Virus record (IMG/VR): IMGVR_UViG_3300036828_000568
Coordinates: 1 to 64,000 of that record
Length of the DNA: 64,000 nucleotides
Reading direction: 5' to 3' (one strand)
Origin: a virus
In this document: positions 1 through 64,000 of the stretch, one piece after another
Layout: each line of letters opens with the position of its first letter
How positions within the stretch are numbered: position 1 is the stretch's first letter
Notes under the pieces: model-generated
What the model was told of the DNA's origin: nothing
Databases searched by the model: none
Seen by the model: only the letters and a program-made list of their open reading frames with translations
Made by a program: the position numbers and the translations under genes

Positions 1-133
1 CGGACCGTCCGATCCCCTAGGCGGACTAGGGGCGTCCAAGTGCGGGAGCTCGCCTACGGGGTGACCGCCACGTACAGGTTTCGGTAGGCATCCTGGGCAT
101 GATGTTAAACTGCCCTTTTTTAGGAGGAGGCCC

Positions 134-403
134 ATGTCCAAGCGCAAGCGAAAACATTCCCTAGAGCTCCCCAAAGAAGGAAAACTATCTACTATTACTG
201 TCGATATGACCGAGGGTTCACGAGACATTGGTGAAACGCTGGCACAACGTCTCACAGATGTACGAACAAGTACATTGAACCAAGATGGTGATATGCGGGA
301 CGTTATGCTCAAGCTTCGTGTAGATACTGCCCACACCATTGCCGAGCTTGAAGCTTGGCGGGATGAAATCGACCGTACTCTTGCCTTCCTAAAAGCCAGG
401 TAA
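134..403 (+). CDS. hypothetical phage protein
   Basis: 89 aa; AGGAGG RBS just upstream; coupled to next ORF (TAATG). Confidence 0.75.
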   Translation: MSKRKRKHSLELPKEGKLSTITVDMTEGSRDIGETLAQRLTDVRTSTLNQDGDMRDVMLKLRVDTAHTIAELEAWRDEIDRTLAFLKAR

Positions 404-618
404 TGAAAACCCCCGTCAAATTCCGGCTAATTCAAACGCCATGCTGTGGACAGTTGCTCTGTTGGGTAAACCCACGGTTGCCAAACTTCTGTCCCGAATG
501 CGGAGAACGGGTACTAATGAAACTACGACATAAGTGTCCAGAAAACATTCTGGAAACTTATGAAGATGCATGGTTAAGCTATAGGAGGAAAAATGAAAAA
601 GCGATTTTGGATGGGTGA
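403..618 (+). CDS. small Zn-ribbon protein
   Basis: PCCG...FCPECG cysteine pairs; coupled start. Confidence 0.65.
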   Translation: MKTPVKFRLIQTPCCGQLLCWVNPRLPNFCPECGERVLMKLRHKCPENILETYEDAWLSYRRKNEKAILDG

Positions 619-808
619 TATAGGTGAAAAAGATGACTTTGGTGCCCCCATTAAAGATGAATTTATTGATGGCAAAACAAAGATGGGACCATGGGCAATC
701 ATGTCTATTGATTCTTGGCGACGTTACAGCCACGGTCAATTAGGAATGGGTTGGGGACAACGGTACAAGAAGCAAGAGGATGGTAGATGGTTGAAAGTAG
801 AGGGGTAG
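593..808 (+). CDS. hypothetical phage protein
   Basis: AGGAGG RBS; tiles with neighbours. Confidence 0.7.
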   Translation: MKKRFWMGDIGEKDDFGAPIKDEFIDGKTKMGPWAIMSIDSWRRYSHGQLGMGWGQRYKKQEDGRWLKVEG

Positions 809-1000
809 ATTCTGACAACTTTATTCATGCTCATCGCCATGCCTATAAAGCGTGGGTAGATTTTTGCATTCTGCGCAATCAATTACCTTCACTATATGAT
901 GAACATGAATTGCTGCATTCTATTTCACACCATCTGCGCCACACGGTTTACCGCACAGGATTAGAAGTACCAAGGGAACATCGACACTACGCGCGTCGTT

Positions 1001-1201
1001 ATGGCAAATAGACAAGAATTTTCCGATTTTACCGAATGGGCACAAGCCGCACATGACCGTGGTCTGTGGCTGTTCGGTACGAGTGAAGGCAGCGAAGCTC
1101 ATCTGTATTATTCTGAAAAAGAAAATCCTTGGGGTAAGCTTCGTGGTTTCTGGGAATACGGCACACACAAAGGATGGTTAGAACATGAAGCCTCGCTATA
1201 G
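1001..1201 (+). CDS. hypothetical protein
   Basis: 66 aa; tiles in early + strand cluster. Confidence 0.55.
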   Translation: MANRQEFSDFTEWAQAAHDRGLWLFGTSEGSEAHLYYSEKENPWGKLRGFWEYGTHKGWLEHEASL

Positions 1202-1379
1202 AGTACTGCAAGGACCTAATCGTGGGATATGGTACGTTTACGATAATGATACGAGTGAAAGAGTAAAGTCTTTGCCTACTCGCAAAGAAGCCCGCCGAGT
1301 TACCATTGGTATGAATGCAGGGTGGATACCAAATGAAATGGAAGAAAAGAAAAGCGGAGATCGAACGCCTTCTAGCTAA
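1185..1379 (+). CDS. hypothetical protein
   Basis: 64 aa; tiles in early cluster. Confidence 0.5.
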   Translation: MKPRYRVLQGPNRGIWYVYDNDTSERVKSLPTRKEARRVTIGMNAGWIPNEMEEKKSGDRTPSS

Positions 1380-1599
1380 ACACGGTAAAGATAGAAGGTT
1401 GGCGCGATCTTTCCCGGATCTTAGTGTAGAGCAACGCACCGCTCCCACTTCTAATAGATTGAGCACTCCACCTGTACTCAAAAAAGAAGTTATGAGGGCT
1501 ATTCTGGGACCAGATTTTGTCGTAGAACATCTGCACAAATCTGGTTATCAAGTATTCCACCGTAAAGATCTACCGAATCTAGGTGGGAAGAAGCTGTAA
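1333..1599 (+). CDS. hypothetical basic protein
   Basis: ORF track 1315..1599; probable ATG at 1333 after GGTGG. Confidence 0.55.
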   Translation: MKWKKRKAEIERLLAKHGKDRRLARSFPDLSVEQRTAPTSNRLSTPPVLKKEVMRAILGPDFVVEHLHKSGYQVFHRKDLPNLGGKKL

Positions 1600-1625
1600 A
1601 CCCGTGGTTTCTGCCAAATCTTAAT

Positions 1626-1654
1626 TGCAATCTAAGTGGTTACGCTTTATACTT
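1626..1654 (+). promoter_or_regulatory. sigma70-like promoter
   Basis: TTGCAA-17 nt-TATACT, then AAGGAG RBS and ATG 1684. Confidence 0.7.
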
Positions 1655-1683
1655 TACATAGTGGTTCGTGAAAGGAGCCCGCT

Positions 1684-1878
1684 ATGAAAGTAGGCGACCA
1701 AGTGTACATAAGCCCTGATGACCTCGTAGGAGTACCTCCGGAGGTTGCACAGGCAATGGAAGAAGCTGCCAAAATCATTGGCATTAAGGAATCCTTTGGT
1801 ATCAAATTGGCGTTTATCCAATATGCCAATGGCAGCACCGCGGAACTGCCGATAGAACTCTTACACAGGATTCACTAA
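1684..1878 (+). CDS. hypothetical protein
   Basis: 64 aa; AAGGAG RBS and promoter upstream. Confidence 0.7.
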   Translation: MKVGDQVYISPDDLVGVPPEVAQAMEEAAKIIGIKESFGIKLAFIQYANGSTAELPIELLHRIH

Positions 1879-1879
1879 C

Positions 1880-2053
1880 ATGACCTGCAAGCACGAATAT
1901 CACTTCAATCGTGGTTGTGGCGTAAGAGTTTGTGACCTTTGTGGTGACCACAAGGGGCTTGAGCGCTGCTACTGCGGATGGAGCAAGACATCACCTGGCA
2001 AGGGGCGTGAAGAACTAGAGGAAATGGGGGAAGTAATAGATCCTGAGGATTAA
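1880..2053 (+). CDS. small Cys-rich protein (not in ORF track)
   Basis: 57 aa MTCKHEYHFNRGCGVRVCDLCGDHKGLERCYCGW...; fills gap between neighbours exactly. Confidence 0.6.
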   Translation: MTCKHEYHFNRGCGVRVCDLCGDHKGLERCYCGWSKTSPGKGREELEEMGEVIDPED

Positions 2054-2257
2054 ATGGCTCTTGTTTGTCCACTTTGGCCAGAATGTGGCTGCGGAACGCA
2101 AAGCGGTCCGCATACTTGTGAATATCGAGTGGAATGCTGGCGTCGTTATGGACTATTAGGTATTGATCCACGTAATCCAGACCCAGATGGCAGTGACTAT
2201 CATCTCATGAATAAGGTTGATGAAGAAGTTGCACGTGAATGGGGAAAGAAGATATGA
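2054..2257 (+). CDS. small Cys-rich hypothetical protein
   Basis: 67 aa; starts right after previous stop. Confidence 0.55.
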   Translation: MALVCPLWPECGCGTQSGPHTCEYRVECWRRYGLLGIDPRNPDPDGSDYHLMNKVDEEVAREWGKKI

Positions 2258-2694
2258 CTGTTTTCATTATTGGTCCTAAAGATGTAATACGGCTTAGGGA
2301 AGCAACTGCTCGTGCTCGAGCAAAACCTATTCCATGGGATGTACTCAAACAAGGCCTCACCCCAAACCAACCAACTGGTCGCCTAACTCTTGCTGATCGC
2401 AAGGGCATACCACCAATTCCTCGTGAGCCAGAGCAGGTGATGTTACCGTTCGGCTGGCTCGTCGCAATCACATGCGAAGAACAGCCAGCCGGGTTCTTGC
2501 TGCATGTCTCCATGTCATCACCAGCAAAACGTAAAGTTCCAAGACAAGAGGCAATGAACATGGTTATTGAAGCATGTGGATTTAGCCCTCTTAATATCGT
2601 ACGCGCATGGCTTGAAGAATATGAACCAGGGAAAAACGCTGTCAATATGCTAGTCGTTATTCAGGCACGTGATGATACATGTACTACAACCTGA
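2254..2694 (+). CDS. hypothetical phage protein
   Basis: ATGA overlap with previous ORF; 146 aa. Confidence 0.7.
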   Translation: MTVFIIGPKDVIRLREATARARAKPIPWDVLKQGLTPNQPTGRLTLADRKGIPPIPREPEQVMLPFGWLVAITCEEQPAGFLLHVSMSSPAKRKVPRQEAMNMVIEACGFSPLNIVRAWLEEYEPGKNAVNMLVVIQARDDTCTTT

Positions 2695-3005
2695 TCAAAA
2701 CGCCAGACGGATATCGAATGGCCAAGTTCGATGACTGGTGGTTTGTAGATCAGATCTACAACATCACCTATCGGCGTGGCCGTTTCTACTGCGATTGCCC
2801 ACAAGGCGGAAAAGCCCCGACATGCCGTCATCGGAATATGGTGCCTATATTCTGTCGGCATAAGGCTGTCAATTCCGGTAAGTTCTACTGCTACGAAACC
2901 GGGGAATGGTTTCCGGCTATGGAGTCCGAAGGTGCTCCACGGACGCTCCCGAGACGCAGGGAAAGCAGGCACCGAAGCGTCGTGTCGAGAGACGAGGCCG
3001 GTTAG
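2679..3005 (+). CDS. SWIM-type Zn-finger protein
   Basis: FYCDCP...PTCRH (CxC-n-CxH) motif. Confidence 0.6.
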   Translation: MYYNLIKTPDGYRMAKFDDWWFVDQIYNITYRRGRFYCDCPQGGKAPTCRHRNMVPIFCRHKAVNSGKFYCYETGEWFPAMESEGAPRTLPRRRESRHRSVVSRDEAG

Positions 3006-3072
3006 ACCCTCACCGGCACTTTTCAAAGCTGTCAATTCCGGCAAATTCTATTGCTTTGAAACAAATGAATGG
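2862..3072 (+). repeat. imperfect 48-nt direct duplication (2862-2909 and 3025-3072)
   Basis: copies encode KAVNSGKFYCYETGEW and KAVNSGKFYCFETNEW. Confidence 0.85.
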
Positions 3073-3090
3073 CACCTTGCTATTTCTTAG

Positions 3091-3119
3091 TTGCTTTCTA
3101 TGTTTCTGTAAAGCATAAT
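3091..3119 (+). promoter_or_regulatory. sigma70-like promoter, GTAAAG class
   Basis: TTGCTT-tctatgtttctGTAAAG-CATAAT (17-nt spacer). Confidence 0.75.
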
Positions 3120-3153
3120 AGTAATAAGGTCGGGTGGCATGAAAGGAGCTACC

Positions 3154-3678
3154 ATGAAGAAATTACTGCTCGCCAGTGTGTTTGCGATTGTCGCAACCAC
3201 ATCGGCAAATGCTTGGACCGATGCTCGCGGGCATTGGTTTGAAGGGCCTGTTGGTCCTTATGGTGACCTGCCGGTGGGTCGTCGCTTTGAAGCTCCCCCG
3301 GCCATTCCTAATTATGTTGCTGACCAGCAGCCTGAAGAAGAGGCACCACCGGAACATCCGCCGGCTCGTGTAACCGTGCCTCCCCCGTATTCAGGACCAC
3401 CATCTATCGGATGGGTGTATGGTCCATATACTCAGTGCGCGAACCCGCCACAGTGTTCCATGGGTGTGGTGAACGTGCAGGCCGATGGGCTCAACGTTCG
3501 TGTTACTCCTAATGGAGCCAGCCCTGCGGTGATGGCATTAGTCAACGGCACTCCACTCTACCCGATAAAGCGGGAAGGTGATTGGTTGCTCGTGGCTGCT
3601 GGTTGTGATCTTACGCCCACGTTCGCGTGGTCGTGGTCTGCTGGTGTCCCTCTAAATCGATGTTGGGTTTATTTCTAA
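3154..3678 (+). CDS. secreted protein with Pro-rich linker and SH3b-like domain
   Basis: signal peptide MKKLLLASVFAIVATTSANA; GLNVRxxP...LVNGT...REGDWLLV SH3b pattern; AAGGAG RBS. Confidence 0.75.
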   Translation: MKKLLLASVFAIVATTSANAWTDARGHWFEGPVGPYGDLPVGRRFEAPPAIPNYVADQQPEEEAPPEHPPARVTVPPPYSGPPSIGWVYGPYTQCANPPQCSMGVVNVQADGLNVRVTPNGASPAVMALVNGTPLYPIKREGDWLLVAAGCDLTPTFAWSWSAGVPLNRCWVYF

Positions 3679-3783
3679 AGGGGAGGGAATAATGGATACT
3701 GGAACGGTGGCTGTTAGTCTTCTAATCGTAATCCTCATTTTCTTCGCAGTCTTCGTTTCAATTTGGCCTATTGGAAGATGGTG

Positions 3784-4173
3784 ATGAAAAAGACTCTCCT
3801 AACCAGTATCGCTGCATTGTTCCTGGCAACAGGGGCAGCACATGCGACTGACAAGTTGCCAGACACTATAACCGGGACATGGTGCTATTCCGAAAAGGAT
3901 AATCCCAATCCGGAACTTGGTGGGCCGACAGTCTATACCGACCATAACCGCAAGATTTGCTTACGTGCTCTTGATCAAATTGGCATTAGAGAAGATGGTA
4001 TTGATGAACATGAGAGTGTTTGTACATTTGAGAAAATAATGCGGATTAGTGCTAATGCTTTTTTGATCCATGACCAATGTAAAGATGGCAATGGTGAAAT
4101 CGAAGGAGGTGGACCAGCAACATACGAAATTATTGACGGCAAGTTGGTTATCACTCCTCTTTCGGAGGGTTAG
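3784..4173 (+). CDS. secreted hypothetical protein
   Basis: signal peptide MKKTLLTSIAALFLATGAAHA; four Cys; GTWC motif. Confidence 0.7.
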   Translation: MKKTLLTSIAALFLATGAAHATDKLPDTITGTWCYSEKDNPNPELGGPTVYTDHNRKICLRALDQIGIREDGIDEHESVCTFEKIMRISANAFLIHDQCKDGNGEIEGGGPATYEIIDGKLVITPLSEG

Positions 4174-4330
4174 GAATGCCGAAGATCATAACCCTGCTGT
4201 TGACAATATCCTTAAGCGGGTGCGCAAATCCACATAGATTTGATCCAATGAGGCAACAGATTCTGCAACAAGAACAGAATGCATGTTTAAAGCAGGGAAA
4301 GAGCCCTCCAGAATGCAGACCATAAAGAGC

Positions 4331-4359
4331 TTGCGTTCTATTTTCTTGTAAAGTACAAT
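4331..4359 (+). promoter_or_regulatory. sigma70-like promoter, GTAAAG class
   Basis: TTGCGT-tctattttcttGTAAAG-TACAAT. Confidence 0.75.
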
Positions 4360-4393
4360 TAGGGTATGGCAATGCTTTTGAAAGGAGCCCGCC

Positions 4394-4609
4394 ATGTCAT
4401 ACGTTCTTTGTGCTCGTGAAAAGACAGCCGAACTACCCCCTCAATACTACACCGGAAGGGCAGGAATGGACTGGCTTTCGTTAGACCGTGGTAATTCCTT
4501 CTTCTATGCAACCAAAAAGGCTGCAGATTGGAAGGCCATCCACTTCAACAAGTTCGAAAAAGTTCACGGCTACTCGTTTGTTGTGGTGAAGATGGTAGGT
4601 GTAGTATGA
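4394..4609 (+). CDS. hypothetical protein
   Basis: AAGGAG RBS; promoter upstream. Confidence 0.7.
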   Translation: MSYVLCAREKTAELPPQYYTGRAGMDWLSLDRGNSFFYATKKAADWKAIHFNKFEKVHGYSFVVVKMVGVV

Positions 4610-4782
4610 GAAAAAACGTCTGGAAGGTCCTGGCGTACTACCCAAGAAGCTTGGGAAATCCGGTTGTTACCTGTACAACCGAGTCGTATGAAATAGCAAT
4701 GTCCCTTGCTGCCTTCTTTACGAAGCTTGGCTACGAAGCTACTGTGGTCAACCCCGTCGGTACACATAAAGCAAAATTGTGA
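4606..4782 (+). CDS. hypothetical protein
   Basis: ATGA/GTGA overlaps on both sides. Confidence 0.55.
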   Translation: MRKNVWKVLAYYPRSLGNPVVTCTTESYEIAMSLAAFFTKLGYEATVVNPVGTHKAKL

Positions 4783-5099
4783 AACCCATGATGGTGTGGA
4801 AATTTCTACATCCTGATATGACTCTAGAACATCTTGGCCTATTGCCAGGATGGTTAGATGAGGAAGATCCTCGCCCCGCAAAAGATCAGTTTAATAGTCA
4901 CTATGCTCATGGCGGGGGCTGGCGTCCCTTTAGTGGCTTCAAACTTCTTCCGAACAACACACTGACATATCCTGGCGACCCGCCGCTTATTCCATTGGCT
5001 CAATTGCGATTTCGCAACGAGCTAATCGTATTCTATGAACATGCTTGGGTGGCAATCATACACAAGGATCGGTACTTCGAAGCATGTAGGATGGATTAG
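4779..5099 (+). CDS. hypothetical phage protein
   Basis: 106 aa; coupled start; YAHGGGW...LTYPGDPP. Confidence 0.7.
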   Translation: MKPMMVWKFLHPDMTLEHLGLLPGWLDEEDPRPAKDQFNSHYAHGGGWRPFSGFKLLPNNTLTYPGDPPLIPLAQLRFRNELIVFYEHAWVAIIHKDRYFEACRMD

Positions 5100-5106
5100 G
5101 AGAAGG

Positions 5107-5301
5107 ATGTTCATAAGTAAACGGCTCGGCAATACGATCTACACTGCCGAGAAATCGAAAAAGGGAGATCGTAGGTTACTTTGGTCCACAGTATGCGTGC
5201 ATAGCTTGGAAACCATTCGTGTTGATGTTGGGCAAGTTCCTAATCATATCCGAGAACAAGCATATAATCTGCATGAAAACGACAAGTTACGAGGAGAGTA
5301 A
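5107..5301 (+). CDS. hypothetical protein
   Basis: AGGAG RBS before ATG 5107. Confidence 0.55.
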   Translation: MFISKRLGNTIYTAEKSKKGDRRLLWSTVCVHSLETIRVDVGQVPNHIREQAYNLHENDKLRGE

Positions 5302-5302
5302 A

Positions 5303-5488
5303 ATGGATCTAGACTGGTACAAGGTTATCGATAGACTTTATATCGAAAGCTCGCAACATGCTCGGCGTGCAGAAATTGCTCTAAAAGAAAATCAAATAGA
5401 ATCTAGCCATTCATCTATTATTGTGGCAGGTATTCTAACCAGTATCGCAGATGCACTGAAAGCAGGTCTCAAATACAAGGGAGATTAG
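5303..5488 (+). CDS. hypothetical protein
   Basis: GAGGAG RBS before ATG 5303. Confidence 0.6.
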   Translation: MDLDWYKVIDRLYIESSQHARRAEIALKENQIESSHSSIIVAGILTSIADALKAGLKYKGD

Positions 5489-5492
5489 AGTT

Positions 5493-5819
5493 ATGTTCAG
5501 GATAGAAGTGTTTGTAGACGATAAGAAACTACCAGGGTTTCTCCATGCTTGTGCAGGTCTCGTGGTGTCAATGTCACCACCTACACCTGTGGTGAACGTA
5601 CAAGAAGAAGGACTAAAAGCTGCGAGCAACGGCAGTATTCCCGACATGTTCTATAATGAATTAAAGAGAAAGAAAATGCAGGAGTTTACTCCTGCGGAAG
5701 CTCATGGCATCCTTAATGCTCTTGGGGCTTCGGATGCATCTTACAACTATGTCTGTAAGATTCTAAAAGATAAAAGGAAGGCAAGACTGGTGAAACGTGG
5801 AAAATGGAAGGTGCTATGA
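5493..5819 (+). CDS. hypothetical protein, possible C-terminal winged helix
   Basis: 108 aa; GGAG RBS; basic C-terminus ending RGKWKV. Confidence 0.6.
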   Translation: MFRIEVFVDDKKLPGFLHACAGLVVSMSPPTPVVNVQEEGLKAASNGSIPDMFYNELKRKKMQEFTPAEAHGILNALGASDASYNYVCKILKDKRKARLVKRGKWKVL

Positions 5820-6094
5820 AACAGTATCCATACAAGAGCTACGTGTTCCGAAGCATTGATCCTATTATGGATGAACTTATGCCAATACTCAGGTCGAACA
5901 AGGCCAGCGAGCTGAGTAAACTGAGTGGCGTAAGCACTGCGACTATGTATCAGTGGCGCAAAAGGAAAACTCGTCGGCCGCAATTCGCAACGGTATCTGC
6001 TGTCGCATTAGCAGCCGGGTGCTATGGGATAAGCTTTGTTGATGGCAAGCCTGTGCTTCAGCATGAACCAGCAAAGCTGAAGGTTGTCAAATAA
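5816..6094 (+). CDS. XRE/Cro-like HTH regulator
   Basis: ASELSKLSGVSTATMYQWRKRKTRRPQFATVSAVA. Confidence 0.75.
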   Translation: MKQYPYKSYVFRSIDPIMDELMPILRSNKASELSKLSGVSTATMYQWRKRKTRRPQFATVSAVALAAGCYGISFVDGKPVLQHEPAKLKVVK

Positions 6095-6313
6095 AACCTC
6101 AACATAAGTCGCATAAGCACGGCCGATGTCCATGGTGCAACCTACGACAAGCGCGCAAGATTAGAATATGTCCCTACCAATTTAGAAAGAACACAGAATG
6201 TCGGTGCTGTACTCTTTGTGAAAAAGATTGTAGATTAGACCATAGCCCACGCAAATCCCGCTTGCGGTCGTAACTTCTTTGCATTAAACTTTACGGCAAC
6301 AAAGGAGTTTGTC

Positions 6314-6667
6314 ATGGAATATAGGATACAAGGCAGAATTCATGGTCAGTGGAAAGCTACACTGGATGGTGTAATATATCCAGTAGTTCATAATGTTGAT
6401 TGTGATTTTAAGACCAATTTTCACAGTTGTTTTTATTCAGACCCAAACCATCCTCAAGTGCAAGAACTTATTGGACTTGTTTTAGAAAAGAAAAAGGTAA
6501 TTGTACAGAAATCATTTATTCATCCCTTTAGGGTAAGTCGTAGCGGAGACCGTTCTATAAGTTGTCGTGGATATGTTGGTCTGTTTGAAATTTTTAACAT
6601 CATATGGGACAAACAAATTCTTACTTTCAATTTCTCATTACTAAAACGTCTTGGCTATAACAGATGA
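6314..6667 (+). CDS. hypothetical protein (AT-rich)
   Basis: AAGGAG RBS; TTGCGG-17-TAAACT upstream. Confidence 0.65.
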   Translation: MEYRIQGRIHGQWKATLDGVIYPVVHNVDCDFKTNFHSCFYSDPNHPQVQELIGLVLEKKKVIVQKSFIHPFRVSRSGDRSISCRGYVGLFEIFNIIWDKQILTFNFSLLKRLGYNR

Positions 6668-6873
6668 ACTAACCCGCTTGTATCATTAGAATCTTGGGCG
6701 TAATGTAACTGCCACAAACCAATCGTAAATTCACGTTTTCATTTAATAAGCGGAATTTGTCGCGTAAAGGATCCGCCCTCCCCAGGCCAGAGGAGGGCGG
6801 TGTAGGAGGATCGCAACATGTGCAGGGCACGACGGCTAATCGTGCAGACAACAAGAATCTAGAGGACTAGATC

Positions 6874-8589
6874 ATGCCATCTAATGACATATTTAGCACG
6901 TATGCGGCTACGAAGCAAGCAGAAATTGTTGCGAAGCTCATGGAACTCTTTAAAGGCAATGAAAGATTCCACGGTGCAGCCGAGGTAAAAGGCTCAAAAC
7001 ATGATGAAGAAAAGAACAAGTGGCGTCCCGCCGGTATACGATTAGAGCATAGGGGAGCCACAGCCCAGGATTGGGAAAGTCATTTAGCAGGAGGCCGGTT
7101 TCTAGGTTTATCACCACTATTAGATGATGGGAATGTGTGGTTCACATGTATGGATGTAGACAAATTAGGAGATAGTGACAATTATGAGTTTAATTATCCA
7201 GAAGAAATGGATAAAATAAAGAAGTCAGGGTTTCCTCTTGTCGTGTATAAGACAAAGTCCGGGGGCCTGCGCGTCACCATATTCTTTTCAGAGCCGGTAG
7301 AAGCAGAATTAGCTGTACGTCGAATGCAACAGATGGCAGCTCAATTAGGCTATGCAGGATGTGAAATATTCCCCAAGCAATTCAAAGTAAACGATACCAC
7401 CAAAGATCATCCTGCATGGATATTCTTACCGTATGGTCCCACCGCAGGAATGTTTCCTGATCAGTATTGCATGAATGAATCTGGCAATGCGATGGAGCTG
7501 TATGAATCTGTTATTTTTGCAATGCGGAGTCGGATTACGAAACAGCAATTTGCTGATCTATTTGTAGTAGAATTGAAAGCAAGAGCTAATGGGAAGGCTA
7601 ACGGAAAGGCCCGCCCACAAGGCTTGTGGACAGAAGAAAAGGATTACGAAACAACATTGAATACGACATTTAACGATGGACCAATGTGCCTATGGATCAT
7701 AGCTCGTCAGAAATGCACCATGTATCAGCACAACTTCTTGATTACATGTGCGACGTTTTTTATGAGAAAATATACCGATAATTGGGATCATGCTTTAGGG
7801 TGGGTGAACAATAACATATTAGTTCCTCCAGGAGATCGGCGTAAGCTTGCAGAAATAATTGATAGCATGAATAAGAGGGATAAAACCAGACCATACGAAT
7901 ATCAATGTAAGACCGAGCCCATATGCAGTCATTGTTTTGCCAAGGCTTGCAAGAAGCAACCGTATGGAGTAGGTCTAGGAAATGGAATAGATTATAATGA
8001 TCTGGCTATTACTGTCTATAACAGCAAGCCTCAGGTTTTCTTTACGAATGTTGGTGAAGATCGTATATCGTGTAGTGCCGATGAATTATTGAACTTAGGA
8101 AAATATCGTGTTAAATGTTTGGAAAATTCATTATCGTTTCCCGAAACTATGCCTCGAAAAGATTGGGAACGTATTGTCAGAAATAGTTTAGAAAATGCCA
8201 CGATGGTAGATCCACCAGAAATATTGAAAACTGATGCATCAGAATTACGAATACTAGAAACATGGCTCAGCATTCATATTATGAGTGCTGTGCGCGCACG
8301 CGGCGAAGAATTTATGAAAGGCCAATGGGGTGAAGCTGTTCGTATAAAAGAAAGTGAAAAGCGGATATATTTCAAAGCTAAAAAGTTGTTTACGAGTGTA
8401 CGAATACAGCGTGGCATTCAAGAAGAAAAAGAACTTGTTGAATTTGTAGGAAGTAAATGTATAGAACATAAACAGGGACCAGGAGCACGCGAATGGTTCC
8501 GAAATACATACTCTATTGCATTTGACCAATTTAATGATGAAGTATTAGAACATTGGTTTTACCCTGATAAGGAGGAAAAGCGTGAATAG
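6874..8589 (+). CDS. DNA primase, AEP superfamily (TOTE-like), with Cys-rich PriL-like domain
   Basis: WxxHLxG...MDVD (motif I), KSGG (motif II region), EIFPKQ...IFLPY; PMC...YQC-n-CxxC-n-C cluster. Confidence 0.75.
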   Translation: MPSNDIFSTYAATKQAEIVAKLMELFKGNERFHGAAEVKGSKHDEEKNKWRPAGIRLEHRGATAQDWESHLAGGRFLGLSPLLDDGNVWFTCMDVDKLGDSDNYEFNYPEEMDKIKKSGFPLVVYKTKSGGLRVTIFFSEPVEAELAVRRMQQMAAQLGYAGCEIFPKQFKVNDTTKDHPAWIFLPYGPTAGMFPDQYCMNESGNAMELYESVIFAMRSRITKQQFADLFVVELKARANGKANGKARPQGLWTEEKDYETTLNTTFNDGPMCLWIIARQKCTMYQHNFLITCATFFMRKYTDNWDHALGWVNNNILVPPGDRRKLAEIIDSMNKRDKTRPYEYQCKTEPICSHCFAKACKKQPYGVGLGNGIDYNDLAITVYNSKPQVFFTNVGEDRISCSADELLNLGKYRVKCLENSLSFPETMPRKDWERIVRNSLENATMVDPPEILKTDASELRILETWLSIHIMSAVRARGEEFMKGQWGEAVRIKESEKRIYFKAKKLFTSVRIQRGIQEEKELVEFVGSKCIEHKQGPGAREWFRNTYSIAFDQFNDEVLEHWFYPDKEEKRE

Positions 8590-9082
8590 CTGGACTTTGT
8601 TAAGACTAAATCCACAAACGCAATCGCGTTATGTCGGGCACGTAGTTGACAATATCCCGCATGTTGAGCTCTATTATCCTATGTATGAGCGGATTACTCG
8701 CCCACACGGTAAGAGGCAACCGATGGTTGTATGGATGCCGGTATATCCCGGATATGTTTTTGCACGATTAGATATGGATGGTGACGGAATACACGAGCTT
8801 GTGACATGCCCGGTAAAAGCGAGGTTCATTAAGTTTGGAGGCGAAATCAGCACAATACCTGATAAAGTCATTCATGAATTAAGAAGATTAGAATCACTGA
8901 GTATGCTCGTACGTGAAGTACAACGAGTAAATCCGTATAGACCGGGTGTGAAGGTGCGAGTTCATACTCCAGTGGCAGATATACAAGCTGTGATTGTCGC
9001 ATTGATACGTGGGAATAGATTAAAGGTTGACTCCTGCATTGGAACCATCACTGTTCCTGTCCACAAGGTGAATCTATTATAG
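8582..9082 (+). CDS. NusG/RfaH-family transcription factor
   Basis: YYPM...PVYPGYVFARL...FIKFGGEISTIPDKVIHELR NGN domain; KOW-like YRPGVKVRV. Confidence 0.85.
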   Translation: MNSWTLLRLNPQTQSRYVGHVVDNIPHVELYYPMYERITRPHGKRQPMVVWMPVYPGYVFARLDMDGDGIHELVTCPVKARFIKFGGEISTIPDKVIHELRRLESLSMLVREVQRVNPYRPGVKVRVHTPVADIQAVIVALIRGNRLKVDSCIGTITVPVHKVNLL

Positions 9083-9137
9083 GCTGTGCGGGCCTAGTAT
9101 AGCTGCATATGGGAGGCGGTTTGCTGGCCCTGGGGAA

Positions 9138-9156
9138 GGGTTGCAGTGCCACTAAC
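9138..9156 (+). repeat. 19-bp direct repeat, copy 1 (copy 2 at 58902-58920)
   Basis: GGGTTGCAGTGCCACTAAC identical in both places. Confidence 0.9.
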
Positions 9157-9204
9157 AGGGTAGTAGCTTAGGGCGGTAAAGGCCTAACCAAAGGGAGGCA
9201 TCCA

Positions 9205-9486
9205 GTGGCCCGCAAACCAAAGCGAATACGTCGATGTCCAGTATGTGAAAGCAGCTTCGTTCCCTATAGGGATAATCACATATTCTGCAAGGAACGATGC
9301 AAAAATCTGCGCACTCACAGCGCGTGGCTGGCATATGAAAATAGAAAGTGTGAACAATGCGGGAAAATCTATGGCCCGAAGCGGAAATGGCAGAGGTTCT
9401 GTTCTGCATCCTGTGAACACGAGCATTGGAATAGGGAAAATGATGTGGCACAACGAATGCGTGATTTTAGAGCAAAAAGGATATAG
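9205..9486 (+). CDS. tandem Zn-finger protein
   Basis: two CxxC-n-FCxxxC units; GGAGG RBS. Confidence 0.7.
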   Translation: MARKPKRIRRCPVCESSFVPYRDNHIFCKERCKNLRTHSAWLAYENRKCEQCGKIYGPKRKWQRFCSASCEHEHWNRENDVAQRMRDFRAKRI

Positions 9487-9555
9487 ACGAGGTTGTAATC
9501 AGTGTTTCGTGGGTGTAGGCTGTGGGTATAGCACAGCTTATGAAAGGAGCACGCT

Positions 9556-9735
9556 ATGACACTCGAAGACTTCCGGGCGAAATACGGCTATGATGCCGTA
9601 ACGCTCCAACTCTTGGTGTGGCGGTATATCGAAGCCACCGTTCACGACAATCCCGAAATGTCCCCAATGGCTGCACAAATTCAACAGGTTATTGTTGACC
9701 TGCGCGCGGCCTTACGCGATGGGGTGCAGCGATGA
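9556..9735 (+). CDS. hypothetical protein (not in ORF track)
   Basis: 59 aa MTLEDFRAKYG...; AAGGAG RBS; TTGTAA-17-TAGGCT upstream. Confidence 0.65.
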   Translation: MTLEDFRAKYGYDAVTLQLLVWRYIEATVHDNPEMSPMAAQIQQVIVDLRAALRDGVQR

Positions 9736-10205
9736 CATGGATCGTGCAACTGATAAGGCCACCGAAGGTCAACGACTTTCGTGATGGCTTTTTCCCACGG
9801 CGCTGTCATTACAAGAAAGGAGCGCAGGAACTTGTGGATGAAGTAATGCGCAAGGGTGGCGAAGCGGTGATGATGAAAGAAAGAGATATGCGGCACACCA
9901 TTGAAGCCAAGACTGCGAAGATTAAAGTGGCTGAATTGGATATGGTAGCTGCCGATGGTTCTCATGCCGAAGCTCTGCACGCTATACTCGAACCAACGAG
10001 GTGTTACAGGGCCTTCTACACATTCTACGGAAGTGGAATGGGATATCGTTGTAAGGTGATCGAAGCCACCTCGTACGAAGATGCAGAACAGAAACTCTAT
10101 AAGCATCTGCATGGCTTGGCAGGCCAAGGTGAAATCGAATACACCATTACCGACTACGAATTTTCATTCCGGCTGTACGACAGCAGAAAGAAGGTGCGGC
10201 TATGA
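9732..10205 (+). CDS. hypothetical protein
   Basis: 157 aa; ATGA-coupled. Confidence 0.65.
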   Translation: MTWIVQLIRPPKVNDFRDGFFPRRCHYKKGAQELVDEVMRKGGEAVMMKERDMRHTIEAKTAKIKVAELDMVAADGSHAEALHAILEPTRCYRAFYTFYGSGMGYRCKVIEATSYEDAEQKLYKHLHGLAGQGEIEYTITDYEFSFRLYDSRKKVRL

Positions 10206-10564
10206 GTAAGACATACTGCATGGAGGCGGGCCACATGTTCGTAACTGTGACCCACCCTAAGATGGAAAAGCGCGGTCAGCCAGGGCACGATGAGTCCGGC
10301 CCATATTGGCAGGACGAAGCCTGGAAGGGCGTGTTTTCAATCGTCCTGGCTACTGGCGATTTCGTGTGGGTGCAGGCGGACTATTCGGCCGAGGGCCACC
10401 CCGAGGTCATGCGCGTGGGTGACGGTCGCGAAAAAGGCTACGATCATCACGGTGGCTGCGTACTCAGCGTGCCTGCCGCATGGTGCGAATACTGGACCGA
10501 AGAGGAAGCCAACAGCATAATGATGGCACAGGACGCCGACGAGCGCCTGCTGGATTATATGTGA
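10202..10564 (+). CDS. hypothetical protein
   Basis: 120 aa; ATGA-coupled; followed by GAGGC-TTCG-GCCTC hairpin. Confidence 0.7.
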   Translation: MSKTYCMEAGHMFVTVTHPKMEKRGQPGHDESGPYWQDEAWKGVFSIVLATGDFVWVQADYSAEGHPEVMRVGDGREKGYDHHGGCVLSVPAAWCEYWTEEEANSIMMAQDADERLLDYM

Positions 10565-10704
10565 GGAGGGAGGCTTCGGCCTCTTTCCCCTACGGTGAAT
10601 TATTCCTGGGATTCTATCCCCTGTGTACAGATTATTTTGAAATTGCACTCCACATTTCGCGCGCGTACCATGGGGTAGTAAAGGCAAATGCGAAGGACTA
10701 GGCC

Positions 10705-10977
10705 ATGAGGCGTACTCTATTCATCGGGGTTGCTGCCCTGTGCATTGGGCTCTATGGGAGTGCAGCCCATGCCGAATTTGTGCCGACGCCCGACAATTGC
10801 ACCGCGGACCGAATGGGATTTGAGGCCATGCTGTGTATCCAGAAATACCCCGATTTGATGAAACGACGATTAGCTGCGCCTCAACCGGGGTTGCCTCCGT
10901 CGCCTCAGTCTGATTGCTATTTCTATGGGTTGTCTTCTGGTGCTTCAATGAATCAATTACAATGGGAGTGTCGCTGA
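10705..10977 (+). CDS. small secreted Cys-containing protein
   Basis: signal peptide ending SAAHA; own promoter TTGCAC-17-TACCAT. Confidence 0.65.
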   Translation: MRRTLFIGVAALCIGLYGSAAHAEFVPTPDNCTADRMGFEAMLCIQKYPDLMKRRLAAPQPGLPPSPQSDCYFYGLSSGASMNQLQWECR

Positions 10978-11210
10978 TGCACTGCTACCGTAAGACTAAG
11001 GAACAGGACGAGTTCAAGAATGTCAAGTGGCTCTATACCGTGGGCTACTACGAACCTCACACGTTCCGTGGCGAAGTGAACGTGACTGAATACCTGTGGG
11101 TGCCTCTGGAAGACACTAGTGATGAATACGAAGCGCGTGCAATGGTTAACTACCTGAATGGGGGAGCAGGCTATTTGTTCAGGTATCCTGGCCGGGAAAC
11201 TACGAAATAA
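10977..11210 (+). CDS. hypothetical phage protein
   Basis: TGATG coupling; LYTVGYY...VNYLNGG. Confidence 0.65.
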   Translation: MHCYRKTKEQDEFKNVKWLYTVGYYEPHTFRGEVNVTEYLWVPLEDTSDEYEARAMVNYLNGGAGYLFRYPGRETTK

Positions 11211-11223
11211 CAAGGGTTGAACT

Positions 11224-11409
11224 ATGACCGTGTGGGCAGACGACGACGAGGGTCAGGTGCAAGTCGAATTCGATTTCGATGAGAAAAATGCATGGCTCGT
11301 GTTCAACAAAGAAACATCCGTGCTGCTAATGTCGCATAAAGAGGCTGTGGAGTTCGGGAAGCAATGGGCAGAAATGTTGGCAAAGATAGAGCAGAAGGGA
11401 GGAGGGTAG
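11224..11409 (+). CDS. hypothetical protein
   Basis: 61 aa; tiles. Confidence 0.55.
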   Translation: MTVWADDDEGQVQVEFDFDEKNAWLVFNKETSVLLMSHKEAVEFGKQWAEMLAKIEQKGGG

Positions 11410-11410
11410 A

Positions 11411-11623
11411 ATGGCGAGTGGTATAAATGAACCTGTCCAAAGAGTTCTTTTTGCTTTAGATAGAATAATTCGTAGTGCAGAAGAAAAAGAAGCACGTGAA
11501 TTATTTGACGCGGTTTTTGATTTAAGGCACGTTTGCATGAAAACCGGGAGGAAGTGGTCGTGGCCCTTCAATTGGGTAATGGACCATTTGGAAACAGAAA
11601 TGGAAAATTACGACAACAAATAG
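11411..11623 (+). CDS. hypothetical protein
   Basis: GGAGG RBS; 70 aa. Confidence 0.6.
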   Translation: MASGINEPVQRVLFALDRIIRSAEEKEARELFDAVFDLRHVCMKTGRKWSWPFNWVMDHLETEMENYDNK

Positions 11624-11629
11624 GAGGAA

Positions 11630-11870
11630 AAAAGTGTACAATTTTACGGTGGGAGTACAGCGGTTTTTAGGGGAAAAATTCTGGTGGTTCTGGGGTTTAG
11701 CAGAATTTTTAAGGGAAAAATTCAGTATAACCGTGGTCAATTGTACGCGGAGTACTTCAAAATTGTACTCTAAAATGGCTATAATAGCGCACGTAAGGAG
11801 TTGTACAATTTGTACACTTTGTACAGAAGGAATCTTCGCGAAAGTTTACCAGGGTGTCTCACATGGTACA
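11630..11870. repeat. cluster of nine GTAC-centred motifs
   Basis: GTAC at 11636, 11655, 11743, 11752, 11765, 11803, 11812, 11821, 11866; three tandem TTGTACA at 9-nt spacing. Confidence 0.75.
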
Positions 11871-11957
11871 CGCGTATTTAGGTCGCTAGATGTGGCTTTT
11901 TTGTGGCAATCTTGGCCCAAAAACTTCTTTATCTTCGCGGACAATTTCCTCTGTATC

Positions 11958-11986
11958 TTGACTTGCTTTCCCCGATTCATTATGCT
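11958..11986 (+). promoter_or_regulatory. sigma70-like promoter
   Basis: TTGACT-17 nt-TATGCT upstream of 12049 gene. Confidence 0.7.
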
Positions 11987-12048
11987 TTACTGCGTCGGTA
12001 GCTGGCCCATACCGGTCCAGCACAAGCCATGGGAAAGGAGCACTTATC

Positions 12049-12492
12049 ATGGCCCAGAAACCCAAGCAACTGAAGTCCGCTGCCGAGGCCCTCCACGATG
12101 CGAAGGTCCGGGTGGACCCCAAGACCATACCGGTCGCACCGGCGCAAGAAGATCAGAAGTCTGTGCCTGCGGCACAGGCGAAAGATCAGAAAGACGCCCC
12201 TGCGTCCACGAAGAAGTCCTCGAGCGCCGTCCAGAAGTGGAAGGCGGTTACGGCGGACAAAACCCTCTGCACTCTCGACATGACCATTACGGTCAAGCCG
12301 GAATTCCGGGCCAAGAACCCCAAGCGCGATAGCGCGAGGGCCAAGGCGGCCACCCGGTTCAACCTGTATGTCGATGGCCAGAAGGTCCGCGAGTACATCG
12401 ATCTTTGCCACACCAAGACGGGCCGCGCCAAGTCGGCGGCCCACGCTGATGTGCGCTGGGACTATGCACAGGGCTGGATCAACTGCAAGTAA
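12049..12492 (+). CDS. basic Lys/Ala/Pro-rich putative DNA-binding protein (paralog of 62371 gene)
   Basis: AAGGAG RBS; GC-rich codons; NPKR...RFNLY.DG.KV.EY...ADVRWD. Confidence 0.8.
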   Translation: MAQKPKQLKSAAEALHDAKVRVDPKTIPVAPAQEDQKSVPAAQAKDQKDAPASTKKSSSAVQKWKAVTADKTLCTLDMTITVKPEFRAKNPKRDSARAKAATRFNLYVDGQKVREYIDLCHTKTGRAKSAAHADVRWDYAQGWINCK

Positions 12493-12510
12493 TCCAGCAC
12501 CAAAGGAAAG

Positions 12511-12533
12511 GGAGGGAGCGATCCCTCCTTTTT
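12511..12533 (+). terminator. intrinsic terminator
   Basis: GGAGGGA-GCGA-TCCCTCC then TTTTT. Confidence 0.8.
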
Positions 12534-12940
12534 CCTTCTTTCATTCTCGCGGAAAGAATCCCTCCAGCAGATCTTCGCGAAAGAATCTTTCTTCAGGACA
12601 GAATCTTTCTTGTATCATTTCAGCAACACTGTGGCCTGAATGATTGATGTTGCTCGCAACACACGGTAATTCAGCAACATGTTGCAGATATGTTGTAGAA
12701 AGAATCTTTCATGTTGCTCAGCCTCCAGTGTTGCATCAGCCTATTGTGCTGATTCTGCAACTGTGGTAAAATTACCACGAATGCCTTTTGGGAAGCCATG
12801 CATCATCTGCATACCAGCTATGCAATTCAACATGCATATTTTGCTTTACATCTTCGCAAAGCTTTGGTATCGTGTTTGCATGGTTAGGGCAATAGTGTCC
12901 TATTCCATACGGGCATACCGCCCATTCCATAGGTGTTAAA

Positions 12941-13378
12941 ATGAATACCACTACCCTCGTTACCACTACGGCTCCCGCCCCTCAGGTGTCGCTCTCCGAG
13001 CGTTCGCACCCTATGGGCAAGTCCGGCCACGTCCGGGCATGGCGCGCTCAGTATAAGGCATGGCGCGTCCAGGCTCCGGCTTCCGACGCCACCATCCGCA
13101 TCCTGCCGCAAGGCCGGTCGCCATGGGGGCGCGATACGGAGGGTGCGGTTTTCTACACTGCGCTCGCCAAGGGTGCCACGTTCCAGGCGGTCATGGATTT
13201 GGCCGCAAAGGCGGGCATCAAGTACATCCCCGCGCTCAAGCATCTGGCGTGGGCGTATACCGCGAATGCGGCATACCTCGAGGTCGGTGGCCAAGTCTGG
13301 TCAATGCCGCAAGCCACGGCTCCGGTCGCAGCTCCGGTCGTTGCCAAGGGCAAGGGCAAGGGCTCCAAAAAGTCCTAA
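12941..13378 (+). CDS. basic Ala-rich hypothetical protein
   Basis: AGGTG RBS; GC-rich codons; KGKGKGSKKS tail. Confidence 0.75.
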   Translation: MNTTTLVTTTAPAPQVSLSERSHPMGKSGHVRAWRAQYKAWRVQAPASDATIRILPQGRSPWGRDTEGAVFYTALAKGATFQAVMDLAAKAGIKYIPALKHLAWAYTANAAYLEVGGQVWSMPQATAPVAAPVVAKGKGKGSKKS

Positions 13379-13573
13379 CGCCTAGGTTCGTGTGGGGTGT
13401 GGCGTAAATGCCACACCCTCCATCCCTCCCACATATGGTGTTGCTCATGCGCAACTTCTTTTATTACCGCCTCATGCGCCGTCGCACTATGCGCCGTCGT
13501 ATGCTGTTCTTGTATACAATGCGTCAGGCCCTCCAACAATCCCTCTAAGCCTCCAAATATCCTCCTCGACTCC

Positions 13574-13600
13574 GGCCCGCCTCGTGCGGGCCTTTTTATT
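13574..13600 (+). terminator. intrinsic terminator
   Basis: GGCCCGC-CTCGT-GCGGGCC then TTTTTATT. Confidence 0.75.
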
Positions 13601-13895
13601 TGTCCATCATTCCAGAAAGAATCATTCCTATGTTATGGGCTCGGGCATCAGGGTCAGCGGTCCATCTACAGGAATCAACAGTCATTTTCCGTGGAATCCT
13701 CAAATACTTGTCACGCGCTTGATGAGAAGGAAACCTGATTTTGATGAGGAGCCAGAAACAATTTGCTTTACAAACTCAAGCCCCTAGTCAAACGACTTAT
13801 GATACAAGCACACTCCGACATAAGCCGCCACATATATCATCACAACGATCCCACCACAGACCCCCAGAAACACTATCACTTTAATAATCATTAGT

Positions 13896-14228
13896 TCAAA
13901 CCCCCGGCCCCTGTCCCTTCCTTTTCAACCACTTCCTCTCTTCCAAAACATTTTTGATAATAGTCCGTGCCGCCTCAGCAAATGACATCTCTACTATTTC
14001 ATCAGGAGTTTCGTCTGGCAACCCTAAAACAGATCCCATAAACTGCAACCTCGCAGCAGCTTCCACCAATGCCATTTGAACTCCCACGATAGCAGTTCCG
14101 GCGCTTCCTTGCGAATCTTCATTCTGTTTCTTTTCAAAATATTTTTGGATCGCACCATGAATCAGCGCGTAAGCTTCACTACGCGCGGCTTCAGCTTCTT
14201 GATGGTGTTTCTTAGTTAGCTTTATCAT
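13896..14228 (-). CDS. hypothetical protein
   Basis: probable start MIKLTKK at 14228 after GGAG/GAGG. Confidence 0.6.
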   Translation of the reverse strand: MIKLTKKHHQEAEAARSEAYALIHGAIQKYFEKKQNEDSQGSAGTAIVGVQMALVEAAARLQFMGSVLGLPDETPDEIVEMSFAEAARTIIKNVLEERKWLKRKGQGPGV

Positions 14229-14274
14229 GATGCCTCTCCGCAAAGAAGAAGAGGGGCATTTGCGCCCCTCCTGA

Positions 14275-14631
14275 TTAGACTTGGTTTGCCTGGAAGGCGT
14301 CGAGTACCATCTGGTGATATTCGATCGGGATCCTTGGCATGTACAACGGTTGGTCGGGGCGGGGTATGATGGCCCACGATGGATAACCGCTGGAGCTTGG
14401 CCATCCGACAGGGTGGCCGGGGCCACCATCGTAGCGCCATGCCAGCCGAGCCTCGCCATCCCACTGAATGAGGGCCAGTGTGTAGGTCAGCCGTTCCGTG
14501 GGACTTATGCCATCCCAACTTTCCGAGCCTTGGGGTTCCTTGCGTATTAGAATTTTTAGTATTCTTATACGAGCCTGGGGAAATAGGCAATCCTCCGGTT
14601 CGTATACCGTTGGTCTAGTCATCGTAGGCAT
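14275..14631 (-). CDS. hypothetical phage protein
   Basis: AAGGAG RBS; promoter upstream; 118 aa. Confidence 0.75.
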   Translation of the reverse strand: MPTMTRPTVYEPEDCLFPQARIRILKILIRKEPQGSESWDGISPTERLTYTLALIQWDGEARLAWRYDGGPGHPVGWPSSSGYPSWAIIPRPDQPLYMPRIPIEYHQMVLDAFQANQV

Positions 14632-14662
14632 GGCTATGCTCCTTTGCTCTTGCCAATGGTTA

Positions 14663-14691
14663 ATTATACTTTACACGAATAAGGAACACAA
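14663..14691 (-). promoter_or_regulatory. sigma70-like promoter, GTAAAG class
   Basis: minus strand TTGTGT-tccttattcgtGTAAAG-TATAAT. Confidence 0.75.
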
Positions 14692-14694
14692 CCT

Positions 14695-14892
14695 CTAATG
14701 CTTCCTTATGTTTACTTCCTTTTTCTCTTCCCTGGTTAGTTCCCTCAGCCCATGCCCATCATCCGTGATAGCCATCCCGTGGCCACATTCGTAGCAGATA
14801 ACAAAGTCACCGGCCACAGGACCCCGGCCTGCGGGGCCTCCCGCTTCCATGAGGCCCTCTATTTCAACTCCACATTTGGTGCAGGCAGGCAT
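14695..14892 (-). CDS. Zn-ribbon protein
   Basis: CTKCG...CYECG; start coupled to upstream stop. Confidence 0.6.
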   Translation of the reverse strand: MPACTKCGVEIEGLMEAGGPAGRGPVAGDFVICYECGHGMAITDDGHGLRELTREEKKEVNIRKH

Positions 14893-15068
14893 TACTCTAC
14901 CCTCCACATCTTGGTAGCGTATGTCACAAGGTCCTTGAACATCAGCCGATCCAAGGCCACATAATGATCCCCGCCCGCGCGGGGCGCGCGGAGCCATATG
15001 CTCCATCCATCGAACGATGCGTATAGGCCATCGCCCAGATATATTTCGTTTACAGCTTTTTCAGTCAT
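14892..15068 (-). CDS. small hypothetical phage protein (not in ORF track)
   Basis: 58 aa MTEKAVNEIYLGDGLYASFDGWSIWLRAPR... Confidence 0.6.
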   Translation of the reverse strand: MTEKAVNEIYLGDGLYASFDGWSIWLRAPRAGGDHYVALDRLMFKDLVTYATKMWRVE

Positions 15069-15227
15069 GGTCTAGGGGTTGCCCTTAATCGTTTGCGTAG
15101 CTCTATCTTTTCTTCTTGGGTGAGGTTAAAGTTGTCGCTTATCCAGCGGCAAACATAGCAGACGTTGCGCTCATCAATCGCACCTATGGAATGTATTTCC
15201 AGGCCACATTCTTCACATGTGAATACC

Positions 15228-15515
15228 CTAGCAGTCATAAACCTCTACCTCCGGCGGGCGTTCTTCTAGCATCTTTTTGTACTCGGGCATGTGCTGGATA
15301 GCTATGGCATTCAAGCCAGACCCTACCACTATCTGCATTCCACAGCTACGGCACTCGTACAGGTCGGCTTGCCAGAGTTTATAGGATTCCCATTCAGAAG
15401 CAAATAGTTTCCCTGGGATTGCTCTTGGCTTCTTAGGCTTCATCTCCTGTACGCGAATGCCGCATCGCGCCGGTTTGAAGAATGTGCCACATGAAACGCA
15501 GATAGGTTTCAGCAC
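15228..15515 (-). CDS. Zn-ribbon protein
   Basis: CVSC...CRSC; AGGAGG RBS. Confidence 0.65.
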   Translation of the reverse strand: MLKPICVSCGTFFKPARCGIRVQEMKPKKPRAIPGKLFASEWESYKLWQADLYECRSCGMQIVVGSGLNAIAIQHMPEYKKMLEERPPEVEVYDC

Positions 15516-16312
15516 GCCCTCCTCCTTCTGATATAGCGCCAGAACGCGAACGCGCCAAGCAAACCCGGTAATCCGGTGCCGACTATCGGACCTGGGACCG
15601 GGACTTGCTGATTTACCGGCGTAGTCATAATCAGCCCACCTACATCGCCCTGTGCAAACGGAGGGTGCGTTCCACCAGTGAATGCGAACACCTCTGTAAT
15701 CTTGAACTGTTGGCCTGGAAGCATGGCACTCAGTGTTATATCATCGATCCGCAGGCCATTGCTGAACTGGTCCTGGCCCGCGAATGATGATGTACCTCCC
15801 ACAAATGGTCCGCAGAATGGATTGGGTGTATTGCAGACTAGGACCTGGGTAGTCACTGTGTAGCCAGGAGTGCCTACTGCCGGGGTTTCGATCGTGCCCC
15901 ATTTCGTAGGTAGCGTAATCATGGGGTTGCCCGTCAACGTGCCGGTCCACGAGGCGTAGAGGTACGCTGTCCCACCTTGGGGCGGAGCAAACCCATCGTT
16001 AAAGGTAAACTCGAATGTTGGGTTCGGACCTCCTAGACCGCCGCTGAACGTGTTGCCCCCTGGAGGGATAACTCCAGCAAAAATTTGGTCGAACCCGAAA
16101 CCAGTGGGACCAGTTGGTAAAATCGGATTGCCGATAATCTGCACGTTTGGGGCTATGCCTCCAGGCGTCACAGTCCCGGTGTTGGTGCCGAGGATTGCAA
16201 TACCAGTCATGCCAGCGCCAGGATCGAAGTAACCAACAGTCACAGTGTCAGCATTTGCTGCCAGAGGGCTGAGCAGCATGGTCGTAGCTAGTAACACAGA
16301 ACGCATTTTCAT
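15509..16312 (-). CDS. PEP-CTERM-like (VPGP variant) surface protein 1
   Basis: signal peptide ...LSPLAANA; C-terminal VPGPIVGTGLPGLLGAFAFWRYIRRRR; ATG 16312 downstream of promoter. Confidence 0.8.
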   Translation of the reverse strand: MKMRSVLLATTMLLSPLAANADTVTVGYFDPGAGMTGIAILGTNTGTVTPGGIAPNVQIIGNPILPTGPTGFGFDQIFAGVIPPGGNTFSGGLGGPNPTFEFTFNDGFAPPQGGTAYLYASWTGTLTGNPMITLPTKWGTIETPAVGTPGYTVTTQVLVCNTPNPFCGPFVGGTSSFAGQDQFSNGLRIDDITLSAMLPGQQFKITEVFAFTGGTHPPFAQGDVGGLIMTTPVNQQVPVPGPIVGTGLPGLLGAFAFWRYIRRRRAC

Positions 16313-16349
16313 CGTGGGGTTCCTTTTCCTTTGCCCCCATGCCTTTTGC

Positions 16350-16378
16350 ATTTTACTTTACGGAAGTTAGGGATGCAA
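16350..16378 (-). promoter_or_regulatory. sigma70-like promoter, GTAAAG class
   Basis: minus strand TTGCAT-ccctaacttccGTAAAG-TAAAAT. Confidence 0.7.
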
Positions 16379-16379
16379 G

Positions 16380-16628
16380 CTACCAAAGTTCTCTAAGGAT
16401 CATTACAGATACAAGACCTGTAATAACAAGAAATGGATCCATGATCAAAGCGTAGGACCATGGATGAAAGTATAAACCATCAACTACAGATGCAGTAACC
16501 GCTAGAGCAAAGATTACTAAATCTATTCGGCGTGCTTGGAATTTCCATATCCTTGGCCCTATATCTATATTGAGCCAGTCTAGAAACCGGTCAAACCATC
16601 GTGGCGTTTGTGGGATTGGTATTCTCAT
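16380..16628 (-). CDS. small membrane protein
   Basis: two hydrophobic segments; ATGA-coupled. Confidence 0.6.
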   Translation of the reverse strand: MRIPIPQTPRWFDRFLDWLNIDIGPRIWKFQARRIDLVIFALAVTASVVDGLYFHPWSYALIMDPFLVITGLVSVMILRELW

Positions 16629-16903
16629 TTGATACCGTACTTTTCTTCCAGTTGTTTGATCCATACGTCTATTTCAGTTTCTTGTTTTTCTGGCATGGTT
16701 TTGGATTCTATTTTCATGCCTACACGTTTTCTTATTTCCTTTATTTCGTCTACTGTTTCGGCACGCATAATAAGATCATAAACGATATTAAATTCAATGC
16801 TTTGACGCCTTGCCTTAATTCGAACCATAGGAAATCCTGGGCGTGAAACATAGTGATAGCGTTTGCCATGGTTGTAAAACGATTTGAGGTGGGGGTATTT
16901 CAC
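16625..16903 (-). CDS. hypothetical protein resembling integrase arm-type DNA-binding domain
   Basis: HGKRYHYVSRPG...RI...SIEF...Y pattern. Confidence 0.5.
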   Translation of the reverse strand: MKYPHLKSFYNHGKRYHYVSRPGFPMVRIKARRQSIEFNIVYDLIMRAETVDEIKEIRKRVGMKIESKTMPEKQETEIDVWIKQLEEKYGIK

Positions 16904-17024
16904 AACAGGAATATCATAGAATATAGGATGGCTATTTCGATATACATCATGATATTTTACCGGAGGGGTTTGGGGAGAAGCCCCTCGCGCGTACGCGAGG
17001 GGTATTGTTTGATAGACCAGCGAG

Positions 17025-17699
17025 TTACGCTACAGCTTCACGTCGATACCACCATGCGAAACGCTTCTGGCGGAAACGAGCAAAGCCGAGCAACAGAAGA
17101 CCGACTAGTCCCGGCAACCCTGCTCCAACGATTGGGCCAGGAACCGGAGCCGCAACATCAACGCGATAATGCTCGAAGTCGGTGATAGTGCCACCGGTAT
17201 CGCTTATCGTGAAGCTGTTGATGGTTTCGCCGTTGATGGCAGTCAACGTGAAGAAGTTTTGCCCCGGCCCGAGTGGGCCGAAGAGTGAGAGCAGGTCGAA
17301 GTTGACCGGCTTGGTTCCACCACCTGGCTCGTTCGCGGTCACGGCCACTGTCACGTCGCCGGTACCTGTGATTGAGAAGATGTCGGTGGCGGTGGGTAGC
17401 ACCGTTGTCTTGTCTGCGGCAAAGACCTGCACACTCATACTGCCAAAGTCGTTGATCTTGATATCATTGCCTGAAGCTGCTCCGGTGAAACCAGTGCAGG
17501 TAACTAGGCAAGTGAAATCAACGAACCCTGTATGCTGGCCGTTGAAGCTGCCGACGACAAGATTGCTACCGGCGACATGGCTGTCGAAGTTAACGAGATC
17601 ACCTGTACTACCACCTGTGTCAGTGATGATCACGTCCGCCTTTGCAGGCATAACGGCGAGTCCCAAAAGCATGGTCCCCGCCAACAGATACTTTTTCAT
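17025..17699 (-). CDS. PEP-CTERM-like (VPGP variant) surface protein 2
   Basis: signal peptide MKKYLLAGTMLLGLAVMPAKA; C-terminal PVPGPIVGAGLPGLVGLLLLGFARFRQKR; AAGGA RBS. Confidence 0.85.
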   Translation of the reverse strand: MKKYLLAGTMLLGLAVMPAKADVIITDTGGSTGDLVNFDSHVAGSNLVVGSFNGQHTGFVDFTCLVTCTGFTGAASGNDIKINDFGSMSVQVFAADKTTVLPTATDIFSITGTGDVTVAVTANEPGGGTKPVNFDLLSLFGPLGPGQNFFTLTAINGETINSFTISDTGGTITDFEHYRVDVAAPVPGPIVGAGLPGLVGLLLLGFARFRQKRFAWWYRREAVA

Positions 17700-17889
17700 G
17701 TGCTAATGTCCTTTCGGTTGTTGCACATTACTGTTGGGGAAAGGTGATACTCGGTTTTTGTTATTTCATACACGACCCTCCTTCTTGGTTGTGTTCGACA
17801 ACCTCCGAAAACCCGGTATCGTTGTACCGGGCTGTAAAGCATTATTGCAGCATGATTTGCCGAACACAAGGCGTATTTTTTGTACAGAA

Positions 17890-18861
17890 AACTCGCGCGT
17901 CGTGGTACTTTCTTGTAGTATGGTTCGCTCACTTGCTGTGGTACACTCTTAGGTCGCCTGGCTCGCTCACGTCACAATGGTACTCTCGCCACTTTTGGCT
18001 CACTCCCGTTCTATGGTACTCTCCATATAGTTGGTTCGCTCTTCACCTATGGTACACTTGCTTCCGTTGGCTCGCTCTCCTGGTATGGTACTCTCCAGGT
18101 GATTGGCTCGCTCTTCTTCTATGGTACATTCTGCATTCTTGGCTCACTCACGTTTTATGGTACTCTCCGTTGGGATGGCTCACTCGTACAGGATGGTACA
18201 CTCAGTCAGGATGGCTCGCTCACTTTGTTTGGTACTCTCTGTCAATATGGCTCGCTTCATTCGTATGGTACATTCGTGCGTCATGGCTCGCTTACACTTT
18301 ATGGTACTCTTCAGGCTGTTGGCTCACTCCGCGGGTTTGGTACTCTTTGGTCTTGTGGCTCGCTTCCGTTCAATGATACACTCGACCAGGATGGCTCGCT
18401 CACCTCATATGGTACTCTAACCAGTTATGGCTCGCTCTTCGACGATGGTACACTCCCAATACGTGGCTCGCTCTCATGATATGGTACTCTTCGAAGACAT
18501 GGCTCGCTCTTGTGGGCTGGTACACTCGGTCGGGGTGGCTCGCTTCCTATGGTACACTCTATGAACATGGCTCGCTCAAGTTTCCTGGTACTCTTCCCCG
18601 CGCAGGTTCGCTCACCATTTATGGTACTCTTTCCCATAGTGGCTCACTCTTCTCGTATGGTACACTCTGGCATGTTGGTTCGCTCGCAGTCTATGGTACT
18701 CTCTGCATGGGTGGCTCGCTTTCATCATATGGTACACTCAGGTGGGGTGGCTCGCTCTGTCTTATTGGTACACTCGACGCTTATGGCTCGCTCACGCACT
18801 ATGGTACTCTCGTGTCGATTTGGCTCGCTCTCTGACTCTGGTACACTCACGCTTACTGGCT
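17890..18861 (-). ncRNA. TIGR-type dual-repeat guide-RNA array (about 27 x 36-nt units)
   Basis: minus-strand unit AGCCA-N9-AG(T/A)GTACCA-N9-AGCG; 27 AGWGTACCA-type and 26 complete AGCGAGCCA-type repeats alternating at 18-nt spacing; variable spacers; abuts Nop-domain gene. Confidence 0.9.
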
Positions 18862-19682
18862 TACCAAGTTCCCCACTCGGGCGGTGGTTCGATCTTATCG
18901 ATGTGCCCGAGGTGGGTTATTGGGAAAGGTTGTGGAGCATCTTTCCCAAACTCTAGCTTGTACCACACCTGATGCAAGTGGGACAAGAATATCTTAGTAG
19001 CGTACCGACGACTACGAGCATCTATCTGTGCAGGAGGCAATTTACCTGTAAGAAGATGCTTGCGTGTTTCCGTAGGTTTCTTATAGCGTGGCAAGAGTTC
19101 CCTAGCAGTCTGTGCGTTGCCGCCGTTTTCGTTGCGCTTGATTTCATATTCCTTGCGCACCTCATAGATCTTGCCGTAATAGCATTTGTCGTTGTTGTGG
19201 AATTTCATAAAGCATTGACCGATATGCCAGCACAATGTCTTAAGACCAGCATTCCAAGGGCGCTTTTCACCCTCGCCCCATTTGTCTGTGGGATCCAACC
19301 CGGCAAAGCGCCAGATATGCCCGGTGGAGGGGCAGACTTTGATGTCGATATGGGCGATTAATCCGGCTGATATTACTGGCCCAATCCCAAAAATGTTCTT
19401 CATACGACGGCCAATTTCTTTGCTGTCGCTATACCGGTCAAGCGCACTACGGAGGTTGCGTTCCAGTACATCGCTCTGTACTGCCAACCAGTTCAGGATT
19501 TCGTGTGGTTCTACCACTTCTTCAGTGGTCATAGACCGGATTTGGTTATCCGACCGTTTGCGCATTTCCTGCATGATGTAATAGCTATCAACAAGGAAGC
19601 GTGCTTCCCTATCTGATAGTGTTACCGCCGCTGTCCGTAAATCACGGGACAGTCGTTCTACAGATTCTATGTCCATTACCAT
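18861..19682 (-). CDS. tasA: Tas protein (TasA-type): IS110/Nop RNA-binding domain without nuclease domain
   Basis: N-terminal coiled coil (LVDSYYIMQEMRKRSDNQ); IFGIGPVISAGLIAHI...IWRFAGLDP...WNAGLKTLCW...YYGKIYE.RK...ARSRRYATKIFL; no DEDD/RuvC or HNH domain; AAGGAG RBS; adjacent dual-repeat array. Confidence 0.85.
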   Translation of the reverse strand: MVMDIESVERLSRDLRTAAVTLSDREARFLVDSYYIMQEMRKRSDNQIRSMTTEEVVEPHEILNWLAVQSDVLERNLRSALDRYSDSKEIGRRMKNIFGIGPVISAGLIAHIDIKVCPSTGHIWRFAGLDPTDKWGEGEKRPWNAGLKTLCWHIGQCFMKFHNNDKCYYGKIYEVRKEYEIKRNENGGNAQTARELLPRYKKPTETRKHLLTGKLPPAQIDARSRRYATKIFLSHLHQVWYKLEFGKDAPQPFPITHLGHIDKIEPPPEWGTW

Positions 19683-19963
19683 TCTCCTTTCATTGGAACA
19701 TATACTCCATTACGCTCTACTAATTGAACCGGGTTCATACCCGGTCCGACACTACGTTCTGCGCACGCCCGCACGCGCGGGGGTCGTTTTACCCATAATT
19801 TCCGACCAATGAACGTGCCTAGCTGGATTGTTAACACGCATATCCAAAACAGGCCCACTATGATTTGAGCTGCTAATTGAATTAGTAGCCCGATCAATAT
19901 CAGGGTTTCGCGCGCTAGTAGAACTAGCAGCACTCCCAGTATAAAAAAGAACACCAAGGTCAT
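19676..19963 (-). CDS. small membrane protein overlapping tas start
   Basis: hydrophobic N-terminal ~50 aa; AGGTG RBS. Confidence 0.6.
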   Translation of the reverse strand: MTLVFFFILGVLLVLLARETLILIGLLIQLAAQIIVGLFWICVLTIQLGTFIGRKLWVKRPPRVRACAERSVGPGMNPVQLVERNGVYVPMKGEW

Positions 19964-20178
19964 AGTATCACCTATTCGGTGCCCCCACTTTCGCAGGGGG
20001 CTCGCGGCTTAGTCAGAATCCTTTCAGGTATCTCCACTGCCACAGGAACTGTCCCACTATGGGGGCACCACGACAGGGCCTTACTGAAATCATAGGCGGA
20101 CATTCCCTAAACTGCCGGAGTTACTATAACCGCGACCACCGGCTGCGCGGTGCTCTTATCGAACTTAACCATGCCCTA

Positions 20179-20207
20179 ATTATACTTTACAGAAACAAGG
20201 AAAGCAA
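20179..20207 (-). promoter_or_regulatory. sigma70-like promoter of the tas/array unit, GTAAAG class
   Basis: minus strand TTGCTT-tccttgtttctGTAAAG-TATAAT. Confidence 0.8.
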
Positions 20208-20356
20208 TGCTCTTGTTTTATTTTGTTTTTCCGATTATTTCGTTCAGTTCTGCTAGGGTTTTGTCTGGAGAACTAACGACTGCACTGATTTTGCATTTTC
20301 CTGGGAATCGTATATCAAAATCCTTTATATGTTCTAACCATGATTGGATCAATTCA

Positions 20357-20557
20357 TCAGGAAGTTCTGTTATCGTCAGGATCTTCAACTTCTGCCTCCA
20401 CTTTTCCTGTGCCCTCACAATGAGTGCATGGTGTAATGTCTGTAATGATAAAATTATGGGAAGTGTCCATTGTTATTACTTCACCTTCACCCTTGCAACA
20501 TGGACATGTGACCTTTGGCATTATCGTCCTCCCTTCAGATGTATACTGTGATACCAT
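20357..20557 (-). CDS. small DnaJ-type Zn-finger protein
   Basis: CPCCKGEG...CTHCEGTG (CxxCxGxG x2). Confidence 0.6.
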   Translation of the reverse strand: MVSQYTSEGRTIMPKVTCPCCKGEGEVITMDTSHNFIITDITPCTHCEGTGKVEAEVEDPDDNRTS

Positions 20558-20703
20558 TCTAATTTTGAAACAGTATCACGATAGCTCTTGTTTCCTGGAA
20601 TTCCAGACAAGATTTTTAATAGCCGGTTGATTTGCATATCGGTAATACCGACCGCTCGAAATGCTTCATACATCTGTAGTGCAGTGTCATCTGATACAAC
20701 CAT
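20521..20703 (-). CDS. hypothetical protein
   Basis: AGGAGG RBS. Confidence 0.6.
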   Translation of the reverse strand: MVVSDDTALQMYEAFRAVGITDMQINRLLKILSGIPGNKSYRDTVSKLEWYHSIHLKGGR

Positions 20704-20817
20704 AGTACCTCCTATAAAGTTGGAGCCTCCCCGTTCCGCTTACCTGCGGTCTTAAAGCGTAGGGGGAGGCCCCTGGAGTGGAGAGCACGCCACTCCCGCA
20801 CAGAACCATGACAGGGG

Positions 20818-21123
20818 TCAGGAGTCCCGTGCGTTTTCTTTTTCGACCATACCACCTCCTACAGCAAATCGAGGCAGGAACCGTTTTAAAGATCCATCGA
20901 GGATATCGAGGTGGTTATGAATTCCTAGAATATCATGCATGAAATTAAAGTCACTTGCTTCTAAAAGATGCTTTAGATGCAATGGTTTGATTTCGAAGTG
21001 AACAATCCTTAATTCTGATTCTATGTATGATGATTGAACATCACGACCATACTTCTTATACATGCGCGCGGCGCGCTCAGCAATTTGTTGTATGAGGCTG
21101 TTTTCTTCCCGGATGTTTGCCAT
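20818..21123 (-). CDS. conserved phage protein (DUF6874-like)
   Basis: PLxLxxLLxASDFNFMHDILGI...FLPRF; AAGGA RBS before ATG 21123. Confidence 0.6.
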   Translation of the reverse strand: MANIREENSLIQQIAERAARMYKKYGRDVQSSYIESELRIVHFEIKPLHLKHLLEASDFNFMHDILGIHNHLDILDGSLKRFLPRFAVGGGMVEKENARDS

Positions 21124-21400
21124 CGTTGGTTCCTTAATTATGTTGCGAGCCCTGGAGTACGGGGGGCGTATTTTCCAGGGCTCGCAGCCAAACGGAGTCA
21201 GAGATGTGGGTGCTGTTCCGTTTAACCATAAAAGTTTACAGCGTTGATAACCGGATGGCAATAATCTTTTGCGGTGGGGGCTTGTAAAATGATACAACAT
21301 GTGGTACTGTCTTTTCCCCAACGGACGCAGTGCCAGGAGCCACGTCTCGTTGGCTTAGACCTCTACCTACAATCAGGAGGTCTGTTCTTCCCCTTGCCAC

Positions 21401-21673
21401 ATGCCCGATCCAGTAGAAGGCGAAATTCTTGGGCCTGAGCATGACTATAACAAAGATGACCTTTCGCCCAAAGAATTTCTCTATGCAGTTTATCGCGATA
21501 AGAAATTGCCTATGTCCGTGCGGATTGATGCGGCAAAGGCGGTCGCTGTGTATGAGCATCCTCGCCTCCAGCAAGTAGCGAGTGATGTTACGGCAGGAGT
21601 TAAACTCATAATTGAAGGTGGACTCCCACCTCTTCCGGGCACTAACATAATAATGCCAGATGTGGAGAAGTAA
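21401..21673 (+). CDS. terS: probable terminase small subunit
   Basis: SPKEFLYAVYRD...RIDAAKAVAVYEHPRL; directly upstream of terL. Confidence 0.65.
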   Translation: MPDPVEGEILGPEHDYNKDDLSPKEFLYAVYRDKKLPMSVRIDAAKAVAVYEHPRLQQVASDVTAGVKLIIEGGLPPLPGTNIIMPDVEK

Positions 21674-21820
21674 TTCCGTGGTTAATCAGACTCCCAACCT
21701 GCTCTGATCACGGTAGTTCGTAGCCCCAACTTTCCCCACCAGCCCTCCCCCCCGACCCGGCGAGTTGCTGCTACGAATACAGGGAAGCCGGGAACGCGAA
21801 CCCGGCTTCCCAACCAAAAC

Positions 21821-23122
21821 ATGACAATACAACTTCCAATCCCACTACAAGGACAAAGAATTATTAGTCTGCCTCGCTTGCATCCTGGGCAGATAGAAGC
21901 TTTCCTAATGTCTGCTCGATTTAGAGCATTGCGTTGTGGGCGACGGTGGGGGAAGACTAATTTCTTAAAAGCTGTCGCCTGTGACTTCGCAGCGAAAGGT
22001 GCCCAAGTTGGATGGTTTGTCCCTAACTACCGCTATGCCTCGGAGGCGTATAGTGAAAACGAGGTTACGCTAGAACCCGCCGTTCGAAGTTCCTCACGCA
22101 ACTTGGGCACCATTCATACAACCTCTGGTGGACGAATTGAACTCTGGACTCTTGAGGATGAAAAGGCTGGTCGTTCCCGTCGTTACCATCTGGTGATTAT
22201 TGATGAAGCCGCTTTCACTAAGCCGAATGCTATCGCCATCTGGGAGAAAGCTATTAGGCCAACGCTGCTGGACTTCCGTGGCGCTGCCATCGTTGCATCA
22301 AACACTAATGGGATCAACGAGGATAATCTTTTCTGGCGCATCTGCAATTTGTCAGAGTACGGATTCAAAGAATATCACGCACCGTCACATAACAATCCGT
22401 TCCTCCCAGCCGATGAACTCGAGCGTCTTGAGCGCGACAACCACCCCCTCGTCTATGCCCAAGAATACTTAGCAGAATTTGTCGATTGGTCAGGTGAAGC
22501 ATTCTTTAGCCTGAACAATTTGTTAACCGAAGGCAAGCCAGAACCATTTCCTCAGCGGTGTCTTTATGTTTTTGCAACGATGGATACTGCTGTTAAGACT
22601 GGTAAAGAAAATGATGGTACGGGAGTTATCTATTGGGCATATGAAAGACTTGGTGAGGAGAAGTGGTTAAAGATTATTGATTATGAATATTTGCAGATTG
22701 AAGGTTCTTTGCTTGAAACTTGGCTTCCTGTAGTTTATCAGAACTTAGAAGAATATGCGAAAAAATGTGGTTCAAGGCTAGGACACCGAGGGTGCTTTAT
22801 CGAAGACAAGGCCAGTGGGTCGATTCTGCTACAGCAAGCACGACGCCGGATGCTAGTCGTCAGCGAAATGCCGCAAAAGCTCACGCAGCTTGGAAAAGCG
22901 GAGCGAGCGATAAACGTCAGCGGGTACGTGTTCCAAGGCAAAGTCAAACTTCTGGAAACGGCGTACGATAAAGTGCTTTCATATAAGCAAGTCACAAAAA
23001 ATCATCTACTTGGGCAAGTGCTAGGGTTCCGTGTAGGTGATGTTGAAGATCGAGCAGATGATCTGTTAGATGCCTTCACATACGGTATCGCAATTAGCAT
23101 GGGAAATTGGGAGGGATTCTAA
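21821..23122 (+). CDS. terL: terminase large subunit
   Basis: CGRRWGKT Walker A, IIDEAAF Walker B, QEYLAEF, nuclease MDTA...IEDK...DDLLDA. Confidence 0.95.
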   Translation: MTIQLPIPLQGQRIISLPRLHPGQIEAFLMSARFRALRCGRRWGKTNFLKAVACDFAAKGAQVGWFVPNYRYASEAYSENEVTLEPAVRSSSRNLGTIHTTSGGRIELWTLEDEKAGRSRRYHLVIIDEAAFTKPNAIAIWEKAIRPTLLDFRGAAIVASNTNGINEDNLFWRICNLSEYGFKEYHAPSHNNPFLPADELERLERDNHPLVYAQEYLAEFVDWSGEAFFSLNNLLTEGKPEPFPQRCLYVFATMDTAVKTGKENDGTGVIYWAYERLGEEKWLKIIDYEYLQIEGSLLETWLPVVYQNLEEYAKKCGSRLGHRGCFIEDKASGSILLQQARRRMLVVSEMPQKLTQLGKAERAINVSGYVFQGKVKLLETAYDKVLSYKQVTKNHLLGQVLGFRVGDVEDRADDLLDAFTYGIAISMGNWEGF

Positions 23123-23715
23123 TGACCGCGATAACTGTAGATGAAACCTCGCGCGGACAAATTGTTGCGACAGAAAATATGTTGACGAGTATTACACTAA
23201 AGTCGGTCCCTACACAATATGGAAATGATTATATCTGTTTGGTTAATCAATTTCTGGTGCAAGATGAAGATGGTAATCCTGTTGTAGTAGAAGAAAATGT
23301 ATTGTTTAATCTTCACATTGCAACATCTCACGTGAGCGTTGACAGCAATCTCATGTCTGGTGGCAGAATGCGTTTTGCAAATCTCGTAGTTAAAGAAATT
23401 CCTCCTGGAAGTAGTTTTGAAGTTGAATACGAACCCATCCCAGCACCCCCAACTCTAACTTCGATTTCACCGGATACTGCTGTGTCCGGTGATCTTGATT
23501 TTACGCTTTCTTGTATTGGCACAGGATTTGATGCCAATACAGTTATTAGATTTGGTGATTTTGATGAACCAACAACTCTTGTTTCCGACACTGAAGTGAC
23601 AACGGTAGTGAAACCTTCGTTGTTTGCGCCAGCCACAGTTCCTGTCGTCGTACATGAGGGTCCGTTTAATACGGATCCTATTGATTTTACCTTCACAGAA
23701 CCTGTGGTGGAATAA
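23122..23715 (+). CDS. protein with C-terminal IPT/TIG Ig-like domain
   Basis: PTLTSISP...IGTGF...TTLVSDTEVT...FTFT; TAATG coupling to terL. Confidence 0.75.
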   Translation: MTAITVDETSRGQIVATENMLTSITLKSVPTQYGNDYICLVNQFLVQDEDGNPVVVEENVLFNLHIATSHVSVDSNLMSGGRMRFANLVVKEIPPGSSFEVEYEPIPAPPTLTSISPDTAVSGDLDFTLSCIGTGFDANTVIRFGDFDEPTTLVSDTEVTTVVKPSLFAPATVPVVVHEGPFNTDPIDFTFTEPVVE

Positions 23716-23716
23716 G

Positions 23717-24049
23717 ATGGTTGCCTACGTTGTTGATAGTACCAAAGTTGGAACGGCTCTGGTGTCGGCAGCCGGAGCTATAACTTCTATTACTGTTGCT
23801 GCGGTGCCAACAACTACAGATAAGGATACCCAGGTCCGTATTACAGATGGCCTTGGAGGTCGTACTTTGGTCGCAGCTACTATATCTGCATTAGCTGCTT
23901 TGTTTGAACCAAGGCCAGGAGTTCCTCTAACTCCAGGATTAACTGCTCCAACTTTTCCTAGATCATTGTTTACTGGTTCACAAGCATTTGCAAATGGTCT
24001 CTATGTTGCGAGTTGTCCAACAGGAATGTCTTTTACAGTGAATGCATAA
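23717..24049 (+). CDS. hypothetical virion-associated protein
   Basis: 110 aa beta-rich; tiles between Ig protein and portal. Confidence 0.65.
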   Translation: MVAYVVDSTKVGTALVSAAGAITSITVAAVPTTTDKDTQVRITDGLGGRTLVAATISALAALFEPRPGVPLTPGLTAPTFPRSLFTGSQAFANGLYVASCPTGMSFTVNA

Positions 24050-25573
24050 ATGACCTCTATCCCATCTGGTTCAATTGATACAACTCCTGGCAATGCTTTG
24101 CAGGAGCTTCTGGTAGCTCCCGATATTGTCCCTGGAGATGTCGTGAGCTACCAGACTTGCAAAGAAATCTACTTATATCATCCATTGGGAGCACGCATTA
24201 CCGAAGGTCCTGTAAGTCTTGCAATGTCGCAAAAGCGCGATATCAAGGTTCCAGACAGTCCCGGTGAATTATGTGTAGATGCCTTTAATGAGGAATGGAA
24301 GGCTCTTGGCTGCGATTTTCTTGTTCATAATCTACTTACTATTAGTCGGATTTATGGCGTGGCTAGTATCGCCCTATTGATTGATGGGTTGAAAAGCAAT
24401 GTGCCAATCGACTATTGGGAGTTACCTGATCTTAATGTTTCTTTCAATGTACTTGACCCTCTTAATACTGCTGGTAGTCTGGTCCTCAATCAAAATCCTA
24501 ATGCTATCGATTTTTTGAAATATACTCAGATTGCAGTTAGCGGGACTGCGTATCATCCCTCGCGTACTGTAACGGTAACGAATGAAAAGCCTATTTATCT
24601 GGGTTATACTACCTCTGCTTTTGGCTTCGTTGGGCGCTCAGCTTATCAACGCGCTTTTTATCCACTGAAATCTTACATTAAGAGTTTGATTGCTGATGAT
24701 TTGGTTGAAACGAAAGTTGGTGTCCTCGTAGCGAAGACGAAACAACCCGGTAATTTCGTCGATAATATCATGGCCTGGGCGATGGCGTTCAAGCGTGCCA
24801 TCGTAAAAGAGGCAGAAACTGGTAACGTAATCAATATTACACCTGAAGAAGACATTGAATCTCTTAATATGCAGAATTTGGAAGGCCCGCACGTTCTTGC
24901 TCGTAGAAATATCTTAGAAAATATCGCGAATGCAGTTGACATGCCCGTAAAACTCCTCACCCAGGAGTCGTTCGCAGAGGGGTTTGGGGAAGGTTCGGAG
25001 GATGCGAAGGCGGTAGCGCGATATATGGACCGACTACGGGAGGTCATGGATCCAGTATATCGGTTTCTTGATCGTATCGTAATGCACCGCGCCTGGACTC
25101 CTGCCTTCTTTAATAGTATAAAGAAACAATTTCCAGAAAAATATGATGGAATGTCTTATAAAGAAGGATTTTATGAATGGGCTAATTGTTTTCAAGCTGT
25201 GTGGCCTTCTTATTTACGTGAACCTGATTCTGACCAAGTTAAGGTTGATGATACTAAGATGAAGGCTGCTATTTCAGTTTATCAGATTTTGGAGTTTTCA
25301 CTCGATTCTGAAAATAAAGCTCGTTTAATTCAATGGATTGCAGACGCAATTACGAACAACAAGCTTTTGTATTCTAGTCCGTTAACTCTTGACTATAAGA
25401 AATTGCTGACACAATTGAAAAAAGATCAAAAAATGCGTGAACAGCAGCAAGAAATTGGCATGGAACCGGATGATCCTAGGCCAGAACTTCCAAAAGTTAA
25501 GATGGCAAGAGCAGATTCGCGTGAAAAAAGCGTAATTCATTTGCTTGAGCACCTTAGCAATGTCCCTAAGTAG
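24050..25573 (+). CDS. portal protein (DUF1073-like)
   Basis: 507 aa after terL; SRIYG, YHPSR, IANAVDMPVKLL...GEGSED motifs. Confidence 0.85.
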   Translation: MTSIPSGSIDTTPGNALQELLVAPDIVPGDVVSYQTCKEIYLYHPLGARITEGPVSLAMSQKRDIKVPDSPGELCVDAFNEEWKALGCDFLVHNLLTISRIYGVASIALLIDGLKSNVPIDYWELPDLNVSFNVLDPLNTAGSLVLNQNPNAIDFLKYTQIAVSGTAYHPSRTVTVTNEKPIYLGYTTSAFGFVGRSAYQRAFYPLKSYIKSLIADDLVETKVGVLVAKTKQPGNFVDNIMAWAMAFKRAIVKEAETGNVINITPEEDIESLNMQNLEGPHVLARRNILENIANAVDMPVKLLTQESFAEGFGEGSEDAKAVARYMDRLREVMDPVYRFLDRIVMHRAWTPAFFNSIKKQFPEKYDGMSYKEGFYEWANCFQAVWPSYLREPDSDQVKVDDTKMKAAISVYQILEFSLDSENKARLIQWIADAITNNKLLYSSPLTLDYKKLLTQLKKDQKMREQQQEIGMEPDDPRPELPKVKMARADSREKSVIHLLEHLSNVPK

Positions 25574-25844
25574 TGAAATTGGAAGATCTTTGGCTTATTT
25601 GCGGAAAAAATACAAGGTTTCTGAGCGGGATCTAGTGTCTTTAGCGAAAAAGTTGTCACAAACAGAAGAACAAGAAGAAAGTTGGGAAGAAATCACCCAA
25701 AACTATCTAAAACATAGAAAAAACAGGAAAAGGTAAGAAATTGCCTTCATAAGAAGGGGTGTGGTAAAGTAAAAATGCCCCCACTGAACAGAACTCACTT
25801 ACCTGGGGCGAATGCACCTGAAATCTTCACAAAAGGAGTATCTT

Positions 25845-26441
25845 ATGACTGGTATTCTAGCATACATCTTCCCGGTTGGTGGTGGACCGGTTGATCCTGG
25901 CTTTGGCGTGCCCGGATGGCCTGCTCATCCGATTGCGCCGGGTGGTCAGCCGCCCGGTATCTGGGGCGGCCCTGGATCGTTGCCACCGTGGGTGATGCCA
26001 CCTATTGCTCCTGGTGGTATGCCTCCGGGCATCTGGGGTGGTCGTCCACCGTCTTATGTTGATATCGGACTTCCTGGTCCGCAGCCAGTACCTGGATGGC
26101 CTCCAGTCATAATGCCACCGATCTACTATCCTCCTGGCGGTGGTGGTTCCCCTCCGGGCATTTGGGGCGGCGCTGGCTCGTTGCCGCCGTGGGTCATGCC
26201 GCCAATTTTCATCCCGATTCCTCCGGGAGAAAAGCCTCCGGAGCCCGGTAATGGCTTGACACCATCACATCCAATTGTGATCCCACCTCCGGCGGGTGGT
26301 GGTGGCGGTGATAAGCTGTTGGTGCATGTCTATATCCCGGGAGCCGGTGGAGTCTGGTTCCTAGTTGAAGGTCCACCGCCAGCTCCGACACATCCGATTG
26401 TAGAGCCGTCACCTCCGGCACAGCCGAAGCGTGGTGGGTGA
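25845..26441 (+). CDS. Pro/Gly-rich repeat protein
   Basis: AAGGAG RBS; PPGIWGG x3, MPPI x4, HPI x3. Confidence 0.8.
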   Translation: MTGILAYIFPVGGGPVDPGFGVPGWPAHPIAPGGQPPGIWGGPGSLPPWVMPPIAPGGMPPGIWGGRPPSYVDIGLPGPQPVPGWPPVIMPPIYYPPGGGGSPPGIWGGAGSLPPWVMPPIFIPIPPGEKPPEPGNGLTPSHPIVIPPPAGGGGGDKLLVHVYIPGAGGVWFLVEGPPPAPTHPIVEPSPPAQPKRGG

Positions 26442-26563
26442 GGAAGTAATATTTCGACCACAGTGAGACCTTTCCCACCTCACTGTGTAAACTCGATGGG
26501 TCACGGAACGCCCTTAATCCCGCTGCAAACGGCTATCCGTGACCCCTTTCCCCGGAGGTCAAA

Positions 26564-26878
26564 ATGCCATTGACTGAAAAGGGTGAAAAAATTAAATCTG
26601 CGATGACCAAGCAATATGGTCCCGAAAAAGGTGAACAAGTTTTCTATGCTTCCAAGAACGCAGGGCGAATTACCGGGGTAGATGATTTTCAACATATGGG
26701 GTTCACTGGTGGTGAAGCCAAACCGATTAAGGATTTGATTTCTGAATGTGATGCGCTTGCAACCCGGTTAGATGCTTTTGAAAAACGCAAATCAATGCGT
26801 AAGCCTGAACAAGTTAAGCCGAGGACCAAAGACAATATGCAGCCATCTATGCCCCACCCTAAGGAACCGGGTGGATGA
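26564..26878 (+). CDS. conserved phage hypothetical protein
   Basis: GGAGG RBS; MPLTEKGEKI...YG.EKGEQVFYASKNAG. Confidence 0.75.
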   Translation: MPLTEKGEKIKSAMTKQYGPEKGEQVFYASKNAGRITGVDDFQHMGFTGGEAKPIKDLISECDALATRLDAFEKRKSMRKPEQVKPRTKDNMQPSMPHPKEPGG

Positions 26879-27990
26879 CCAAAGCGGCAGGGATCTTGTT
26901 TAAATCCCCAGAAGGTCGTGTTTTGCTTTGCCGTCGTACTGATGGGTTGGGATGGTGTACTCCAGGTGGTGTACAAAAAGATGGCGAAACAATTGAATCC
27001 TGCGCCGTTAGGGAGTGCTTGGAAGAAACGGGGTTTCTTACCGGTCATGCAGGAAGATTGCTTTGCCGTCGAGTTGCAGATGATGTTGATTTCACCACTT
27101 TTATTTACGATTGCGATGATGAATTTGTCCCTAAACTAAATCATGAACATGATGCTTTTGTTTGGATAAATCCTGATCATGCTTCTAGCATGAATTTGCA
27201 TCCTGGTATAAACATTGCCCTGCGCAAAATGAAGGGCATGAATGAATTACAGCTTGCAGAGGCTATCAGGGACGGGGAGCTGGTTTCTCCTCAATATATT
27301 GAAAATGTTATGCTAGTGGATATGCGAATCAGTGGTACAGGGTTCAGCTTTAGACCCAAGCTCAATGAGTGGGTATATCGCCGTGACACCATATATCTTA
27401 GCCCTGAATTTGTTAATCGATGTAGCGGAATTCCAGTTATTTTGGACCACCCAAGCACTCAGATTCTTAATTCTGATGAATTCTCCAAGCGAGTCGTTGG
27501 AACAATGTTTCTACCATATGTTAAGGGAGATGAGGTCTGGGGAATTGCCAAGGTTTATGATCGTAGGGCACAGATAGCATTAAATGACTTTGATCTTTCT
27601 ACTTCACCTAGCGTAGTATTTAGGGATACGAGTGTAAATTACAATATCGAAATGGATGATGGTAGTAATTTGCTGGTCGAAGGAAATCCAAGTTTTGTGG
27701 ACCATTTGGCAATTTGCGAAAAGGGTGTGTGGGACAAAGGCGGCGATCCTTCTGGAATTCGAATTGATTCCCAGGCAACTGGTGAACCCAGGGAAAAGGT
27801 TGTCACCGCAAAGCCAGATCAAGGTGGTATTCTACCAGAGCCACCTTTGCCGATTGGTGGATCTAATGATGTTCCTGCTCCACCGATGCAAAGTATTCCA
27901 CCCGGTCTAGTTGGTTTGGCAGATAATCTTGGCCGACTTACCGATAGAATTGAGAAATTCATGACTCGGCGAGACCTGATGGTCCGTTGA
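26875..27990 (+). CDS. NUDIX hydrolase fused to DUF2213-like prohead protease
   Basis: Nudix box GGVQKDGETIESCAVRECLEETG; VYR...PVILDHP...DHLAICEKG; position before scaffold and capsid. Confidence 0.8.
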   Translation: MTKAAGILFKSPEGRVLLCRRTDGLGWCTPGGVQKDGETIESCAVRECLEETGFLTGHAGRLLCRRVADDVDFTTFIYDCDDEFVPKLNHEHDAFVWINPDHASSMNLHPGINIALRKMKGMNELQLAEAIRDGELVSPQYIENVMLVDMRISGTGFSFRPKLNEWVYRRDTIYLSPEFVNRCSGIPVILDHPSTQILNSDEFSKRVVGTMFLPYVKGDEVWGIAKVYDRRAQIALNDFDLSTSPSVVFRDTSVNYNIEMDDGSNLLVEGNPSFVDHLAICEKGVWDKGGDPSGIRIDSQATGEPREKVVTAKPDQGGILPEPPLPIGGSNDVPAPPMQSIPPGLVGLADNLGRLTDRIEKFMTRRDLMVR

Positions 27991-28037
27991 ACCGCGCGAT
28001 GAGCGCATAGTGTAAGCTGCAATATAGGAGTCTTACG

Positions 28038-29045
28038 ATGCCCACTACCGCAGCAGACGGCAGCGTCAGCGTGGATTCATTGCTCGCCGACGCCATTTCG
28101 AAGATGGATGCGCTCACCAAGCGCATGGATGCCCTGGAGACCGGCGAAAAGCACGGGACTCCGATCAAAGGAGACGACGATGACGATAAAAAGTCTAAAT
28201 CGGATAGTAAGGCAGCGTCGTCTCGCGGCGACGACGATGACGATGAACGCCGAAAGGACAGCGGCGGGAAGGCCGACGGTTCGACAGCTCCCAAGACTAA
28301 GATCCTTGACTCAGAAAAAGCTGATGCAAAGGCAGATGCAGGCTTCCCTCCGTCCAAGATGAAAAAGGACGATGATGGGGAGCTTGAAATCAAACATGGC
28401 AAGGAAAAGTCCGATGCTTTTCCGCCCAAGAAAAAGGACGATGCTGCCAAGGCCAAGTCCGACGACGATGATGACGACAAAAAGGACGACGCGGCCAAGG
28501 CAAAGTCCGACGACGATGATGACGACAAAAAGAAGAAGGACGACGCTGTGAAGGACGACGCCATTTCTGGTCTGCGCAGGCAAATTGCAGACCAGCAATC
28601 TGTTATTGAGCGGCTGCAATCGCTCATTAAACCTCGTTCCGATGATGAACATGCTCAGTTTGCAGAGGCTCAGTCTCGGGCTGATGCCGTGTTCAATGGA
28701 TTTGGGCAGCGTGCCCCACGTCCGCTTGATGGTGAGGGTATCCTCGACTATCGGAAGCGGCTGGCAACGAAGCTGAAAAATCATTCGGCGATTTGGAAGG
28801 GTGTGAAACTTTCCGTGTTGCCGGAAGAGGCTTTTGGCATTGCCGAAACCCAAATCTATACAGATGCGACAACCGCCGCCACCAATCCTGTGGATCTGGA
28901 AGCAGGTGAATTGCGCATGGTCACGAAGATCGACCCCGCGACCGGTGTGCGCTCGAACGTCTTCTATGGTAAGGAGTCGTTCGTGAAAGCGATGGGTCGT
29001 CCGGGCCGTAGGGTTGCGTCTTTCCGCACCCTTGCTTCCCAGTAA
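28038..29045 (+). CDS. capsid scaffolding protein
   Basis: Asp/Lys low-complexity repeats plus coiled coil; between protease and capsid genes. Confidence 0.75.
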   Translation: MPTTAADGSVSVDSLLADAISKMDALTKRMDALETGEKHGTPIKGDDDDDKKSKSDSKAASSRGDDDDDERRKDSGGKADGSTAPKTKILDSEKADAKADAGFPPSKMKKDDDGELEIKHGKEKSDAFPPKKKDDAAKAKSDDDDDDKKDDAAKAKSDDDDDDKKKKDDAVKDDAISGLRRQIADQQSVIERLQSLIKPRSDDEHAQFAEAQSRADAVFNGFGQRAPRPLDGEGILDYRKRLATKLKNHSAIWKGVKLSVLPEEAFGIAETQIYTDATTAATNPVDLEAGELRMVTKIDPATGVRSNVFYGKESFVKAMGRPGRRVASFRTLASQ

Positions 29046-29078
29046 CCCTTCCCGCACTCTAAAGAAGGACCATTCGCT

Positions 29079-29687
29079 ATGGTTTCACTGAACCCCTATG
29101 TCCAGACCAATGCGGCTGGAATGTTCACCATTGAATCCGATGGATTCATTGTGGGCACTGCGATGCCTGACCCGGCAGCTCGGTTCGCGCTTTCTGGTGG
29201 GTGGCTTGCACAGACCGAAACTCTCCCCATGTTTGGTGGAGTGGCTATTGGTGAAAGCATTCCCCAGGAACGCCCACCTATGACGCGTGCTGATGTTGCT
29301 CTTGGCGGCATTATCGCTCGTTCTGCCGGCTATCCTACTCTTACTGGTTTCAGCGTATTCGATCAGAACTATGCGGCGGTGAATACTCCACAGTCACCTG
29401 TTCCAACAACGGACAAGGGTGGTATGGTGAACTTCTATCGCCTTGGTTCTGGTGCTCGCGTTGCGCTGGCAATCGACCCCACCTTGATTACCTTGGAAGG
29501 TACTCTGATTACTTCCCAGGTTTCTTGGGACTTTGCTAACCAGAAGATCATTGCGTTTGCCACCACGGCATTGAACGTGAGGGTCTTACAGGTCAGGGCT
29601 TCGGGGTGTATGGTTCCATCATACAATGCTGGAACCGGATTCGTAACGTGGAACTACAACGGAGCAGCAGCGCTCTGTCTGCTGTAA
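29079..29687 (+). CDS. head decoration/cement protein
   Basis: 202 aa just before MCP; LPMFGGVAI, FYRLGSGARV. Confidence 0.65.
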   Translation: MVSLNPYVQTNAAGMFTIESDGFIVGTAMPDPAARFALSGGWLAQTETLPMFGGVAIGESIPQERPPMTRADVALGGIIARSAGYPTLTGFSVFDQNYAAVNTPQSPVPTTDKGGMVNFYRLGSGARVALAIDPTLITLEGTLITSQVSWDFANQKIIAFATTALNVRVLQVRASGCMVPSYNAGTGFVTWNYNGAAALCLL

Positions 29688-29749
29688 GGCTACTCTCAAC
29701 CTGAAGGCCGGGGCCTCTCTGGCCTTATCCTTAACCAAAGGAGTATCAC

Positions 29750-30772
29750 ATGGCTTCGATTGCTCCGGCATTCGTTCAGGTTCATCCTTCTTACATGATG
29801 CCTGATACCCTGATGCCGTATTCCCAAGCGTCTGGTGCTTTCGAGCTCCTGGCGTCAGGTGCCCCACTTGTCCGGCTTTCGGATGGTGATCTTTACGCTT
29901 ACATCAAGCGTGTTGATCTGCGTACCCGCATGGCGGCTGGTCAATCAGCTTACAACCAGTTGCCGGGTGTCAACTTCGCACTGTCGCAAATCAGTGCGCC
30001 AACGTACCTTCTGCGGGTTCGTGCTGAATATGATCACCACGACACGGCAGCTATGGCACGATGGGGCCTTAGCATCGTAGATGCTCATCGCCTCGGTATG
30101 CGGCAAGCCACGTTCCAGCTTATTCGGAATGGGCTTCTGTACGGCTTCAACCCGGCAAACGGTGAGGGGCTGCTCAACGCTACCGGAGCCACAGCTATCA
30201 GTCTTCCGGCAGATAGTGCGGGCAATTCGACTGTAGTCACCTATGACAACGGTCAAATGGCGTTTTTCCTTATTTCCCAGGTGCAGGCGATCAAGACCAG
30301 GACTAATCAGCTTGGAATTGGTCGTAAGTTCGTATTCGTTGGGCCGCAACGCACGCTCGGTGCAATGGAATACCAGAACATTGTGCAACTCACCAGTTAC
30401 CAGCGCGTCGGTGCTGGTAGTCAGTCTACGGCAGGCGTCATCAAAGATGTTCTTGCTGTAAACGATGATGATATCATCTGGGCCTATGACGATACGCTTA
30501 TCGGCAAGGGCGCAGGTGGTAACGATGCGGTGTTGATTGTTATGCCTGAGGTCGAACAGCCCAAGGGTTCGGCGATCAACACGAACGAATTTGCCAAACT
30601 CACACCGTCTATGACTGCTTGCACGATTCAGCTTGCAGATATGGCCGCGCCGCGTGAAATTCCAGTTCCGCTTGCTGGTGGTGCAATTGACGTGCTTGCT
30701 GAGCAGCGCGTCACTTCTGGATGGGCAGTTCGTCCGGAAGCCGTCACAATCGTGACGATGCAGTATCAGTAA
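29750..30772 (+). CDS. major capsid protein
   Basis: 340 aa; position; YGFN..GEGLLN; C-terminal RVTSGWAVRPEA; GC-rich codons; terminator downstream. Confidence 0.85.
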   Translation: MASIAPAFVQVHPSYMMPDTLMPYSQASGAFELLASGAPLVRLSDGDLYAYIKRVDLRTRMAAGQSAYNQLPGVNFALSQISAPTYLLRVRAEYDHHDTAAMARWGLSIVDAHRLGMRQATFQLIRNGLLYGFNPANGEGLLNATGATAISLPADSAGNSTVVTYDNGQMAFFLISQVQAIKTRTNQLGIGRKFVFVGPQRTLGAMEYQNIVQLTSYQRVGAGSQSTAGVIKDVLAVNDDDIIWAYDDTLIGKGAGGNDAVLIVMPEVEQPKGSAINTNEFAKLTPSMTACTIQLADMAAPREIPVPLAGGAIDVLAEQRVTSGWAVRPEAVTIVTMQYQ

Positions 30773-30804
30773 TCGTGTCTCCTCGGTGGTTGCTCGGCAA
30801 ACTT

Positions 30805-30837
30805 GATTAGGGCGGTGGCCTCCGCCCTAATCCTTTT
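30805..30837 (+). terminator. intrinsic terminator after MCP
   Basis: GATTAGGGCGG-TGGCCT-CCGCCCTAATC then CTTTT. Confidence 0.8.
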
Positions 30838-30848
30838 GGGAGGAATTT

Positions 30849-31382
30849 ATGCCTGAACTGTTCATCGGTAATGTGTCTAAACAGATTCAAATGTTCGCTT
30901 ACCGCGTGCCAGAGCGGCAAGGAATCATTACTCAAACAATCCCAATAGGAACCCAAATTCGGGTTGCCCCTAACGGTATCAACACTGACTTATCTCCGCT
31001 TGAAGTAGATGCGATTATTGCTCAACATCGTGTGTATGGGATCAGGCCAGCAGAAGATTTGAAGGAAAATAGTAGTCCATTCAATGGGCTTATTTATTCT
31101 ATCGGAAAACCTATTACCGTGGAAAAGCTTCAAAAAGCTATGCGGAAAAAGGACGATGAACTCAAGGAATTTGGGGCAAAAGTAAGGCAAGAGGCTGCTC
31201 TTGCAGTAAATTCGCAAATTGAAGAACAAATCGGTGCGCCTTTGCGCAACTTGGAAATGAGTTTTCAAGAGGAAGAACCGCGTGGCGGGTATTCCGATGA
31301 TTTGGACCATATTGCAGAAGGGGTTCGTGTTACCCGTGAAAGTAATGTGGCTCCTATTGAAGGGCGACGTAGTCGTCGGTAA
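30849..31382 (+). CDS. hypothetical head-region protein
   Basis: GGAGG RBS; 177 aa. Confidence 0.75.
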   Translation: MPELFIGNVSKQIQMFAYRVPERQGIITQTIPIGTQIRVAPNGINTDLSPLEVDAIIAQHRVYGIRPAEDLKENSSPFNGLIYSIGKPITVEKLQKAMRKKDDELKEFGAKVRQEAALAVNSQIEEQIGAPLRNLEMSFQEEEPRGGYSDDLDHIAEGVRVTRESNVAPIEGRRSRR

Positions 31383-31384
31383 AT

Positions 31385-31894
31385 ATGGCTGATGTAGCCG
31401 TAAGACCAAAAGCAGGTCCTCCCCTAGTAATTCCGCCGGGGGATCCAACTATAGAAGGATTTACAGCTTGGGTGTCGGCTGTAATGGGCGTGTCTGCTGG
31501 AGATATGCCAGATCCTACTACACTTCAGGTTGCTTTTGATCAAGCTTTAAATCTTACTTATTTGGGATTGCAAGGTGTTCCTAGTCAAGTTACGACTATG
31601 AGTATTTATGCTCAGGCTGTTTATAATCTAGGTGGACATTATTTAGTAGAGTTTGCAGTAGATAATCCAAATTCTACGTTTTGGACAGATTTAAGAAATA
31701 AATTCGGTATCTATAATTTTACAGGTGGGCTCACAAACCAAGCTCATGACCAGGGAACTGGTGAAGGGATGTACATTTTTCCTATTTTTGCTGGTATGAC
31801 AATGTTGGGTCTACAATTACTGAAAACCCCTTGGGGACGCGCTTATCTGGCAATAGCCGGTAGTTGGGGAACACTCTGGGGTCTTACAATATGA
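31385..31894 (+). CDS. head-tail adaptor (DUF4054-like)
   Basis: AVYNLGGHYL...LKTPWGRAYL. Confidence 0.7.
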   Translation: MADVAVRPKAGPPLVIPPGDPTIEGFTAWVSAVMGVSAGDMPDPTTLQVAFDQALNLTYLGLQGVPSQVTTMSIYAQAVYNLGGHYLVEFAVDNPNSTFWTDLRNKFGIYNFTGGLTNQAHDQGTGEGMYIFPIFAGMTMLGLQLLKTPWGRAYLAIAGSWGTLWGLTI

Positions 31895-32385
31895 AACTCC
31901 AGTTTGGTGTTCGTGATATTCCCTACGCTGCCAGATACACGGCACAATCGCCGTTAACCCCTTCTATGAAAAGAAGAAGGGCAACGATTTTATCTCCTCA
32001 ACAACGAGGGTATGGACAAGGCAAGACCACCGGTCAAGTGGCTACGGAATTAGAAAAAAGATACGGAATTATGGAGACATTCTTTGGATTTGAAGAAAAT
32101 TTCATAGTAGAAAATTTTGAAAAGGCTTATGCAGAAGGTACGACAAACGGAATGAATTTGGGTCCTTGGGATGTTAAATGGGATCCTTTTCCTTTAGAAA
32201 ATAGATTTGCGCGAACATTAACTGGTCGTAAATTTGATGGTGTAATTAAAGGAGTTCCTACTCAAGCTGCACAAAGAGGTGTTTCACATTTACGACGAAA
32301 TCCATATACTCCTCGCGCGCCTCGCCCTAGCTTTGTAGACACTTCACTCTATCAACGAAGTTTCACAGCATGGTTGGAGCCGTAA
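31891..32385 (+). CDS. neck/tail-completion protein
   Basis: position; VATELE...PSFVDTSLY pattern. Confidence 0.6.
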   Translation: MKLQFGVRDIPYAARYTAQSPLTPSMKRRRATILSPQQRGYGQGKTTGQVATELEKRYGIMETFFGFEENFIVENFEKAYAEGTTNGMNLGPWDVKWDPFPLENRFARTLTGRKFDGVIKGVPTQAAQRGVSHLRRNPYTPRAPRPSFVDTSLYQRSFTAWLEP

Positions 32386-32386
32386 T

Positions 32387-32548
32387 ATGCAGAATATCGG
32401 TTTGATCCTTTTAGTCTTCGCCTTCGTATTTGCTGTGATTGCAGCGTGCATCATGCAAGGGACAGGGCGCTGGAATTTCTTGGCAGCAGCAATCGCTTTC
32501 TGGATTGCCAGTGAACTGATTGGTGGTCTTGGGAGGGTTTTGCATTGA
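32387..32548 (+). CDS. 53-aa two-TM membrane protein (not in ORF track)
   Basis: MQNIGLILLVFAFVFAVIAACIMQGTGRWNFLAAAIAFWIASELIGGLGRVLH; GGAG RBS. Confidence 0.65.
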   Translation: MQNIGLILLVFAFVFAVIAACIMQGTGRWNFLAAAIAFWIASELIGGLGRVLH

Positions 32549-32691
32549 CACAGTGGGCTGACCTAAGTTCAAAGGAACGCCTTATTCTTGGAGGCTTTAT
32601 TCTCATTGTACTTGTATTGATCCTTCTAGCTTGGATTGGTTACTTTTCAGGTGGTTGGGAATCTGCTACTGATGCAGTGCAAGGAAAATGA
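32545..32691 (+). CDS. 48-aa single-TM protein (not in ORF track)
   Basis: TTG start, GGAGG RBS, 4-nt overlaps both sides; FILIVLVLILLAWIGYFSGGW. Confidence 0.55.
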   Translation: MTQWADLSSKERLILGGFILIVLVLILLAWIGYFSGGWESATDAVQGK

Positions 32692-32903
32692 TAATAGAAA
32701 ACTGCGAAAAATGTGGTGGCACACATATCGGATCATATGAGTGTCCTTTTACTGATGAACAAATTAGGATAATGACGATGGCAACAGAACCCTGTTCTCC
32801 CATCAGTAAACCAGGTGGTCCTCAAGGCAAAGGAACTCCTATGCCTAAGCCACCGAAGCCAACATCACCCGGTTGTGGTTCGAATTCTTCTGGGGGGAAG
32901 TAA
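32688..32903 (+). CDS. small Cys/Pro-rich protein
   Basis: CEKCGGTHIGSYECP; tiles. Confidence 0.5.
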   Translation: MIIENCEKCGGTHIGSYECPFTDEQIRIMTMATEPCSPISKPGGPQGKGTPMPKPPKPTSPGCGSNSSGGK

Positions 32904-33148
32904 TGGCAATTCTGCCATATATGAGGCAGTTGTCGCTGGATTATTATAAGAATAATTTTCCTATAACTCCTGCTGTGGTGACTGCTCCGGCAGTATCTGA
33001 ATTACCTTATCAGTTTCCTTCTCCTGAGCTAGGGGATCCTCTACCTCCTCCTACGGGTGGTGGTATTCCAGAAGCTCCTAATGATGGTAGAACATATGCT
33101 CGTCAGAGTGTTGCTTGGACAAGTACTTGGGAAGGTGGGTCCTATTAA
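32903..33148 (+). CDS. small virion protein with PEAP.DG..Y.R motif
   Basis: GIPEAPNDGRTYARQSVAW, same motif as C-terminus of 53776 gene. Confidence 0.6.
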   Translation: MAILPYMRQLSLDYYKNNFPITPAVVTAPAVSELPYQFPSPELGDPLPPPTGGGIPEAPNDGRTYARQSVAWTSTWEGGSY

Positions 33149-34515
33149 TGCCTTCCATTAACGACGCTCTTAATTCTAAACCTCCTCTTGGTGCTGCTCT
33201 CGCGCAGGGTGTCAAAACCCTGTCGATGGATCAACAAATTTCTTTTTCCCTTTATCAGCGTTATGTTTTTCCACTCGATGGCATGGTTTACTGGATAAAG
33301 GTTCCTTCCCAAGCCGGGTCTATTACAACCCCCGGTATTCAAACAATAGCTGGATTAGCTGCAATAACCGATGATGGTGGTGCTGCCATTCAGGTTGCTC
33401 CTGGTAGTTTTTGGGGTACGAATAGAGTTGTAGGTGGTAAGATTACTAATCCTCTTACTGCTGTTGACCAAGGACTTTCGACAGCAGAAGTATTATATTA
33501 TGATTTTACTGGTCCTTCTTATTCGTATGTAACTGCGACTACTGGAGTTCTTCAACCAGGAGAAAGTATAGATATTCCAGATCATAATCCAAGTGGGGCA
33601 TGGGTTACTTCTCCTAGTGATGGTCATAAGTTTTCATGCGTCGTGTATATTTCACTACCTTCTGTTACCTTACCAACTGATGTTAATGTTCAAGGCTCTT
33701 TTCATTATGCATCAACTAGCGAACAGCGTGAAGATGCAACTGTAGATTCTAATGACATTGTTTTTACTTCATTGTCTGAAATTCAGGCTTTTAATCAAAT
33801 AGGTCCTAATAACCTATACATTGGGACATATAGGGACTTGTTGTTCGCTTTTAGCAGTCGTGCTAAATTGTACGAACAAGCTGATCTTTACCATTATCAA
33901 GGTGTTGCAGTTAAATCAACTCATGCAACACAAATTATTAGTGATCCTAGTCAATTTAATCCTACTACTATTCCTTCTAATTCCCTACCTATTTGGTTGA
34001 GTCTTTCTGGTTATGTCCCGCCGTATCCTACTTTTAATTGTCCTTTTCCTTTGTATCCATCTTATCTTGTGGACGATAATTTACCTCCTCCTTTCGGTTC
34101 AGTACATATAGAAGAAACAAAAGCATTAGCAATGATCCCATACATGGGTCCTAAAACACAGACCGCTTATCTGTGTAGAGATAAAGTTAAGATTCATTTA
34201 TATGGGTTAGATGCAGAAGATGTAAGTGATTTTATGATTTGTGTAGAAAATTATTCTCGTGATTGGATGACTCTTGGATTTGCGAATAGCCCTGTTCCTT
34301 ATGATGAAAAGCAGACTGCAACAGAAACAAAGACAATTTCTCAGCGTAAATCTATAGAATATGAGGTTAATTATCTGCAAACTGTAGTAAGAGATATAAC
34401 GCGACAATTTATCCTTCATGCCAAAGTTCAATTTTATGATCCACAATTCTTCACTGATCAACCGGAGGTAACTCCCCATGCCACAGACAACTTATCTACC
34501 AGTCTACACGGCTGA
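33148..34515 (+). CDS. head-closure/tail-terminator-region structural protein
   Basis: 455 aa upstream of sheath; TAATG-coupled. Confidence 0.6.
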   Translation: MPSINDALNSKPPLGAALAQGVKTLSMDQQISFSLYQRYVFPLDGMVYWIKVPSQAGSITTPGIQTIAGLAAITDDGGAAIQVAPGSFWGTNRVVGGKITNPLTAVDQGLSTAEVLYYDFTGPSYSYVTATTGVLQPGESIDIPDHNPSGAWVTSPSDGHKFSCVVYISLPSVTLPTDVNVQGSFHYASTSEQREDATVDSNDIVFTSLSEIQAFNQIGPNNLYIGTYRDLLFAFSSRAKLYEQADLYHYQGVAVKSTHATQIISDPSQFNPTTIPSNSLPIWLSLSGYVPPYPTFNCPFPLYPSYLVDDNLPPPFGSVHIEETKALAMIPYMGPKTQTAYLCRDKVKIHLYGLDAEDVSDFMICVENYSRDWMTLGFANSPVPYDEKQTATETKTISQRKSIEYEVNYLQTVVRDITRQFILHAKVQFYDPQFFTDQPEVTPHATDNLSTSLHG

Positions 34516-34813
34516 ATATCCTATTCTTGCCAAGGCTCAAAAGCCGGGTGGGGTGACAGTACTCTCAGCAGTCAGCGGTGGTGATGTGCCGAACAAGCCG
34601 ACATATGCTGCCGGTACAATCCAAAGTTTAGAGCAAACATTGGCGGCTGAAGCAGAAGCTGCTGCTCATCAAAATGAAGGTGTTACCGAGGAACCCGAAG
34701 ATAATGAAGTGCATGAGGAAGAAGTAGAAGAGGACGATGGGAACGGTGGAACAGTAAAGAGGAAGCGCACTGTTACCCGTTCCAGGACTACGACGACCCA
34801 TCGTCGTCGATAA
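34478..34813 (+). CDS. hypothetical protein, acidic then Arg-rich tail
   Basis: GGAGG RBS; 111 aa. Confidence 0.6.
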   Translation: MPQTTYLPVYTAEYPILAKAQKPGGVTVLSAVSGGDVPNKPTYAAGTIQSLEQTLAAEAEAAAHQNEGVTEEPEDNEVHEEEVEEDDGNGGTVKRKRTVTRSRTTTTHRRR

Positions 34814-34836
34814 TTTTAATAGAAGGAACGTGAACC

Positions 34837-36489
34837 ATGGCCGTCCAAACTCAGTTTAGCACGGACCCCAATGCTATCGTAACGGTCCACGTTTCGATCA
34901 TTGAGGCCCCGACCCCTATCAACTATCAACGTACCGGGGCATTTGTGTCCTTTGGTGCGACTTCTCTTGCTGTTGGAAGTACTGTGTTGTTGACACAGTT
35001 TGGTGATATCGAAATTCCTCCTTCTGACGACCCTGCTGGTCCTCCAATTCTTTTGGGGCCTGCGGCTGTTACGAGTGTGACCTGGGCAGCGGGAGTTGCG
35101 ACAGTTACCACTACAGATCCGATGCCTGGGGTTCAAGTAGGTGATATGGTTCCGTTTATTATGAAAGACTTTGAACCCATTGGCCCGGGACTCAATGGTT
35201 TACATGATGGTACGATTACTTCTCCTACGACGTACACATACCCGGTTGCTGTTGATCCAGGAGCAGTTACTACATATGGAACATATCAGTTTCAATCGGC
35301 AGTCGAATTGTCACAAATGGCAACGACTTTCTTTGCTCAGGGTAATGAAGTTGGAGTATGGATACTTGAACTTGGGTATGATAATAACCCGGATAATAAC
35401 GTCGCAGCCCTTGAAAATTGGCTGAATGAAAACCCACTTACGATCTATGCTTTCTTACTGCCTCGCCGGTTTGGCTGTGATCCGTTTATCTTGGGATCTG
35501 CTGAACAGCCACTTCCTTTTACCAATATGCTCAAGCGATATGAGGCTCCTTCAAATACGATGGAATATTTCTGGATTACTGTGGTCGGTCAACTGCCTCC
35601 TGCAGCAGGGCAACCAGGAGCTGGTACTATTTGGACAGCCGTGACAATGAATAATCTGTTCTATCCAGGCCAGTTGGGTTCTGGTGGAACTAAGGGCATT
35701 GGTTCGTCCTTTAAAGACGTTATTCAAATGGTCGAAGCCCCTGTGCTTAGTGACCCAACTCTTATCTATGTCCCAGCAAGCGGGATTGATCCCGAACGGT
35801 GGGAAATTCCCAGTTTCCTGGATCCGGAGGGTGAGTTTACGCTGGCGGCGGCGTTCTACAATGCCTTGGCGTATCGCCCATCGAATACGAACCGTATTAC
35901 CCCGATGGCGTTCAAGTTCATGTACGGGGTTACGGAATATCCGCAGCGACACAACGGTCCACTGCTCCGTAGTTTCAAGTCAGCAAATACGAACTACATT
36001 TCAACCGGTGCAGAGGGCGGTATTGCTTTCACCATGATTTATGAAGGAGTTACGCTCGATGGGCATGACTACTTCAACTGGTGGTATACGATCGATTGGG
36101 TGCAAATCGAGGTTAACTTGAACCTCAGCAATGCTATTATCAATGGCTCGAATAACCCGCTCGCTCCGTTGTACTACAACCAGGATGGAATCAACTATCT
36201 GGAAACTGTCCTTTTCCACACTATGCAGAGCGCGCAAACGTTCGGCATGGTACTCGGCAAGATTGAAATGACCGGTTACGATGGCCCGGATCTTACTGCG
36301 GCTATCAATGGTGGTCAGTTCGCCGGCAAGTGTAACGTGAATGCTGTGCCGTTCCTCCAGTATTCACTTGCCAATCCTGGAGACTACAAGATCGGTGAAT
36401 ATGATGGGCTTTCTACCCTGTTTATTCCCGCGCGTGGCTTCATTCACATTCTTGTGAATGTTGTTGCAACCGACCTTATCTCAATCTAA
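34837..36489 (+). CDS. tail sheath protein
   Basis: 550 aa; FKFMYGVT, NTNY...EGG, WYTIDW, PLYYNQDGI; precedes tube gene. Confidence 0.85.
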   Translation: MAVQTQFSTDPNAIVTVHVSIIEAPTPINYQRTGAFVSFGATSLAVGSTVLLTQFGDIEIPPSDDPAGPPILLGPAAVTSVTWAAGVATVTTTDPMPGVQVGDMVPFIMKDFEPIGPGLNGLHDGTITSPTTYTYPVAVDPGAVTTYGTYQFQSAVELSQMATTFFAQGNEVGVWILELGYDNNPDNNVAALENWLNENPLTIYAFLLPRRFGCDPFILGSAEQPLPFTNMLKRYEAPSNTMEYFWITVVGQLPPAAGQPGAGTIWTAVTMNNLFYPGQLGSGGTKGIGSSFKDVIQMVEAPVLSDPTLIYVPASGIDPERWEIPSFLDPEGEFTLAAAFYNALAYRPSNTNRITPMAFKFMYGVTEYPQRHNGPLLRSFKSANTNYISTGAEGGIAFTMIYEGVTLDGHDYFNWWYTIDWVQIEVNLNLSNAIINGSNNPLAPLYYNQDGINYLETVLFHTMQSAQTFGMVLGKIEMTGYDGPDLTAAINGGQFAGKCNVNAVPFLQYSLANPGDYKIGEYDGLSTLFIPARGFIHILVNVVATDLISI

Positions 36490-36501
36490 TGAGGTGACCC
36501 C

Positions 36502-36942
36502 ATGGCCTTTCAGTTCACTCCTCCCGGCGTCCTGAACCGGCTCCGGGCATCAGTAGTATTTAATGAACATCCAGAACTCAATGTAACCAGCAATTTTCTT
36601 ACAACGGAAGGTATTCGCCTTGCGTTGGAAGGAAATGCTACGGATCTGTTGCCTGCGATGGTCAGCTTGGTGAGCAGCCCCGCTCCCTACCTTGCAGCAT
36701 CTATTACGATGTCGATCGTGCGTAGTGCGACTTTGGCCGCAATCTATAAACTTCAGTTTGAAGATACCACCCTCGTAGGTCTGGTAAGCATTTTCCCAGA
36801 TACGGATGTTCTCAATCCATTTATTATCAACAACGTGGCGCTTGAAAGCATTCGTGAAATGGCTATGGCAGGAATGGAAGCTGCCATGGTGGTGACTGCA
36901 AGAGGATACTACAATGTCAACACAGGGTTCTTCGGGACCTAA
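36502..36942 (+). CDS. tail tube protein
   Basis: 146 aa directly after sheath. Confidence 0.75.
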   Translation: MAFQFTPPGVLNRLRASVVFNEHPELNVTSNFLTTEGIRLALEGNATDLLPAMVSLVSSPAPYLAASITMSIVRSATLAAIYKLQFEDTTLVGLVSIFPDTDVLNPFIINNVALESIREMAMAGMEAAMVVTARGYYNVNTGFFGT

Positions 36943-36956
36943 CCGAGGAGTAGCGT

Positions 36957-37526
36957 ATGACTAAACCAGCTCTGAACAGGAAATTAAACCTAGTTCTGAG
37001 TGTAGAAACCGAAAAGGGGCCAGTCCACATCCACTCAAGTCCAATAAGTAGGGAAATCTTCGAAGATAATTTCCTTACAATATCCCGGGCCTTTACCGCT
37101 GTCTACACGAACGGATTAGGACCAGTGACAGGGCCGCGAGTTGCGGCTCTATTGCTTAAGGAAGAAGCGAAGAAACTTGGCGTCTGGGAACGAACCCAAC
37201 AGTCGCTAATGGCCGAAATCTACCGGTTAACAAACGTGATTGCTCCTGGTGATGGTGGCTGGGAAACTATGCCGTATGACATTGCCAAGAAGCGTGGTGT
37301 AATAGATGAGGACGCAGCGGCAGAGGTAGAAAACTGCATCGTATATTTTATATGCGCCTCGTCAATTCACCTGAGAGCGGAAATGGCAGTGGCGCTGGAA
37401 GGGTTGAACACTCTCTGGAGCGCGCAAACTACATCGTCGAATTGTACGGAATACATGCGCTCCTTGCCGATATCGACGCAGGAAGAGAATACTGGCGAGA
37501 ATCAGACGATAGCGGTGAATCAATAA
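36957..37526 (+). CDS. tail assembly chaperone
   Basis: between tube and tape-measure-like gene. Confidence 0.6.
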   Translation: MTKPALNRKLNLVLSVETEKGPVHIHSSPISREIFEDNFLTISRAFTAVYTNGLGPVTGPRVAALLLKEEAKKLGVWERTQQSLMAEIYRLTNVIAPGDGGWETMPYDIAKKRGVIDEDAAAEVENCIVYFICASSIHLRAEMAVALEGLNTLWSAQTTSSNCTEYMRSLPISTQEENTGENQTIAVNQ

Positions 37527-37658
37527 TCCATTCTTGCCTTGATTGGCTGATGGATGAGGGGTTCGCCAAGTTTTTTGATCAATTTGAACTATCCTGGCCG
37601 CACACATCTCGGTTGCAGTGGCAGCAGAGATATATGATCGCGATGTGGAAAGCTTGAA

Positions 37659-40600
37659 ATGGCTTACAAAGCGGCCATAAAGATTACTCCTCAGTTTGAT
37701 CCTGCTGGTGATTTGCAGAAATTGACATTGACTGTGCAAAGATTGAATGCACAGACTCAGCAGCTTAATCAAAAGTTTTCAGCACGAATACTTCCATTTA
37801 ACCCTAAGCTTCAATCCAACAGCCAACTAATCGCACAACACAGCCGACGTACCGCTCGAGCTATAGATAGGCTCGAGCGAATTTTTAATAGCGTTGTGAG
37901 TCGATTGATACAGACACTAGGGGGAATGTCTAGGTTTATAATCAGAGGATTTAACGTCGAGGCATTCGTTATATCCCCGGTTATGGGTCTAATAGGATCG
38001 GTAAGCCTGGGTATCTTACCGATGATGCTTGCTACGGCAACTGGAATATTCAAATGGTTGTGGAATAAGGTTGCAGAACTAGGTGATGCAATGATACAGG
38101 ACCGTATGCTCGCAATGCGTGCGGGCACCACGGTCGGGGCGATAAGAGCGTTTAGAACTGCTTTCCCTATGATTAATGATCCTAATTTAATTGGGAACGT
38201 TGCTCTTACTCGTATTGACCTAACTAGCCGAGCAACATCTGTTCTACATTGGCTTTTGAAGGTTAAAAAGTCTAATGATTCAATGACGGTTATTGTAGAT
38301 ACCCTTATTCAAGCCAGGGAATTTATGAAGAAAGAATCTGCTGATAGGGCCATTTTGAGTGCCCAAAACTTTAAATTGTTAGAAACTATGAATGCTCAAA
38401 CTTTATTGAACTTGCGTGAAATGACTGATGACGAATTTATGCATACGATTGAACAATATCATACCCTACGACCAAGATTTTCACAAACTGTAGAAGCCCA
38501 GAATATGCTTGTTGATTTTATTCTTCAAATAAAAAGAATGTGGACTAATATCGAAACAAAACTTGGAAAGACATTAGTAGAGACTGGCATTACGAAATCT
38601 TTAGAAAACTTGAGTAAGGCTACACTAGATTTTATTGATTTTGGATTACATCTACCGGTTACTCAAAGAATGTTTAAGGGTTTAGAAGGAGATATACAGT
38701 GGTTTGCTGATTGGTTGGGTGATACCAAAAATCAGAAAAGAGTTGGTAAAATTGTTCAAGATATGATACTTAATTTTGAAAAAGGAGTTGCATACTTAGT
38801 AGAATTTTCTGGTAATGTAGAAGAAGCCCGTGAAATGCGCCGGGAAATTCTGCGCTTTGAAGCCCGTGAAGGGCGTCGTGAACGTGGACTTCCTGCAAGG
38901 CCACGACGTATGCCTGGGGTTCCTGGTGGAGTAGTTAGGTCTTTTGGACCTAAGCTGCCGGAAGGGCAAAGACTACAACCCGATCAAACTAGAAAGCCAG
39001 TGCCTACAGAAAAACCAGATTCATCAGGAACACGCCCCCAAACTCCATCTACTCCAACGACGAGAGCAACACCTCCTACCGGTACATCGCCTTCAACGCC
39101 TTCTACTACTGCTCCAGGTTCAACTCGACCAGCTCTAACTCCTACCCCGTTAGGACCGTATAATCGACCACGCGGTCCTGCGATTGAACACCCACATTGG
39201 ACTCGACACCCTACCAAGGTTCGTCCTTCTCCTTTTCCAGCTCCTGCTCGCCCCGCTCCTGCCCCCGCTCCTGCCCCCGCTCCTGCCCCCGTTGCTCCTG
39301 CTCCTACTCCACCTGCTGCTTCACCTAAATTGGGTGAAACTCGTGTAAGACCTGATGGTAAGATTGAACAGTGGAATGGTTATCAGTGGCAAGGACCAGT
39401 TGCGCCAGGAGGAACAGGTCGCCCCGCGCCTGCTCCTGCTCCTATTCCTGTCCCTTCACCACAACCATCTAATGTACCTCTAGGTCCTTATAACCGTCAA
39501 CGTGGTGATCCACGTTGGACTCGACATCCTCAAGCCCCTTTAGAGCCTTCTGGTCGCCCAAGGGATGCCCCGTTTACAGGAGATCCGTTTACTGCGGCAA
39601 GAGTCCCAGGTCAAAGGGGGGGACCTTCTGGTCCGCCTGCGTATGGTCCGCCCAAGCCACCGTTTCAACCGGTTACGGAAGATGATATAATTCAGCGTCG
39701 GTTTAGAACAAATCAACGAGTACCAATAGATCCACGCCGGTATCCTGATCGCCCGTCTGGTAGGCCCAGAGATGCTCCGTTTACAGGGGCTCCCCCTACT
39801 ACAGCAGGAATTCCGAGTTTAATAGAACAGCAGCGTGCTCCTCTTAGACCTTCTGGTCGTCCTAGAGATGCTCCGTTTACTGGAGGTCAATTTGATCCTG
39901 TTACAGGGATGCCGCGTAGTGCAGTCGGAATTCCAGGTGCAGTGGGTGGACCTTCTGGTCCTGCTGCTCCTAGGGCTCCGGTAATTCCTGTGACTCGTGG
40001 ACCATTACCTTTTGAACCGCCTAAACCTCCGATGCAACCAATTATAGAAGGTGATAGAATACCACGTCCGTTTAGAACAGGTCAAAGAGTACCAATAGAT
40101 CCGAATAGGTATCCATTACCATCTGGCAGGCCCAGAGATACACCGTTTACCGGCGCACCTCCGTCCGCAGCCGGTGTTCGTGGAGCTCAAGGTGGACCTT
40201 CTGGTGCTGCGGCATATGGTCCACCTAAACCACGACCAGGTTCAGAAATTCTGGATAATGACATTATAACACGTCAATTTAGAACGGGGCAACGAGTTCC
40301 AATAGATCCGCGTCGATATCCTGACAGACCTTCTGGTCGTCCTAGAGATGCTCCGTTTACGGGAAGACCTTATGACCCGGTTGGCGTGGCTCCCTTGACA
40401 GAACGTCAGGAAAGGTTGTCTCGTCCATCTCCATTTCCTGGACCTCCCACTGCTCCTGCTCCTAGTCCTGCTCCTGCTCCTACTACTTCTGGTGTACCTT
40501 CAACTCGTACTGCTCCTACTGGTTCAGTTCCTTCTCCGGTAGGACAACAAGTTTTACCACCATCGGCTACTGTCGGTGTACGACCCCCATTTCAAGCTGG

Positions 40601-42542
40601 TCCTCCACCGTTAGTAGCTGGACCGGGTGGAAAGGTAAATGAAACAGATTTCTATAGTAATGTAAGAGAAAAATTTAGACTTTCTCCATTGAATGGTTTT
40701 GTTCCTAAAGACGGTGATAGATGGGGTATTAAAACTGGAAGTCCTGATGAATGGGCCAGATTGGCGGTTGCAACAGCAAAACAAGAAAATAATATGGACG
40801 CTACTCCTAATAAAGATGGTGGAATGCTTCAATTTAAACAGGAAGATCTTAAGCGTTTGGGTGTCACAGGTAATGTTGCTGATCCAAATGCACAGACACA
40901 AGCTCTCGTAAATCAGTGGTCAAAAAATGTCCCTGCATCTGGTGTTTTTAGTTCACCTGTTCCAAAAGGAACACCAGGATCAACTACTTTTTCTAATGGT
41001 AGTACGTGGGGTGGAGCAGGAACAGAATTTGGATCATTGCAATGGGGTCCGACTGCAACTAATTTGAAAACAATACCAAGTCGATTGGAACATGCAGATA
41101 TAGAAAAACATCTGCCTGCGGCGGATGAACTGCAAAAACAAGTTGGAGTACAAAATGCGGCTGATGCGCCAATGTGGGATAGGCCATGGGAGAAAGTGAA
41201 AGCAACATCTGGTGACACTGGTTATGTTGGGACTGGTGGATTTAATTTTATGGGAAGTAAACGAGCTAAAGATATGGGGATGGGGGATGTTTCCCTGTAT
41301 TCTGCTACAGCTCAACAAACATTTGAGACAGGAATCACTGATGGAAAAGGACCAGCAGTCATTCGTGCGAATAAATACGCTGGTCCTGATATAGCTGGTT
41401 TCTTAAAAGATCTGCATGATGCCGGTGCTCCTCTTAAAGATTTTGCTGGTGCTTATGTTCAAAAACCTCGACAACACGGTCATGGTAACGCGGTAGATAT
41501 TGAAACTGGATTTGGTGGTGGGCCTGATAATAGCCCTGCTCTATATAAATGGGCTAAGGAAAATCCTGAATTATTTCAAAAAATACAAGATGATCATCAT
41601 ATGAAGAACCTTACTAAAGAAGCTAGTGGTGTGAATGATTGGGGGCATTTTGAATGGTCGCCACAAAGAAAGGCTACACCGGCCGAAATGGAGGCTCGTA
41701 AAAAGAGTAATTGGCCCGATTCTAAAGAGGCAAAAGAAGGAGTAGCTCCTAAGGGTCTTCCCACTGGTGATGATCAAACATATACTAAAGATTGGGCTGT
41801 ACCGAATACGGTGTTAGGAAGAGAACAATGGAAATGGACTCAGCCGAATGCCGGGGTTCCTTCTACAAATCAGCCTTCAACTACAGTGACACCGACTGGT
41901 AAACCATGGCCAACTGTTGATGTGCCAAAAGCATTGGAAAAAATGCAGACAGATCCTGAAACTGGTCAACAAATATTCCCTAGAGAAAGGCTTACTCCAC
42001 AAAAAGGTGGAATTCCTGCGCCACATGTTCCTCATCTTCCTAAAATGGTGAAAGGAGCTCCTTATAGAGGAATATTTGATACACCTAAAGATGTTCCTTG
42101 GTATCTTGATACACCATCTACCTCACTTGTGCCTACTGATTTAAAGAATAAGAAGAAGAATGAACCTGCTCAAAAACCTCCACCTCCAAGATGGACTGAA
42201 GGAGAAGCTCTTCCCTATACTAATTATGATCCTAATGCAAATCCAATGGATAATTTGAGAATATTGAATAGTTCTGATGCAAGAGCGACATGGGCCAAGC
42301 CATACGGTTCAGATGTTCGTGATATTCCATATCCCCCGGCAGAGGATAAACCCAAAACCCAGGTTGAAGATCCTGATAAGGGTGAAAAGAAAAATCAAGA
42401 TACAGACAAGCCGAAAGATTCTGATAAACCGACTAAAGATAATGATAAACCAGCTCAAGATTCTGATAATAATAATTCTGATTCTAATACTTCTACAGAC
42501 GCACCTACTGCTGAAGATCATCCTGCCGACACGGATTCCTAA
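37659..42542 (+). CDS. tape-measure-like protein with Pro-rich repeats and putative peptidoglycan-hydrolase domains
   Basis: helical N-terminal ~400 aa; PSGRPRD(A/T)PFTG x5; AKQE...GMLQF; HGHGNAVDI...DWGHFE. Confidence 0.7.
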   Translation: MAYKAAIKITPQFDPAGDLQKLTLTVQRLNAQTQQLNQKFSARILPFNPKLQSNSQLIAQHSRRTARAIDRLERIFNSVVSRLIQTLGGMSRFIIRGFNVEAFVISPVMGLIGSVSLGILPMMLATATGIFKWLWNKVAELGDAMIQDRMLAMRAGTTVGAIRAFRTAFPMINDPNLIGNVALTRIDLTSRATSVLHWLLKVKKSNDSMTVIVDTLIQAREFMKKESADRAILSAQNFKLLETMNAQTLLNLREMTDDEFMHTIEQYHTLRPRFSQTVEAQNMLVDFILQIKRMWTNIETKLGKTLVETGITKSLENLSKATLDFIDFGLHLPVTQRMFKGLEGDIQWFADWLGDTKNQKRVGKIVQDMILNFEKGVAYLVEFSGNVEEAREMRREILRFEAREGRRERGLPARPRRMPGVPGGVVRSFGPKLPEGQRLQPDQTRKPVPTEKPDSSGTRPQTPSTPTTRATPPTGTSPSTPSTTAPGSTRPALTPTPLGPYNRPRGPAIEHPHWTRHPTKVRPSPFPAPARPAPAPAPAPAPAPVAPAPTPPAASPKLGETRVRPDGKIEQWNGYQWQGPVAPGGTGRPAPAPAPIPVPSPQPSNVPLGPYNRQRGDPRWTRHPQAPLEPSGRPRDAPFTGDPFTAARVPGQRGGPSGPPAYGPPKPPFQPVTEDDIIQRRFRTNQRVPIDPRRYPDRPSGRPRDAPFTGAPPTTAGIPSLIEQQRAPLRPSGRPRDAPFTGGQFDPVTGMPRSAVGIPGAVGGPSGPAAPRAPVIPVTRGPLPFEPPKPPMQPIIEGDRIPRPFRTGQRVPIDPNRYPLPSGRPRDTPFTGAPPSAAGVRGAQGGPSGAAAYGPPKPRPGSEILDNDIITRQFRTGQRVPIDPRRYPDRPSGRPRDAPFTGRPYDPVGVAPLTERQERLSRPSPFPGPPTAPAPSPAPAPTTSGVPSTRTAPTGSVPSPVGQQVLPPSATVGVRPPFQAGPPPLVAGPGGKVNETDFYSNVREKFRLSPLNGFVPKDGDRWGIKTGSPDEWARLAVATAKQENNMDATPNKDGGMLQFKQEDLKRLGVTGNVADPNAQTQALVNQWSKNVPASGVFSSPVPKGTPGSTTFSNGSTWGGAGTEFGSLQWGPTATNLKTIPSRLEHADIEKHLPAADELQKQVGVQNAADAPMWDRPWEKVKATSGDTGYVGTGGFNFMGSKRAKDMGMGDVSLYSATAQQTFETGITDGKGPAVIRANKYAGPDIAGFLKDLHDAGAPLKDFAGAYVQKPRQHGHGNAVDIETGFGGGPDNSPALYKWAKENPELFQKIQDDHHMKNLTKEASGVNDWGHFEWSPQRKATPAEMEARKKSNWPDSKEAKEGVAPKGLPTGDDQTYTKDWAVPNTVLGREQWKWTQPNAGVPSTNQPSTTVTPTGKPWPTVDVPKALEKMQTDPETGQQIFPRERLTPQKGGIPAPHVPHLPKMVKGAPYRGIFDTPKDVPWYLDTPSTSLVPTDLKNKKKNEPAQKPPPPRWTEGEALPYTNYDPNANPMDNLRILNSSDARATWAKPYGSDVRDIPYPPAEDKPKTQVEDPDKGEKKNQDTDKPKDSDKPTKDNDKPAQDSDNNNSDSNTSTDAPTAEDHPADTDS

Positions 42543-44140
42543 TGCGATATTATAGCATTTCTATCGATAAAGCTCCAGGGGTATTTAAACCGGCGGAAGG
42601 AGCATCTATTCCTGGTGCCCTGTGGGATACGTGGATTAATGGGGTAAATGATTTTGGTGCTCAGCAGATTGAATTTTCAATAGAAATGCAAGAAACTGCT
42701 GCTCCAACTAATAATTCACAAATTGTTATCAAGGGGGTAAGTTGGGATCAAATTAAAGAAACAAATAATCTTATAAATAAAGGGATTTTGATGCACGCTG
42801 GTATGAAACCAGGGTTGCCCCTTGCCACGGCGCAATCCCAGCACTATACTGAACTCTTCCGTGGAATTATTCTTAGGGCCTGGGGTAACTGGGAAGGCAC
42901 CGAAATGAGTATCGGCCTACAGGTTGCTTCCGGTAAGGCAGCGGAAAAGAGTGCTGATAGTGGAGGGGGTAAGGGCGGAAGTCAGCTTGCAGGTCTAGCA
43001 GAATCTTTGATTGGGAGTTTTGGTGGAGGTGGAGGTGGGAGTGCTGCCGCTGTAATTGCACGACACAATTATCTAAGAAATGTAGACAAGCTTCGTTTTC
43101 AACGAACTGGTCCACGTTCTATTGATGGAAGGCCATTTTCACGCGGACCAGTTTCACAGAGCCCAGGAGTTCAGCCACTTGATACTGGTGGGAATGGTGG
43201 TACGAGTGCTGGCTTTGATATGAGTGGTACAGGAATTAGTAGTCCACAAGTAGGAGGTGATTTTTTCGGGGGAGGTACACCTGGATTAACAGATCCTCTT
43301 AATCTTATTCATAACATGATGCCGAATATGCCAATGTCTTCAGCCGTTCAACAAATGCTTTCTAAAGCATTCCCTGGAGCTAATATCATCACAAATATTC
43401 ATCCTGGCCTTAAACTTCCTCACCAGGATGCAGGCATGTATCAAAGCATGTCTCAAGTTATGCCTTTCTTAAAGAATTTAAGTCAATCAATATTAGGGGC
43501 TAAGAACTATACCGGGGTTAGAGCTGCCTCATACGGTGATACTGTTCACGTGTTTGATGGTACACAGCCTCCTATTAATTCCGGTTTGATTCAGGTTATA
43601 GATATTATTGGACAACCTACATGGATTGATCAGCAACGAATTCATCTAAAAACTGTGTTGCGAGCAGATTTACATATTGGTGATAGATTTACACTTCCGT
43701 CAAATATCTTAATGGCATTAAGTCCTGAAGCTAACGTCTTAGGAGCAAACGGAGCAGCCAGTCCACAACGGTCACATGTTACTGTAGAAGGGATGGTATT
43801 TAGAATATATAAAATTCTGCATGTTGGTGATTTTCGAAGTCCACACGGTTCTGATTGGAGTTCAAATTATGAGGCTCAAGTAGAAGGAGAAGGAGGTACA
43901 ACTCCTCCTGGTGCTGATTCTGGTGCGAGTGTAAATAGTTCGAGTCAGCAGCAAAATCCTAATAATCAACCAACGAGTGAAGAACCCCCCGCTGTTCCTT
44001 CTCAAATACCAGGAGTAACTGTGCCTCCTTCGATTGATACTACTCCACAAAAATTGGGAATATCTCCACCCTTTAAGAAGGATATTCCTCAGAATGTTTC
44101 TTTCGGTTCTAAGTACACTCGTAAGACAAGGCACTACTGA
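42542..44140 (+). CDS. baseplate hub protein
   Basis: MRYYSISI, AGMKPGLPLA, GNWEG, IGQPTW, HVGDFRSP...W. Confidence 0.7.
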   Translation: MRYYSISIDKAPGVFKPAEGASIPGALWDTWINGVNDFGAQQIEFSIEMQETAAPTNNSQIVIKGVSWDQIKETNNLINKGILMHAGMKPGLPLATAQSQHYTELFRGIILRAWGNWEGTEMSIGLQVASGKAAEKSADSGGGKGGSQLAGLAESLIGSFGGGGGGSAAAVIARHNYLRNVDKLRFQRTGPRSIDGRPFSRGPVSQSPGVQPLDTGGNGGTSAGFDMSGTGISSPQVGGDFFGGGTPGLTDPLNLIHNMMPNMPMSSAVQQMLSKAFPGANIITNIHPGLKLPHQDAGMYQSMSQVMPFLKNLSQSILGAKNYTGVRAASYGDTVHVFDGTQPPINSGLIQVIDIIGQPTWIDQQRIHLKTVLRADLHIGDRFTLPSNILMALSPEANVLGANGAASPQRSHVTVEGMVFRIYKILHVGDFRSPHGSDWSSNYEAQVEGEGGTTPPGADSGASVNSSSQQQNPNNQPTSEEPPAVPSQIPGVTVPPSIDTTPQKLGISPPFKKDIPQNVSFGSKYTRKTRHY

Positions 44141-45969
44141 TGGCTAAGACTATTAATCTTACCGTACAAGTAGATGACTCGCAGTTCCAAAAGTTCATGC
44201 GGGACTATACGGCGTTTTCAAATCAAGTGAAAACGCTGCAAGTCAATTTCAAGGCTGTGACCAATACAATAAGTCAGGCACAAAAACAGACAATAGATTG
44301 GCAAAAGTCTTTACAGGGTGTTAATAATTTCATAACAGGGATTGTTCCTGGGGTAAAGAAAATCACTGAACATTTTTCCAAGTGGGCTGCTCTTATTGGC
44401 GGCATTGGGATGATGTTGGGGACTGGCAGTATACTTGGAATTGATCGGTTGGCGAATACGTTGGTTCAGCGCCGTCGCCAGATGCTAATGCTGGGAGGTG
44501 ATTGGGGCGGCATTCAGGCTCGTCAGCTAGGCGCACAAGGCACCATTTCCGATACTATGGGAGTTATGCAAAGAATTCAGTATGGTAAGATGGGTGACGT
44601 TCTTACTCGTGCTGGTCTACAGGCGGCTGGCGTTAATTTGAAGGATGTACTAGATCCCAATAAAAGTTCTGCGGATATTTTTGAAGATGTTATTCGGAAA
44701 ATGCCTGAAACGTTCAAACAGGCAGAACCAGGACAGGAACTTCAGTTTATTATTGGTCGTCATTTAGACAAAATAATGCCAGTTGAAGAATGGATGAAAT
44801 TTATCAAGCCTGGGGGCGGTGTTGATATAAATGAACAACAGCGAGTATTGAGAAATATTGAAGAACAAAAGAAACATCCCGGTCTTACCCCGGAAGAGGG
44901 GCGTTCCTGGGCGGATCTGTATACAGCGGCCAAGGCTTTCGTAACTGATATACAGACTAAGCTCGGTTCATCGCTTTCTGGCATTGCTGGCTCGCTTACC
45001 GAAGTCAGTAAAGGATTCAGTAACCTACTGGATGCTCTTTTAGATTCCCCGGCTGTTAAGAGAGCCTTGGCACAAGTCAAAGAATGGTTAGATTCATTTG
45101 CAGAATACTTGAAAGGGGATGAGGCTAAGAAAAAACTGCAAGAATGGACTGAGGAAATGGAAAAAATTCCTTGGGCCAAGTTAGGTGAAGTGATTGGGAC
45201 GTTCATTGAAAACTTAGGAACAGTTATTAGAGCGTTGTTGGCGTTGAAGGGATTAACCATGGGAGCCGCTGTAGGTGGAGCAGTAGGTGGTCCTTTGGGA
45301 GCCGCTGTAGGTGGAGTAGTAGGAGCAGGAGTTGGGTGGTTTTCACCGGAACTTCTTCAAGGAGCATTTACCGGGAAACTTCCTTGGCCAGGAGCCCCTG
45401 GTCAAGCAGATCGCCAAGAATTACAACAGGAGCAAACTCCTGGTCAACAAAAATTCAATAATTACATGGACTATTTCCTAAACGGATTAGGAGGATGGTT
45501 TGGTTTCGGAAAGCAACAACAGGCTCCTACATTCCCGGTAAATCCGATGGATCCTAATGCTACTGTTCCACCGGCAGCGACAGGACAACCTCAACAGCAG
45601 CAGCAAGGAGCAGTGGTAGGTCCTTCGAATTTTGCTTTTAATAATAGTCCAGTTAATAATATGATAGCTTCTGGAGGCAGTAGAACTTCGCTTGCGATGG
45701 CAGGTGGAGGTGGAGGTAGTCCAACATCATCTGTTAATGTTGCTTCAATGGCAGGATCAGTTAGAAGCTTTGCTCCACGAACAACAGGAACTGGTGGGGA
45801 TTTTACATCATCAACTCAATTAGCATTGAATATGGCTAATGGAGGAAGACAGAGGGGGCGGAGTGGTCCATTAGATGTAGATAATTGGCAAATGAACAGA
45901 ACTGCACAGCTTCGTATTGATAATGTTGCAGGAGCAAGTGTGTTTGCTACTGGAGTAGGATTAGCCTGA
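44140..45969 (+). CDS. second tape-measure-like protein
   Basis: 609 aa, helical, GAAVGG repeats. Confidence 0.6.
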   Translation: MAKTINLTVQVDDSQFQKFMRDYTAFSNQVKTLQVNFKAVTNTISQAQKQTIDWQKSLQGVNNFITGIVPGVKKITEHFSKWAALIGGIGMMLGTGSILGIDRLANTLVQRRRQMLMLGGDWGGIQARQLGAQGTISDTMGVMQRIQYGKMGDVLTRAGLQAAGVNLKDVLDPNKSSADIFEDVIRKMPETFKQAEPGQELQFIIGRHLDKIMPVEEWMKFIKPGGGVDINEQQRVLRNIEEQKKHPGLTPEEGRSWADLYTAAKAFVTDIQTKLGSSLSGIAGSLTEVSKGFSNLLDALLDSPAVKRALAQVKEWLDSFAEYLKGDEAKKKLQEWTEEMEKIPWAKLGEVIGTFIENLGTVIRALLALKGLTMGAAVGGAVGGPLGAAVGGVVGAGVGWFSPELLQGAFTGKLPWPGAPGQADRQELQQEQTPGQQKFNNYMDYFLNGLGGWFGFGKQQQAPTFPVNPMDPNATVPPAATGQPQQQQQGAVVGPSNFAFNNSPVNNMIASGGSRTSLAMAGGGGGSPTSSVNVASMAGSVRSFAPRTTGTGGDFTSSTQLALNMANGGRQRGRSGPLDVDNWQMNRTAQLRIDNVAGASVFATGVGLA

Positions 45970-46763
45970 TGCCATTTGATGCTCAGTTAAAATATCAAAT
46001 TTGCCCGATTATCCTAACAGGTGGCACGGCTGCTCAAATGAATGGCGGCATGATGCCATTAATCAGCATGTTTGCTACGAATAGTGATATTAACTATTTA
46101 GGATTGCCATTTGACATGGGTGACTTAGATAGTGCGTTCGGGCATTTTAATGTTCTACCGGGTGGAACATTGGTTACTCAGCAGATTGCTAAATATCCAT
46201 TTGCTAATCAATGGGTTGCTGCGAATGCGGTTATCCGTGAACCATTAACTCTTTCTGTTATTATGGATTCTCCTATGCGGCCTCCATCCAATAATCCTTT
46301 TATGGATGTTTGGCAATACAAGCAATCAGTATTCACAGCGTTAAAGGCAACTCTTGATCGACACAATAATATAGGAGGAACGTACACTGTTGCTACTCCA
46401 GCTTTCATGTATGAAAACCTTGTCATGCTTTCTATGACAGATAATTCACGTGGGAATAATTCCCTGCCGCAGAATGCTTGGCGTTTTGATTTTGAAAAAC
46501 CCCTTATTACACTAACTGATTTGCAAGGGGCACAGAACCAATTAATGAGTGCAATGTCACGGGCAACTCCTAACACAGGACAGGTGACAGGACAACAACC
46601 CGGTCAATCTCAAGGTGATGCAACACAGGCTCGAACTCTAAAAATCACAGGAGGACTTACGATAAATAAACCTCAAGCTTTAACACCTCTTCCAAATCAA
46701 GGCGGTGGTAACTTTCCTGCTCTTCCTAGTCCAGCTAGTTTCCCCTATGGCGGTGTTTCGTGA
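45969..46763 (+). CDS. baseplate/tube-initiator protein
   Basis: YPFANQ.VAANA, YTVATP..Y.NL, WRFDFEKPLI. Confidence 0.65.
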   Translation: MPFDAQLKYQICPIILTGGTAAQMNGGMMPLISMFATNSDINYLGLPFDMGDLDSAFGHFNVLPGGTLVTQQIAKYPFANQWVAANAVIREPLTLSVIMDSPMRPPSNNPFMDVWQYKQSVFTALKATLDRHNNIGGTYTVATPAFMYENLVMLSMTDNSRGNNSLPQNAWRFDFEKPLITLTDLQGAQNQLMSAMSRATPNTGQVTGQQPGQSQGDATQARTLKITGGLTINKPQALTPLPNQGGGNFPALPSPASFPYGGVS

Positions 46764-47278
46764 CTACAATTATTCCATTTATACCATCTAACTTAGTGGC
46801 TCCTTCTTTTCGGGCTGTATTTGATGGTGTTGATCATAATGTGATTATTACTTGGAATGTTTCTGCACAACGATATTATGTTAATGTCTACACATCGAAC
46901 GGGGCCTGGGTTATCACTATTCCTCTTTTTGCAAGTCCTCCTGGGCGTGCAGCAGCGAACGCAGTTTATGATCCATTTCTTAATGCCGTAATTGTAGACT
47001 TGGTTGATCCTAGTTTGTGGCCTTGTCCTCTTGCTGGTCCAATAACTAAACCGGGAACGATAATTGATTATACCTTGGAAAATTTTCAACCTTTGACATA
47101 TAACGGAAGGTTTAGATCATTACACATTAATTCACAGCGGTTTTCATTTCCTATTGACTTTAATCCTGGGCAGTTGGTTGTTCTTGGTCAAGTAAGTCGA
47201 TATCTTAATATGATAGAAAGTGTATTTCAAACATCTTCCATGATTTATCGAAACGGTTCGTTCGAAATCAACCCATAG
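46760..47278 (+). CDS. baseplate protein
   Basis: ITWNVSAQRYYVNVY; position. Confidence 0.65.
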   Translation: MTTIIPFIPSNLVAPSFRAVFDGVDHNVIITWNVSAQRYYVNVYTSNGAWVITIPLFASPPGRAAANAVYDPFLNAVIVDLVDPSLWPCPLAGPITKPGTIIDYTLENFQPLTYNGRFRSLHINSQRFSFPIDFNPGQLVVLGQVSRYLNMIESVFQTSSMIYRNGSFEINP

Positions 47279-47285
47279 GTGTACC

Positions 47286-48494
47286 ATGGGACGATATGAT
47301 GCTCATATGAATCCGCTTTCTTACCGCTTGCAAGAGTGGTTGGATAAGCATGTCACTAATCACAGAGAACAAGAAGCTAAATCCATTCCTGGACATGTCC
47401 AGAAAATGGAAAAAGACTTCATGCACATTGCCTTTGAAACAGGCAATAAGATCTTTACTCCTCCTGTGATGAAAATGACTCAGTCATTTTCGAGGTTTGG
47501 CCGTGAACCTACTCAGAACAAAGATATGGGAATGGCCGTTCCCGGCGACTATTATTTGGGAGGTATTTCTGCCTTCGGTGGTGGCAGAACTAATTTCTAT
47601 CCTCGTGGTAATCTTTCTTCTCTTAGTTTTCAACCTGTAAGCAATTTGGATGCACCTAAACGTGATTATGATCAGCATTGGGAAACTGGTGGTCCTAATG
47701 GTTGGCGATGTAAGGTCCAAGAAAAGCAAACCAATTCTCCTCCTCCTGGGGCATTTGCAGGCGGGAATGGTGGTGGTAGCGGAGGAAATGGTGGTTCATC
47801 AGCCGCAGCAGTAACAAGATCCCACCGAACAGTAATGCAGCAGAGAAATGCTGTTCAGTTTGCAGATAGCGGTGGGTCTACAAGTCAAAGTGGTTCATCA
47901 CAACAGCAACAGCAACAGCAGAAAGACTATACTGAATTTAGTTTTGATAAAGATGGTCAAGGTATTGTACAAAGTAAGGATAGGAAACATTATCTTAAAG
48001 TAAATCAAAAAGATAAAAAGATTATGTTAACCGGTGAAGGTGACAGCACCTTCTTTGGAAAGAATAATGCTTATTTGAATTCAGCCGGATTATGTATCGT
48101 AAATCCAGAAGGACAATCTGAAGAAAGCGGTGCTGGTTGGGATGATCAACAACAAGGTGGAAGTAGTCAAAGTGGTAGTGGACAGGGTGGGCTTGGTGGA
48201 CAGAGTGTTCTAACCGGTCATGTTGCAGGAATGCCATTATCATCTGGCAGAGCGTTACAGCAAAGAATGCCCAAGGTAGTAAGAACAAGAACAGGAGTAG
48301 CAATTCCTACGTTGCCATATAGAATCACTAAAGAAGGTGATCTTGTGATAAATCCTTTAGATGGTGGTGGAGGTGGTGGTGGCGGTGGTGGAGGGAATAA
48401 GGTATATTTGGGAGGTGATCCTCAGAAGCATAAGTTCTGTTTGGTTGAAACGGTTTGTGGTCCTAGCAAGAATGTGTATGCGAGGATTGGATGA
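47286..48494 (+). CDS. baseplate spike protein
   Basis: OB-like N-terminus (YYLGGIS...GNLSSLSFQPVS); Gly/Gln-rich inserts; position. Confidence 0.65.
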   Translation: MGRYDAHMNPLSYRLQEWLDKHVTNHREQEAKSIPGHVQKMEKDFMHIAFETGNKIFTPPVMKMTQSFSRFGREPTQNKDMGMAVPGDYYLGGISAFGGGRTNFYPRGNLSSLSFQPVSNLDAPKRDYDQHWETGGPNGWRCKVQEKQTNSPPPGAFAGGNGGGSGGNGGSSAAAVTRSHRTVMQQRNAVQFADSGGSTSQSGSSQQQQQQQKDYTEFSFDKDGQGIVQSKDRKHYLKVNQKDKKIMLTGEGDSTFFGKNNAYLNSAGLCIVNPEGQSEESGAGWDDQQQGGSSQSGSGQGGLGGQSVLTGHVAGMPLSSGRALQQRMPKVVRTRTGVAIPTLPYRITKEGDLVINPLDGGGGGGGGGGGNKVYLGGDPQKHKFCLVETVCGPSKNVYARIG

Positions 48495-48907
48495 GAACCT
48501 ATGGCCGAACCCAAGATGTGATTTCTGGTAAGAAAAAATGGTGGGTTGTCACGACCGACCAAGGGGGGTATAATGACTCTGTCTATTTAACTGACCTAGC
48601 TCAAGTATTGAAATTAAACTTGGGTGAAAGTCCGTTCTTTGCTAACTATGGTATCCCGGCCCATGAATCAATCATGACTCAGGTGTTCCCAGACTTTTAT
48701 ATCGCACGTACTCAACAGCAATTTGCTGGATATTTTGCATCGTTGATTGTAACGGCACTTCCAGTTCAACAGGGCTCAGCAGACAGCTTCGCAACACAAC
48801 AAGAGGGTGCTTCTGCTCCTCGGTACTATCTCAATGTCCTCACTAACTACGGCTCACGTATCGGCGTTCACGTAAGACCGGGATACCCGGTAGAGCAGCC
48901 TATCTGA
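48491..48907 (+). CDS. gp25-like baseplate wedge protein
   Basis: LKLNLGESPFFANYGIP. Confidence 0.75.
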   Translation: MRTYGRTQDVISGKKKWWVVTTDQGGYNDSVYLTDLAQVLKLNLGESPFFANYGIPAHESIMTQVFPDFYIARTQQQFAGYFASLIVTALPVQQGSADSFATQQEGASAPRYYLNVLTNYGSRIGVHVRPGYPVEQPI

Positions 48908-48917
48908 AGTTAAAATC

Positions 48918-50372
48918 ATGGCAATTCTTCCACTCATAATGACACCACAGGGGTTGCAGCCCGCAGCTCCGGCAGACTTACGAGCAAGCCTGATTTCACT
49001 TGTTTCTGCAATAGTGCCAGATTATACAGCCAATCTGCCTGGGTCATTGATTGAAGACATTTCTAGTACTGATACATTTGCCTTGGTTGAAAGTGATAGT
49101 TTTCTTGTAGACTTGGTTAACTCCGTCACTCCTTTTGGTGCTAATGCATTCTTGCTGAATCAACTTGGCATTCTATATGGAGTAGACCATCAACCAGTTA
49201 CGAATACTGCCGTCTATGTAGTATTTCAAGGACCTCCTGGTTATGTGATTAATCAGGGGTTCGTAGTAGGCGATGGAACTTATCAGTATGTTTGTCAGAC
49301 CGGTGGCATTTGCGGGATAGATGGAAGTACTCTTCCAATTTATGCTTTGGCTACGACTACAGGAGCATGGGAAGTTTTACCGAATACCGTGGTTCAATTT
49401 CTAACTTCTGTCCCTGCCAGTATTCCACTTTCCTGCACTAACCCGGTAGCAGGAATTCCTTCATTATCTGGCGAACCGATTAGCGTATTCCGTGAACGAT
49501 GTTTCACAGCAGGCCTCGCAGCATCCACCGGTATGGCTCGTTATTTGAAAACACTTTGTGGAAATATTCCGGGAGTGCAAAATCGTTTAATTGCTATTCA
49601 ACAAGATAGTGGTCAGTACGTGGTGATTGTGGGTGGAGGAGACCCGTATCAAGTTGCTCATGCTATTTGGCAATCTGATTTCTATACCCCTGGTCTTTCT
49701 GGAGCAACAATTAGAATAACCAACATTTCTAACACTAATCCAGTGGTTATCACCACAGCCGCTAACCATAATCTTAGTGATAATGATTTAGAGGTTATTT
49801 CTGGTGTAGTAGGGATGGTAGGAATAAATGGAATTGAATATCCTATAACTACAATGCGGACAGCTTTTCCAAATAGCCCTGGTCCAATTCCAGATAGACA
49901 GTTTACAATTCCTGTTAATGGAACTACTATGGGTCCATACATGTATGGAGGAACTGTTTTTCCTAATCCTATCAATATAAATATTTCTGTTGCTGACTTT
50001 CCCGATTCGTATATCATTCCTTTTGTTATTCCACCACAAGAACGTGTGTTCATACAGGTTATCTGGCGAACAGATTCACCAAACTTCGTTTCACCAGATG
50101 CAGTAGCCACGGCAGCGGTTCCGGAAATTGTTGATTACATTAATTCACTACCGGCAGGAACAACTCCGATTAACTTGAATGTATTGAACAAGGTTTTCTT
50201 AGATGCTGTTTCTACTATCTTAGTTGGTGAATATATTGTTGATTTAGAATGGAGCATTACTATAAATGGAATTCCGTTTTCTCCAGTTAGTGGAACTCAG
50301 GTTATTTGGGGCGATCCGTTTAGTTATTTCTATACTGAAAATGGGCAGGTTCAAGTCTTAAGGGGTCCGTAG
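48918..50372 (+). CDS. baseplate J-like protein
   Basis: LLNQLG..YG, EPISVFRER, VIVGGGDPYQVAHAI. Confidence 0.85.
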   Translation: MAILPLIMTPQGLQPAAPADLRASLISLVSAIVPDYTANLPGSLIEDISSTDTFALVESDSFLVDLVNSVTPFGANAFLLNQLGILYGVDHQPVTNTAVYVVFQGPPGYVINQGFVVGDGTYQYVCQTGGICGIDGSTLPIYALATTTGAWEVLPNTVVQFLTSVPASIPLSCTNPVAGIPSLSGEPISVFRERCFTAGLAASTGMARYLKTLCGNIPGVQNRLIAIQQDSGQYVVIVGGGDPYQVAHAIWQSDFYTPGLSGATIRITNISNTNPVVITTAANHNLSDNDLEVISGVVGMVGINGIEYPITTMRTAFPNSPGPIPDRQFTIPVNGTTMGPYMYGGTVFPNPININISVADFPDSYIIPFVIPPQERVFIQVIWRTDSPNFVSPDAVATAAVPEIVDYINSLPAGTTPINLNVLNKVFLDAVSTILVGEYIVDLEWSITINGIPFSPVSGTQVIWGDPFSYFYTENGQVQVLRGP

Positions 50373-51937
50373 TGCAACCGACTGTTTTAGAACCTGGTCT
50401 AGCCTTTGTTATCACTAGAGGTGGTACTTCTGTACAGATTGTTGATATAACTAAGACGATTGGTGGTTCTGAAGTTCCTATGAATGAATTGGGTGGGGTT
50501 ATCATAAACCCACTCAGAGCGATAGATCAAGGAATTACTACAGTTGAATCGTTATATGTAAATCTTCTTGGTCCAGCTTCTATCAGTCAATCTGGTGGAA
50601 ATACTGAAATAATTCCAGGTCAATGGTTTCTTGTTCCAGCTAACACGAATGCTTGGGTAAATGCAAGGACCAATAATCATAAATTTACTTCATATTTTCG
50701 TTCTACGTTCAGGCCACCTCATCCTTCACTTCCAGTTCCTGGTCAACCAGGAACTAATCTACCAGCATTAGGAGCAGAGCCAGGGGCACCTCCATATCCA
50801 CCTCGTTCTGTTACCGGGTTGACAACGGTTATTCCATCTTATTTGTATCAAGAATATACTGATGATGATGACTTGCAAGGATGGGTTGAAGCTCAGAATA
50901 TAATGCAGCAGGATTATGTTGATACATTCAATGCTCTTAATCTTCCGATTTATACAGGGCCTATTGTATCTGGTGCTTTGTTGGATTGGGTTGGTCGTGG
51001 TGTTTATGGTTTTCAACGTCCTGTTATTGGACCAGAAATACAGAGTACGTTTGGACCATTGAATACGTATGGGCCGAATTGGCTCGTACCAATGTGGGAT
51101 GAATTTGCTCCTGCTACTCGTAATCGTGGAACTTGGCAAGTCGCAGTTAATACTCCTGATCTAAATAACTTGGGTCCTTCACATGGTGATTACTGGACTG
51201 CGGTGACTGCTAGTCCCAATGTGCCAGAAACAGCTCCGTCCTCTATACCAGGGATTGGAGGGTTCTTAATCTACGATGGGGATAAAATACTATATGATGC
51301 CGGTAGAAAAACTTATGGTCAAACTGATCTTTCTGGGGTAGAGGCTGTTTTCGGGTTAAATGTGTACGAACATTATGATTTTGAAAACCTTGTTTTAACT
51401 AATGATGATGTTTATCGTCGAATCCTTTCATGGCATTTCTTTAAACAAGACGGAAATTACTTTTCTACTGAATTCTTAAAGCGTCGAGTATGGCGATTTT
51501 TATATGGGAAGGATGGAAAAGACTACGATTATATTGATATGACATTAGGTGCTCCACATCCTACTCCCCAATGGCCGGGAAGCGTGGCTGAGCTTACTGA
51601 TAAATTTATTGCTGATCGTAGACAAATAAGCGTAACGATGGGTGCAAATAGAAACGTCTGCATTCGCTTTGTATTAGGTGACCGTCCTGTGAATGGCGGA
51701 ACGATGTTAAATGTGGTAGGGTGCAACGGGTTCAACCCAGGGTTTGGAATGACTCCTCCGTGGACTATAGGAAATGATATTGTCAATAGGCCAAACTTCG
51801 GGATTTATTTGAACGACATTGAAACAGCCTATACTCCCTACCCACGATTACCAATGATGCAAACCTTTAAAGAAGCGTTAGATCTAGGTGTGCTTGAAGT
51901 TCCGTATCAGTTTAACTTCTCCTGCAAGATAGGGTGA
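50372..51937 (+). CDS. baseplate wedge protein (DUF2612-like) with extra domains
   Basis: YLYQEY, GALLDWVG..VYG.R, DDVYRRIL. Confidence 0.75.
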   Translation: MQPTVLEPGLAFVITRGGTSVQIVDITKTIGGSEVPMNELGGVIINPLRAIDQGITTVESLYVNLLGPASISQSGGNTEIIPGQWFLVPANTNAWVNARTNNHKFTSYFRSTFRPPHPSLPVPGQPGTNLPALGAEPGAPPYPPRSVTGLTTVIPSYLYQEYTDDDDLQGWVEAQNIMQQDYVDTFNALNLPIYTGPIVSGALLDWVGRGVYGFQRPVIGPEIQSTFGPLNTYGPNWLVPMWDEFAPATRNRGTWQVAVNTPDLNNLGPSHGDYWTAVTASPNVPETAPSSIPGIGGFLIYDGDKILYDAGRKTYGQTDLSGVEAVFGLNVYEHYDFENLVLTNDDVYRRILSWHFFKQDGNYFSTEFLKRRVWRFLYGKDGKDYDYIDMTLGAPHPTPQWPGSVAELTDKFIADRRQISVTMGANRNVCIRFVLGDRPVNGGTMLNVVGCNGFNPGFGMTPPWTIGNDIVNRPNFGIYLNDIETAYTPYPRLPMMQTFKEALDLGVLEVPYQFNFSCKIG

Positions 51938-51946
51938 GGATTCGCC

Positions 51947-53458
51947 ATGGCAATGCTTTGGAGTAATAATGCTTCCACCACGGTTGCAGGAGCTATCGCC
52001 GCTACAGACACCACGGTAACACTGAATTCGTTAGAATTTTTTCCAGGTAATCCTCCCAACACACCTCCTATTAATACTGGTGATTATTTCGTTGCTACTT
52101 TCTATGATCAACAGACTAAGACTTTAAACGAAATTGTCCATGTTACCGGTGTTTCTGGCAATACAGCTACGATTGTACGCGGGCAGGAAGGAACTACTCC
52201 TCTTGCCTGGAGTGCTGGTGATATTTTTGCTAATTTGATTACCGCTGGGACGCTTGACAATTTTGTTCAAAAAGGTGCTGTCCCTATTGATACTTCTATC
52301 GTATACGTGGGGGATGATACTTCTACAAATCCGTTGCATATTGTCTGTAATACAGTTCCTGTTCCAGCGAACTTTTCAGTTGGAATGCTTTTCAATATTA
52401 GGGTTGGAACGCAATGGGCAGCAGGAGTGAATGCGAACTTACCGGCTACTGATCTTCAGCTTAATGGCAAGCCGGTAGTTCTTGCCAAGCGTACTGACGG
52501 ATCGAATTTGGTGGGTGGTGAATTACGACGTGGTCAGGATTATATTTTCATTTATAATGGAGCAGCATTTGATACTACAATGATGCCTGTTCCACAACAA
52601 CCTCCTCAGTATACTTTCTATGTTAGGTCAGACGCCGCGAGTACCGTTAATTCAAGTGGCATTGAAAGTGCCTCTGGTTTTGCGAATACTGTGCAGGATG
52701 CTTTCCGTACAATTCAGGGTGCTATCAACACAATTAAAGCCAGATATATTTCTTCTCTTGCCATTACTATTAGAGTGGCAGATGGAGTTTATCAAAGTGG
52801 CTTTGGAGATAATACTCAATATATCGCGTCTTGGAATATTGTAGGTAATAGAAGTCAGCCACAAAACTGTCAGATCATCTGCACTTCAGTAAGTCCGTCT
52901 ACATATGTTCCTTATGCTCCGGTAGCAGTTTGTGTCGCTCTTGGGCAGGTCTCTGTTATGACTGTGGCTGGATTTAGCTTCCAGTCGTATAATCAGAACG
53001 CTTTGATTGATGGTCTCTTAGAACTATGGGATTGTCATTTTACCGCTCCTACAAGTGGATTGCCATGTGTTGATTCTGCTGGAACTGCTCGGATCTATGG
53101 TTACTGCACATTGTCAGCGGCGAACGCATTTTCTCAATTCGCCTGTGCCCATGCTGGTGGACAAGTGGGTTTGGGATACTATGATGGAATCTTCACGCCT
53201 ATCGGTTTTAATATGACCATAAATGGTACACCGAATGTTACACAGGGATTTGTGTCTGGATTCGAAACAGGGACTATTTCCATATACGATAATGTTTGCG
53301 CCTTCACAGGTCAGTGCCATGGATATCAGTATATTTGTTCAACCGGTGGTGGCATCGGGTTCTATACTGGAAATACCGGTATTCTGCCAGCAGATACTCC
53401 TGGAATTGTTACGACGGCATCGCCTGGTGATTGCGGTGGATGGATAACTCACGGATAA
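51947..53458 (+). CDS. tail fibre/spike protein
   Basis: NNASTT...EIVHVT...RGQEGT; YVRSD...AFRTIQGAIN...VADGVY beta-helix start. Confidence 0.8.
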   Translation: MAMLWSNNASTTVAGAIAATDTTVTLNSLEFFPGNPPNTPPINTGDYFVATFYDQQTKTLNEIVHVTGVSGNTATIVRGQEGTTPLAWSAGDIFANLITAGTLDNFVQKGAVPIDTSIVYVGDDTSTNPLHIVCNTVPVPANFSVGMLFNIRVGTQWAAGVNANLPATDLQLNGKPVVLAKRTDGSNLVGGELRRGQDYIFIYNGAAFDTTMMPVPQQPPQYTFYVRSDAASTVNSSGIESASGFANTVQDAFRTIQGAINTIKARYISSLAITIRVADGVYQSGFGDNTQYIASWNIVGNRSQPQNCQIICTSVSPSTYVPYAPVAVCVALGQVSVMTVAGFSFQSYNQNALIDGLLELWDCHFTAPTSGLPCVDSAGTARIYGYCTLSAANAFSQFACAHAGGQVGLGYYDGIFTPIGFNMTINGTPNVTQGFVSGFETGTISIYDNVCAFTGQCHGYQYICSTGGGIGFYTGNTGILPADTPGIVTTASPGDCGGWITHG

Positions 53459-53468
53459 GGGGTAAGAT

Positions 53469-53774
53469 ATGAGCACTCCAGTTGCTGGAATGGCGTCACA
53501 AACATCGGCAACTCCCGGTGTTCCCACTAACGCAATAGCACCGAATCAGTCCGGTGGCTATATTGTCAATCCACTTGCGCCAGCAGATCAAGGACTTGCT
53601 GCGGCTGAAGTGCTATACGTCAGTCAAGTTGGTGCTGCTGATACGAGTGCTAACAACGTGACTGTAGCTCTTCAACCAGGGCAGTCGTACACAGTAATCC
53701 CGAATACGACCACACCGGTCAGTGTTGCATCTAACAGTGCGAGTCATCAGTTCACCGCTGTTCAATGGGCTTAA
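53469..53774 (+). CDS. small structural protein (NPL..DQG module)
   Basis: homologous to segments of 33148 and 50372 proteins. Confidence 0.7.
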   Translation: MSTPVAGMASQTSATPGVPTNAIAPNQSGGYIVNPLAPADQGLAAAEVLYVSQVGAADTSANNVTVALQPGQSYTVIPNTTTPVSVASNSASHQFTAVQWA

Positions 53775-53775
53775 A

Positions 53776-54330
53776 ATGGAACAGGTCGTAGCCCCACGTG
53801 AATCTGTCCTTGGTTCAGGAGCGGGTGGTCCGCTTACTGCGCCTACACAATGGAATGCATTTCAAGGATATATTCAGTATTCTTATGGGGTTGTGATTGG
53901 AAATCCTACTGGCGGTAATAAAGGGAACGGAACATTAAATCTTGATAATGGCCTTTATCTAGATGGAGTTATTGTAGATCTTACCAAATACCTTCTTCTT
54001 ACTGGCGGCACGTTGTCTGGGAAATTGACTCTAGCTATGGATCCTACTAATCCATTTGATGCTGCCACAAAGAAATACGTTGATGCTCAAATCGTAACTG
54101 TTAATGGAAATTTTGCCAGTTATCTTCCTTTAGTTGGTGGTACGTTGACAGGACCATTAACTCTTCCTGCAGATCCAACTACTGATTTTCAAGCTGCTAC
54201 GAAAATATATGTAGATAATAAAACTTCTAGTTTAATAGGAATAGCAGATGCACCGAGTGATGGAACTACCTATGGTCGGAAAAATGCGGCTTGGGTGAAT
54301 GCTTCCCTAATTGATGTAGGAACCTACTGA
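53776..54330 (+). CDS. tail fibre protein
   Basis: two YLxLxGGTLxGxLTL..DP....AATK.YVD repeats. Confidence 0.8.
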   Translation: MEQVVAPRESVLGSGAGGPLTAPTQWNAFQGYIQYSYGVVIGNPTGGNKGNGTLNLDNGLYLDGVIVDLTKYLLLTGGTLSGKLTLAMDPTNPFDAATKKYVDAQIVTVNGNFASYLPLVGGTLTGPLTLPADPTTDFQAATKIYVDNKTSSLIGIADAPSDGTTYGRKNAAWVNASLIDVGTY

Positions 54331-55460
54331 TGGTTGCTAAAATTCAAATTCTTCGTTCTGTTACACCCGGTAGTCGTCCTTCTGGAAAGACGTATGGCGA
54401 ACCATATGTCAATTTTGGGGATAATCAGTTTGGGGTTTTTGACTCAAGCAACGTAGCACGTGACCTTATTGGTGTTCCGTATTTTTCAGCAGCACTTTCT
54501 TATATTCAAGGAGCCACGGTTAATTATCAAGGGAAACTTTATCAATCTATTACGTCTGTGGCGGCAGGAGCGTGGAACCCTGCGCAATGGGCTCTCGTCG
54601 TACAGCAATTTTATGTTGATAGTTCTGTAAATGCTTTTTGCCCGCAGAATTGTCGATTTATTTGTACCGGTACAACAACAACAAATCTTTCACCGTTCAA
54701 TGGTAGTAAGATAAAGATAAATGGTGCCTATTATGATATACCTGCCTCTGGTATTCAAGCTGTGAATACTAATCTTATGATAAATGGAGTAGGTGGAAGA
54801 ACTCTTGCTGCAAGTGCTCCCTATTATGTTTTTGCCTTCGCTACTGGACCTACTACTATTGGTCTTGATTTTCGAACAACTGGTGCTGGAGGTTATGCTC
54901 ATGTTATGTCGTCTACGCCTGGAAATTTAGGCGTCGAAATTATGTGTAATACCGATGGCTCAGGCAAAAATGACGGATATACTTTTGTTGGATTGATTGT
55001 TGCAAGTTCCGCAAGTCAATTTAGTGATACAGTAGGTACTAGACAGGTTCTTTCTTGGTATAACAGAAGACCTAAATCATTGCTTGGACCTGCTATTGGA
55101 GCTGTTAATACGACAGCAACAGGGGCACAAGAACTTTCTCCTTCTCAACGTCAATATTTCTTAAACTGGATAAATCAGGATGTTTATTTAGGAGTAATAG
55201 GATATTCTTATATAGATACGGCCGGACAAGCTACTTTTATTCAAGTATCATCTGACGGAGTTATTCTAACAAATCCATTCCCATACAATACTCATGCAGC
55301 AGTATCATATGCTAATAATTTGAGTTTTGGTCAATGGATGGATGGTACTGCTGCTCCATTTGCTAGTGAACTTGGCCTACACAGTAGTTCTATTCTTGGT
55401 GCTGTAACTGGTGGGACTGGAACTTTTAATGTGCGTCAAACTGGGATGATATTCGGGTGA
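54330..55460 (+). CDS. tail fibre / receptor-binding protein
   Basis: KIQILRS...GEPYVN; carbohydrate-binding-like YI.GATVNYQGKLY...W; SWYNRRP. Confidence 0.75.
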   Translation: MVAKIQILRSVTPGSRPSGKTYGEPYVNFGDNQFGVFDSSNVARDLIGVPYFSAALSYIQGATVNYQGKLYQSITSVAAGAWNPAQWALVVQQFYVDSSVNAFCPQNCRFICTGTTTTNLSPFNGSKIKINGAYYDIPASGIQAVNTNLMINGVGGRTLAASAPYYVFAFATGPTTIGLDFRTTGAGGYAHVMSSTPGNLGVEIMCNTDGSGKNDGYTFVGLIVASSASQFSDTVGTRQVLSWYNRRPKSLLGPAIGAVNTTATGAQELSPSQRQYFLNWINQDVYLGVIGYSYIDTAGQATFIQVSSDGVILTNPFPYNTHAAVSYANNLSFGQWMDGTAAPFASELGLHSSSILGAVTGGTGTFNVRQTGMIFG

Positions 55461-55464
55461 TACC

Positions 55465-55734
55465 ATGGCTGATGTAGTAATAGGACCAACCTTTGGACAA
55501 GAATTAATTGCTGCTGGACTTGGAGGCTGTTCTGCTAGCTGGATGGAGAATGGTACTTTCTATAATCGTGAGTTGCTTACAGACGAGCAGAATATAAAGT
55601 TAGATGAGGTAATTGCGGCTCATGATCCCACTAAACCACCACCACCTACTATACTAGATAGACTAGAGGCTAGGGTTGAACAACTTAGTGCAGAAGTTGA
55701 AGAGTTAAAAGGCAAACGTAGAAAGAAAGACTAA
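55465..55734 (+). CDS. fibre-associated small protein
   Basis: VIAAHDP motif plus coiled coil. Confidence 0.6.
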   Translation: MADVVIGPTFGQELIAAGLGGCSASWMENGTFYNRELLTDEQNIKLDEVIAAHDPTKPPPPTILDRLEARVEQLSAEVEELKGKRRKKD

Positions 55735-56249
55735 TGGCTGCTGTCATCAAGATTAAGCGTCGTGTTGGCTCCTCCGGGGTGCCAACTTCGTTAGCTGAAG
55801 GTGAACTGGCATTCCAAGATCCCGGCGGTGGTCCAGCTAGTCTCTATATCGGCACTACTCCAGCAGCAGTAATGACTCTTGTCAGTGCTACTCGGCAAGT
55901 TGAAATTGCCGGGGCACAGACTATTACAGGAACAAAGACGATTGCTGTTGCTGCCTTCAAGTTGACAGGAGGTGCGAATACCAACATTCTTTCTACTGAT
56001 GGTGCAGGTAATCTAACATGGACCGCAGCCCCTGGAGGTGGAATTACAGCCGTTTCCCATGACACAACGATGACCGGTGATGGTAATGCTACTCCGCTTA
56101 GTGTGATCAAGCTGGCGACGGCACGGACCATCGGTATCACTGCCACTGGTGGAACAACGATTACGCAAACTCCAGCATCCTTTGATGGTAGTGCAAACGT
56201 GTCTATTAGTGGATTCGAAATTACTGGTTTGGATGGAGGAGTGTACTAA
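55734..56249 (+). CDS. tail fibre-like protein
   Basis: IKIKRR...PTSLAEGELA; KLATARTI...SFDGSANV. Confidence 0.75.
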   Translation: MAAVIKIKRRVGSSGVPTSLAEGELAFQDPGGGPASLYIGTTPAAVMTLVSATRQVEIAGAQTITGTKTIAVAAFKLTGGANTNILSTDGAGNLTWTAAPGGGITAVSHDTTMTGDGNATPLSVIKLATARTIGITATGGTTITQTPASFDGSANVSISGFEITGLDGGVY

Positions 56250-56464
56250 TGGGTGATCCTATTTTTGTTAGTAATGAAGCAGAGTCGGAAGAAAAGCCGA
56301 CTTATATAGTTTCCAGGTTAGTTGCCGGAGAAATACCTCCAGAAGAGGTAGTAATACCAGATGAGCCAGAAAAAGTTCCAGAAGATAGGCCAACTTACAT
56401 CGCTTATAAGGTGGAAGAAAAAGGAACCAGAGGAACTGGAAGCGACGATAACCCACCATCCTAA
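56249..56464 (+). CDS. acidic hypothetical protein
   Basis: TAATG-coupled; PTYI x2. Confidence 0.5.
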   Translation: MGDPIFVSNEAESEEKPTYIVSRLVAGEIPPEEVVIPDEPEKVPEDRPTYIAYKVEEKGTRGTGSDDNPPS

Positions 56465-56584
56465 TGGTTTAATCGTACTTCAATTAAACCAACCTCTACA
56501 GAGTATCTTCCTTAGTGCAGAGGAAGCTTGTGCTATCGCTAAGGCTCTTTTAATAGAGGCACGTAGGGTCAGGATAGCAAGGTT

Positions 56585-56959
56585 ATGAAATGGTTAAATC
56601 ACGAAAAAACTGAGACCTGGGTCATCTACTTTATTCTAGTGGTGGTGGTCCTGATAGTACTCGCCGCCATTGGATACATGGCGGGACGCTGGTATATCGA
56701 ACCTAGTCAGGCTCAACAAACTCGTGTTGATCTCTATGGTAATGTACCACTCGATGCTATTTTGTTACCGATTGATCGTAAGGCACTCGATGAAGCTTAC
56801 CATGCTCACCTCATCAAATTATGGACCGTTTGGCTTACTGATGGTGCCAAGGATTCGTCACGCTTTCGTAATGGATTGAAGATTGCTCGCGGGGCTTATC
56901 ACGAAGCAATAGAGGCTCTCACTAAACGTGAACAGCTATTGAAAGAACAGGCAAAATGA
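56585..56959 (+). CDS. single-TM membrane protein, possible lysis accessory
   Basis: N-terminal TM, helical C-terminus; overlaps endolysin start. Confidence 0.6.
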   Translation: MKWLNHEKTETWVIYFILVVVVLIVLAAIGYMAGRWYIEPSQAQQTRVDLYGNVPLDAILLPIDRKALDEAYHAHLIKLWTVWLTDGAKDSSRFRNGLKIARGAYHEAIEALTKREQLLKEQAK

Positions 56960-58515
56960 AAATAGTCATATCATCTGGCCACGGAAAATACATTCGTGGA
57001 GCCGAGGGTCTCATCGATGAAGTCGATGAAGCCCGCAGAGTGGTTGACCAGGTGGCAGAAATCCTTATCACTGCTGGAGTGCCGACTGTAGTATTTCATG
57101 ATAATACTAGTGATGATCAGGATGAAAATCTTAAACGTATTGTCGATTACCATAATGATCAAATACGTGATCGAGATGTCAGTGTACATTTCAATGCATA
57201 TTTAGATGAAGGTGAAACAACTCCTGATCCAAAGGGCACAGAAGTCTGGTATAAGACTCAAAATGCCTTAGCTGCGGAGGTAAGTGATTCTATTGCTGCT
57301 CACAGTGGTCTCAAAAACAGAGGTGCTAAACCCACGGATAATTTGTATTTTCTAAATGAGACGGATGAAGCTGCCATTTTAATCGAAGTTTGCTTTGTGG
57401 ATAGTCAAGCTGATTGTGATATTTATCGTGGGCGATTTGAAGATATTTGCTTTGCTATTGCAGAAAGCATTTCTGGAGAAACCATTTCCGGCAACCCTGA
57501 TCGTCCTGAAAAACCAGAACGTCCACCAGAAGGGCCGGACCATCCACCGACTGCACCAGAAGCTCGGCGTACATTGGAAGAAGGTGATGAAGGTGAAGAT
57601 GTTGCGGAAGTACAGCGTATTCTTGGTATACCTGATGATGGGGACTTTGGTCCTGCCACAGATTCTTGGGTTGCAGCGTTTCAAGCTGCATGTGGTCTTG
57701 ATGATGATGGTGTGGTTGGGCCAAACACATGGGAAGAATTAGATGATCTTGATACTAGAATGGAACAAGGCTTAGACGGCATTAGTGAAGAACTTGCTGT
57801 AAAGATTAATACTTTGGTCGAGCGTTCTGGGCTTGCAAATTATGAATGGGATGATCGGGGTGAGCCACCTCCCGGTTACATTGCCGGGATGGCTAAGACA
57901 TATGCTCTTGCAGTAACTCTATACCAAACTGGTAATCAGCCAATCTGGATTATGGGGAAGGCCGAGACTGGTGATTCTGATGACGATGCGTTAACATGGT
58001 ATCACAAAAAATTTGCAGATAAGGGAATGAAGAATGATAAGGATGGTATCGACACGTTGCGGCATTTATTTGTGATGATGATTGGTTTGGGGATGCGTGA
58101 AAGTTCTGGTAACCATTGGGAAGGCCGGGACATGTCTGCCGACAATGTTGAAGCTGATACATGCGAAGCCGGGTTATTTCAAACGTCGTGGAATATCAAT
58201 ACATGTTCGGATACAATACCTCGGCTGCTAAACGAGTATTGGGAAGACCCGAATGGATTCCAACCTACCTTTACTCATGGACTTTATCCTAATGCAAGTC
58301 AGCTAGATTGCTATGGAACTGGCGATGGAGCACGTTACCAATTTCTAGCACGATTTTCTCCAGCGTTTCATGTTCTTGTTACCGGTGTCGGAATGCGTTT
58401 GCGTGGTGGTGAAGAAGGCCATTGGGGACCAATTCGACGAGGTGAGGTTGATATAGTAAAAGAATTCGATGATCTTTTAATGGATGTTGAACGGTTAATG
58501 GATATAGAAGTCTAA
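56956..58515 (+). CDS. endolysin: Amidase_3 + PG-binding + lysozyme-like domain
   Basis: ISSGHG...E...SVHFNA...ILIEVCF; TL..GD.G.DV..VQ...DGDFGP.T...FQ...DGVVGP.TW; MRESSG...EAGLFQTS. Confidence 0.9.
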   Translation: MKIVISSGHGKYIRGAEGLIDEVDEARRVVDQVAEILITAGVPTVVFHDNTSDDQDENLKRIVDYHNDQIRDRDVSVHFNAYLDEGETTPDPKGTEVWYKTQNALAAEVSDSIAAHSGLKNRGAKPTDNLYFLNETDEAAILIEVCFVDSQADCDIYRGRFEDICFAIAESISGETISGNPDRPEKPERPPEGPDHPPTAPEARRTLEEGDEGEDVAEVQRILGIPDDGDFGPATDSWVAAFQAACGLDDDGVVGPNTWEELDDLDTRMEQGLDGISEELAVKINTLVERSGLANYEWDDRGEPPPGYIAGMAKTYALAVTLYQTGNQPIWIMGKAETGDSDDDALTWYHKKFADKGMKNDKDGIDTLRHLFVMMIGLGMRESSGNHWEGRDMSADNVEADTCEAGLFQTSWNINTCSDTIPRLLNEYWEDPNGFQPTFTHGLYPNASQLDCYGTGDGARYQFLARFSPAFHVLVTGVGMRLRGGEEGHWGPIRRGEVDIVKEFDDLLMDVERLMDIEV

Positions 58516-58530
58516 CCACAGGAGGCTTAA

Positions 58531-58692
58531 ATGCGAGATAAGGACAAGGTGCGAAGAATTCTTAACTACCCTGCGGGTGAAGGGCAACCTCCATCATTGG
58601 TAGCTGTTGGAACTCCTGCGGCTGTTCTTCAGCAAACTATTCCACTGAAACCACTAGAAGAAAAACCTGTCGCAGAAGAGGAAAAAGAATAA
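58531..58692 (+). CDS. 53-aa hypothetical protein (not in ORF track)
   Basis: AGGAGG RBS; coupled to next ORF. Confidence 0.55.
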   Translation: MRDKDKVRRILNYPAGEGQPPSLVAVGTPAAVLQQTIPLKPLEEKPVAEEEKE

Positions 58693-58898
58693 TGCCATAC
58701 ACAATCAGTAACCGGGTGCCTGCGCTTCTAACAGGTCCCCTAACTCATAAGTATTTTTCTAATCCTACTTCTAGGTTTCTATGGGTAAATGAAAAACCCT
58801 ACGTTAGCCCGAATTGGAGTCCAGGTCAGCTAACGACTGCTAAAATGCGGGTAAACACGGCTAAAATGCCCATTAGGAGGGTTAACAGAGCCCTTTAA
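58692..58898 (+). CDS. hypothetical protein
   Basis: TAATG-coupled; last + strand ORF. Confidence 0.55.
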   Translation: MPYTISNRVPALLTGPLTHKYFSNPTSRFLWVNEKPYVSPNWSPGQLTTAKMRVNTAKMPIRRVNRAL

Positions 58899-58901
58899 AC
58901 G

Positions 58902-58920
58902 GGGTTGCAGTGCCACTAAC
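58902..58920 (+). repeat. 19-bp direct repeat, copy 2
   Basis: identical to 9138-9156. Confidence 0.9.
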
Positions 58921-58972
58921 CCGCACGCTATGGGGTACGGTATACCCCCCACTTCAGCTAAATGTGGGATCT

Positions 58973-59437
58973 TCAGTTAAGTTTCTTGGTAATAGGAAAG
59001 AAGTCCGCAAATCGGCCAATACTCCTCGTTGCGTCATGAACTTCAAACTTTTCTAGCCGAGTAATTCCTTGGTCTCTATTAATCTTAGCATCACAACCAA
59101 ACTTTTCACCAGTTCTAAATTCTATTTGTACGTTCACAATTTCCCAGGCTTGAGGATCATGGGGTGAAATGCTACTAGGTAATTCAGAAGTGATTCCTTG
59201 AATTATTTTGGTTCTAGCCTCTGCCATATAGATTACAACATCTGGTTCTGAGTTCTTTACTAGGTCTTTAATTCCCTGAGCAACTATTTCCTTATGTGCG
59301 ATGTTCTGATAATAGACAGGAACTGCAAATCGTTTGTCATCTTTAATCAAAACAACCATCGGTTTGACTACTTTTTGAATAGCAAACATCGCACTTATTA
59401 GACTGAGTTCTTGGTCTACAAACTCACGAGGGTCCAT
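58973..59437 (-). CDS. hypothetical protein
   Basis: 154 aa; AAGGA RBS. Confidence 0.7.
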   Translation of the reverse strand: MDPREFVDQELSLISAMFAIQKVVKPMVVLIKDDKRFAVPVYYQNIAHKEIVAQGIKDLVKNSEPDVVIYMAEARTKIIQGITSELPSSISPHDPQAWEIVNVQIEFRTGEKFGCDAKINRDQGITRLEKFEVHDATRSIGRFADFFPITKKLN

Positions 59438-59696
59438 ACTTATATCCTTTTTTTATATCTTGGGCATAGGCCCAATCCCGCCATTTCTTATAAAGAAGAT
59501 ATGGAGCTTGATGACTCAAGCCTAATTCGTCACCTATTCTCCGCCAACGCATATTTTCCCTGTCTCTTAAATCAATGATCTTAAGAATTAGAGTAGGATT
59601 ACTAGGTTCGAAAGCAATTTTACGACCCTGAGGTCCTTTACGCGGTCTAAAGCCACCAGGAGCTTTACGATCGGGCACCATTTCTACACTAGCCAT
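59424..59696 (-). CDS. HTH DNA-binding protein
   Basis: IIDLRDRENMRWRRIGDELGLSHQ. Confidence 0.65.
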   Translation of the reverse strand: MASVEMVPDRKAPGGFRPRKGPQGRKIAFEPSNPTLILKIIDLRDRENMRWRRIGDELGLSHQAPYLLYKKWRDWAYAQDIKKGYKYGPS

Positions 59697-61171
59697 GATC
59701 TATACTCATCTCCTTGAAGGGTGGAACTAATAGTGATTTTCTTGCGCAGTGTTTTGATTAGCTTTTCATCTATTGTTCCACGAACCCGCAGGTCAATGTA
59801 GGTCACGGATCTAGTTTGACCTATACGATGTGCTCTATCCTCGCTCTGCTGCCTATCTTCATTGTCGAAACTGTTCGCATAGTATATTACCACATTACAG
59901 GCTGTCCAGGTATTCCCAAATTTTCCTACGCTTTGGTTACTCACGATGAATCTACATGTATCATCACGCTGAATCCGTCCTCTAGCCTCAAGACGTTCAT
60001 CTAACGACGTTTCTCCCCAGAAGCTGGCTGTACTTTCGGGACCGAATTCCTTGTGAAGGCGGTCCCGAATTTTTTCTAATGCTCGCGGCCATGGGCACCA
60101 TATGATTGCTTTATCAGAAGTTTGATGTAGTATTTCTACAACAGCATCAACCCGGTTTTCTGGGATATCTTCTACATTTCCCATTTCTGTTTTAACGTGT
60201 CCACATAATATGTGTTGAAGCTTGCCTAATTGGTCAAGCTTCTGGGTAGGACTAACAAACTCACCACTAGCAAGCTCAGCCATAGCTATATCACGTACAG
60301 AATTGTATATTCGTTCTTGTTCCGGGGTCATTTCTACATCCCAGAACTGGTAAATCTTGGGTGGTAAATCTAGAACATCTTTCTTCAATACCCGGTAGCT
60401 GTGTGTCATAATCTTTTGATTAAGTTCATCTAAATTACGATAATCAACTATGATAGTAGGCTTCCTATAAAACTTTCTATGGACTTCATCCATAACTCTA
60501 CTGGCAGCGGGCCGGAAGTCTATTTGTTCTGTGATTGCATACCGGTTTCTAAATCCCCAAAAAGTCTTCTGTCCTATAATTCGCCAGTCCAAATACCGGT
60601 ATTGAGTGTACAGATCCATCGGGCTTTCTGGAGCTACTAGTCCACTCAGTATACGACGGGCCACGAATTTGTCTGATAATTCATCTAGAATAAACTCGGT
60701 TCGCTTTGCACTTTCATGGCAGATAGTGGTCGATTCATCTATAACGCCAATGACTTTATGATCTTTAATAAATTCTAATAGATATTCACGTGCTTTACCT
60801 TCCCGGTTAAGGGCTTCAATATTCATTGTAAGGAATCGTGGACTCTTGGCATGAAGTAAATTTGCTTGCATCTGTCGGTGCGATGTGTTAGCACCACTCC
60901 GCCAGTAACCAATATTGAAAAATGAAAGTGTCTCTGGAGGGATCCACAATGTAAGTTCACCCGGTTCTTCTTCTGTACCTATCCAATTTAGATAGCACCC
61001 TTTCGGTGCTAGTATAACCAGATCCTGGGCTGTTCCGGCGGTAATTCTTGCCAGCCAATCGTCTATTATTGGCCTGGATTTACCTGTGCCTTGTTCCATC
61101 AACAAGGCATAGACGTCGTTATCCTTCAATAATTTTGCAGCAGTTTCTTGATGTTGATAAGGTAGTTCCAT
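59684..61171 (-). CDS. SNF2-family helicase
   Basis: PYQHQ, EQGTGKS, VIDEST, ILSG, LPPK, QSEDRAHRIGQ. Confidence 0.95.
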   Translation of the reverse strand: MELPYQHQETAAKLLKDNDVYALLMEQGTGKSRPIIDDWLARITAGTAQDLVILAPKGCYLNWIGTEEEPGELTLWIPPETLSFFNIGYWRSGANTSHRQMQANLLHAKSPRFLTMNIEALNREGKAREYLLEFIKDHKVIGVIDESTTICHESAKRTEFILDELSDKFVARRILSGLVAPESPMDLYTQYRYLDWRIIGQKTFWGFRNRYAITEQIDFRPAASRVMDEVHRKFYRKPTIIVDYRNLDELNQKIMTHSYRVLKKDVLDLPPKIYQFWDVEMTPEQERIYNSVRDIAMAELASGEFVSPTQKLDQLGKLQHILCGHVKTEMGNVEDIPENRVDAVVEILHQTSDKAIIWCPWPRALEKIRDRLHKEFGPESTASFWGETSLDERLEARGRIQRDDTCRFIVSNQSVGKFGNTWTACNVVIYYANSFDNEDRQQSEDRAHRIGQTRSVTYIDLRVRGTIDEKLIKTLRKKITISSTLQGDEYRSWLV

Positions 61172-61180
61172 CGTAGTTTA

Positions 61181-61621
61181 TTATAGCATGGCTGGTCTTG
61201 GAGTTAAACCCTTATGAATTATTTCATGGATTTCTTGAAAGTTCCAATTCCCAGGTCCTCCACCCCAACATGTTGCATGAACTCCTTCTAACCCATTATA
61301 AAACAGGGCATCTGCTTGATCCCCATTCATAAACCATAGCTCATCTATCCCTTCCCATTTTTTAGCATTAGGAATACGTCGAACAGCAATCCAAGCACTT
61401 GCACCATATCGGCAACGACGCATAAGCCATGCAACTTGAAATGAAGTGATATTTACAGCGTATGCATGAGTTCGTTTAAATTCAATCCAACCTTGTTTTC
61501 CCCAAGGGCTGCAAAATTCACTATCAGGAACTCCTGTAGATACTCCAGCAGTTTCAATAGATGTCCATTGATACTGAGGTAGTCCTAATCGGAATTCTTT
61601 TCTAAGTCCACCATCTTTCAT
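61181..61621 (-). CDS. VRR-NUC-like PD-(D/E)XK nuclease
   Basis: IET...GVPD...WIEFK...FQVAW. Confidence 0.75.
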   Translation of the reverse strand: MKDGGLRKEFRLGLPQYQWTSIETAGVSTGVPDSEFCSPWGKQGWIEFKRTHAYAVNITSFQVAWLMRRCRYGASAWIAVRRIPNAKKWEGIDELWFMNGDQADALFYNGLEGVHATCWGGGPGNWNFQEIHEIIHKGLTPRPAML

Positions 61622-62319
61622 GGTCGATGCAATAGGTAATCGAGTGTATAGACTAAGTCAGGTTCTAATCCTTCTTGTTTACGAAGCCATTGCAAATAAT
61701 CACGAGGAATATTTCTAAACTCTTGCCCACGATGTTTGCCGAAGTTAAGAGTTTTCAACCTAACCGGTAGGGAAGATAACCCCAACAGTTGAGCAGGGGT
61801 GTGGTGCTCTAACATTTTTTGAAGAAGGCTAGTGGTGACGGCTACATCATATAATGCTTGATGAGGAAACTTTCCGACAGGAAGGTCTGGTTTTAATTCT
61901 AACCAATATCGAAGAACCTGATTGCTATAGCTGGGAGCTCCTTGCCAAATATGCTGAGCTGCTCGCTTGGTACAAATCCATGGTACGTTAATCTCTGGTA
62001 AAAACTTAGAATCAAATGCTGCATTATGAGCGACCATAACAGAATCTTGCTTGATAAATGTTTGCAGATGTTGGATTGTGGTGTACCTGTCCCTTGCTCC
62101 CTTTTCTTTTGTGAGTAAATCTCTAGTAATGTGGTTGACAGCCTGGGCATGGGGATTAAAAACCATATTCAGAGGTTGTTCAATATAAGTTTCATAGCAA
62201 CCAACTTGTTCCCACACTTTACCGGTATGAGCTAGGTCAATCCACGCAACTTCTAAAAGCTTAGCTCCTTTATCAGGATCTAAGTCCGAAGTCTCAGTGT
62301 CTAGTACAATAAGATTCAT
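61618..62319 (-). CDS. DEDDh 3'-5' exonuclease (ExoX-like)
   Basis: LDTETS, VAHNAAFD, HQALYD; C-terminal FGKHRG...IPRDYLQWL. Confidence 0.9.
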   Translation of the reverse strand: MNLIVLDTETSDLDPDKGAKLLEVAWIDLAHTGKVWEQVGCYETYIEQPLNMVFNPHAQAVNHITRDLLTKEKGARDRYTTIQHLQTFIKQDSVMVAHNAAFDSKFLPEINVPWICTKRAAQHIWQGAPSYSNQVLRYWLELKPDLPVGKFPHQALYDVAVTTSLLQKMLEHHTPAQLLGLSSLPVRLKTLNFGKHRGQEFRNIPRDYLQWLRKQEGLEPDLVYTLDYLLHRP

Positions 62320-62321
62320 AG

Positions 62322-62355
62322 AAAAAATGGACCCCGCCTGCCGGGGCAGGGTCCA
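62322..62355 (-). terminator. intrinsic terminator
   Basis: minus strand TGGACCCTGCC...GGCGGGGTCCA then TTTTTT. Confidence 0.75.
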
Positions 62356-62370
62356 AGGCTGGGAACGCCC

Positions 62371-62775
62371 TTACGCGGCAGGCTTCGCCGTCGCCGGCTG
62401 AGCCTGTTGCGGAACTGGGACCACGGTCGGGCCGATGTGGATGAACTTGTGGTTTTCATCCCAACGCAGGTCGGCATAAATCATGCCTTCGGCCCGCTTG
62501 AAATCTTCCTTGATCTTTTCGACGTATGCCTTCACAGTCATACCAGTCTTATAACGCAGGAACCGCTGGTTTGCACCGCGAGCCTTGGCATTCTCCTTGA
62601 GCACGGTGATCACATGCTCATCGGGGTACTTGGGAAGACGCGGGCGGGCAACCGAACCCTCCGGCCGTTCCTTCTTTACTTTCGGAGCCTTGGGCTCCTT
62701 CTTTTCCCCTGCGGGAGCTGCGGGAGCGGCTGGCTTGGCAACAGGAGCAGGGCCTTGAGCCGGGTTAACTACCAT
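62371..62775 (-). CDS. basic Lys/Ala/Pro-rich putative DNA-binding protein (paralog of 12049 gene)
   Basis: GAGGAG RBS; RFLRYKTGMTVKAY...ADLRWD. Confidence 0.8.
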   Translation of the reverse strand: MVVNPAQGPAPVAKPAAPAAPAGEKKEPKAPKVKKERPEGSVARPRLPKYPDEHVITVLKENAKARGANQRFLRYKTGMTVKAYVEKIKEDFKRAEGMIYADLRWDENHKFIHIGPTVVPVPQQAQPATAKPAA

Positions 62776-62861
62776 GATATTCTCCTCTTATTTCTGGCTG
62801 TACTCTTCGTACATTATTCACTTAACACACCGAAGACAAAAAAGCAAGCCCTGAGAGAGAA

Positions 62862-64000
62862 TTATTTTTTTAACTGCCCCCAATTAGGACCACACTTTAC
62901 ATCAGTCAACATTGGAATGGTAATTACCGGCATAGCTTCTTCCATAATACGAGCACATTCCTTTGCTTGTTTCATATCAGTCAAGCTAAAACACAATTCA
63001 TCATGCAGTTGTAACACTGGTTGATATCCAGCTTTAACAAGATCTAACATGGCCTTCTTCGTTTGGCGTGCAGCACTCCCTTGAATCATTCTATTAAATG
63101 CTTTATGAACATGTGCTCGTTTTATTGGTTGACCATACCATGAATGATTAGGGTTACGTGTACGTCTAATGGCTTCATCATAAGGACATGCATATGGTAC
63201 TCCTGGTTCTGTAAAATCACGATACTCAATTGGTTCAAATAAATTAAAGTGATTACGAGCACCATCTATCAATTTTATATATCCGTGCTTTGCAGCATAG
63301 TTCATATATCGATCTGATGCTTCACGAACAAATGGTAGTTCAGCATCATACTGATTATAAACATCCCTTGCCTCATCTTCATCCATCCCTGTCATTAAAG
63401 CAAACTTCCTAATTCCAGCTCCATAAGCTTTTGCGAAGTTAGTATCCTTGGCGCGGGGGCGCTCAAGCCTAGTGATCTGTGCTACGTAATTATGAAAGTC
63501 TGTAGAAGGATCATTACGATACCGGTCAGCCGCTTTCTTTGCGCCACGCGCACGTAATAGTTCTGCTACGAATACGATTAACCGGTATTCTTGCTGTCTA
63601 TAGTCGATGCTGCACCAGAATTCCCCCTCTTCTGGTAGAAAGCAAGACCGTACAAGCGGAGCCCATGCATCATCCCTGCTAGGCATCTGCTGTAAGGGTG
63701 GGTCCGAGTAGCTAAACCGATGGCTTTTAGCTCCACCAGTTTCTGACTTGAATTGATTAATCGTTGGGTGTACTCTTCCATTATGAGCATATGCTACTAT
63801 GAATTTTTGTAAGAATTTGTCTGCTAGATCTGCTTGGTGCTTTATCTTTTGAACCATTCTTGGAAACCAGTGTCGATGACCTGTCATGACACTTTTATCA
63901 AATTTAGGATTTTTCTTTGCAGTAAATTCTTCAATTCGTATATCTAATTGTTCAAACTTCTTTTTTACCCATCGACTAGATCTAATATCTTTTAGACTAA
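62862..64000 (-). CDS. polA: family A DNA polymerase, 5'-truncated by window edge
   Basis: DYRQQEYR (motif A), RAKDTNFAKAYG (motif B, Phe at 762-equivalent), LHDEL (motif C); frame stays open to the window end. Confidence 0.95.
   Translation of the reverse strand, partial: SLKDIRSSRWVKKKFEQLDIRIEEFTAKKNPKFDKSVMTGHRHWFPRMVQKIKHQADLADKFLQKFIVAYAHNGRVHPTINQFKSETGGAKSHRFSYSDPPLQQMPSRDDAWAPLVRSCFLPEEGEFWCSIDYRQQEYRLIVFVAELLRARGAKKAADRYRNDPSTDFHNYVAQITRLERPRAKDTNFAKAYGAGIRKFALMTGMDEDEARDVYNQYDAELPFVREASDRYMNYAAKHGYIKLIDGARNHFNLFEPIEYRDFTEPGVPYACPYDEAIRRTRNPNHSWYGQPIKRAHVHKAFNRMIQGSAARQTKKAMLDLVKAGYQPVLQLHDELCFSLTDMKQAKECARIMEEAMPVITIPMLTDVKCGPNWGQLKK

What the first reader, a model, noticed from the sequence alone, without database searches (positions are those of the whole stretch)
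17890..19682. Non-CRISPR RNA-guided system: Nop/IS110-domain protein plus a 36-nt dual-repeat, dual-spacer array (TIGR-TasA type)
Seen: on the minus strand the 273-aa gene is followed by about 27 units of AGCCA-[9 nt]-AG(T/A)GTACCA-[9 nt]-AGCG. Two different 9-nt repeats, both AG...CCA, alternate every 18 nt around variable spacers (unit 1: GTAAGCGTG and GAGTCAGAG). The array opens with a half repeat, AGCCA, whose first A is the last base of the TAA stop, which suggests processing inside AGCG|AGCCA into 36-nt RNAs. Established (recalled, Faure et al., Science 2025): TIGR arrays give 36-nt guides with two 9-nt spacers that pair with opposite DNA strands, bound by Nop-domain Tas proteins related to IS110 and box C/D snoRNPs. 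So the family is known, but the spacer set and targets of this locus cannot be assigned from the window. Inference: about 27 programmed 18-bp targets in competing phages, mobile elements or the host.
Basis: partly seen in the sequence, partly recalled or inferred. Interest (0 to 1): 0.97.

Follow-up and report, generated by a model that had tools for sequence, protein, structure and literature searches.

The report
Phage TIGR-TasA guide-RNA array
A 75-kb soil phage carries an ordinary member of the published TIGR-Tas family: 27 two-part 36-nt guide-RNA units behind a nuclease-free TasA protein. The locus is real and kept by selection, but what it targets is still unknown.

Summary
On the minus strand, 17891-18861 holds 27 units of AGCGAGCCA, a 9-nt spacer, AG(T/A)GTACCA and a 9-nt spacer (24 pattern matches; 0 in shuffles). 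The array starts with a cut AGCCA that overlaps the TAA stop and ends with AGT and a hairpin plus U-tract.

The 271-aa protein matches solved TasR and TasH by sequence (E 2e-10, 2e-9) and by fold (TM 0.6-0.7). It has no nuclease domain, so it is a TasA.

- **Relatives:** 75 of 80 related viral loci carry the same kind of array.
- **Unit boundaries:** compensatory changes between neighbouring edge repeats place the unit ends at AGCG|AGCCA.
- **Selection:** a second soil metagenome holds the same 27 units with 3 substitutions, while tasA has 10, all silent.

No guide matches the phage's own genome. One of three guides tested matches a P22-like coat gene in 11 viral contigs exactly. That match is suggestive but not separable from chance.

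Small oddities: Phe replaces the Tyr of the RNA-processing dyad, the two loop-repeat variants alternate, and spacer B usually starts UA.

The family was published in 2025-26. This scan has already noted it 414 times, in at least 230 genomes. Verdict: a new member of a known kind, of modest interest.

The parts
20179..20207 (-). Candidate sigma-70 promoter (TTGCTT, 17 nt, TATAAT) ahead of a roughly 215-nt leader
   Evidence: Read by eye. It has a perfect -10 but only 3 of 6 in the -35, so the scan did not list it. Inference only.
19676..19963 (-). 95-codon ORF with a hydrophobic N-terminus. Its TAA overlaps the tasA ATG (TAATG). Unclear whether it is a real gene.
   Evidence: No Pfam or PHROG hit. 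No homologue in the related loci held at that point, L001-L080.
18861..19676 (-). tasA: a 271-aa solo coiled-coil plus Nop-domain protein with no nuclease domain
   Evidence: - PDB sequence hits: TasR 9mty E 1.8e-10, TasH E 1.9e-9, IS621 E 0.003.
- AF2 model pLDDT 88. Top Foldseek hits are the TasH and TasR cryo-EM structures.
- phrog_4285 E 6.5e-40.
- W150/K158 and F251/H258 align to SpTasH W203/K211 and Y289/H296.
17891..18861 (-). Dual-repeat TIGR array of 27 units (edge AGCGAGCCA, spacer A, loop AG[T/A]GTACCA, spacer B), with a 5'-cut edge AGCCA and a 3'-cut edge AGT
   Evidence: There are 15-16 stop codons in every sense frame. The array is collinear, with only 3 substitutions, in a second soil metagenome.
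17808..17831 (-). Terminator-like hairpin (9-bp stem, 6-nt loop) followed by UUUU
   Evidence: Sequence. The stem is present in both the MFE and the centroid fold. The tail has only 4 U, so the scan missed it.

Best explanation
This is a working dual-repeat TIGR-TasA locus of a tailed soil phage.

**Proposed mechanism**
1. The operon (leader, small ORF, tasA, array) is transcribed leftward to the hairpin at about 17810.
2. TasA dimerises through its N-terminal coiled coil. One protomer holds the paired ends of the edge repeat and the other holds the loop repeat, each through the CCA (box C) and AG (box D-like) motifs.
3. The precursor is cut inside each edge repeat (AGCG|AGCCA) into 36-nt tigRNAs.
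4. Each tigRNA directs the dimer to an 18-bp DNA site that reads spacer A followed by the reverse complement of spacer B. Spacer A pairs with one strand and spacer B with the other.
5. TasA has no nuclease, so the outcome is binding and DNA bending that blocks transcription or replication of foreign DNA (a rival phage or mobile element, or host genes), not cleavage.

**Shown here:** the array anatomy, the homology and fold of the protein, the absence of a nuclease domain, the conserved gene-array linkage, the unit boundaries by covariation, and purifying selection on the array.

**Taken from the literature on relatives:** 36-nt processing, dual-strand pairing and repression.

**Inferred:** co-transcription, the identity of the targets, and whether processing is autonomous, given Phe at the Tyr position of the dyad.
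For: - **Array grammar and ends:**. They match the description in PMC12045711.
- **Protein sequence:** TasR 9mty E 1.8e-10 and TasH E 1.9e-9. tblastn finds Salicola phage CGphi29, the TasH phage.
- **Protein fold:** the ten best Foldseek chains are all TasH or TasR (prob 1.0, TM 0.55-0.70), followed by the IS110-family enzymes ISCro4 and IS621.
- **No nuclease domain:** the pairwise alignment shows that the HNH part of TasH has no counterpart. The junction pair W150/K158 and His258 are kept (residues named in PMC13421893 and 10.64898/2026.08.11.744272).
- **Homodimer model:** score 0.56 against a best control of 0.35. That mark was reached by 20 of 30 proteins solved as pairs of one chain and by 1 of 23 solved as single chains. 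The runs agree in at least 65% of contacts and pLDDT is at least 80. The interface is residues 13-78, the coiled coil. TasR and TasH dimers are already solved, so the pass may reflect likeness only.
- **Linkage in relatives:** 4491 homologues and 337 viral contigs. 75 of 80 fetched loci have a 36-nt dual-repeat array beside the gene. 55 viral loci carry exactly this repeat pair.
- **Covariation over 1418 unit junctions in related arrays:** when edge position 6 is A, position 3 of the next repeat is T 65 times and C 4 times. Position 3 of the same repeat is T 10 times and C 59 times. Positions 7 and 2 covary as well: C-G 1007, T-A 265, A-T 84.
- **Selection:** a contig from another study's soil metagenome covers 17170-18995 collinearly with 3 substitutions in the 971-nt array, only one of them in a spacer. 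tasA carries 10 substitutions that are all silent in effect.
- **Function in relatives:** TasA proteins are RNA-guided repressors (10.64898/2026.09.09.750476).
Against: - No RNA data exist for this locus, so transcription, 36-nt processing and RNA binding are not shown.
- The Tyr of the SpTasH processing dyad (Y289) is Phe251 here, as in 16 of the 120 closest homologues. Autonomous processing may therefore be weakened or host-dependent.
- Box D is AG rather than the UG of TasR arrays.
- Four of the 27 units are off-length and may not give working guides.
- No natural target was established.
Confidence: 0.9

Rival explanations
1. It is a TIGR-TasA locus, but its guides regulate the phage's own genes, acting as a lifecycle switch rather than aiming at foreign DNA.
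For: TasA proteins repress transcription. Xu et al. list regulation of the viral lifecycle as one possible role.
Against: No guide matches the whole 75,158-bp genome with fewer than 3 mismatches in either dual-strand geometry. Control geometries do equally well.
Confidence: 0.05
2. It is a decaying, non-functional relic of a TIGR system. The processing Tyr is lost, the repeats are degenerate and some units are off-length.
For: Phe251 sits at the Tyr position. Four units are irregular and several repeats are variant.
Against: The array has 3 changes in 971 nt, while tasA has 10 changes that are all silent and the 200-nt spacer downstream of the array has 3 plus an indel. tasA is intact, with all family-invariant residues except the Tyr. 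A6/U3 compensatory pairs are kept within this array.
Confidence: 0.03
3. It is an IS110-type RNA-guided transposase remnant with bridge-RNA-like repeats. This is how PHROGs and Pfam label the protein.
For: There is a weak Pfam Transposase_20 hit (E 3.4e-4, at the cut-off). phrog_4285 is named 'transposase'. IS621 and ISCro4 are lower structural hits.
Against: No DEDD/RuvC N-terminal domain is present; the protein begins with the coiled coil. TasR and TasH score far better than IS110 enzymes. A 27-unit array is not a bridge RNA.
Confidence: 0.01
4. The repeat region encodes a tandem-repeat protein on the plus strand.
For: Plus-strand frames have few stops, with open runs up to 186 codons and a listed 210-aa ORF.
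Against: - Units of 32, 37 and 38 nt break any frame.
- The 9-nt repeats are conserved as nucleotides, while the spacers share nothing with about 620 distinct spacers in 73 related arrays.
- Covariation is of the RNA base-pair type.
- The open frames follow from stop-free repeats and purine-rich spacers.
Confidence: 0.01

Closest known systems
Dual-repeat TIGR-TasA systems (for example FpTIGR of Flavonifractor plautii; Faure et al., Science 2025, PMC12045711)
   Same: - 36-nt units made of two alternating short repeats and two 9-nt spacers.
- A 5'-cut edge repeat at the start, and a 3'-cut edge repeat plus terminator at the end.
- The array lies directly downstream of a solo Nop-domain gene.
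- The locus is carried by a phage.
   Different: - Box D reads AG, not UG.
- 27 units, against a usual 5-15 (mean about 16 in TIGRFinder).
- Two loop variants (T or A at position 3) nearly alternate.
- Spacer B mostly starts UA.
- I had no FpTasA sequence to compare directly.
SpTasH of Salicola phage CGphi29 (PDB 9W03, 9W04, 21KL; PMC13421893)
   Same: - Homologous coiled-coil plus Nop core (E 1.9e-9; TM up to 0.70).
- The junction pair W/K is kept.
- The processing His is kept.
- It also uses a dual-repeat array.
   Different: TasH has an N-terminal HNH nuclease and cuts DNA; this protein has none. Tyr289 of the dyad is Phe here. SpTasH uses 8-nt spacers.
TaTasR (PDB 9MTY; Faure et al. 2025)
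   Same: Best PDB sequence hit (E 1.8e-10). It aligns over the Nop domain up to the C-terminal GH...PP motif. It has 9-nt spacers and two base pairs across the edge-repeat halves.
   Different: TasR has an N-terminal RuvC nuclease of about 120 residues that is absent here.
IS110-family bridge-RNA recombinases (IS621, ISCro4)
   Same: They share the RNA-binding Nop-like domain. This is why Pfam and PHROGs call the protein a transposase.
   Different: This locus has no DEDD catalytic domain, no single two-loop bridge RNA and no element ends.

Membership tests
TIGR-Tas, dual-repeat type | Array of two distinct alternating 8-12-nt repeats separated by spacers of about 9 nt, with a period of about 36 nt | tested here: met
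   27 units. 24 pattern matches against 0 in shuffles.
TIGR-Tas, dual-repeat type | Both repeats end in box C (CCA) and begin with a box D dinucleotide that is the same in the edge and loop repeats | tested here: met
   Both repeats end CCA and both begin AG. Box D is AG rather than the UG of TasR arrays. Faure et al. note that such motifs diverge but covary between the two repeats.
TIGR-Tas, dual-repeat type | The array begins with a 5'-cut edge repeat and ends with a 3'-cut edge repeat followed by a terminator | tested here: met
   AGCCA at 18861-18857 and AGT at 17893-17891. Hairpin plus UUUU at 17808-17831.
TIGR-Tas, dual-repeat type | The halves of neighbouring edge repeats pair across the unit ends, supported by covariation | tested here: met
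   Position 6 of repeat i pairs with position 3 of repeat i+1, and position 7 with position 2, over 1418 junctions. Compensation sits in the next repeat, not in the same one. In this array, 3 of 4 A6 repeats are followed by T3 (my hand count gives hypergeometric p of about 0.025).
TIGR-Tas, dual-repeat type | The adjacent gene encodes a Tas protein with a coiled coil and a Nop domain | tested here: met
   Sequence hits to TasR and TasH. Foldseek top hits are TasH and TasR, prob 1.0.
TIGR-Tas, dual-repeat type | Tas acts as a coiled-coil dimer | tested here: inconclusive
   The homodimer model passes: 0.56 against a best control of 0.35. The mark was reached by 20 of 30 solved pairs of one chain and by 1 of 23 single chains. 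Like complexes are already solved, so this is likeness, not proof.
TIGR-Tas, dual-repeat type | Tyr/His dyad for pre-tigRNA processing on the C-terminal loop (SpTasH Y289/H296) | tested here: inconclusive
   His258 is present and the Tyr position holds Phe251. 16 of the 120 closest homologues also have Phe. Dual-repeat TaTasR aligns with Trp at that position. The Tyr is therefore not strictly defining.
TasA subtype | No HNH or RuvC nuclease domain | tested here: met
   The protein is 271 aa. Residues 1-85 are two long helices. Pfam finds no nuclease family. The HNH part of TasH is unmatched.
TIGR-Tas, dual-repeat type | The array is processed into 36-nt tigRNAs bound by Tas, which guide DNA binding | not testable with these tools
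   No listed sequencing run that holds this DNA is on record as RNA.
IS110 transposases | N-terminal DEDD RuvC-like catalytic domain plus a C-terminal domain | tested here: not met
   Only a borderline Transposase_20 match to 43 residues. No DEDD domain and no room for one.
CRISPR-Cas | One repeat of about 25-37 nt, spacers of similar size, and cas genes nearby | tested here: not met
   The repeats are two different 9-mers and the spacers are 9 nt. None of the eight neighbouring ORFs scanned matched a Cas family in Pfam or PHROGs.

The most novel reading that the evidence does not exclude
Guide 12 is a genuine anti-phage guide. Its predicted 18-bp site (spacer A plus the reverse complement of spacer B) occurs exactly in the P22-type major head gene of a family of 37-38-kb phages. 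If so, this TasA would silence a rival phage's capsid gene, which would be a natural target for a TIGR-TasA system. The published papers searched here say natural targets are mostly still undetermined.
Probability: 0.1. Interest if true: 0.65.

Novelty: new member of a known kind. Interest (0 to 1): 0.3.

Why it matters
The locus adds no new principle. TIGR-Tas was described in 2025 and catalogued in 2026.

Its use is as a clean, complete example in a full-length phage genome:
- **Spacers under selection.** It gives direct population evidence that the spacers themselves are under purifying selection. There is one spacer change between two soil samples, against about 5% divergence at silent sites in tasA.
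- **Unit boundaries from sequence.** Compensatory changes between neighbouring repeats show the tigRNA boundaries from sequence alone.
- **Annotation fix.** phrog_4285, labelled 'transposase', is in fact the TasA family.

Open questions in the field stay open here: what the guides target and how spacers are gained.

Tried and rejected
**Target searches**
- Self-targeting: all regular guides were searched against the 75-kb genome in two dual-strand and two control geometries. The best match has 3 mismatches, the same as controls.
- The guides were searched against 773 kb of related viral loci and found nothing beyond controls.
- About 81,500 spacer pairs (all phases) from related arrays were searched against this genome. 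There were no exact hits, and 1-mismatch hits were at the control level.
- The same kind of search was run against the guide-12 and guide-17 target loci. There were no exact hits.
- Exact 18-mer scans of viral contigs gave: guide 1, 0 hits; guide 17, 1 hit; guide 12, 12 hits. Eleven of the guide-12 hits lie in one homologous major head gene (phrog_283). Two control patterns gave 0 and 0.
- No other guide comes within 3 mismatches, in the derived spacer A plus reverse-complement-of-B order, in the three near-complete genomes of that family.
- Its cultured or described relatives come from a freshwater spring and a Gammaproteobacteria host.
- I therefore treat the guide-12 match as a lead only. 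Only 3 of 23 regular guides could be scanned before the cap.

**Relatives and host**
- The portal protein is not found in five bacterial genomes that carry TasA homologues. The host stays unknown.

**RNA**
- No RNA holder is listed among the sequencing runs.
- Rfam and tRNA searches of the region gave nothing.
- Low-depth contig joints inside the array have flanks under 30 nt. I set them aside as repeat artefacts.

**Other checks**
- Look-alike spacers are only marginally above column shuffles.
- The 95-codon upstream ORF has no homologue beside other tasA genes.

Full report
**Observation**

Read on the minus strand, the stretch after the TAA stop at 18863-18861 is a strict alternation of two 9-mers every 18 nt, AGCGAGCCA and AG(T/A)GTACCA, around variable 9-mers. 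I count 27 loop repeats and 26 full edge repeats. A cut AGCCA opens the array, and its first A is the last base of the stop codon. A cut AGT closes it at 17893-17891.

Twenty-three units are exactly 36 nt. Unit 2 has a 10-nt spacer A, unit 9 a 5-nt spacer B, unit 25 a 10-nt spacer B and unit 26 an 11-nt spacer A. The edge-N9-loop pattern with up to two mismatches occurs 24 times in the window, all in the array, and never in 100 shuffles. The two repeats are essentially absent from the rest of the 75,158-bp genome.

About 60 nt past the array lies a 9-bp hairpin followed by UUUU at 17808-17831. The sense strand has 15-16 stops in each frame. The few stops on the opposite strand follow from stop-free repeats and purine-rich spacers. 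Off-length units break any frame.

**The protein**

The gene most likely starts at the second ATG (19676; 271 aa). Pfam gives only a borderline Transposase_20 match, and PHROGs places it in phrog_4285, labelled 'transposase'. Against solved structures, the best sequence matches are:
- TaTasR (9mty), E 1.8e-10;
- SpTasH, E 1.9e-9;
- IS621, E 0.003.

tblastn against phage records finds only Salicola phage CGphi29, the TasH phage. An AlphaFold model from 34 homologues (pLDDT 88) has the TasH and TasR cryo-EM chains as its ten best Foldseek hits (prob 1.0, TM 0.55-0.70). ISCro4 and IS621 follow.

The first 85 residues are two long helices, and no nuclease domain is present. In a pairwise alignment, the HNH part of SpTasH has no counterpart. 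The aromatic-basic pair that holds the unwinding junction (SpTasH W203/K211) aligns to W150/K158.

A homodimer model passes its controls: score 0.56 against a best control of 0.35. That mark was reached by 20 of 30 proteins solved as pairs of one chain and by 1 of 23 solved as single chains. The runs agree in at least 65% of contacts and pLDDT is at least 80. The interface lies on residues 13-78, the coiled coil. Tas dimers are already solved, so this shows likeness rather than proof.

**Relatives**

The protein has 4491 database homologues and relatives on 337 IMG/VR contigs. Of 80 fetched loci, 75 carry a 36-nt dual-repeat array beside the gene, usually just downstream. Their repeats read (G)AGCGAGCCA / (G)AGAG.ACCA or AGAGAACCA / AACGAGTCA. 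Fifty-five viral loci hold exactly this window's repeat pair. Homologues also sit in genomes of many bacterial phyla.

Across 73 arrays of the same repeat type, no spacer is shared with this array. About 93% of spacers end in G, so predicted targets in this clade would mostly have a central GC.

**Unit boundaries from covariation**

I examined 1418 unit junctions in related arrays. Edge position 6 of one repeat covaries with position 3 of the next repeat:

| Pair (position 6, next position 3) | Count |
|---|---|
| G-C | 1259 |
| A-T | 65 |
| T-A | 31 |
| G-T | 27 |

Position 7 covaries with position 2 of the next repeat (C-G 1007, T-A 265, A-T 84). The telling contrast is this. When position 6 is A, the next repeat has T at position 3 in 65 cases and C in 4. 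The same repeat has T in 10 cases and C in 59. So the paired halves belong to neighbouring repeats. Within this array, three of the four A6 repeats are followed by a T3 repeat.

**Selection**

The locus is present in two soil metagenomes from different studies. In the second, one contig covers 17170-18995 collinearly with 14 substitutions and one 1-nt insertion. Only three of the substitutions fall in the 971-nt array: one in an edge repeat, one in a loop repeat and one in a spacer. No unit is gained or lost.

Another contig of the same sample shows ten substitutions in tasA. All are silent once the two in codon 145 are read together. The array is therefore conserved far more than silent sites, which argues that the guides are in use.

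**Mechanism**

I adopt the mechanism from the literature on relatives:
- TasA, TasR and TasH bind 36-nt RNAs cut in the middle of the edge repeats.
- The two spacers pair with opposite strands of one 18-bp site.
- TasA represses transcription in an RNA-guided, reversible way.

The structural text says the first spacer base after box C sits at the outer unwinding junction. From this I derive the target as spacer A followed by the reverse complement of spacer B. This is an inference from prose, not from a figure.

**Peculiarities**

1. SpTasH processes its own precursor with Y289 and H296. Here the His is kept (H258), but the Tyr position holds Phe251. The same is true of 16 of the 120 nearest homologues; 89 have Tyr.
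2. The loop repeat has T or A at position 3 in near alternation: 21 of 26 neighbours differ (permutation p 0.003). Related arrays are almost uniformly A.
3. Spacer B starts with T in 17 and has A second in 18 of 25 regular units, against about 8% 'TA' in related arrays. It is also purine-rich.

I have no tested explanation for items 2 and 3. Growth by two-unit duplications and an extended loop repeat are untested possibilities.

**Targets**

No guide matches the phage's own genome or the related loci better than control geometries do. Exact scans of viral contigs were possible for three guides. Guide 1 gave 0 hits and guide 17 gave 1. Guide 12 gave 12 hits, 11 of them at the same place in a homologous P22-type major head gene (phrog_283) of 37-38-kb phages. 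Two control patterns gave 0 hits.

No other guide comes within 3 mismatches, in that target order, in three near-complete genomes of that family. No spacer pair from related arrays hits them exactly. Their known relatives are from fresh water. I treat this as a lead with roughly one-in-ten odds.

**Context**

The genome is a tailed phage with a tail sheath, portal, large terminase, primase, helicase and DNA polymerase, and it comes from soil. The TIGR operon lies in a leftward block next to the packaging genes. A 95-codon hydrophobic ORF overlaps the tasA start (TAATG) but has no homologue beside other tasA genes.

**Verdict**

This is a new member of a known, published kind. This scan has already noted the kind 414 times, in at least 230 genomes. 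Interest is modest. The value added here is the selection and covariation evidence and one untested target lead.

Noticed in passing
window 15509-17699 (-): Two ORFs (280 and 224 aa) just downstream of the array begin with signal-peptide-like hydrophobic N-termini. Neither has a Pfam or PHROG hit. They may be host-derived surface proteins and a clue to the host.
   Followed up: partly
window 20818-21321 (-); L002 5738-5965: A DUF6874 gene lies about 850 nt upstream of the tasA operon. A homologue (49% identity) sits directly upstream of tasA in L002, a related phage locus with a 41-unit array of the same edge repeat and a near-identical loop repeat. It was not seen in the other loci.
   Followed up: partly
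window 19964-20178 (-): A leader of about 215 nt lies between a TATAAT box and the small ORF. It contains GC-rich hairpins (for example CCCCC..GGGGG at about 19980-20000). It has no Rfam match.
   Followed up: partly
window 26875-27990 and 28038-29045 (+): Two adjacent ORFs match the first half (positions 1-294) and the second half (333-544) of the same PHROG, phrog_6216. This may be a split or interrupted gene. The first ORF also has a NUDIX-like N-terminus.
   Followed up: no
related loci L001-L148: In 73 arrays of this repeat type, about 93% of both spacers end in G. The effective repeat is therefore 10 nt, or else predicted targets carry a central GC.
   Followed up: partly
PHROGs phrog_4285: This PHROG is labelled 'transposase, integration and excision', but it matches the TasA protein end to end (E 6.5e-40). 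Phage annotations built on it probably mislabel TasA genes.
   Followed up: partly
L187 10108-10125 and ten homologous loci; G001-G003: An exact 18-bp match to the predicted guide-12 target lies inside the P22-type major head gene of a family of 37-38-kb phages (GC 47%).
   Followed up: yes

Follow-up and report, generated by a model that had tools for sequence, protein, structure and literature searches.

The array of short repeats at positions 17892 to 18861 is best explained overall as the guide array of a phage TIGR-TasA system, a combined reading that we place at a probability of roughly 70%. According to this reading, the purine that ends most spacers is a base of the repeat, and the preference of one spacer class for TA at its start, A at position 5, and G at position 7 is a property of the system. 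Look-alike spacers fall within chance, odd spacer lengths are inherited, and the array changes rarely, by recombination and without polarity. The locus itself, a guide-RNA array of a phage TIGR-TasA system, is of a known kind and ordinary for its kind. All positions refer to the window, the 64,000-nt stretch that was analyzed (positions 1 to 64,000 of IMG/VR virus record IMGVR_UViG_3300036828_000568). The source record is 75,158 bp long, 97% complete, and carries a single array.

The principal features of the locus are as follows.
17892..18861, minus strand: dual-repeat TIGR array of 27 units (parsed repeats; ends like those of related arrays).
18861..19682, minus strand: tas gene, 273 aa, TasA type with a Nop-like RNA-binding core (phmmer against PDB).
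19676..19963, minus strand: hydrophobic ORF, 95 aa (ORF list; 7-nt overlap of its 3′ end with the tas start; no Pfam match).

When the minus strand is parsed, 54 short repeats with an 18-nt period are found in the region from 17892 to 18861, equivalent to 27 units of 36 nt, and the coordinates and anatomy given in the earlier note prove right. The sequences GAGCGAGCCA and GAGWGTACCA alternate strictly along the array and are separated by spacers, which are 8 nt long in 50 of 54 cases. The first repeat is a 5′-truncated version of GAGCGAGCCA (AGCCA, 18861–18857) that overlaps the tas stop codon, and the last element is a bare GAG (17894–17892). An AGCCA start and a GAG end are also found in related arrays. 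Because truncated edge repeats at both ends are a published rule for TIGR arrays (PMC12045711), we assign GAGCGAGCCA as the edge repeat and GAGWGTACCA as the loop repeat, and therefore the spacer that follows the edge repeat is called spacer A and the one that follows the loop repeat is called spacer B. Nearly all full repeats (51 of 53) end in CCA, the exceptions being one CCT and one TCA, and a RAG-type triplet starts every one of them, edge and loop alike. The published start motif of TIGR repeats is UG, and divergence common to edge and loop repeats has been described (PMC12045711). The RAG start common to both repeats would correspond, by analogy, to the box-D side of the published scheme.

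The array is located directly downstream of tas on the same strand. A phmmer search against PDB matched the tas product to 9MTY, the TasR RNP of Faure et al. (PMC12045711), with E 2e-10 (query 37–191 and 223–270 aligned to chain 124–321), to TasH (21kl) with E 2e-9, and weakly to the IS621 bridge recombinase with E 3e-3. The TasR/TasH alignment includes the C-terminal H-GH-D-I-PP-W segment. In Pfam, the only match is a weak one to Transposase_20 (helix-hairpin-helix), and no DEDD_Tnp_IS110 or HNH domain was found at E ≤ 0.1. Given the TasR/TasH matches together with the absence of a nuclease domain of RuvC or HNH type, we conclude that the product is a nuclease-less TasA. The 95-aa hydrophobic ORF is possibly the first gene of the tas unit. 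Neither a reverse transcriptase nor Cas1 is encoded anywhere in the 75-kb record, which bears out for these two genes the earlier statement that no Cas1/2-like or reverse transcriptase gene is visible; a ParB-like partner gene is likewise absent from the 75-kb record. No convincing rho-independent terminator of the sort described for the TIGR family was found at the array, and a scan of the locus for promoters and terminators gave nothing helpful above shuffles.

The locus shares with dual-repeat TIGR-TasA systems (Faure et al., Science 2025, PMC12045711; e.g., FpTasA) two alternating repeats of ∼10 nt that end in CCA (box C) and have a common start motif, a 36-nt unit, truncated edge repeats at both array ends, and a phage-borne array that directly follows the gene of a solo Nop-type Tas protein and is not accompanied by adaptation genes. 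It differs from them in its number of units (27, compared with 5–15 as typically reported), in the start of its repeats (RAG instead of UG), and in its spacers, which measure 8 nt if the R is counted as repeat, instead of 9 nt. Its strong 5′-TA preference in spacer B is without mention in the TIGR papers compared. The best phage-database relative of the Tas core is SpTasH of Salicola phage CGphi29 (PDB 21kl and others; 34% identity over 80 aa, E 2e-9), which also uses 8-nt spacers and engages its target with spacer A before spacer B (10.64898/2026.08.11.744272). However, SpTasH has an N-terminal HNH nuclease and cuts DNA, whereas the tas product here has no nuclease domain.

Two further kinds of system resemble the locus less closely. 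CRISPR arrays are also tandem repeat-spacer arrays beside an effector gene that yield one guide RNA per unit, but the locus differs from them in its two repeat types, its two short spacers per guide, its lack of Cas1/Cas2, and the absence of both leader-end polarity in repeat decay and unit turnover between strains. A CRISPR-Cas assignment, which calls for one repeat of 25–36 nt, spacers of ∼30 nt, and Cas1/Cas2, was rejected because the repeats are 10 nt long and of two kinds, the spacers are 8 nt long, and the 75-kb record has no Cas1. Archaeal box C/D sRNAs and IS110 bridge RNAs are similar in being dual-guide RNAs bound by a Nop-type domain via box C/D-like motifs. These RNAs differ in that they are not arrayed, and their partners (fibrillarin/L7Ae or a DEDD recombinase domain) are absent here.

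The first of the spacer biases reported in the earlier note is that nearly every spacer ends in a purine. Under a 9+9 split of repeat and spacer this is correct: the 54 units have 42 G, 11 A, and a single T at the last “spacer” base. This base is the first of a 10-nt repeat, RAGNGNNCCA, and its level of constraint is like that of repeat positions and unlike that of spacer positions. Under a 10+8 split, which leaves spacers of 8 nt, the bias is gone, and this disappearance is the outcome that had been named beforehand as speaking against a spacer bias. Thus, because the base belongs to the repeat and the bias vanishes once it is counted there, the purine end of the spacers is a boundary effect.

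The second reported bias, a TA start in about 15 of 26 spacers following AGWGTACCA, was reproduced. We find TA at the start of 15 of the 27 B spacers and of 4 of the 27 A spacers that follow GAGCGAGCCA (Fisher p = 0.004), and the binomial p value for spacer B is 5e-12 when TA dinucleotides are taken to occur at a frequency of 0.06. Spacer B is also rich in A at position 5 (14/25) and in G at position 7 (15/25), whereas no column of spacer A departs from background. The TA bias survives any choice of repeat boundary, and in the position-wise comparison with a null model that had been proposed as a check it stays real and is restricted to spacer B. A dependence of TA on the loop variant (W = A or T) was rejected, as 9 of 14 A-type and 6 of 13 T-type loops are followed by it.

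A wider set of arrays was obtained by scanning IMG/VR for the repeat pair, which returned 95 stretches, 56 of which encode a Tas homologue at 33–60% identity. Parsing gave ∼720 unique spacers per class and 45 non-redundant arrays, including that of the window. All relatives are metagenome assemblies, in which repeat arrays may be mis-assembled. For the positional test we used 30 independent arrays with at least nine spacers per class, the window being excluded. Position 1 is W in 62–63% of both spacer classes, compared with a background of 51–53%. Two further preferences exist in spacer B only: A (43%) or, more broadly, R (72%) at position 2 (B versus A, paired p = 7e-4), and G (36%) at position 7 (p = 0.005). 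Because the spacers of the 30 arrays are unrelated, this common positional preference is not explainable by the descent of particular spacers.

In this setting the window's array is the strongest case. The share of TA reaches at most 33% in any other array, the positional information of the window's spacer B is the highest of 31 spacer sets (z 6.6), and its B–B similarity is the highest among the 45 arrays. No locus has more than one 8-mer in common with the window's spacers. We read the TA preference of spacer B as what would be a constraint of the TIGR system, present in an extreme form in this phage, and not as the trace of recent unit duplication. One origin suggested in the earlier note, a target-edge preference, stays a live reading in the form of a position-specific preference where spacer B begins at its 5′ edge.

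A different view of the same bias, and to our minds a very unlikely one, is that TA belongs loosely to the 3′ end of this lineage's loop repeat (GAGWGTACCA-TA), such that spacer B is effectively shorter and holds less information. The W-rich position that follows CCA after both repeats across the family would fit this view, as would the reported range of TIGR repeat lengths (8–12 nt; PMC12045711). However, TA is present in just 56% of units, while the repeat positions proper are 80–100% conserved in the array. Furthermore, units lacking TA show no other defect, and the G7 and A5 biases are not next to the repeat.

The look-alike spacers pointed out earlier do exist, although they do not exceed chance. 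Sixteen pairs are alike at six or more of eight positions, compared with 10.9 ± 3.3 in column-preserving shuffles (p = 0.086), and three are alike at seven or more, compared with 1.2 (p = 0.13). Over lags of 1 to 20, no spacer-similarity signal survives correction for 20 lags and there is no steady dependence on distance. The periods of 72 and 144 nt that TRF reports in the array are not mirrored in spacer similarity at lags of 4 and 8 spacers.

These data bear on the possibility that the array grew by tandem unit duplication and point mutation, wherein the TA...A.G consensus and the look-alikes are ancestral remains. The small excess of near-identical pairs is in its favor, as is a slightly higher resemblance among the TA-type B spacers at positions 3–8 (p = 0.077), which may reflect some common descent or a common target motif. 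However, each 36-nt copy takes along one spacer A and one spacer B and would mark both equally, yet spacer A is flat and A–A similarity is at background (2.06 of 8), while B–B similarity is 2.78 of 8. Since the consensus is confined to spacer B, it does not stem from recent unit duplication. The absence of lag structure, the bias at the same B positions in 30 arrays without common spacers, and the fact that no unit was gained between strains also speak against growth by duplication, which we regard as quite unlikely. The origin suggested in the earlier note, unit duplication plus mutation or recombination, consequently does not hold for this array, in which similar pairs and lags are within chance and only spacer B is biased, as it is in 30 unrelated arrays.

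In the wider family, such events are evident as duplicates, repeated blocks, unit gain and loss, and spacer replacement, and the true duplicates and duplicated blocks are the remaining points in favor of growth by duplication. Identical spacers within one array number 8 (A) and 15 (B), compared with 0.2 and 0.3 expected in shuffles, and within-array pairs alike at seven or more of eight positions number 17 (A) and 27 (B), compared with 3.9 and 6.2 expected. Multi-unit blocks are also repeated, for example spacers 13–16 and 51–54 of the family array L004. We estimate from the family counts that about 5% of spacers have an identical or near-identical relative in their array, and the origin of most spacers is therefore unexplained by duplication. 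An identical 8-nt spacer, which constitutes half a guide, recurs within arrays L080, L042, L083, and others of the family, seemingly without its neighboring spacer, as with TTGGAAAT, which is present three times in L080. This recurrence hints that crossing-over in the repeats reshuffles the A and B halves.

The DNA was found in two soil metagenomes (runs X1 and X2), and the runs listed as carrying it include no RNA run. Close relatives of Tas, sought in IMG/VR by peptide patterns, were not found, and the nearest homologue, from the IMG/VR stretches with the same repeats, is 60% identical. For this reason the spacers cannot be compared one by one with those of another assembled phage, and strain X2 offers the sole comparison of this type. 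A contig from X2, a second soil sample from another study, covers positions 17600–18995, including the whole array. Its array has the same 27 units and differs by three transitions, at 17999 (edge repeat), 18026 (spacer A), and 18701 (loop repeat), with no indel and no unit gained or lost. In the same strain, the 290 nt of downstream flank carry seven substitutions and one indel, and a second contig over tas (18966–19700) carries 11 substitutions. Thus, 3 differences in 972 positions of the array compare with 19 in 1129 positions of the flanks (∼1.7%; Fisher p = 0.002), and the spacer bases have 1 change in 432 compared with 7.3 expected (p = 0.006).

The low divergence of the array is compatible with purifying selection acting on its guides as well as with a recent tract of recombination. 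The quiet block, from about 17852 to 19234, also takes in the 3′ third of tas, where there are zero differences, and because of this extension a recombination tract could explain the low divergence without selection on spacers. Low-depth contigs carrying “joints” in the array were considered as variants of this array and rejected, because their different repeat variants and low likeness mark them as other TIGR arrays. In both soil metagenomes, low-depth contigs carry further TIGR arrays that belong to this repeat family, seen as loose ends with GGCTCGCTC / GGTGCTCTC units (window 17600–19700, runs X1 and X2), and several TIGR-bearing phages seem to co-occur in the two samples.

The comparison of related arrays that had been suggested as a check for polarity and turnover revealed no polarity of repeat decay in 42 family arrays (mean rho −0.004) and no unit turnover between the window and X2. 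In the window's array, repeat mismatches do not rise toward either end (Spearman rho 0.03). The earlier claim that the promoter-distal end is the most degenerate accordingly fails for the repeats, and what stands of it is that two of the four odd-length spacers fall in the last three units. Among the relatives, identical arrays are kept by the pairs L010/L063 and L021/L066, at 0.8% and 4.9% flank divergence, and one family pair at 6.2% flank divergence exhibits internal unit gain or loss and replaced spacers.

The relatives L082 and L086, from different metagenomes, have 7 differences in 7342 positions (99.9% identical), and 6 of the 7 are in one spacer B (L082:5945–5951), which reads AAGTAGAG in one and TGGACACG in the other. 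At seven of eight positions the new spacer is identical to TGGACAAG, another spacer B in that array, and the spacer A that precedes each of these two B spacers ends in CCG in both units. This replacement looks like short-tract conversion between units, although it may be an assembly artefact. Together, we infer from these sequence comparisons that TIGR arrays probably change rarely and by recombination between their short repeats; polarized, CRISPR-like acquisition does not fit the array.

We also searched for targets of the guides. In the 75-kb phage itself, searches for 16-bp sites in the arrangements B+rcA and rcA+B gave one match with two mismatches and 25 with three, the same as mis-paired controls, and none of these self-target matches is near a promoter motif, even with gaps of 0–2 bp. 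Likewise, the window's guides gave nothing at one or fewer mismatches in 877 kb of related phage loci. When 587 family guides were compared with the same 877 kb, two exact 16-mers were found in the arrangement rcA+B, whereas four control arrangements yielded none and the expected number is about 0.24. The two sites are matched by a guide of L044 in L003 (minus strand, offset 10811) and by a guide of L004 in L044 (plus strand, offset 5101). By derivation, the rcA+B arrangement implies 5′ overhangs, whereas the published geometry has 3′ overhangs. Chance is the probable source of these two cross-phage matches, which we treat as a lead only, the alternative being phage-against-phage targeting.

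These searches also address a narrow form of the target-edge preference, in which about half of the guides of this phage are directed at a single family of related sites, whose conserved half (the complement of TAnnAnGn) is read by spacer B and whose variable flank is read by spacer A. Several observations suit this idea, namely that the bias greatly exceeds that of every relative, that it reaches positions 5 and 7, and that TA-type spacers tend to have A5 and G7 in common. However, no such target was found in the phage itself or in the 877 kb of related phage DNA, and the direction of the bias is the family-wide one, which a phage-specific target motif does not predict. A shared target family is therefore an unlikely explanation. 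Because the target searches found no natural target, a preference of the guide and a motif common to the targets are indistinguishable.

A system-wide preference in spacer B, the reading that we favor, can be placed in the scheme of the published family. The array would presumably be transcribed together with tas on the minus strand, and the transcript would be cut inside the edge repeat to yield 36-nt tigRNAs, each predicted to consist of half an edge repeat, spacer A, the loop repeat, spacer B, and half an edge repeat. As in that family, a Tas dimer would hold a 16-bp site on which the two 8-nt spacers base-pair, one with each DNA strand, and spacer position 1 would pair at the outer edge of the target, as derived from the published 3′-overhang geometry. 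In the version that we prefer, A/T-rich pairs beside the CCA of the loop repeat might ease DNA opening for the second spacer, which engages more slowly; alternatively, TA could be a signature of the process that creates spacers. Change of the array would proceed as in its relatives, where blocks are duplicated, units are gained or lost, and single spacers undergo short-tract conversion.

For SpTasH, whose spacers are 8 nt long, spacer A is reported to engage the target first and spacer B late, with differing sensitivity near the unwinding junction (10.64898/2026.08.11.744272), and the compositional asymmetry of A and B parallels this recently reported order of engagement. A role for TA as a melting aid for spacer B at the target edge may be envisaged, and this idea is weakened by the fact that spacer A, the first to engage, has no position-2 bias.

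The expansion of TIGR arrays was called an “enigma” in the founding paper (PMC12045711), and our literature search found no later paper on how these arrays arise or how they keep or gain spacers. The locus and its approximately 45 non-redundant relatives provide the first comparative data on TIGR array change, a modest body of new data in which there is no decay polarity and unit content is unchanged at 1–5% flank divergence, and in which duplication, gain or loss, and replacement do occur. A broader proposal, which we hold tentatively and at somewhat below even odds, is that the guides in this repeat family are not neutral with respect to sequence. Spacer B would have a built-in preference for 5′-W-A (here TA) and G7 that spacer A lacks, reflecting either a hidden requirement within the target or a signature of spacer genesis. 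The same proposal holds that TIGR arrays are static and change only by repeat recombination (block duplication, unit loss, and single-spacer conversion), with no dedicated, polarized acquisition. If true, the 5′-W-A/G7 preference would stand out in a system described as PAM-free and symmetric, and should it prove functional, it would matter both for the design of guides in TIGR tools and for finding natural targets.

The irregular lengths described earlier were borne out, and under the 10+8 split the four spacers concerned are 4, 9, 9, and 10 nt long.
18546..18549, minus strand: unit 9 spacer B, 4 nt, TAGG (array parsing).
18812..18820, minus strand: unit 2 spacer A, 9 nt, AATCGACAC (array parsing).
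17969..17977, minus strand: unit 25 spacer B, 9 nt, TTGTGACGT (array parsing).
17949..17958, minus strand: unit 26 spacer A, 10 nt, GGCGACCTAA (array parsing).

These make up 4 of 54 spacers (7.4%), which is about the rate of the family, where spacers of other than 8 nt account for 7.6% of spacer A and 3.0% of spacer B, and where 9-nt spacers alone account for 5.6% of spacer A. Because the second strain has no insertion or deletion anywhere in the array, the odd-length units are inherited and not fresh errors. The 4-nt spacer B of unit 9 probably makes a crippled guide.

The odd lengths are also relevant to whether the repeats might encode a plus-strand hexapeptide-repeat protein (xGSLxx / YGTLxx), with TA located inside a Tyr codon. 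Plus-strand ORFs of 105–210 aa with such repeats do cross the array. However, a stop is possible at only about four free codons in every 36 nt, which makes open stretches the expected outcome, and the frame is broken several times by the odd-length spacers. The adjacency of Tas, the truncated-edge ends, and the related arrays with unrelated spacers all fit an RNA array. A protein-coding origin was rejected on the frame breaks, and we give it practically no credence.

Two additional observations concern the neighboring genes. Just downstream of the array, the minus-strand ORFs at 15509–16351 and 17025–17699 encode secreted-looking proteins with no Pfam match, both of which end in VPGPIVG(T/A)GLPGL followed by a hydrophobic/basic tail that resembles a PEP-CTERM sorting signal. 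On the other side, between the Tas unit and a large plus-strand ORF (21821–23122) that we took for a putative terminase large subunit, a 167-aa ORF (20818–21321, minus strand) gives a clear match to DUF6874 (E 6e-19).

Follow-up and report, generated by a model that had tools for sequence, protein, structure and literature searches.

A nuclease-less, probable TasA protein and its 27-unit dual-repeat TIGR array in a soil phage contig

Analysis of a 64,000-nt window of viral DNA (positions 1 to 64,000 of IMG/VR record IMGVR_UViG_3300036828_000568) indicated that a phage locus on its minus strand very probably encodes the TasA protein of a dual-repeat TIGR-Tas system, in which the guide array lies directly behind the gene. 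For this locus, we obtained its anatomy, the family membership of the protein, the absence of DNA-catalytic residues, a modelled dimer interface and evidence of purifying selection. The 75-kb contig to which the window belongs originates from soil metagenomes and is phage-like, with genes for a large terminase, a portal, a primase and a helicase. The locus is organized, in the direction of transcription, as follows.

20179 to 20207, minus strand: candidate sigma-70-type promoter (TTGCTT, 17 nt, TATAAT), putative, read from the sequence
19964 to 20178, minus strand: leader of about 215 nt between the candidate promoter and orf95, with G+C-rich hairpins, from a reading of the sequence
19676 to 19963, minus strand: orf95, an orphan hydrophobic (membrane) ORF of 95 aa, whose stop overlaps the likely tasA start
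18861 to 19682, minus strand: tasA ORF, 273 aa from 19682, probably 271 aa from 19676
17892 to 18866, minus strand: dual-repeat TIGR array of 27 units of 36 nt, directly downstream of tasA on the same strand
17808 to 17831, minus strand: terminator-like hairpin (CCCGGTA, 6-nt loop, TACCGGG, then TTTT), read by eye

Three features suggest that the second ATG of tasA, at 19676, is probably the likelier start: an AGGAG box is located 7 nt 5' of it, it overlaps the stop codon of the upstream orf95 (TAATG), and the public gene call (P0001) is also 271 aa long. Residue numbers given here nevertheless follow the 273-aa numbering. A single transcription unit of orf95, tasA and the array would start from the candidate promoter. 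This promoter was passed over by a consensus promoter scan, its -35 hexamer matching at 3 of 6 positions, and the terminator scan likewise passed over the hairpin, whose T run has only 4 T. The hairpin lies approximately 60 nt past the end of the array, a position that fits the published array anatomy (PMC12045711). As for orf95, it had no Pfam or PHROG match, retrieved only itself among 5.8 billion proteins and gave no tblastn match in 80 related viral loci. Upstream of the candidate promoter, at 20357-20557 (minus strand), we also observed a 66-aa ORF with CxxCxGxG-like cysteine pairs, resembling a zinc finger. Elsewhere in the window, PHROG 6216 is matched by two adjacent ORFs at 26875-29045 (plus strand), its N-terminal half by one and its C-terminal half by the other. 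The first ORF also has a Nudix-like region, and the pair may represent a split or frameshifted gene.

Within each unit of the array, the edge repeat (GAGCGAGCCA) comes first, followed by spacer A (8 nt), the loop repeat (GAG[T/A]GTACCA, or GAGWGTACCA) and spacer B (8 nt). Both repeats are 10 nt long, with GAG at the start and CCA at the end. The first edge repeat is truncated at its 5' side and overlaps the tasA stop codon, and the last one is truncated at its 3' side, leaving GAG. Repeats ending in CCA are the published "box C" signature (PMC12045711), and since these ends occur only on the minus strand, which is the strand of tasA, array and gene are read in one direction. Several regularities were seen along the array (17892-18866, minus strand). 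Two versions of the loop repeat, GAGTGTACCA and GAGAGTACCA, mostly take turns from unit to unit, and Tandem Repeats Finder therefore reports periods of 72 and 144 besides 36; the array may have grown by the duplication of two-unit blocks. Spacer B begins with TA in 15 of the 27 units, a bias absent from spacer A, and either the loop repeat is effectively two bases longer or the targets are biased. Irregular units, which are probably defective guides, also occur: spacer B of unit 9 is 4 nt long, and spacers of 9 to 10 nt are found in units 2, 25 and 26.

18546 to 18577, 18812 to 18830 and 17949 to 18005, minus strand: irregular array units, from their spacer lengths

On the opposite strand, ORFs of 210, 148, 126 and 119 aa (17744-18956, plus strand), with a periodic "GSL...YGTL" pattern, were rejected as genes, being artefacts of the 36-nt repeat.

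Next, the family membership of the protein was evaluated with profile, sequence and structure searches. TasA covered the whole NCBIfam profile NF052498 (TIGR-Tas) end to end with 186 bits, against a cutoff of 100, and it remained below the cutoff of the IS110 transposase model NF033542 (25.2 bits, cutoff 140). The sole Pfam match at cutoff was Transposase_20, a borderline hit at residues 93-135 (21.4 bits versus 21.3), and PHROG 4285 was matched at 6.5e-40. In a phmmer search against PDB sequences, TasR (9mty, 2e-10) and TasH (2e-9) came ahead of IS621 (2.7e-3). An AlphaFold2 model built on 46 homologs (mean pLDDT 89.4, pTM 0.86) contains only helices and zero beta strands, with an N-terminal coiled coil at residues 5-86 (helices 5-19, 24-51 and 61-86) followed by a helical Nop/IS110-Tnp-like RNA-binding domain. 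The best Foldseek matches of this model were TasH (9vzx, 9w04, 21kl) and TasR (9mty), with E values from 2e-7 to 2e-5, and the bridge recombinases ISCro4 and IS621 ranked after them. The designation as a Tas protein, made in the preliminary description of this DNA from the sequence alone, is thus upheld by the NF052498 score and by the TasH and TasR structures as best matches. The name that NF052498 would assign, "TIGR-Tas system RNA-guided endonuclease", is misleading for nuclease-less members of the TasA type.

The coiled coil is also the region through which the protein is predicted to dimerize.

19425 to 19670, minus strand: coiled-coil dimerization region, residues 5-86, from the AlphaFold2 helices and the homodimer model

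The TasA homodimer model places the interface at residues 11-80 with a score of 0.58, against 0.00 for the best of 3 controls, but because TasH and TasR dimers have already been solved, this pass may reflect likeness to solved dimers and not independent proof. Among proteins of known structure, 20 of 30 solved as pairs of one chain reached the mark that defines a pass, compared with 1 of 23 solved as single chains; the homodimer runs had a contact agreement of at least 61% and a partner pLDDT of at least 80.

We then looked for residues that could carry out DNA chemistry. A DEDD RuvC domain was absent from TasA in both the Pfam search and the AlphaFold2 model, and neither an HNH nor a RuvC domain precedes the coiled coil, which begins at residue 5. 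Since beta strands are missing from the model, neither a RuvC nor an HNH fold is present. We also inspected the loop in which IS110 recombinases bear their catalytic serine.

19251 to 19304, minus strand: loop equivalent to the IS110 catalytic-Ser loop, residues 127-144 (AGLDP...RPWN), with no Ser

In IS621, the catalytic residues are S241-G242 (PMC11208158). The phmmer alignment pairs IS621 residue 239 with T132 of TasA, so that S241-G242 would fall at approximately K134-W135; with no Ser following T132, they have no counterpart in TasA. Residues W135, R141, P142 and N144 of the loop are invariant or nearly so across the TasA family, suggesting that the Ser-less loop is conserved for a different role. 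TasA is therefore devoid of a DNA-cleaving or recombining centre. These results agree with what had been read from the sequence beforehand, namely that the protein starts directly with the coiled coil, without DEDD RuvC or HNH domains (it is helical only, from residue 5), and that its version of the IS110 catalytic-serine loop holds no Ser. The accompanying description of the protein as "catalytically empty" holds for DNA chemistry only and is too strong for the protein as a whole, in which an invariant histidine of guide maturation is kept.

This histidine belongs to a putative RNA-processing site, on a C-terminal loop of the protein.

18897 to 18935, minus strand: C-terminal loop, residues 250-262, equivalent to the SpTasH Y289/H296 dyad, with F253 and H260

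SpTasH cleaves its precursor RNA without requiring metal ions, through Y289 and H296, which lie on a C-terminal loop of the Nop domain that is flexible (PMC13421893). We located both residues on the SpTasH sequence and aligned it with TasA and its relatives. H260, which corresponds to H296, is present in all 184 aligned sequences. At position 253, which corresponds to Y289, 157 of them have Tyr and 27 have Phe, TasA being among the latter; the two residues swap at this position even among its closest relatives. The AlphaFold2 pLDDT falls below 50 at residues 254-260, indicating that the loop is flexible in TasA too. At the level of the alignment, TasA probably keeps at least part of the RNA-processing centre and, because the invariant His of the dyad is kept, may still cut its own guide precursor. 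Autonomous guide maturation is nevertheless uncertain, the Tyr of the dyad being Phe, and for the same reason host RNases could possibly help in the process.

To place the locus among its relatives, we searched protein and viral sequence collections. The protein search returned 4491 homologs, of which the best-scoring 120 are solo forms of 261-297 aa; the closest relatives (P0002-P0004) are 78-86% identical to TasA. Relatives are encoded by 311 IMG/VR viral contigs, and most of the 80 related viral loci examined carry an array with a 36-nt period beside the gene. An all-against-all comparison of the ORFs within approximately 3.5 kb revealed nothing common to these 80 loci besides tasA and the array, the other shared "ORFs" being rejected as spurious frames over one or the other, and no ParB-like gene adjoins tasA in this phage. 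Since relatives occur on so many viral contigs, with arrays beside most of the 80 and nothing else shared, TasA and the array form a self-contained module. Other collections were searched as well: one metagenome scan found none, a second only relatives at no more than 57% identity, the phage GenBank collection had SpTasH as its sole match, and a scan of genome contigs found distant relatives in MAGs of several phyla, without pointing to a host.

By analogy with characterized relatives, the locus would work as follows. One leftward transcript would carry orf95, tasA and the 27-unit array, and the array RNA would be cut inside the edge repeats into 36-nt tigRNAs, each running from one half edge repeat through spacer A, the loop repeat and spacer B to another half edge repeat. 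A TasA homodimer, joined through its N-terminal coiled coil, would hold one tigRNA, its two Nop domains binding the repeats at their CCA (box C) and GAG (box D-like) ends. The two 8-nt spacers would then pair with opposite strands of a 16-bp DNA site, which the complex would bind and bend without cutting, because TasA has no RuvC domain, HNH domain or recombinase serine. Such a complex could serve as a roadblock or repressor at specific sequences, with host genes or rival mobile elements as its most likely targets.

Related proteins suggest that this TasA would process RNA, bind DNA and repress transcription. Faure et al. (2025, Science, PMC12045711) defined TasA as a solo-Nop protein and the commonest TIGR effector, observed that FpTasA from Flavonifractor plautii binds 36-nt tigRNAs, and proposed non-cleaving interference for TasA. 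A preprint by Xu et al. (2026, bioRxiv 10.64898/2026.09.09.750476) describes target binding by stem-loop TasA in EMSA and reversible, guide-dependent repression; its no-cleavage result is explicit only for two dead TasR proteins and is expected for the nuclease-less TasA. Cryo-EM structures of ternary complexes of PlTasA on DNA have heteroduplexes on both strands (bioRxiv 10.64898/2026.08.11.744272). MbTasA, whose repression was measured, and PlTasA, whose DNA-bound structure was solved, use stem-loop guides, and because of this, DNA binding and repression by a dual-repeat TasA would be an extrapolation from the stem-loop type. Given that stem-loop TasA binds its target and represses it reversibly, the preliminary proposal of a guided DNA binder acting by programmable repression or as a roadblock is the best reading of this protein.

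The guides were also compared with the DNA at hand. The 23 regular guides were searched as 16-nt composites in two geometries, spacer A followed by the reverse complement of spacer B (A+rc(B)) and the converse (rc(B)+A). At no more than 1 mismatch, there was no match in the 75-kb contig or in 672 kb of related loci. At 2 mismatches, the contig gave 1 match, versus 0.9 expected from shuffled guides, and the related loci gave matches at chance level. According to Xu et al. (bioRxiv 10.64898/2026.09.09.750476), 16 nt are too few for a meaningful search of large collections. Since no guide matched the phage contig or the related loci beyond chance, the natural targets are expected to lie elsewhere. 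This result bears on a different reading of the same DNA-bound complex, in which it is not a transcriptional silencer and instead blocks the replication or partition of rival elements, or bends DNA for phage integration or packaging. Faure et al. (PMC12045711) raised these possibilities, pointing to the near-180-degree bend of the target DNA and to the interference of TasR with plasmid maintenance, and the unit adjoins packaging genes, with the terminase at 21821-23122. Nevertheless, the lack of any guide match in the genome of the phage itself speaks against a role on phage DNA, and the only measured activity of TasA is transcriptional repression (bioRxiv 10.64898/2026.09.09.750476); we consider a non-silencing role unlikely.

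The 95-aa ORF upstream of tasA leads to two further proposals. In the first, the Phe-for-Tyr exchange is combined with the membrane protein: guides would mature through a His-only or His-His centre or a host RNase, and the complex would be tethered or gated by the orphan membrane protein, whose translation would be coupled to that of TasA, resulting in a phage-specific, membrane-linked silencing device against host or rival-phage genes. We regard this combination as distinctly unlikely. In the second, which we hold to be very unlikely, TasA would be the targeting subunit only, and the real activity would come from an effector in trans, either a phage or host nuclease or the co-translated orf95 product. 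The overlap of the orf95 stop with the likely tasA start (TAATG) suggests translational coupling, and some TasA loci lie in an operon with a ParB-like gene (Faure et al., PMC12045711), so partners exist in parts of the family. Here, however, no such gene lies beside tasA, orf95 is without homologs among the 5.8e9 proteins and the 80 related viral loci, those loci have no gene in common within approximately 3.5 kb, and stem-loop TasA represses in E. coli without an added partner (bioRxiv 10.64898/2026.09.09.750476). A partner in trans, be it the orf95 membrane protein or a phage nuclease, had been put forward in the preliminary description together with a gene-neighbourhood check of the homologs; this check, run on the 80 related loci, left only tasA and the array in common, with no partner gene, and the proposal found no support.

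Selection on tasA could be assessed from a second population. The same locus (17800-20210) is present in a second soil metagenome, from another study. All 10 tasA differences between the two samples are synonymous, so selection on tasA is purifying and the gene is no decaying transposase. In run X2, orf95 carries 3 SNPs, 1 of them non-synonymous. The second sample has the same 27 array units with 3 point changes, two in repeats (to variants already found elsewhere in the array) and one in a spacer, and no spacer turnover was seen between the two samples. That tasA is a functionless, decayed IS110-family transposase that has lost its RuvC domain and catalytic serine is next to impossible: the weak Transposase_20 match (21.4 bits) and the label "transposase" that databases give to its relatives point that way, whereas the solo architecture shared by the best-scoring 120 of 4491 homologs (261-297 aa), the 27-unit guide array next to tasA, an arrangement also seen at most of the 80 related viral loci examined, a TIGR-Tas model passed and an IS110 model failed, and 10 out of 10 synonymous substitutions between the two soil populations all argue against it.

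Compared with known systems, the locus resembles that of FpTasA in that both proteins are phage-carried and consist of a solo coiled coil and Nop domain without a nuclease, and both genes are followed by an array of 36-nt units with two alternating short, CCA-ended repeats, truncated terminal edge repeats and a terminator. In contrast, the spacers are 8+8 nt here and 9+9 nt in FpTIGR, the repeats start with GAG here and with UG there, and the array has 27 units, versus the usual 5-15. The best structural match of TasA is SpTasH of Salicola phage CGphi29 (PDB 9w03, 9w04, 21kl; PMC13421893), whose array is likewise built of 36-nt units with 8-nt spacers and whose repeat (AAGCGAGCCA) is nearly identical, and which shares the conserved C-terminal His (H296 there, H260 here). 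However, SpTasH bears an N-terminal HNH nuclease that cuts both DNA strands, which TasA lacks, and the position of its catalytic Tyr289 is Phe in TasA. We also observed that the Salicola phage TasH array (L001:2040-2430, plus strand) and the present one have the near-identical repeat (A/G)AGCGAGCCA despite an identity of approximately 21% between the Tas proteins.

MbTasA and PlTasA are, like this protein, nuclease-less Tas proteins that form dimers guided by a dual-spacer RNA, but their tigRNAs are of the stem-loop type and they lack the C-terminal Y/H loop, whereas the TasA described here belongs with dual-repeat guides and keeps the loop and its His. A more distant relationship is seen with the IS110 bridge recombinase IS621 (PDB 8wt6; PMC11208158), with which TasA shares homologous coiled-coil and Tnp/Nop RNA-binding domains, among them the GIGP helix-hairpin-helix and the AGLxP motif. 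The bridge recombinases have a DEDD RuvC domain and a catalytic Ser-Gly, both missing from TasA, and they use a single bridge RNA, in contrast to the guide array found here.

Overall, these results support the reading of the protein as a nuclease-less, RNA-guided TasA, a type already published (TasA in 2025 and natural RNA-guided repressors in 2026). Published work on repression and on the DNA-bound structure concerns the stem-loop type of TasA, and the dual-repeat type is a small gap. To this family, the locus adds a complete phage example with clear boundaries, whose array is unusually long at 27 guides, as well as evidence from populations that selection on tasA is purifying, and a natural Tyr-to-Phe variant at the guide-processing site.
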